Origin: Podarcis tiliguerta
Taxonomy: Eukaryota
Reading direction: 5' to 3' (one strand)
DNA length: 64,000 bases
Assembly: GCA_965153285.1 (NCBI GenBank)
Contig: OZ229112.1
The notes under the pieces are model-generated. The model was not told the origin of the DNA and ran no database searches. It was given only the letters and a program-made list of their open reading frames with translations. Of this stretch, positions 1 through 64,000 are shown in pieces (position 1 is the first letter of the stretch; every line of letters starts with the position of its first letter). The position numbers were made by a program, and so were the translations under genes.

Positions 1-631
1 CTTTGTTTCTCCTTAATAAGTCATGATCTATAAGTTAGCAACAAACCCATGGCTTAAGATTTGACGAGAAACAAACTGCAATCCCTGGTTTGGTAGAACT
101 GACTTTGGTAACTGCTCCTAGTTTGTAGAGAAACAGACCACAAGCCTGGGTTCGGACAGCATTACAAACCAGACTGTGAGGCAGCCAGAATAAGGGAGGC
201 GGTCAAGGGAACTTCAGTGTGCTCTAGCACACTCATTCATATTAAATGAATCAGACCTATGTATGTGCAGTGTTTTAACTATCAAAACACTTTAATGTTA
301 ATGCTAAATACTATTACTAAAATATGACCTTGTGTTCAAATTGACTCATGATACTGCGTATTCAGTACTATTTCTGTAGTGATTCAAATAATTTTGTTTT
401 CAAATTCGTAAATATTTTAAACATGAGGTTAGGGGAAAAAACCAGTCTAGATTTTATTTGTGTCTGCATGTGAGTCCTTCTTTAAATACTGCTTTCATTG
501 CTGTGTATACTAGAAATCATAGAAGAATTTCAGGTGTCAAATACTGTCCCCTTTTCAAAACATCACCCCCCCCCATAGTTTTCTAAATTAACAGAAGAAT
601 ATTGGATATTTAACTCCTGGTTTCTTCTTAA

Positions 632-44163
<43,532 letters not shown>

Positions 44164-45780
44164 CCAGCATTTAAAAATGCTAATAAACAGGTACAGCTGA
44201 GGAAGTGGTAGAACTAAGGATATCTGCTTTCTGCTGCTATTTACAAATGAGAATACGTTCTGATTTGGAAAAAGTATAGCAAAAACAAACTGAACATTTC
44301 TTTGAAAGAAGTATGTATTTTAAACTTTTGCTATTTATTGCCCTCCAAGTAGGTTATACATTTCAATTCACTTTGTTCAGTTGGTATTGAAGATTGTATA
44401 AATGGAAATTCTTGATTTGAAGAAATGTTACTGTAATTTTGGACAGTCAGTAACCTCTATTTGATTAAAATTGATAGAATTTTTAATGTAACAGACTGAG
44501 AACAGAACTCCTATTTTTGAATGAGCAAGGTACAGTACATTTGTATAGAGTGTAGTATCTGTGTTTTGCAGGATATTAGCAGAGTGTGGCAGTAAATGCC
44601 ATTGAGAACAAATGCAAAATTCCAAACATTGCTAATAAGATGTTTAATTTCAGTAGTAATTGGGCACACAGCTTTGTACAAACAAACCTAGTGCAGCTTG
44701 TTGGTTTATCTAGGTTCAGCCAGAGAGAAAAATCACACTATGTAGATATATATATCCACATTGGAAAAAGTTTGACTAATATGTCTAATTTTTCAGACCT
44801 TCATTCTCGTATCAATCAAATCTCTGTTTATTGTGCCAAAGACTGAAAACCGGTGCAGTAGAAAAGTTTTTAGTGTCAGTGCAGCATACATTTTTCAATT
44901 ATGCTTATGAATCTATGTTCTAAATATACACTGTTCTGAAAAATTATCTCTACTGGTACTTTGTAGTGAAAACAATTAATGCACTGGTGGGATCCTTAGG
45001 CAAAATGTATAATTGGGTTAAAGGATTCAAGGAAACTGCAGGAAAAGTGTGAGATTCTTATGTTTACGATGCGATCAGATTGATTGTTTATACAAATTGT
45101 GTTAAAACTGACTAAAATGTTAAAAAGTGTCTGTGTATGTATATATTATGTACACAAGCACATAAATATATACAATATTACCCAGGAATAATTTTTTTCA
45201 GGACTTTTTAGATAATACTAGATAAAATTTTAAAATGTCATACTTTTATTTTAAGGGGAAAATTGGTTATTTTCAATTATTAAAGATAAAAAGGCCAAAT
45301 CACTTTTTATGCAATCATGTTTTATACAGTGTTCTCATTGCACATTGTTTTTCTGCACTTTTTACAGTGTACTTATCAAGCTGACATAAGTCAATATATA
45401 CACCCTAAAGGAAAATCCCACTTAATGATTGTGCCTTGTAGTCTATTATTTTGTGCATCTTTAGTAAACTTAAGTTGTCTATTGTAAATGACTATATGAC
45501 TTAGGGGAATGTATTGCTGTATGTACTGCTATGGAAAAAGAAACAGTTATTTATTTGTTTATGGTACATTTACTTATTTTATACCTTTAAAACAAAGTTT
45601 GTATTAAAACAAACTTTAATACAATTTCTATTGTTTGAAAGTATAGTCCAGTTTAAAAGGAAAAAAATTACATCTTTAAACAGTTGCATGGTACAAAAAT
45701 GTAACCACACTTTTCATTTAACACCCTTTGGGAGAAGTAAGCCTCAATCTAGAGATGCAGATGTATACATACCTGTTCAA

Positions 45781-46182
45781 AAGATAACTGGTGCCGGCAG
45801 CCTAGCTGTTTGGAGGGTAAGGATCTGAATATAACCTCCCATGCTTCCACTGGTGGGGGGGGGGAATGTTAAAGGGGCTGCTTTTCCACCTCTCCAAACA
45901 GATTATTGGCTCTACCATGTTGGCAAAGCACAGCTAAACCTTCGGTTACGTGAATAGTCACAACAGCCTGACCTTTTGTGTGTGTTGTTACCAGTATTAT
46001 ATTCACGTAACCTAAAGTTTAGCTGTGTTTTGCCAACATGGTAGAGCCAATAATCTGTTTGGAGAGGTGGAAAAGCAGCCTCTTCTTTAACATCCCCCCC
46101 CCACCATCACCAGTGGCAGCATGGGAGGTGATATTCAGATCCTTACCCTCCAAGCAGCTAGGTTGACAGCACCAATTATCTT
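45781..46182. repeat. Long inverted repeat (arms 45781-45956 and 46000-46182, 43-nt spacer)
   Basis: The arms are reverse complements at roughly 90% identity; 52 bp are perfect (45876-45927 vs 46029-46080). Confidence 0.97.
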
Positions 46183-48328
46183 ACGTTTTGTGTGTGTCTA
46201 CCCTGTTGGCAACATTGACAATCTGTGTTAATATGTAGTTTCCAGTCCGGGTTTGAGGACTGCAGGTGGAAGCAACTTCAGGAACTATGTATGCAACACA
46301 GCTATGTATGCAACATGATACTCAATTCATTAGTGCACATATGTTGCTCGCAGTGGATGGCGTATGAGGTTCAAGATTAATATGCATCGTTTATCCATTT
46401 GTGTCCATGGCAATTGGTTCTTAAAATGCATTTCTGATTTTATTGCAAATACTCATAAACATCAAGATAATTCACTTTTATTTGAAGTAGACTAATCGGC
46501 GTTATGATCAGGCCAGTTTAGAATGTTTGGAGGCAGGGAAAATTCTGTTTTGGTTGGTTAGTTGCCATCACCATCTCCTCTAAATAACCCATATTGGTTT
46601 GGCTTTTAAGAAAATATCTTCAACTAAGGGTATTTGCCAAATCATGATTTACAGTAGAATAATAAATTCTACTGGCACTAGTCCTTCTTGGATACCTGTT
46701 TTCATTAGCATATTATAATTATGGGATTTGGGACACTGACTTATGTTTTTAAACATGCATTCTTACTAATATTGCAGACATTAAACATGAAAATATTTCA
46801 GCAGCCTATGTACAGTGATAGTTCATTTCACAATGGAAGCATTACAGTAGATTTATCTTGTCCATTTAAGAATTTCACCATTGATGAAGGCAATCAATTT
46901 CAAATGTGTGATTTCCTTTTGTTATCTGCATTGTTATATAAAAGAAATTGGCAAAGCAAACATGAAACCCCATTACTGTAAGTTACTCCATTTATAACTA
47001 TGTCCCACTTGGCATATATTTATGTATATACTTGTATACATCAAGTATGTGTATGTAACGTTGGAGAATGGAATAGTACACATCACCATCATAGTGTCTG
47101 AAAATTACACATTTCAGAACAAAAGATTCAATTCTTATTTGCAGTACACAAATGTATTGTTCCCCATTCATGAATAATTTTGTACTAAGAATTCACAAGC
47201 TTATTTTTTTCTAACATTATTTTGGTAATACATTTGTGTAGAAACACTTAAAACTGTAATTGTGCTAGATATACTATATAAGTGCTTTAAATTGCATTGG
47301 TTTGACTTAAATTACTGTCATTGGTTAGATTTGACCGATTTGCAAAAAATTTATTGTACCAACACAGAAGAGCTTTTGATTTAGCACATTTTAATATAAG
47401 CAATAAATACTGGTTCACTAACTTTTGGAGAGGGAAACCATAATGAAATGTGTTATGGATAAAACTATTGAGAGCAAAGTAATATTTATTTTATGGCACA
47501 TTTACATGGAAAATACTATGTAGACACTCTTTCTGTTGGTAATTACAGATATTCACACAAGCAATTATCTTACAAACTTGGCAGTAATGAAAACAAATGT
47601 AAAATGCAGTCTACTGATACAGCTTCTGATACAGAGCGGTCCATTAGTTCCATAATGCTGAACATTAAATTACTTCAATATTAACCAGTGGTTACTATAC
47701 AGCGATGTCTGATAGCAGCACATTCCATTTTCTTTGATTGGGAAATAAGTTCATTTTCACTCCAGTAATCAATCCCTTGTTTGGCTAAGCGGGTTTGAAA
47801 TTTAATTGTTTCCCAGGGATTAAGCTTGAATTACATTGGTATAATACTGGGTACTGAAGAAATGATCTTTATCATTGTGGTATGAGTAGCGATGCAGCTT
47901 TACAAAACCCGTCTTCCTATAGTACTGCTGTGATGTAAACTTGCACAAAATTATTCGTACCATTCTGTTAATTTTTCCATGTGTGGTTAATTCAGTTGTT
48001 TAATACTTTTATCTTAGTTTGGATTGATCTTTGTAAAATACCGATTCAAAAGCATGTAGTACTTCTCAACGTTTGAAAATGAATGGGGACATAGTTTCAG
48101 TACATAAGTCATGTGCTGTGTTACGACTCTTTGTGAAATACCAATTTGAGCTTTCAGTTTCATGAGCTTTAGTACATCTAAAGTGATATTAAGACCCCAA
48201 CCAGAACTCCATACACACAGCTCTTAAGTGTGTTGATTTCTGCAAAGAGCTGATCCTACTGTGCTGAAGAATGTGGATCCTTTGCTTTGAAGCAAGAGCT
48301 CCTGGTGGTCTATTTAATGAAAGCTTAA

Positions 48329-48484
48329 GGCCACAATCCAGTCGTGCCTTGCATCCTCAGGGCATGCAGGAGTTTCCTGCCATCCATTTCACCCACACCG
48401 GCCATCAGGCTTCCCACAACTGGAGAGGTGCACTTGTGGAACAGCTGTGTCCTAGTGTGTGTAAGGGACGGACTGGATTGAGCC
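48329..48484. mobile_element. MITE with ~22-bp imperfect TIRs in the putative PHIP 3' UTR
   Basis: ggccacaatccagtcgtgcctt ... aagggacggactggattgagcc; GC-richer island in AT-rich UTR. Confidence 0.6.
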
Positions 48485-49664
48485 TTGTTGTAAATTTTGA
48501 TGTATCAATCTTGCATTTCATGTTCTTGGACCTAAGCATTCATCTGATAAAAGGGCTGTTCAGTTTCTGCTGTAAATAATGTACATATGTTTATAATTCA
48601 AAAAAGGTGTACATTTCATATATAGTGGCCAAGTCTGAAAATTATTTCTAATATAACAAAATCTGGTATTGTGGTTTTTTTTAAATGTGCTAACTTTACA
48701 TAATTACTCTTGGAATAATGGTGAAGCAAAAAATTATTTTGTTGCTCTCATTTTCCCATTTAGTTCACAACATTTTGGAATAAAAGGTACCCTCTGTTTC
48801 AGGAAGGTTACATTTATTTCAGGATATTTTTTGTTGAAACTACCGTAGATGTGAGATGGCATTTTGAAGACAGAAATAGCATAATATTTGCTGTTAAAGA
48901 CCAAACCCCAAATCTCCCTTTTTTAAAGGGTAAATAATTTAAGGAGCTATTTATATGAAAAATCATTTTTCTTTTGATACCAAAAAGGGAGCCAAATGCT
49001 GAATATTTGAATTTTAAATAAATGCAGATAATTGCTTCAGGATATGGTATAAATTTTTGTTCATGATATAATTAGTGCTGGAAATTACTACACCTTTAAA
49101 GATACAGCACCAAATTTCTACACTTTCACATAAGACATTTAACATGGTATATTTATCTCAGATGCATGTTTTTAAAAGGATAGGCTATTGACACACATTT
49201 TGAAGTTACATTTTTGGACCATCACACTGCAAAAATTGAAAAGAAAGTTATTGAGTGAATACCTTAAATCTTGCCACTTAATGTTGAAACATATAATGTA
49301 GTGTAACTTAAGGAAATTGTCTGGAACATCTAATTTTGAAACTGACACATTTTAAAGCTTTGCTTACTTTGTACAGTATGGTGTAAATCCCAAAAATGTT
49401 CATGTAACCAACATACAGTTTTACAAGTTTAGGTTTTATCAAGGTTATTTTCTTTCTCTTCTGCTTTATCAAGTTATAAAGTGCAGTCTCACACCTGGAT
49501 GAACAGTGCCCTTTCTTTTTGTACATATTGATCGAAACTTTTATTGTTATGTGAAACACTTACGTTGGTTTTGATGAATAATACTTGGAATCCTTTTATA
49601 CAAACTAGAATGTATGTGTATGAATTACTGTCACTGCAATGTAGTAACTACAAACCTATTTTTA

Positions 49665-49670
49665 AATAAA
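49665..49670 (+). terminator. Candidate distal polyadenylation signal of PHIP
   Basis: AATAAA with downstream gtttttct...tttgcttttgtt element; interspersed repeats resume about 100 nt later. Confidence 0.55.
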
Positions 49671-51412
49671 TAGAAAACTCGTTTTTCTAAGCTGCTTTGC
49701 TTTTGTTATTAAACTAATATAAATGTGTGAAGTACACAAGTTGTGTCTAAAAACTTTCACCATGCTGCAATCCTACGTTGACCCAAAAATAAGCCCCATC
49801 ACGTTCAATGAGTCTTAGTCCCAGGTAGGTTTCTACAGGACTGCAACTTCAGTGACTTAAATATAAAGGATAGATTGGCAAAAAGAGTAACTTAGTTTCT
49901 TAACACAAATGTTCTAATGGAACTGGTAAATTTTACTACCATCATTATATGCGTGAGACAGCCTTACAAATTCTGTTATCTAGAGATGTGTGATCAACTT
50001 TCTTTCTGAAGGCACTTATTCTTAACAGGGGCATAGGCAGGTATGATAATATACTATACTATAAAATGGATATTGTGTTGGGCTAGGAGAATGAAAAACA
50101 TCCGCATCATTTCCTTGTTAGGAAAAGCTGTCCCGCCCCCATAACCTTGCTTCCTTACATTAGCAAAGCCAGAATAAATTCCACAAAAATAGCAAACTGC
50201 AGATGAAGTACAAAGTACAGGTTGGAAAATATAGAATTTTATTAAATTGGAGATTAAGAAACTATAGGCAGAGTTGTAAATTCTATCCTTTTTGTTTAAA
50301 TTGCATTCCTTAATCTGTGAAATCACTCAACACCTTGCCTAGTCTCATCACCAACACCCAAAAATTAGCAAGTTTTTCAGCAACCATGCAGTTTTACAGT
50401 ATTTCCATCCCTTACTCATAATTTCTTAACTCAGACTGGTTATATTCGAGAAATTTCTCATGTGAGGCAATAAATGCAGATCCTTATATTTGAAGGCCAG
50501 GAGCTTCTGGCATCCAAGGAATTTCTCCCCTGATAAAACTACTCTCAGCAGAGATTTCTTGAACTACACTGACAATGTGGAATTTCACCAAATGCAGTTT
50601 GTACAGTGTAAAACACTGAAAAAAGTGGTTTCTGTCATCAGCCATTAAGAAAAACCAAGTGGCCTTTATGCAATTCTTCAAACTTGGGAGTAACTGGATA
50701 TCTGGACAAAACTGTTGCCCCACATACACAGGTCTGAAAGACCTATGTGAAGAAAGCATGCCTCCATTCATTTGCAAATTGAATATAATCCACATGTACA
50801 AAGAGCTGCTGCTTCCTGTTGTAGGAGACAACTTCCAAGTTTACTTCTCTTAAGTTACCAAGCAAAAACTTTAAACTTCCTTGCTCCAGAAACATGCTAA
50901 AAGAGCAGACCAGTTCCTTAAAAACTAGTGTTCATTTAGTGATTTCACATTTATTTTAGTTTCAAATATTCGTGATTTCACTTAAAATGTGCAGTGCCTT
51001 GGAACGTAACCCCTGTGTAAACTGGGAGTTGCCTGTATTTACATTACTCTAAACGGTATATTAAAAATGTACTTGTATCTATGGCTTTCACAAGCATTCA
51101 CTAGGTTGATTCCAAAGTTTGTTTTATTCATGGAAGGAGCTGCTGATAATGGAAAGTGTCTTCTATGAACACGAGGGCTTCTTCATGACAAGAAGTTTTC
51201 TTCCAAGAAATGAAACGTAAATTGGAATCCAAGCCACAGCTTGCGTCCAAGTGCGGAGAATTACAACCCGTGCTACAATTTCATGGAATCGTTTAAAAAG
51301 TGAACAAATGTCAGTCACTTTAACATTTTGATTATGGAAATGCAAGTTAAGCTTCCCAAGAATAATGTTCTTCCCAAAGGAAAACACAATGATTCAGGAC
51401 TTCAGTAATAAA

Positions 51413-51695
51413 TCAGTTTACATTTATGTGAGCTGCTTGTTTTCTCTTCCTTTCCCCCTTTATTTCAAAAACAGCATATACCCTTGAGGAAACATAGATG
51501 GTGGCACTCTGGAGTCTCTGCTGCAAACCTAGTGAGTCTGGGGCATTGGCCAAGTGATTTTCAAGGTGGCCCTCCCACTCTTTCACTTCCTCTTCCCTTA
51601 TTAGCAAAGGCTTCCCAAGGGGCTGGCCAAGCAACTGGCAAACTTCTTGAGCTTTTTGCCGGGCACTCCCAACAGCAGCAAGACAAACCTGACGT
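51413..51695 (-). CDS. IRAK1BP1: IRAK1BP1 exon 4 (RQVCLAAVGSARQKAQEVC...HINVN*)
   Basis: ttttttgcag| acceptor; ORF 51413-51715; stop TGA. Confidence 0.93.
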
Positions 51696-54600
51696 CTGCA
51701 AAAAAACAAAGACAAATGGGAAGATTTAGCTAATTAAAGCAACAAAAAGGGAGTGTGTCAATTAAAACCATTAACCAATGTAGTACCTACTTTTGAGCAC
51801 TGTATACTCTGCTTTTCAATGAGAAAGACCTTCACAAAGCAACTAACTACGATCCTATACAGGTCTACCCAAAAGTATGTTACTTAGAGTTCATTGTGAT
51901 TAATTCCAGGTATCAGTGTAGGATTTCAGCCTCCATATATTAACCAATGTTATCCCCTCCCCTATTTTATGACATTTAAAATTTATGCAACTTAAACAAC
52001 TAAATTAACCCCCTTCCCCCACTCCACCAGTTTACATTGTTGTGAAAAACAACAACACATGTCAGATTGGAAATCCAAGGTAAGTTTGTCAAAGGCTGAG
52101 AAAGGCAAATAAAGTTCCAATCTCACACAGAACAGAGTTATTTTGTCTTTTCAGAGCAAAGAGCAAAAACCAGCTCATTGTGTCCAGAGTGAGGTGCATG
52201 CTGATGGTGGAATCTCCCATGTTCTGATATGTTAACCATTAATAAACATGTAACAAACTAATGGAAAAGTATTTTTCTTCCACAGGCAACATTTAACTTT
52301 TTTGTTAGTTTTGCATGAAAAGTTAGCTGCCCTACCCTTTGATACCATTGATCTATATTCACTCTTTGAAAGTTTTACCAACTGCATGCTTTCACAGACC
52401 CTGCTGCTGCAGTTCAACAGTTTAATAGTTCTTTATGCTTCAGATATGAATCAAGGCCTATATATACACTTAAGTGGTGTTATTATATACATGCACTGTC
52501 ATTTCAACCTTTCCATACCAGACAGGCAAAACTCTGACACTAAGCCAAAATATATGTGATTGCATTTATTTTCATTCATCTCTTCTTAGGCTGGCTTTCT
52601 CTTCCTCATAGGCTGCAATCCTGTTCCCACTTTACTGGGAGTACAGTGGAACCTCGGGTTGCGAACGTGATCTGTGCGGGAGGCACGTTTGCAACCCGCA
52701 GTGTCCCATCTGCGCATGTGATTTGGCACTTCTGCGCATGTGCAAAGCGTGATTTAGTGCTTCTGCGCATGTACCGAAACCTAGAAGTAACCCATTCTGG
52801 TACTTCCGGGTTTGCCGTGGTCTGTAACTTGAAAACACGCAACCCACAGTGTTCGCAACCCGAGGTATGACTCTACCGGATTTCACGGTTATTCATGTAC
52901 CAGCACTGGGGGTGCTTGACTGAATGATTTGTCATCTTAATGATACATTCCAATTTAGAACCTTCAGAAGAATATGGAGCCTTGTTTTGCTTTTTTGTCT
53001 ACTTTAATATTATATCAACCTCTTTCTTGGGGGATTTGCTCCTGCCATGGCGCTTGGCTTAGTGCTTCTGGTCTGCTTCTCTCCAAGTCACAAGTAGCAA
53101 TCAAGGTTTGTTCTTGGTTTACTGTTCATGGTTTATTTGGGGAAAACAAAAGATGAGCTTGGATTCTTACATAATACAGCTTGCTTTGCAGCAACGGGAC
53201 AAAAGTAAAACACCTGCCGTTTCCAACTGTATGCACTAGCACATTCATTTTACACCCTCATTTATTTTAATGATGGTTTACTATTATGTAGGAGCCATAT
53301 CTATACAAACATGTGTATTCTATCAGCTGTTTTCTTGGACTGGTCAACAAAATAGAAGCTTTGGCTACTTATTAGAGAACAGATTCCCAGAGGCATGGCA
53401 CTGGTAAATCAAGCTAGCGAGACCTAACTTTCTGGTAAAAGGAGGAAGACATAACTTACCGAAGGGCATCTACAGCCTCCACTGTATGGTAAAAGTGAGG
53501 TGGGCTGATGATAACAGAGCTACCTAGCTTCTCAACAAGGAAGTTACAGACGTCTTGCATTTTGCCGAAATCACTGAATGTAATGCAGACCTATATGGGA
53601 ATGTAAAAATTTGTAAGCCTTTTCAGTGCCTTAGCTAAAAATTGGCTAAAGATGAATAATACAAAATCAATTATAATATGCATTTTGTACAAAGCTAAAT
53701 TAGATTATACTTTCATTTATATGCTACCTCTGTACAGTAACTTCCAAGTACCTATGCTACAGAACTGCCTTAGAAGTAAACAGTGAACAGTGCATGAGAA
53801 GTCCCGTTGTGTTAGGGCTGTCATACGTCTGGAATTGACGTCTCGGTGTTTTTGTAAAAAGCTCAACAATTTCAGTGGCGTCCTTTTAGGAAGTGGCCTT
53901 CCTAAAAAAAAAAAGAGCTCAACAACTTTTGGGGTGTCCAGGTTTTTACTATCCTACACTCTGTTCAATAAGACTTCCAGATAAGCATGTATGGGATTGA
54001 AGCCTAGATCCAAGGCTGCAATTCTAAACACAATTCACATAAAGAAAGCTTTTCTTAGTTTCAATATGAATGTTTTGAGGCCTGGATTGTAAATTTGGTA
54101 GATGTTTCAATTTCTGCTTCCATAAATAACTACACCAGTATCTCATTATCAAGCGTGCTGTGATGCTGACATAGTTTTGTAAGGCTATTAAGATGGTATT
54201 GCAGGAAAATATTTCAGGAGTGGGATGGCAAAAAAGATTATAGATAACCACAAGCTGTAATACTGTAATGCATGGGTGTGGAACCATTTTCACCCTTGAG
54301 CAGAAAAGCATATTAGGACATAGTTTCACATTTCTTGTTTAATGCTCAAGATATATAAAAAAATGGTATTTGAGACATATGACCAATACTCTTACTTAAG
54401 ACACTTGCCTCTGCTTCCATCTTATACACATTGTCTATTCTACTAAAGTTCTTTGTCACAGTCATGTCGTTCTCCTAGGGAAAAAAAAAACAGCTTTAAG
54501 TACAAAAGTAAGGAAGAGAATGCTTTTCAGTGAAATTATGGTTGCTTAACTAGTACTAAGCAACGCAGCAGAGTTCATGGTACACTATTTCAAGGTAAAA

Positions 54601-55441
54601 ATAAAAAAATCCAGTTTAGCATAGATGAGTAAAACTTGTCTTCACCCACAATTACTGTATCAAATACTACTCTGGACTGTTAACCCAACCTAAGTAGAGC
54701 ATGAAATCATTTGTCATCCAGCCTGTTACTCCGTAAATATATCTCGTTGCGTTGAATACAGAGAGCAATTTTTAAAACCTGGTTGCCATCTAAGCAACCT
54801 GTGTGCAGCCTTAAGTTCACTGACAGCAGGGAAGGACGGAAATGCAGCAAATACACAATCAGGAAAGACACAGTAAACTTGGGCTTGTAGCCAAGGGTTT
54901 CCTCTCTAGCCTAATCATTCCACTGCGGTTTGAATGCTTCTCCTAATGGTATGGTGTGGAACCACTGCCCCTCCACATGATGCAGCTTGGCTTCCATCAG
55001 ATCAGTGGTGTTGAGGATATCTCTGGGGGTACAAGCGGCCCACCCTTCCCACCAAACTATAAGAGCGAAAGCTTTTCCGGTGCAGAAGATGTGGTGTAGC
55101 CACAGAGAAAGCCATTGAGCTGAGCGCATGCGCAAGAGGTGGGTCAGCTCTCCTCACCCTTTACCCACCGAGATTCCTCCGCGCTGCCGGGCGCTCTGAA
55201 CGACATAATCCAGCCTCCGAGTGACGCTGCTCCGCGCCGCTCCGGCCTCTCCTTTCTTGCTCTTCAGGTAAACGGTGACTTTCGCCCGGTCCGGCCTAGC
55301 GCTGAGCTCCGAGGTGCCGCTGACATGAACTTCCCTCGCCGGCGGCCTCGGGACTTCATTCTCCCGGCTGTTGTCCCCCGCGGCGGGCGGAGGGACCAGC
55401 TCGGCAAACACCCGGGCTGGAGAAAGCGGCGGTAACGGCAT
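51413..55441 (-). CDS. IRAK1BP1: IRAK1BP1 (interleukin-1 receptor-associated kinase 1-binding protein 1, SIMPL domain), 4 exons, 250 aa
   Basis: Exons 55441-55169, 54474-54409, 53590-53460, 51695-51413 sum to 753 nt. Motifs REVHVSGTSELSARPDRA, VCITFSDFGKMQDVCNFLVEKL and KAQEVCQLLGQPLGKPLLIREEE are recognised. The gene is tail-to-tail with PHIP. Confidence 0.94.
52644..52873. mobile_element. Tigger/pogo-type MITE
   Basis: TIRs cagtggaacctcgggttgcgaac / gttcgcaacccgaggtatgactc with TA flanks; internal ctgcgcatg x3. Confidence 0.82.
53460..53590 (-). CDS. IRAK1BP1: IRAK1BP1 exon 3 (VCITFSDFGKMQDVCNFLVEKLGSSVIISPPHFYHTVEAVDAL)
   Basis: atag| ... |gtaagt; 131 nt. Confidence 0.93.
54409..54474 (-). 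CDS. IRAK1BP1: IRAK1BP1 exon 2 (ENDMTVTKNFSRIDNVYKMEAE)
   Basis: Acceptor (t)10ccctag; donor GAG|gcaagt (GC type); 66 nt. Confidence 0.9.
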
Positions 55442-55760
55442 CCCGAGGGAGTTGTAGAATGGAGACCGCTAAGGCGCCATGGCAACGGAGCCCTCAGCGC
55501 CCAAAGCATCACGGGGGATGTAGTTCTGGAAGCGGCCGCGTCACGTGGCCTATCCGGCGTCCCCCTGTCGGGAGAGGCGCACCTCGGCGCTTGGGAGCGC
55601 GGCGTCCCAGGGTTCGTAGCGCCGTCTTCCCGTTCACGTGACGCCCGCCGAGGTGCGCTGTTTTGTTTTGCCGAGGGAACCCGCTGCCCTGTTCAGTTTG
55701 AGCGCTCGGAGCTTGGGCGCTTCGAAGCTGCGAGGTCCCTTAAGCAGCTAAATCGAGTTT
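55120..55760 (-). promoter_or_regulatory. CpG island / promoter of IRAK1BP1
   Basis: The only non-repeat CpG-dense stretch in the window. It has E-boxes CACGTG (55542-55547; TCACGTGAC 55634-55642), ZNF143-like motifs (55447-55457, 55515-55525), an RFX-like CCATGGCAAC (55477-55486) and an NRF1 palindrome GCGCATGCGC (55124-55133). Confidence 0.8.
55169..55441 (-). CDS. IRAK1BP1: IRAK1BP1 exon 1 (MPLPPLSPARVFAELVP...RQRGGIS)
   Basis: ORF 55154-55441; donor TCG|gtgggt is phase 0, matching exon 2. Confidence 0.88.
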
Positions 55761-56053
55761 TTTTAATTCTCTCTCTCTCTCTGCGTGAAGTGTCCCTAGA
55801 GAATAAGTTGGTAGTTTTCTCTCCAAGCAGCGTTAGCTCGATTCCAAGGAAAACAACACGGGAGAAAACTCACCTGCACATGCACCCTTTCACATCTTGA
55901 ACTTCTTTGGCGACGTTTTAGAAATGAAAATACCAAGCAAAAGCAAGGCATGTTTGCTTACTTACGTGCTGGAAAAGCCCGTCTAACTGTATGAGGCTTG
56001 TTACGCATAAGATTAAACCATCTCTGTATTTTCACATGGAGTGAACTGAAATA

Positions 56054-56275
56054 CAGTGGTACCTCGGGTTACATACGCTTCAGGTTACACACTCCGCTAA
56101 CCCAGAAATAGACCTCGGGTTAAGAACTTTGCTTCAGGATGAGAACAGAAATTGGGCTCCGGCGGCACAGCAGCAGCAGGAGGCCCCATTAGTTAAAGTG
56201 CTTCAGGTTAAGAACAGTTTCAGGTTAAGAACAGACCTCCAGAACGAATTAAGTACTTAACCCGAGGTACCACTG
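56054..56275. mobile_element. Tigger/pogo-type MITE
   Basis: Perfect 18-bp TIRs cagtggtacctcgggtta / taacccgaggtaccactg with TA TSD. Confidence 0.9.
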
Positions 56276-56287
56276 TAAAAACTGAGT

Positions 56288-56578
56288 GCAGCTCCGAGGA
56301 CCTTCTGGTGATTCCCTCCCTACGAGAAGTGAGGTTACAGGGATTCAGGCAGAGGTCCTTCTTGGTAGTGGTGCCTGCCCTGTGGAATGCCCTCCCATCA
56401 GATGTCAAGGAAATAAACAGCTATCTGACTTTTTAAAAGACATCTGAAGGCAGCCCTGTTTAGGGAAGTTTTTAATGTTTGATTTTTTTATCGTATTTTA
56501 AATATTCTGCTGGTAGCCGTCCAGAGTGCCTGGGGAAATCCAGCCAGATGGGCGGGGTATAAATCATCATCACCATCA
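56288..56578 (+). mobile_element. L2 LINE 3' end fragment
   Basis: Same family; ccctgtggaatgccctcccatcagatgtcaagg...gaaggcagccctgtttagggaag. Confidence 0.8.
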
Positions 56579-58930
56579 CTGGGTGTACATTTCTGTGATT
56601 CCATAACCCCTATCTTAAAGAACTGAATTAGGCTCTAGTCCTAACCCCACTTACCTGAGAGTGAACCCCACTGACTTCAAGAGGACTTCTACAAAGATGT
56701 GTTTAGGACTCTTCCGTTAGAATCTTTTTTTTTTTACACAATTTGAAAAAGCATATTTTCAAGTTGGTTTTACAAGCAGATCCTAAACGTAAGCATCGGC
56801 TCCAGCAGGAGGAAGAATGGATCTAAGATGCAATTATTAATAATAATAATAATAAATGAGCACAAGTGCAGTCTAATAAAGCTCTCCTTGCTAGTTAAAC
56901 CCACAGAAACCTGGTTTGCGCAGTTTCTCCTCAAATCAGTTTGTGGTGGAAGAGAGGGCCTCACTTCAGTCTTGCATTATGCATCAGTTGAATGTAGGAC
57001 CTGTAGGATGATTTTGTTGGGCATGTGCATTGGGAAGCTTTTACTAATGGAAAGTAATCTCTCCCATTTCTTCAACACCTCCATTCAGCTGGGCTGTCTG
57101 GTGATTTAGAAATACATATATACATCTCAATGAATGACCAGATTTTGCTGTTGAGGGCAAACACCTGACTCTGGTGATTCTAGTAGCAGATCCAGCAGTC
57201 ACTCATGCTACAGACAGACAAGGAGAATGCTTATCCAATGTGCAGTGCTCATTTGATTGCACTGTCATTTAGAGTGATCACTGAAGTGTGTTTAAGAAGA
57301 AGAGATTGTAGTTCATTTCAGAAAAATCAATACAAATCTGACCTGTGTTTTGCTTTGGGGATAAGAAAATGCCTGAGAATGCTTGCGACCAGCATATTAA
57401 AGAAAAAATGAGCTAGTTTGTGATTGTTTGGAAATAATAACAAGATTGCAATTGCAGAGATGCCCTGAATGTGAAGCTTTGTGACTTTGTTATACTGAGG
57501 ACCTGAGCTTTGTTGTGCTATCAGCTTTAATTACTATGAATCACCACAGCCAAATGGATTTTATTTTCACTTTATTCTTATCAAAAGACCTTTGGCTGAA
57601 AATTTGCTTCTCAGCATACTTACCAAAAAGGGTTGTTGCAGATAGAGGGAATAATTTGTGATTTTTACCACTGCACACATTAGATCCCAGGCTAAGGGCA
57701 TGTATTAGATTGCTATATAGTTTAGTAAATACAAATTCAAAGTATAAAAATCTTTTAAAAATATATCATTTAAAAAGTACCCAAAGGTTTCAGTGATTTA
57801 ATTTTTTTTATTTACGTTAGTGCACTAAAATAAATTATTTTATTGCGCATTGTTCAATAAATAATTTCTAAGTAAATCATTTTATTGTGCAATTTATTGT
57901 GCATTGTGTTCACAATATTATTGGGGTGGTTACACACAATCCGGCTTTCAGTACTGTTTGCACATGCAAAAGTTTCGAGATAAACATACTGCTTCATTCT
58001 AATAAGTGTGTGTCCTGTAGCTTCTTGCTAAAACTCATCCTCGTCCCCCCCCCCAAAAAAAATCCCAGGGTGTGTGTTTTGTCCCACTTTTTTGTGCTAT
58101 AGTGCATTGGAAGAGCATATCGGAACTAATGAAGTGGAATTAAGTGCTGGCAGTCCCAAATAAATCCACCACTAATGCACTATTATTGTATCAATAACAA
58201 CTTGTAGAATATACCTGGGGGGGAAATCACAGTCTGGATGAACCCTACATACCGATTGCATATGCTGAAACAGCAGTTAATATTGCATATGCAAGTTTAC
58301 TTATTTAGCCAGGCCAGTTAACTATGCTAGCAATTTCTTAACAAAAGCATTAAGTCAATTATTGAAGTCTGAAATGAATTTTATTATTTTAAAAGGTATT
58401 CCCCTCAAGAGCACTGATTTTATCAAATGCCATACCTGCTAACTTGTGAATTAGGAGCAAATAGAAACTTAGTCTTCTCTGGTCAACTAAACTTTTAAAT
58501 TTCTGTAAAAAGATCACAGCTTCCCTTATACAGTGAAAACGATTTCAGAAGTGGTATGATAGTCAGATATTGATGCACTTTATTTTGAATCTTGTGCATA
58601 ATGTGCTCCACAACTGTGATTGTATTGTGTCTATGTGCTTTGAATTTACTTTTGAGTCTGACTGTCCACAAAGGACAAAGTATACCTCTGGTGCTTGGAC
58701 TCCTCCCAGAAGAATAGAGAGGACAGAAGTTGGGCACTGTAAATTTGGAAGACGAGAATCTTCCAGTATCATATATATCTTCAACTCACCTTGTTTGAGA
58801 AGGTGGCTAGCGTCACTGCATGCAACAGGAAAGCTCTTGTATCTTTAATAGCTAAGGAGAAGAAACAGGCTATTGTGTCATATTGCCATACGTTTTGAGA
58901 AAAGATGCAGCTGCTGTAATTCTCTCTTAA

Positions 58931-59070
58931 ATTGTAGAATTGGAAGGGACCCCAAGGGTCATCTACTCCGATTGCCTGCAGTGCAGGAGTCCAGCCCACG
59001 TCCTTCCCTGGGTGGGCTCAAACCACCAACCTTCTGGCTAACAACCAGACACTGACCGTTTGTGCCACAG
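58931..59070 (-). mobile_element. Degenerate tRNA-derived SINE with CR1 3' tail
   Basis: On the - strand: tRNA-like head (ctgtggcacaaacggt...ggttggtggtttgagcccaccc) and tail ggtcccttccaattctacaat. Confidence 0.7.
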
Positions 59071-59601
59071 TACAGAAGACCTGTCCTGTCACTTATCTGG
59101 TCACCCTAAAAACAACTGACTAGGATGGGGAAATAAAGTTCATTATATGCAGTGGCAAGAAATCACATAAGGTGGCAGTAAGAGACTACGAAATATTCAG
59201 TCTTTCAGAGTGACATATTTCAGTAATTCATTATTCACTGAAAGCAACTAAGGGCAGAGCCAAACCAAACACTGAAAGCATATACAACACACATTTAAAG
59301 GACATGACTTCTCCCAAAGAATAATGGGAAGTGTACTTTCCCCCTCGGAGCTACAATTCCCAGCCCCATCAACAAACTAACGTTCCCAGGATCCTTTTAA
59401 ATGTTTTAAAGATTTTTTTCTTAACTTTTCTGCGTTAAGTGTGCATTCAGTAGTTTACCTCCTTTGTAATGTTTCATTTTGAAATCTTTAAGATAATATT
59501 TTAGTTTCCTTTAAAGTATGTCACTTTGAGGGTATACTTTATATCTGATTTTCTTCAGTAATGTTTTATTCTGGATTGCTGTATTCAATGTTTTAATGTG
59601 T

Positions 59602-59940
59602 TGGGTTAAACCACAGAGCCTAGGACTTGCTGATCGGAAGGTCGGCGGTTCTAATCCCCGTGACGGGGTGAGCTCCCGTTGCTTGGTCCCTGCTCCTGCC
59701 AACCTAGCAGTTCAAAAGCAAGTCAAAGTGCAAGTAGATAAATAGGTACCGCTCCGGCAGGAAGGTAAACGGCGTTTCCATGCGCTGCTCTGGTTCGCCA
59801 GAAGCGGCTTAGTCATGCTGGCCACATGACCCGGAAGCTGTACGCCGGCTCCCTCGGCCAATAAAGAGAGATGAGCTCTCTCAACCTCAGAGTCGGCCAC
59901 GACTGGACCTAATGGTCAGGGGTCCCTTTACCTTTACCTT
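59602..59940 (+). mobile_element. Sauria SINE (slightly 5'-truncated, different subfamily)
   Basis: Same core; tail cctttacctttacctt. Confidence 0.9.
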
Positions 59941-61096
59941 AAACTGCTTCGTGATTTTTTCCTCTAAAATATTAAGTGGTCTAGAAATGAAATGAATAAT
60001 AGCTCGTCTCCCCCAGACAAACCGCAAGCCCCCATTCAGATGTGATGCTAAGGCAGCAGCAAGATTGTGGGGAAAGTGCTATGGCCATGATTGGCAGTTT
60101 GAGAACCTGCTTGTTTGCACTAAGGCATGGTTTGGTTTAGTATGCTGTCCAGACATTATTTACCTGTAATTCAGCAAGATTGAAATGATGCGACCTGTTT
60201 GCTCAAATAGCTGAATATGACATACATTTACATACCTGATAACAGCACAGCAAGGAGGCAAATCAGTTATTTATATATGCAGACATTTTATTCTAGCATC
60301 TCGTGCAAAGTCACTAGAAACCACTTCAAGCTGATCTGATAGGGACAGAGCAGAACAAGCAATCGAGCAGGAGAGGTCTACATTGCTCCATAGAAAATCA
60401 CAATTTAATTGATTTCCAAGAGCTTATCTCATGCCGCTTTTTAACAAGACTGAACCTGCCACCTACCACGACAGGAAAAATTCTGTATGAAATATGTCAA
60501 AGAGAGATTGCAGTAAGAGGCCTCATAGTGATTTCTTTAAATCTCAGGGCATAGATGTCGCTTTCCCAGGATACGGATTCTTCCCAACAGGTGAAAATTA
60601 CAGCAAAGTATCCCTGAGTTCTGTGCAAACTACTTTTACACAGGGATATTGATCATGGCCATGTGAGAAAGGCTTATGCCTGTGTAAAAAATAAATCGCA
60701 ATATGAGAAAACTAAACTCAAGAGAGTGATATTTGAAAAAGTGTGACCATGGTAGTGTGTAAAATGGTCAGAGCCGCATTGCAGGCCAAAAACCCTAACA
60801 ATTCATTTCTGGAAAATGCTAGAGCTCCTAAATCAACACATTCTGGGTTAAAGCTTGAATGTGAAGAAATGTACATGTTTCAATGCATTTGTTTTACACA
60901 TTGGAGGGCACTGCAAACTGAATCTAGGTTCTGAGCTCTGTATGAGAATCAAGTCCATTGAGAGGGCCAATGCATGCATAAAAGCCAAAAGCCAAAGGGT
61001 ATATTTTTAGTATGCAGAGACTCAATAGATACGTTTTTTTAAAATGTTTGTGAGAGATAAACCCATTCTCTATTGTGCATAGATATGGAGTCTTTT

Positions 61097-63007
61097 CATA
61101 GAATCATAGAATCATAGAGTTGGAAGAGACCACAAGGGTCATCGAGTCCAACCCCCTGCCAAGCAGGAAACACCATCAGAGCACTCCTGACATATGGTTG
61201 TCAAGCCTCTGCTTAAAGACCTCCAAAGAAGGAGACTCCACCACACTCCTTGGCAGCAAATTCCACTGTCGAACAGCTCTTACTGTCAGGAAGTTCTTCC
61301 TAATGTTTAGGTGGAATCTTCTTTCTTGTAGTTTGTATCCATTGCTCCGTGTCCGCTTCTCTGGAGCAGCAGAAAAACAACCTTTCTCCCTCCTCTATGT
61401 GACATCCTTTTATATATTTGAACATGGCTATCATATCACCCCTTAACCTCCTCTTCTCCAGGCTAAACATGCCCAGCTCCCTTAGCCGATCCTCATAAGG
61501 CATTGTTTCCAGGCCTTTGACCATTTTGGTTGCCCTCCTCTGTACACGTTCTAGTTTGTCAGTGTCCTTCTTGAACTGTGGTGCCCAGAACTGGACACAG
61601 TACTCCAGGTGAGGTCTGACCAGAGCAGAATACAGTGGCACTATAACTTCCCTTGATCTAGATGCTATACTCCTATTGATGCAGCCCAGAATTGCATTGG
61701 CTTTTTTAGCTGCCGCGTCACACTGTTGGCTCATGTTAAGTTTGTGGTCAACCAAGACTCCTAGATCCTTTTCACATGTACTGCTCTCAAGCCAGGTGTC
61801 ACCCATCTTGTATTTGTGCCTCTCATTTTTTTTGCCCAAGTGCAATACTTTACATTTCTCCCTGTTAAAATTCATCTTGTTTGTTTTGGCCCAGTTCTCT
61901 AATCTGTCAAGGTCGTTTTGAAGTGTGATCCTGTCTTCTGGGGTGTTAGCCACCCCTCCCAGTTTGGTGTCATCTGCAAATTTGATCAGGATGCCCTTGA
62001 GTCCATCATCCAAGTCGTTGATAAAGATGTTGAATAAGACCGGGCCCAAGACAGAACCCTGTGGCACCCCACTAGTCACTCTTCTCCAGGATGAAGAGGA
62101 ACCATTGATGAGCACCCTTTGGGTCCGGTCAGTCAGCCAGTTACAAATCCACTGAGTGGTAGCATAGTCAAGACCGCATTTTACCAGCTTCTTTACAAGA
62201 ATATCATGGGGCACCTTGTCAAATGCCTTGCTGAAATCAAGGTAGACTACATCCACTGCGTTCCCTTCATCTACCAGGCTTGTAATTCTGTCAAAAAATG
62301 AGATCAGGTTAGTCTGACATGACTTATTTTTCAGAAATCCATGCTGACTATTGGTGATCACAGCATTCCTTTCTAGGTGCTCACAGACTGTTTGCTTAAT
62401 GATCTGCTCCAGAATCTTCCCTGGTATTGATGTTAGACTGACTGGGCGGTAATTATTTGGGTCCTCTCTTTTCCCCTTTTTGAAAATAGGGACAACATTT
62501 GCCCTCCTCCAGTCTGCCGGGACTTCGCCTGTTCTCCAGGAATTCTCAAAGATGACTGCCAGTGGTTCTGAGATCACATCTGCCAGTTCTTTTAATACTC
62601 TTGGATGCAGTTCATCTGGCCCTGGAGACTTGAATACATCTAAACTAGCCAAGTATTCTTGTACTATCTCCTTAGTTATTCTGGGCTGTATTTCCTCTGC
62701 TGAATCATTTCCTCCAAATTCTTCAGGTCGGGCATTGTTTTCTTTATCGGAGAAGACTGAGGCAAAGAAGGCATTGAGGAGTTCAGCCCTTTCTGTGTCC
62801 CCTGTTTGCATTTCACCATCTTCTCCTCTGAGTGACCCCACTGTTTCTTTGTTCTTCCTTTTGCTACGAACATACCCATAGAAGCCTTTTTTGTTGCTTT
62901 TAACCTCTCTAGCAAGCCTGAGTTCATTCTGTGCTTTAGCTTTTCTGACTTTGTGTCTACACGTGCTGGCTATTTGTTTGAATTCCTCTTTGGTGGTTTC
63001 CCCCCTT
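61097..63007 (-). mobile_element. CR1 LINE, 5'-truncated, young (ORF2 reverse transcriptase region plus 3' tail)
   Basis: ORF 61300-63027 has the CR1 RT motifs [44 protein letters not shown] and FADD (61969-61980). The 3' tail (ATTCTATG)n is at 61097-61117. Confidence 0.96.
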
Positions 63008-64000
63008 GCTATGTACAGAGCTACCAAGAAGGCAAGAGAACCTGGCTATCCATTCATATCCATAATAGCAACTGAAATGAAAACTTTTTAATTGAAGGTG
63101 ATGGTTCCATGCCCTGGTCTATTCCACGTGTATCTCTGGACATTGGGGCTTTATTCTCCTCCGCTGAGCCCTAAGGTGTCACCTCTGCTGCCAGATTGAA
63201 GGCCAGTCCACAGACTCCCTGAGGAGAGATCCAAGCTCTGAAAACCCTAATACCTCAAAGGAGTCAACAGTTGCAGAAGAAGGCACCAGAAATAGTTAGG
63301 AGGCAGTGAATGACTGGCTATGCCTTCTATGAAACTCAGCCAGTTGCTCCAGGATCTGAGACAATGGGATGTTTCACTTCAGCTTCAGGAGCACTGTCCA
63401 TGGTGCTAGAGGCACACCTTGATCTCTGTCCATGGTTCTGACTTTTGTCTTGCCCTGCCTTGCTGTCCTGCCTGTCTAAGGAACCAGAAAGTACTGACTG
63501 CTCCCCATTGACTCCCTTTGGTGAAGGCACATTGCTGGTGTGAAACTCCAGAGTAACTCATGGATAAAAACAATTGATTATTATATAAAAACCTGTGTAT
63601 GTCTATATCAATCACAGACATCCACATCTGCTTCTTTTACAGTAAGAAAAGGAACAAGGTTTTAAGCTGCCTTGGCTACGTTTAGACTGCCAGGGTGCGG
63701 AGAAATATAAGGCAAAGCATCAGACCAAAAACAGAGAACGGTCAGGGACAGTCTTCCGAATGAGTTATCATCATTGGCAAAGGAAATAATGGGATACCAG
63801 ACCATCACAAATTTATTAGTAAATATTTAGAACATGATCCAAACAAAGTTAAGCACTTAGGTTTAATTTTATTTTGGCTGTGCTCATTTAACTTTGATTT
63901 TCTTAGCTTTTCCTTCTTTTCTCCTGAGTTCAGGAGAGCCTTTGGCCTTCCAGAGGTTGCTGAACTACAACTCCTACCATCCCTAGTCATGGGTCAGGCT

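What the first reader, a model, noticed from the sequence alone, without database searches (positions are those of the whole stretch)
45781..46182. ~180-bp fold-back hairpin embedded in the putative PHIP 3' UTR
Seen: 45781-45956 is the reverse complement of 46000-46182 at about 90% identity, with a 52-bp perfect stem (45876-45927 / 46029-46080), several G-U-compatible changes and only a 43-nt spacer. It lies 1.6 kb past the stop codon. It resembles no other repeat in the window and shows no TA or 8-bp TSD. Established: long dsRNA in 3' UTRs is a substrate for ADAR A-to-I editing, Staufen binding, paraspeckle retention and Dicer hairpin endo-siRNA production. In primates this role is played by inverted Alu pairs. 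Inference: this could be a lizard-specific, non-SINE dsRNA module regulating a dosage-sensitive chromatin reader, or a hairpin small-RNA source. Because it is strand-symmetric, read-through from convergent IRAK1BP1 would fold as well.
Basis: partly seen in the sequence, partly recalled or inferred. Interest (0 to 1): 0.8.

Follow-up and report, generated by a model that had tools for sequence, protein, structure and literature searches.

The report
Unique 400-bp palindrome after PHIP
A real, single-copy 400-base palindrome lies 1.6 kb after the stop codon of the lizard PHIP gene; it looks like an old copying accident or a transposon relic, it would make any RNA that carries it fold into a long double strand, and nothing here shows that it was selected to do so.

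Summary
Arms 45781-45956 and 46000-46182 are reverse complements: 165 of 176 aligned bases match, there are four small indels, a perfect 52-bp core and a 43-nt spacer. Either strand folds at about -311 kcal/mol (z = -30). It starts 1,618 nt after the PHIP stop, it is the only large inverted repeat in 64 kb, and it matches no Rfam family.

The regulatory reading could not be tested. So I have no RNA, RNA-editing, small-RNA, copy-number or orthologue data.

The sequence itself shows no bias toward keeping base pairs. Of 11 arm differences, 3 give G·U, 4 give A·C and 4 are transversions.

My best reading (about 0.5) is a one-step local inverted duplication by replication template switching. An 18-nt piece of the spacer recurs directly after the right arm, next to a 16-nt patch copied from the arm. 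The IR (inverted repeat) ends are not flanked by a target-site duplication.

The main rival (about 0.3) is a MITE (miniature inverted-repeat transposon) or fold-back transposon. The unit is GC-rich (0.47 against 0.33 around it), and a TA-flanked reading remains possible.

This is an ordinary kind of feature, with physically certain dsRNA potential if it is transcribed.

The parts
45781..45956 (.). Left arm of the inverted repeat (176 nt, GC 0.49)
45957..45999 (.). 43-nt spacer (loop); it contains the 18-nt segment 45968-45985 that recurs after the right arm
46000..46182 (.). Right arm, reverse complement of the left arm (183 nt, GC 0.46); 11 substitutions and 4 indel events relative to the left arm
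45876..45927 (.). Left half of the perfect 52-bp stem (its partner is 46029-46080)
46029..46080 (.). Right half of the perfect 52-bp stem
45968..45985 (+). Direct-repeat copy 1 (CTGACCTTTTGTGTGTGT), inside the spacer
   Evidence: (D1)
46180..46197 (+). Direct-repeat copy 2 (CTTACGTTTTGTGTGTGT, 16/18). It abuts the outer end of the right arm and overlaps it by 3 nt. Together the two copies bracket the right arm like a target-site or template-switch duplication
   Evidence: (D1)
46197..46212 (+). 16-nt patch (TCTACCCTGTTGGCAA) matching 15 of 16 bases of left-arm positions 45911-45926, placed directly after direct-repeat copy 2; read here as a patchwork junction
   Evidence: D3; E 0.003 in the local search
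43522..44163 (+). Context: last coding ORF of PHIP, ending ...KAKANLIGW and then the stop
51413..51715 (-). Context: last coding exon of the convergent gene IRAK1BP1 (SIMPL domain), 5.2 kb from the hairpin

Best explanation
The hairpin is an old local inverted duplication, not a designed RNA element. During replication or break repair, the growing strand passed the present left arm and about 30-40 nt beyond it, then looped back on itself. A TATT/AATA microhomology lies at the inner junction. The strand copied about 176 nt of its own sequence backwards, from 45956 to 45781, and returned to the original template slightly upstream of where it had left, through a CT(T) microhomology. Returning upstream re-copies a short segment. 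That explains why 18 nt of the spacer reappear directly after the new arm, next to a 16-nt patch templated from the arm. The two arms have since drifted about 6% apart without regard to base pairing. If the long PHIP 3' UTR runs through it, which was not shown here, the RNA must fold into a duplex of about 180 bp. By established knowledge, such a duplex would be bound and edited by ADAR and could bind Staufen or be retained in the nucleus. That would be a by-product, not a demonstrated function. Shown: the structure, its uniqueness within the window, the junction anatomy and the substitution pattern. Inferred: the mechanism, the age and any effect on RNA.
For: The inverted copy lies 43 nt from its source and is coextensive with it. 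There is no other copy of the arm or of its terminal 18 nt in 64 kb, and it is the only inverted repeat with arms longer than 38 nt in the window. The right arm is bracketed by an 18-nt direct repeat, 16/18 identical (45968-85 and 46180-97). Directly after it comes a 15/16 match to arm positions 45911-26 (local E 0.011 for the 12-nt core and 0.003 for the patch). The left flank shows only one 9-nt chance hit to the hairpin. No target-site duplication lies outside the ends of the repeat. A single arm has no structure of its own (z = -0.2) and no tRNA, 7SL or 5S-like head. The arm differences look like drift: 3 G·U, 4 A·C, 4 transversions and 4 indels. Template switching that makes reverse-complement copies, including loop-back of the growing strand, is a documented way to create perfect stems in one event (PMC10710096, read; PMC8794818 and PMC5453318, listed).
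Against: No outgroup 'empty site' could be fetched, so the ancestral state is unknown. The documented template-switch hairpins that paper selected have stems of 30-55 nt, and this one is three to five times longer. Most of the 18-nt direct repeat is low-complexity T4(GT)4, which is easy to match by chance. The 14 nt between it and the right arm (45986-45999) are not explained. The unit is a compositional outlier: GC 0.47 against 0.33 +/- 0.04 in the surrounding 7 kb, and only about 2% of local 176-nt windows reach the left arm's GC. That fits foreign DNA better, although the 200 nt to the right are also GC-richer (0.36-0.48). Genome-wide copy number is unknown.
Confidence: 0.5

Rival explanations
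1. It is one copy of a palindromic non-autonomous DNA transposon (a MITE or fold-back element whose terminal inverted repeats span almost its whole length). It inserted as a unit into the PHIP 3' region, possibly at a TA dinucleotide, and rides along as a passenger.
For: Whole-length inverted repeats with a short spacer are the typical MITE shape. GC is 0.47 against 0.33 locally, with a sharp step on the left side. A TA sits symmetrically at 45785-6 and 46177-8, so TA|ACTGGTGCC...GCACCAAT|TA is a possible Tc1/mariner-type reading. Earlier notes of this scan, which I did not check, describe abundant and still active TA-inserting MITEs in this genome. The absence of a second copy in 64 kb says little for a family of up to a few thousand copies.
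Against: The TA reading needs four more bases on each side (AAGA/TCTT) to be palindromic by chance or by target preference. No TSD of any other length flanks the repeat. The termini do not start with a motif I recognise from memory as a Tc1/mariner, hAT, piggyBac or Harbinger terminus (CAGT, CAGG, TAGG and the like); no transposon library was available to test this. The spacer segment and the arm patch that recur at the right junction would both have to be coincidences.
Confidence: 0.3
2. Whatever its origin, the hairpin is maintained by selection as a dsRNA module of the PHIP 3' UTR (for ADAR editing, Staufen binding or nuclear retention) or as a source of hairpin small RNAs.
For: It is a very stable duplex of about 180 bp on either strand, in the position where a long PHIP 3' UTR is expected. 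It has survived long enough for the arms to diverge 6% without being deleted, although long palindromes are fragile. A related species (organism B) holds 42-46% of the sampled 31-mers of 45600-46400 in its DNA runs. Six small runs, which the tool only guesses to be RNA, hold 31-34%. That hints at transcription but does not show it.
Against: The arm differences show no excess of pair-preserving changes: 3 G·U against 4 A·C, 4 transversions and 4 indel events. There is no match to any miRNA or other Rfam family, even at E of 1 or less. No expression, editing, small-RNA or covariation data could be obtained. Many AATAAA/ATTAAA signals lie between the stop codon and the hairpin (44182, 44464, 45279, 45603), so short UTR isoforms would exclude it.
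Confidence: 0.1
3. Two members of one interspersed repeat family (a SINE-like retroposon) inserted independently, head to head, like an inverted Alu pair. The 18-nt direct repeat would be the TSD of the right-hand copy.
For: The right arm is bracketed by a 16/18 direct repeat of a length typical for LINE-mediated insertion. The arms are of SINE-like size.
Against: There is no third copy in 64 kb, so two hits within 30 nt of each other would be very improbable. The two copies are coextensive to within 3 nt, yet they have no tRNA, 7SL or 5S-type head and no A-rich or simple-repeat tail next to the supposed TSD (the insert starts TGTTACCAGTATTA). The left arm has no TSD.
Confidence: 0.05
4. It is an assembly artefact: a fold-back chimera of a long read.
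For: Palindromic chimeras do occur in long-read data.
Against: Such artefacts give identical arms, whereas these arms differ at 11 bases and 4 indels. The locus lies inside a contig. Runs from two studies of organism A hold 61-82% of the stretch's sampled words.
Confidence: 0.02

Closest known systems
Template-switch mutations that create RNA hairpins in one step (Loytynoja and Goldman 2017, PMC5453318; Monttinen and Loytynoja, PMC8794818; de novo miRNAs, PMC10710096)
   Same: A reverse-complement copy of adjacent sequence is placed a short spacer away and gives an instant near-perfect stem in a transcribed region. The junctions show microhomology, and a short direct duplication is what the four-point model predicts when the return point lies upstream of the departure point.
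   Different: The arms here are about 176-183 nt, against the 30-55-nt stems that work selected. The event could not be polarised with an outgroup. There is no evidence that the product is processed into small RNAs.
Inverted Alu pairs (IRAlus) in primate 3' UTRs (own knowledge: Chen, DeCerbo and Carmichael 2008; STAU1 binding to IRAlus, Elbarbary et al. 2013)
   Same: A long intramolecular dsRNA of a few hundred nt in a 3' UTR. The expected consequences are the same: ADAR hyper-editing, paraspeckle retention and Staufen binding.
   Different: It is not made of two SINE insertions. There is no Pol III head, no tail and no other family member in the window. The spacer is much shorter. Editing and retention are untested here.
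MITE or fold-back transposons, and MITE-derived hairpin RNAs such as MADE1 giving mir-548 (own knowledge: Piriyapongsa and Jordan 2007)
   Same: A near-complete palindrome with a short loop, GC content distinct from its surroundings, and a TA at both ends in one possible reading.
   Different: No second copy was seen, there is no unambiguous TSD, the terminal motif is unrecognised, and the right flank carries patches of hairpin-internal sequence.
Hairpin-RNA (hpRNA) endo-siRNA loci of Drosophila and mouse oocytes (own knowledge: Okamura 2008; Tam 2008; Watanabe 2008)
   Same: A long inverted repeat formed by local duplication, transcribed as one RNA, and a potential Dicer substrate.
   Different: No small-RNA data exist here, and no target gene homologous to the arms is known. 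It lies in a UTR rather than in a dedicated non-coding transcript.

Membership tests
Template-switch / snap-back inverted duplication | An inverted copy lies next to its source, coextensive with it, separated by a short spacer | tested here: met
   Arms 45781-45956 / 46000-46182, 43-nt spacer
Template-switch / snap-back inverted duplication | Junction signatures: microhomology at the switch points, and a direct duplication or templated patches at the return junction | tested here: inconclusive
   TATT/AATA at the inner junction. CT(T) overlap plus the 16/18 direct repeat 45968-85 / 46180-97 and the 15/16 patch 46197-212 at the outer junction. However, the repeat is largely T4(GT)4, and 14 nt (45986-99) remain unexplained.
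Template-switch / snap-back inverted duplication | The sequence is unique to the locus (not a dispersed repeat) | tested here: inconclusive
   Unique within 64 kb. Genome-wide copy number was not obtainable.
Template-switch / snap-back inverted duplication | An outgroup shows the ancestral state with one arm only | not testable with these tools
MITE / fold-back DNA transposon | Terminal inverted repeats | tested here: met
   The whole unit is an inverted repeat
MITE / fold-back DNA transposon | A target-site duplication directly flanking the TIRs | tested here: inconclusive
   None lies outside 45781/46182. Only a TA at 45785-6 / 46177-8 fits, and a TA is self-complementary, so it cannot be told apart from the repeat itself.
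MITE / fold-back DNA transposon | Many dispersed copies with different flanks | tested here: inconclusive
   No other copy in the window. The findings look-up by sequence was blank.
Inverted SINE pair (IRAlu-like) | Each arm is a retroposon with a Pol III-type head and a 3' tail | tested here: not met
   No tRNA, 7SL or 5S match even at E of 1 or less. There is no tail at either end.
Inverted SINE pair (IRAlu-like) | Each arm has its own TSD | tested here: inconclusive
   The right arm is bracketed by a 16/18 direct repeat; the left arm has none
miRNA / hpRNA locus | Membership of a described RNA family | tested here: not met
   No Rfam match at gathering score or at E of 1 or less
miRNA / hpRNA locus | Phased 21-23-nt reads from the arms | not testable with these tools
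ADAR-edited 3' UTR dsRNA | A long, nearly perfect intramolecular duplex | tested here: met
   About 177 predicted pairs, -312 kcal/mol, z = -30
ADAR-edited 3' UTR dsRNA | Present in the mature mRNA, with clustered A>G mismatches | not testable with these tools
The only hint is word shares in runs that the tool guesses to be RNA.

The most novel reading that the evidence does not exclude
A lacertid-specific, non-transposon inverted duplication created a 180-bp dsRNA element in one step in the long 3' UTR of PHIP. It is transcribed, hyper-edited by ADAR or diced into endo-siRNAs, and has been kept because it tunes the output of PHIP (or, through convergent read-through, of IRAK1BP1). It would be a reptile counterpart of primate IRAlu elements that arose by template switching rather than by SINE insertion.
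Probability: 0.08. Interest if true: 0.6.

Novelty: new member of a known kind. Interest (0 to 1): 0.3.

Why it matters
If the local-duplication reading is right, this is an unusually long example of a replication template switch creating a complete RNA stem in a single event, inside the 3' region of a dosage-sensitive chromatin-reader gene. It would show that long UTR dsRNA can arise in vertebrates without SINE pairs. If it turns out to be a transposon copy, it is routine. In either case its biological weight depends on whether PHIP mRNA includes it, and that is still open.

Tried and rejected

2. Orthologous DNA.
- I found IRAK1BP1 of Lacerta agilis, three Podarcis species, Zootoca and many other squamates, meaning to fetch 10-kb flanks.

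3. Protein-space proxy for copy number. ORFs across the right arm (46038-46163) and across the left flank into the left arm (45514-45825) found no candidates. This is uninformative, because not even the window's own ORFs are in that collection.

4. Exact 25-mer of the perfect stem in metagenome and viral contigs: 0 hits, as expected.

5. Findings look-ups by place, sequence, relatives and words: nothing on this element.

6. Readings considered and rejected.
- Penelope-type double-ended insertion or LINE twin priming: no retroelement tails at the outer ends, no hammerhead, no flanking TSD.
- Small inverted triplication: the right flank holds only 16- and 18-nt patches, in the wrong order for a third copy.
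- Selection for pairing: no bias toward pair-preserving changes.

After, two by-reference calls still covered them. The Rfam scan of the whole window did. So did the by-place findings look-up, which the tool itself widened to 43900-48100. Both returned nothing. Local analyses also ran over those places: the repeat finder on the whole window and GC counts.

Full report
**Observation**

The inverted repeat is real and sits where the finding says.
- The repeat finder returns three collinear inverted pairs that together span 45781-45956 and 46000-46182, with 43 nt between them.
- A gapped alignment of the left arm with the reverse complement of the right arm has 183 columns: 165 identical, 11 mismatches and 7 gap columns in 4 events.
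- The perfect 52-bp stem 45876-45927 / 46029-46080 was verified base by base and does not extend further.
- As RNA, 45770-46200 folds at -312.1 kcal/mol, against -127.6 +/- 6.1 for dinucleotide shuffles (z = -30). The minus strand folds at -310.8.
- A single arm has no structure beyond chance (z = -0.2).
- This is the only inverted repeat with arms longer than 38 nt in the 64-kb window.
- Neither arm has another match in the window at blastn word size 7.
- The terminal 18-mer has no further match in the window, even allowing 3 mismatches.

**Context**

- The + strand carries PHIP. An exon at 39834-40013 matches the solved PHIP bromodomain (3mb3, E 7e-30) better than BRWD1 (7e-16).
- The last coding ORF ends ...KAKANLIGW, with TAA at 44161-44163. 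The hairpin therefore begins 1,618 nt after the stop.
- IRAK1BP1 converges on the minus strand, from exon 1 at 55441 to the stop at 51413. Both its exons carry the SIMPL domain.
- Its last exon is 97-100% identical, and its first exon 94.5-96.7% identical, to IRAK1BP1 of Lacerta agilis, Podarcis species and Zootoca. The window therefore comes from a lacertid that differs in protein sequence from all five annotated species.
- The 7.2 kb between the two stop codons is AT-rich (GC about 0.33). It holds many AATAAA/ATTAAA hexamers on both strands, four of them between the PHIP stop and the hairpin.
- Whether PHIP mRNA reaches 45781 cannot be read from the sequence.

**What could not be done**

- The look-up of encoding contigs, which I meant to use to fetch the orthologous interval from other lizards through their IRAK1BP1 proteins, was closed.
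- The run listing gives only hints.
  - Organism A runs from two studies hold 61-82% of the sampled 31-mers of 45600-46400.
  - About ten DNA runs of a second organism, B, hold a steady 42-46%. If divergence is uniform, that corresponds to about 2.5%.
  - Six small runs (76-143 million letters, three studies), which the tool only guesses to be RNA, hold 31-34%.
  - That last point is compatible with transcription of much of the stretch but does not show it.

**Is the pairing selected?**

- The 11 substitutions between the arms are 7 transitions and 4 transversions.
- On the + strand, 3 of the transitions give G·U and 4 give A·C. On the minus strand these numbers swap.
- Together with four indel events around the G10/C9 tract, this is the pattern expected from neutral drift of two copies.
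- No Rfam family, miRNAs included, matches at E of 1 or less in 44000-52000, or at gathering score anywhere in the window.

**Origin: the case for a local template switch**

- The copy is coextensive with its neighbour and 43 nt away from it.
- No direct repeat of any length lies immediately outside 45781/46182.
- An 18-nt segment of the spacer (45968-45985, CTGACCTTTTGTGTGTGT) recurs at 46180-46197 (16/18). It overlaps the last 3 nt of the right arm, so the right arm is bracketed by a direct repeat.
- Directly after it, 46197-46212 matches left-arm positions 45911-45926 at 15 of 16 bases (local E 0.003).
- The right flank collects several short matches to the hairpin, whereas the left flank has a single 9-mer.
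- At the inner junction, the spacer ends ...AGTATTA and the right arm starts TATTCAC. The sequence TATT is complementary to AATA at the end of the left arm.
- This anatomy is what the four-point template-switch model predicts. The growing strand leaves the template just past the 18-nt segment and loops back onto itself. It copies 45956 to 45781 and returns upstream of its departure point, so it re-copies the 18 nt. A templated patch is left at the junction.
- Loop-back of the growing strand that yields perfect stems in one event is documented (PMC10710096, read; related papers are listed). That work selected stems of only 30-55 nt, so this would be an unusually long case.

**Origin: the case for a transposon**

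- The unit has GC 0.47 against 0.33 +/- 0.04 for 402-nt windows of the surrounding 7 kb. Only about 2% of local 176-nt windows reach the left arm's GC of 0.49.
- The step is sharp on the left (0.18-0.22 at 45531-45680, rising to 0.50 at 45781). On the right, however, the next 200 nt are also fairly GC-rich (0.36-0.48), which blunts the argument.
- A TA lies symmetrically inside the ends (45785-6 and 46177-8), so TA|ACTGGTGCC...GCACCAAT|TA is a possible Tc1/mariner-type reading.
  - It requires the four bases outside each TA (AAGA/TCTT) to be palindromic as well.
  - TA is self-complementary, so it cannot be distinguished from the repeat itself.
- Unchecked earlier notes of this scan report abundant TA-inserting MITEs in this genome.
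- The absence of a second copy in 64 kb is nearly uninformative for a family of a few thousand copies or fewer.

**Weighing the readings**

| Reading | Probability |
|---|---|
| Local template-switch duplication | about 0.5 |
| Palindromic transposon | about 0.3 |
| Two independent retroposon insertions | about 0.05 |
| Assembly artefact | about 0.02 |

- The two-insertion reading is unlikely because there is no third copy, no Pol III head and no tail, and yet the ends are coextensive.
- An artefact is unlikely because the arms differ at 15 places, which a fold-back chimera would not show.
- Selection for a dsRNA function is independent of origin. I give it about 0.1.

**How it works, as far as can be said**

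- At the DNA level it is a quasi-palindrome that has been tolerated long enough for 6.25% of aligned arm positions to differ (6.5% after Jukes-Cantor correction).
- That is more than the roughly 2.5% I infer between organisms A and B. I therefore predict that it predates their split, barring gene conversion between the arms.
- At the RNA level, any transcript through it on either strand must form a duplex of about 180 bp with a handful of A·C and G·U mismatches and small bulges. That much follows from the fold.
- By established knowledge of ADAR1/2, STAU1, NONO/paraspeckle retention and Dicer, such a duplex is a substrate for all of them. Which of them acts on it here, if any, is untested.

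**Novelty and score**

- Hairpins created by inverted duplication or by MITEs in UTRs are known kinds. This is a new member, notable for its length, its uniqueness in the window and its host gene.
- Interest is modest (0.3), because no evidence for function could be obtained and the substitution pattern looks neutral.
- The open, more novel reading (a non-SINE, lineage-specific UTR dsRNA regulator) keeps a probability of about 0.08.

- Two by-reference calls did cover those places: the whole-window Rfam scan, and a findings look-up that the tool widened on its own to 43900-48100. Both returned nothing.
- Local computations also ran over them: whole-window repeat finder and GC counts.
The genes were identified exon by exon, by reference.

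Noticed in passing
window 7834-7912 (+), inside a PHIP intron: A compact hairpin: 35-nt arms, 9-nt loop, 89% complementary. RNA MFE is -63 kcal/mol and z = -9.6, which is pre-miRNA size and shape. It has no Rfam match. It could be a small MITE, a template-switch product or an unannotated miRNA.
   Followed up: partly
window 61300-63027 (-): A 575-aa ORF with a reverse-transcriptase domain (RVT_1, E 5e-35). It is a LINE fragment upstream of IRAK1BP1.
   Followed up: partly
window 51413-55441 (-): IRAK1BP1 is compact here, about 4 kb from start codon to stop, with a GC-rich 5' end (GC 0.48 at 54-56 kb). It lies tail to tail with PHIP, with only 7.2 kb between the stop codons, so the two 3' UTRs may approach or overlap.
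   Followed up: partly
window 46285-46315 (+): A perfect 14-nt direct repeat, CTATGTATGCAACA, occurs twice with 17-nt spacing, about 100 nt to the right of the hairpin (D5). This is one more small local duplication in the same stretch.
   Followed up: no
I drew no conclusion from this and did not examine the stretch further.
   Followed up: no
window 15904-15941 / 17096-17133: 38-nt inverted repeats (84% complementary) lie 1,154 nt apart in a PHIP intron. They may be the termini of a DNA transposon of about 1.2 kb.
   Followed up: no
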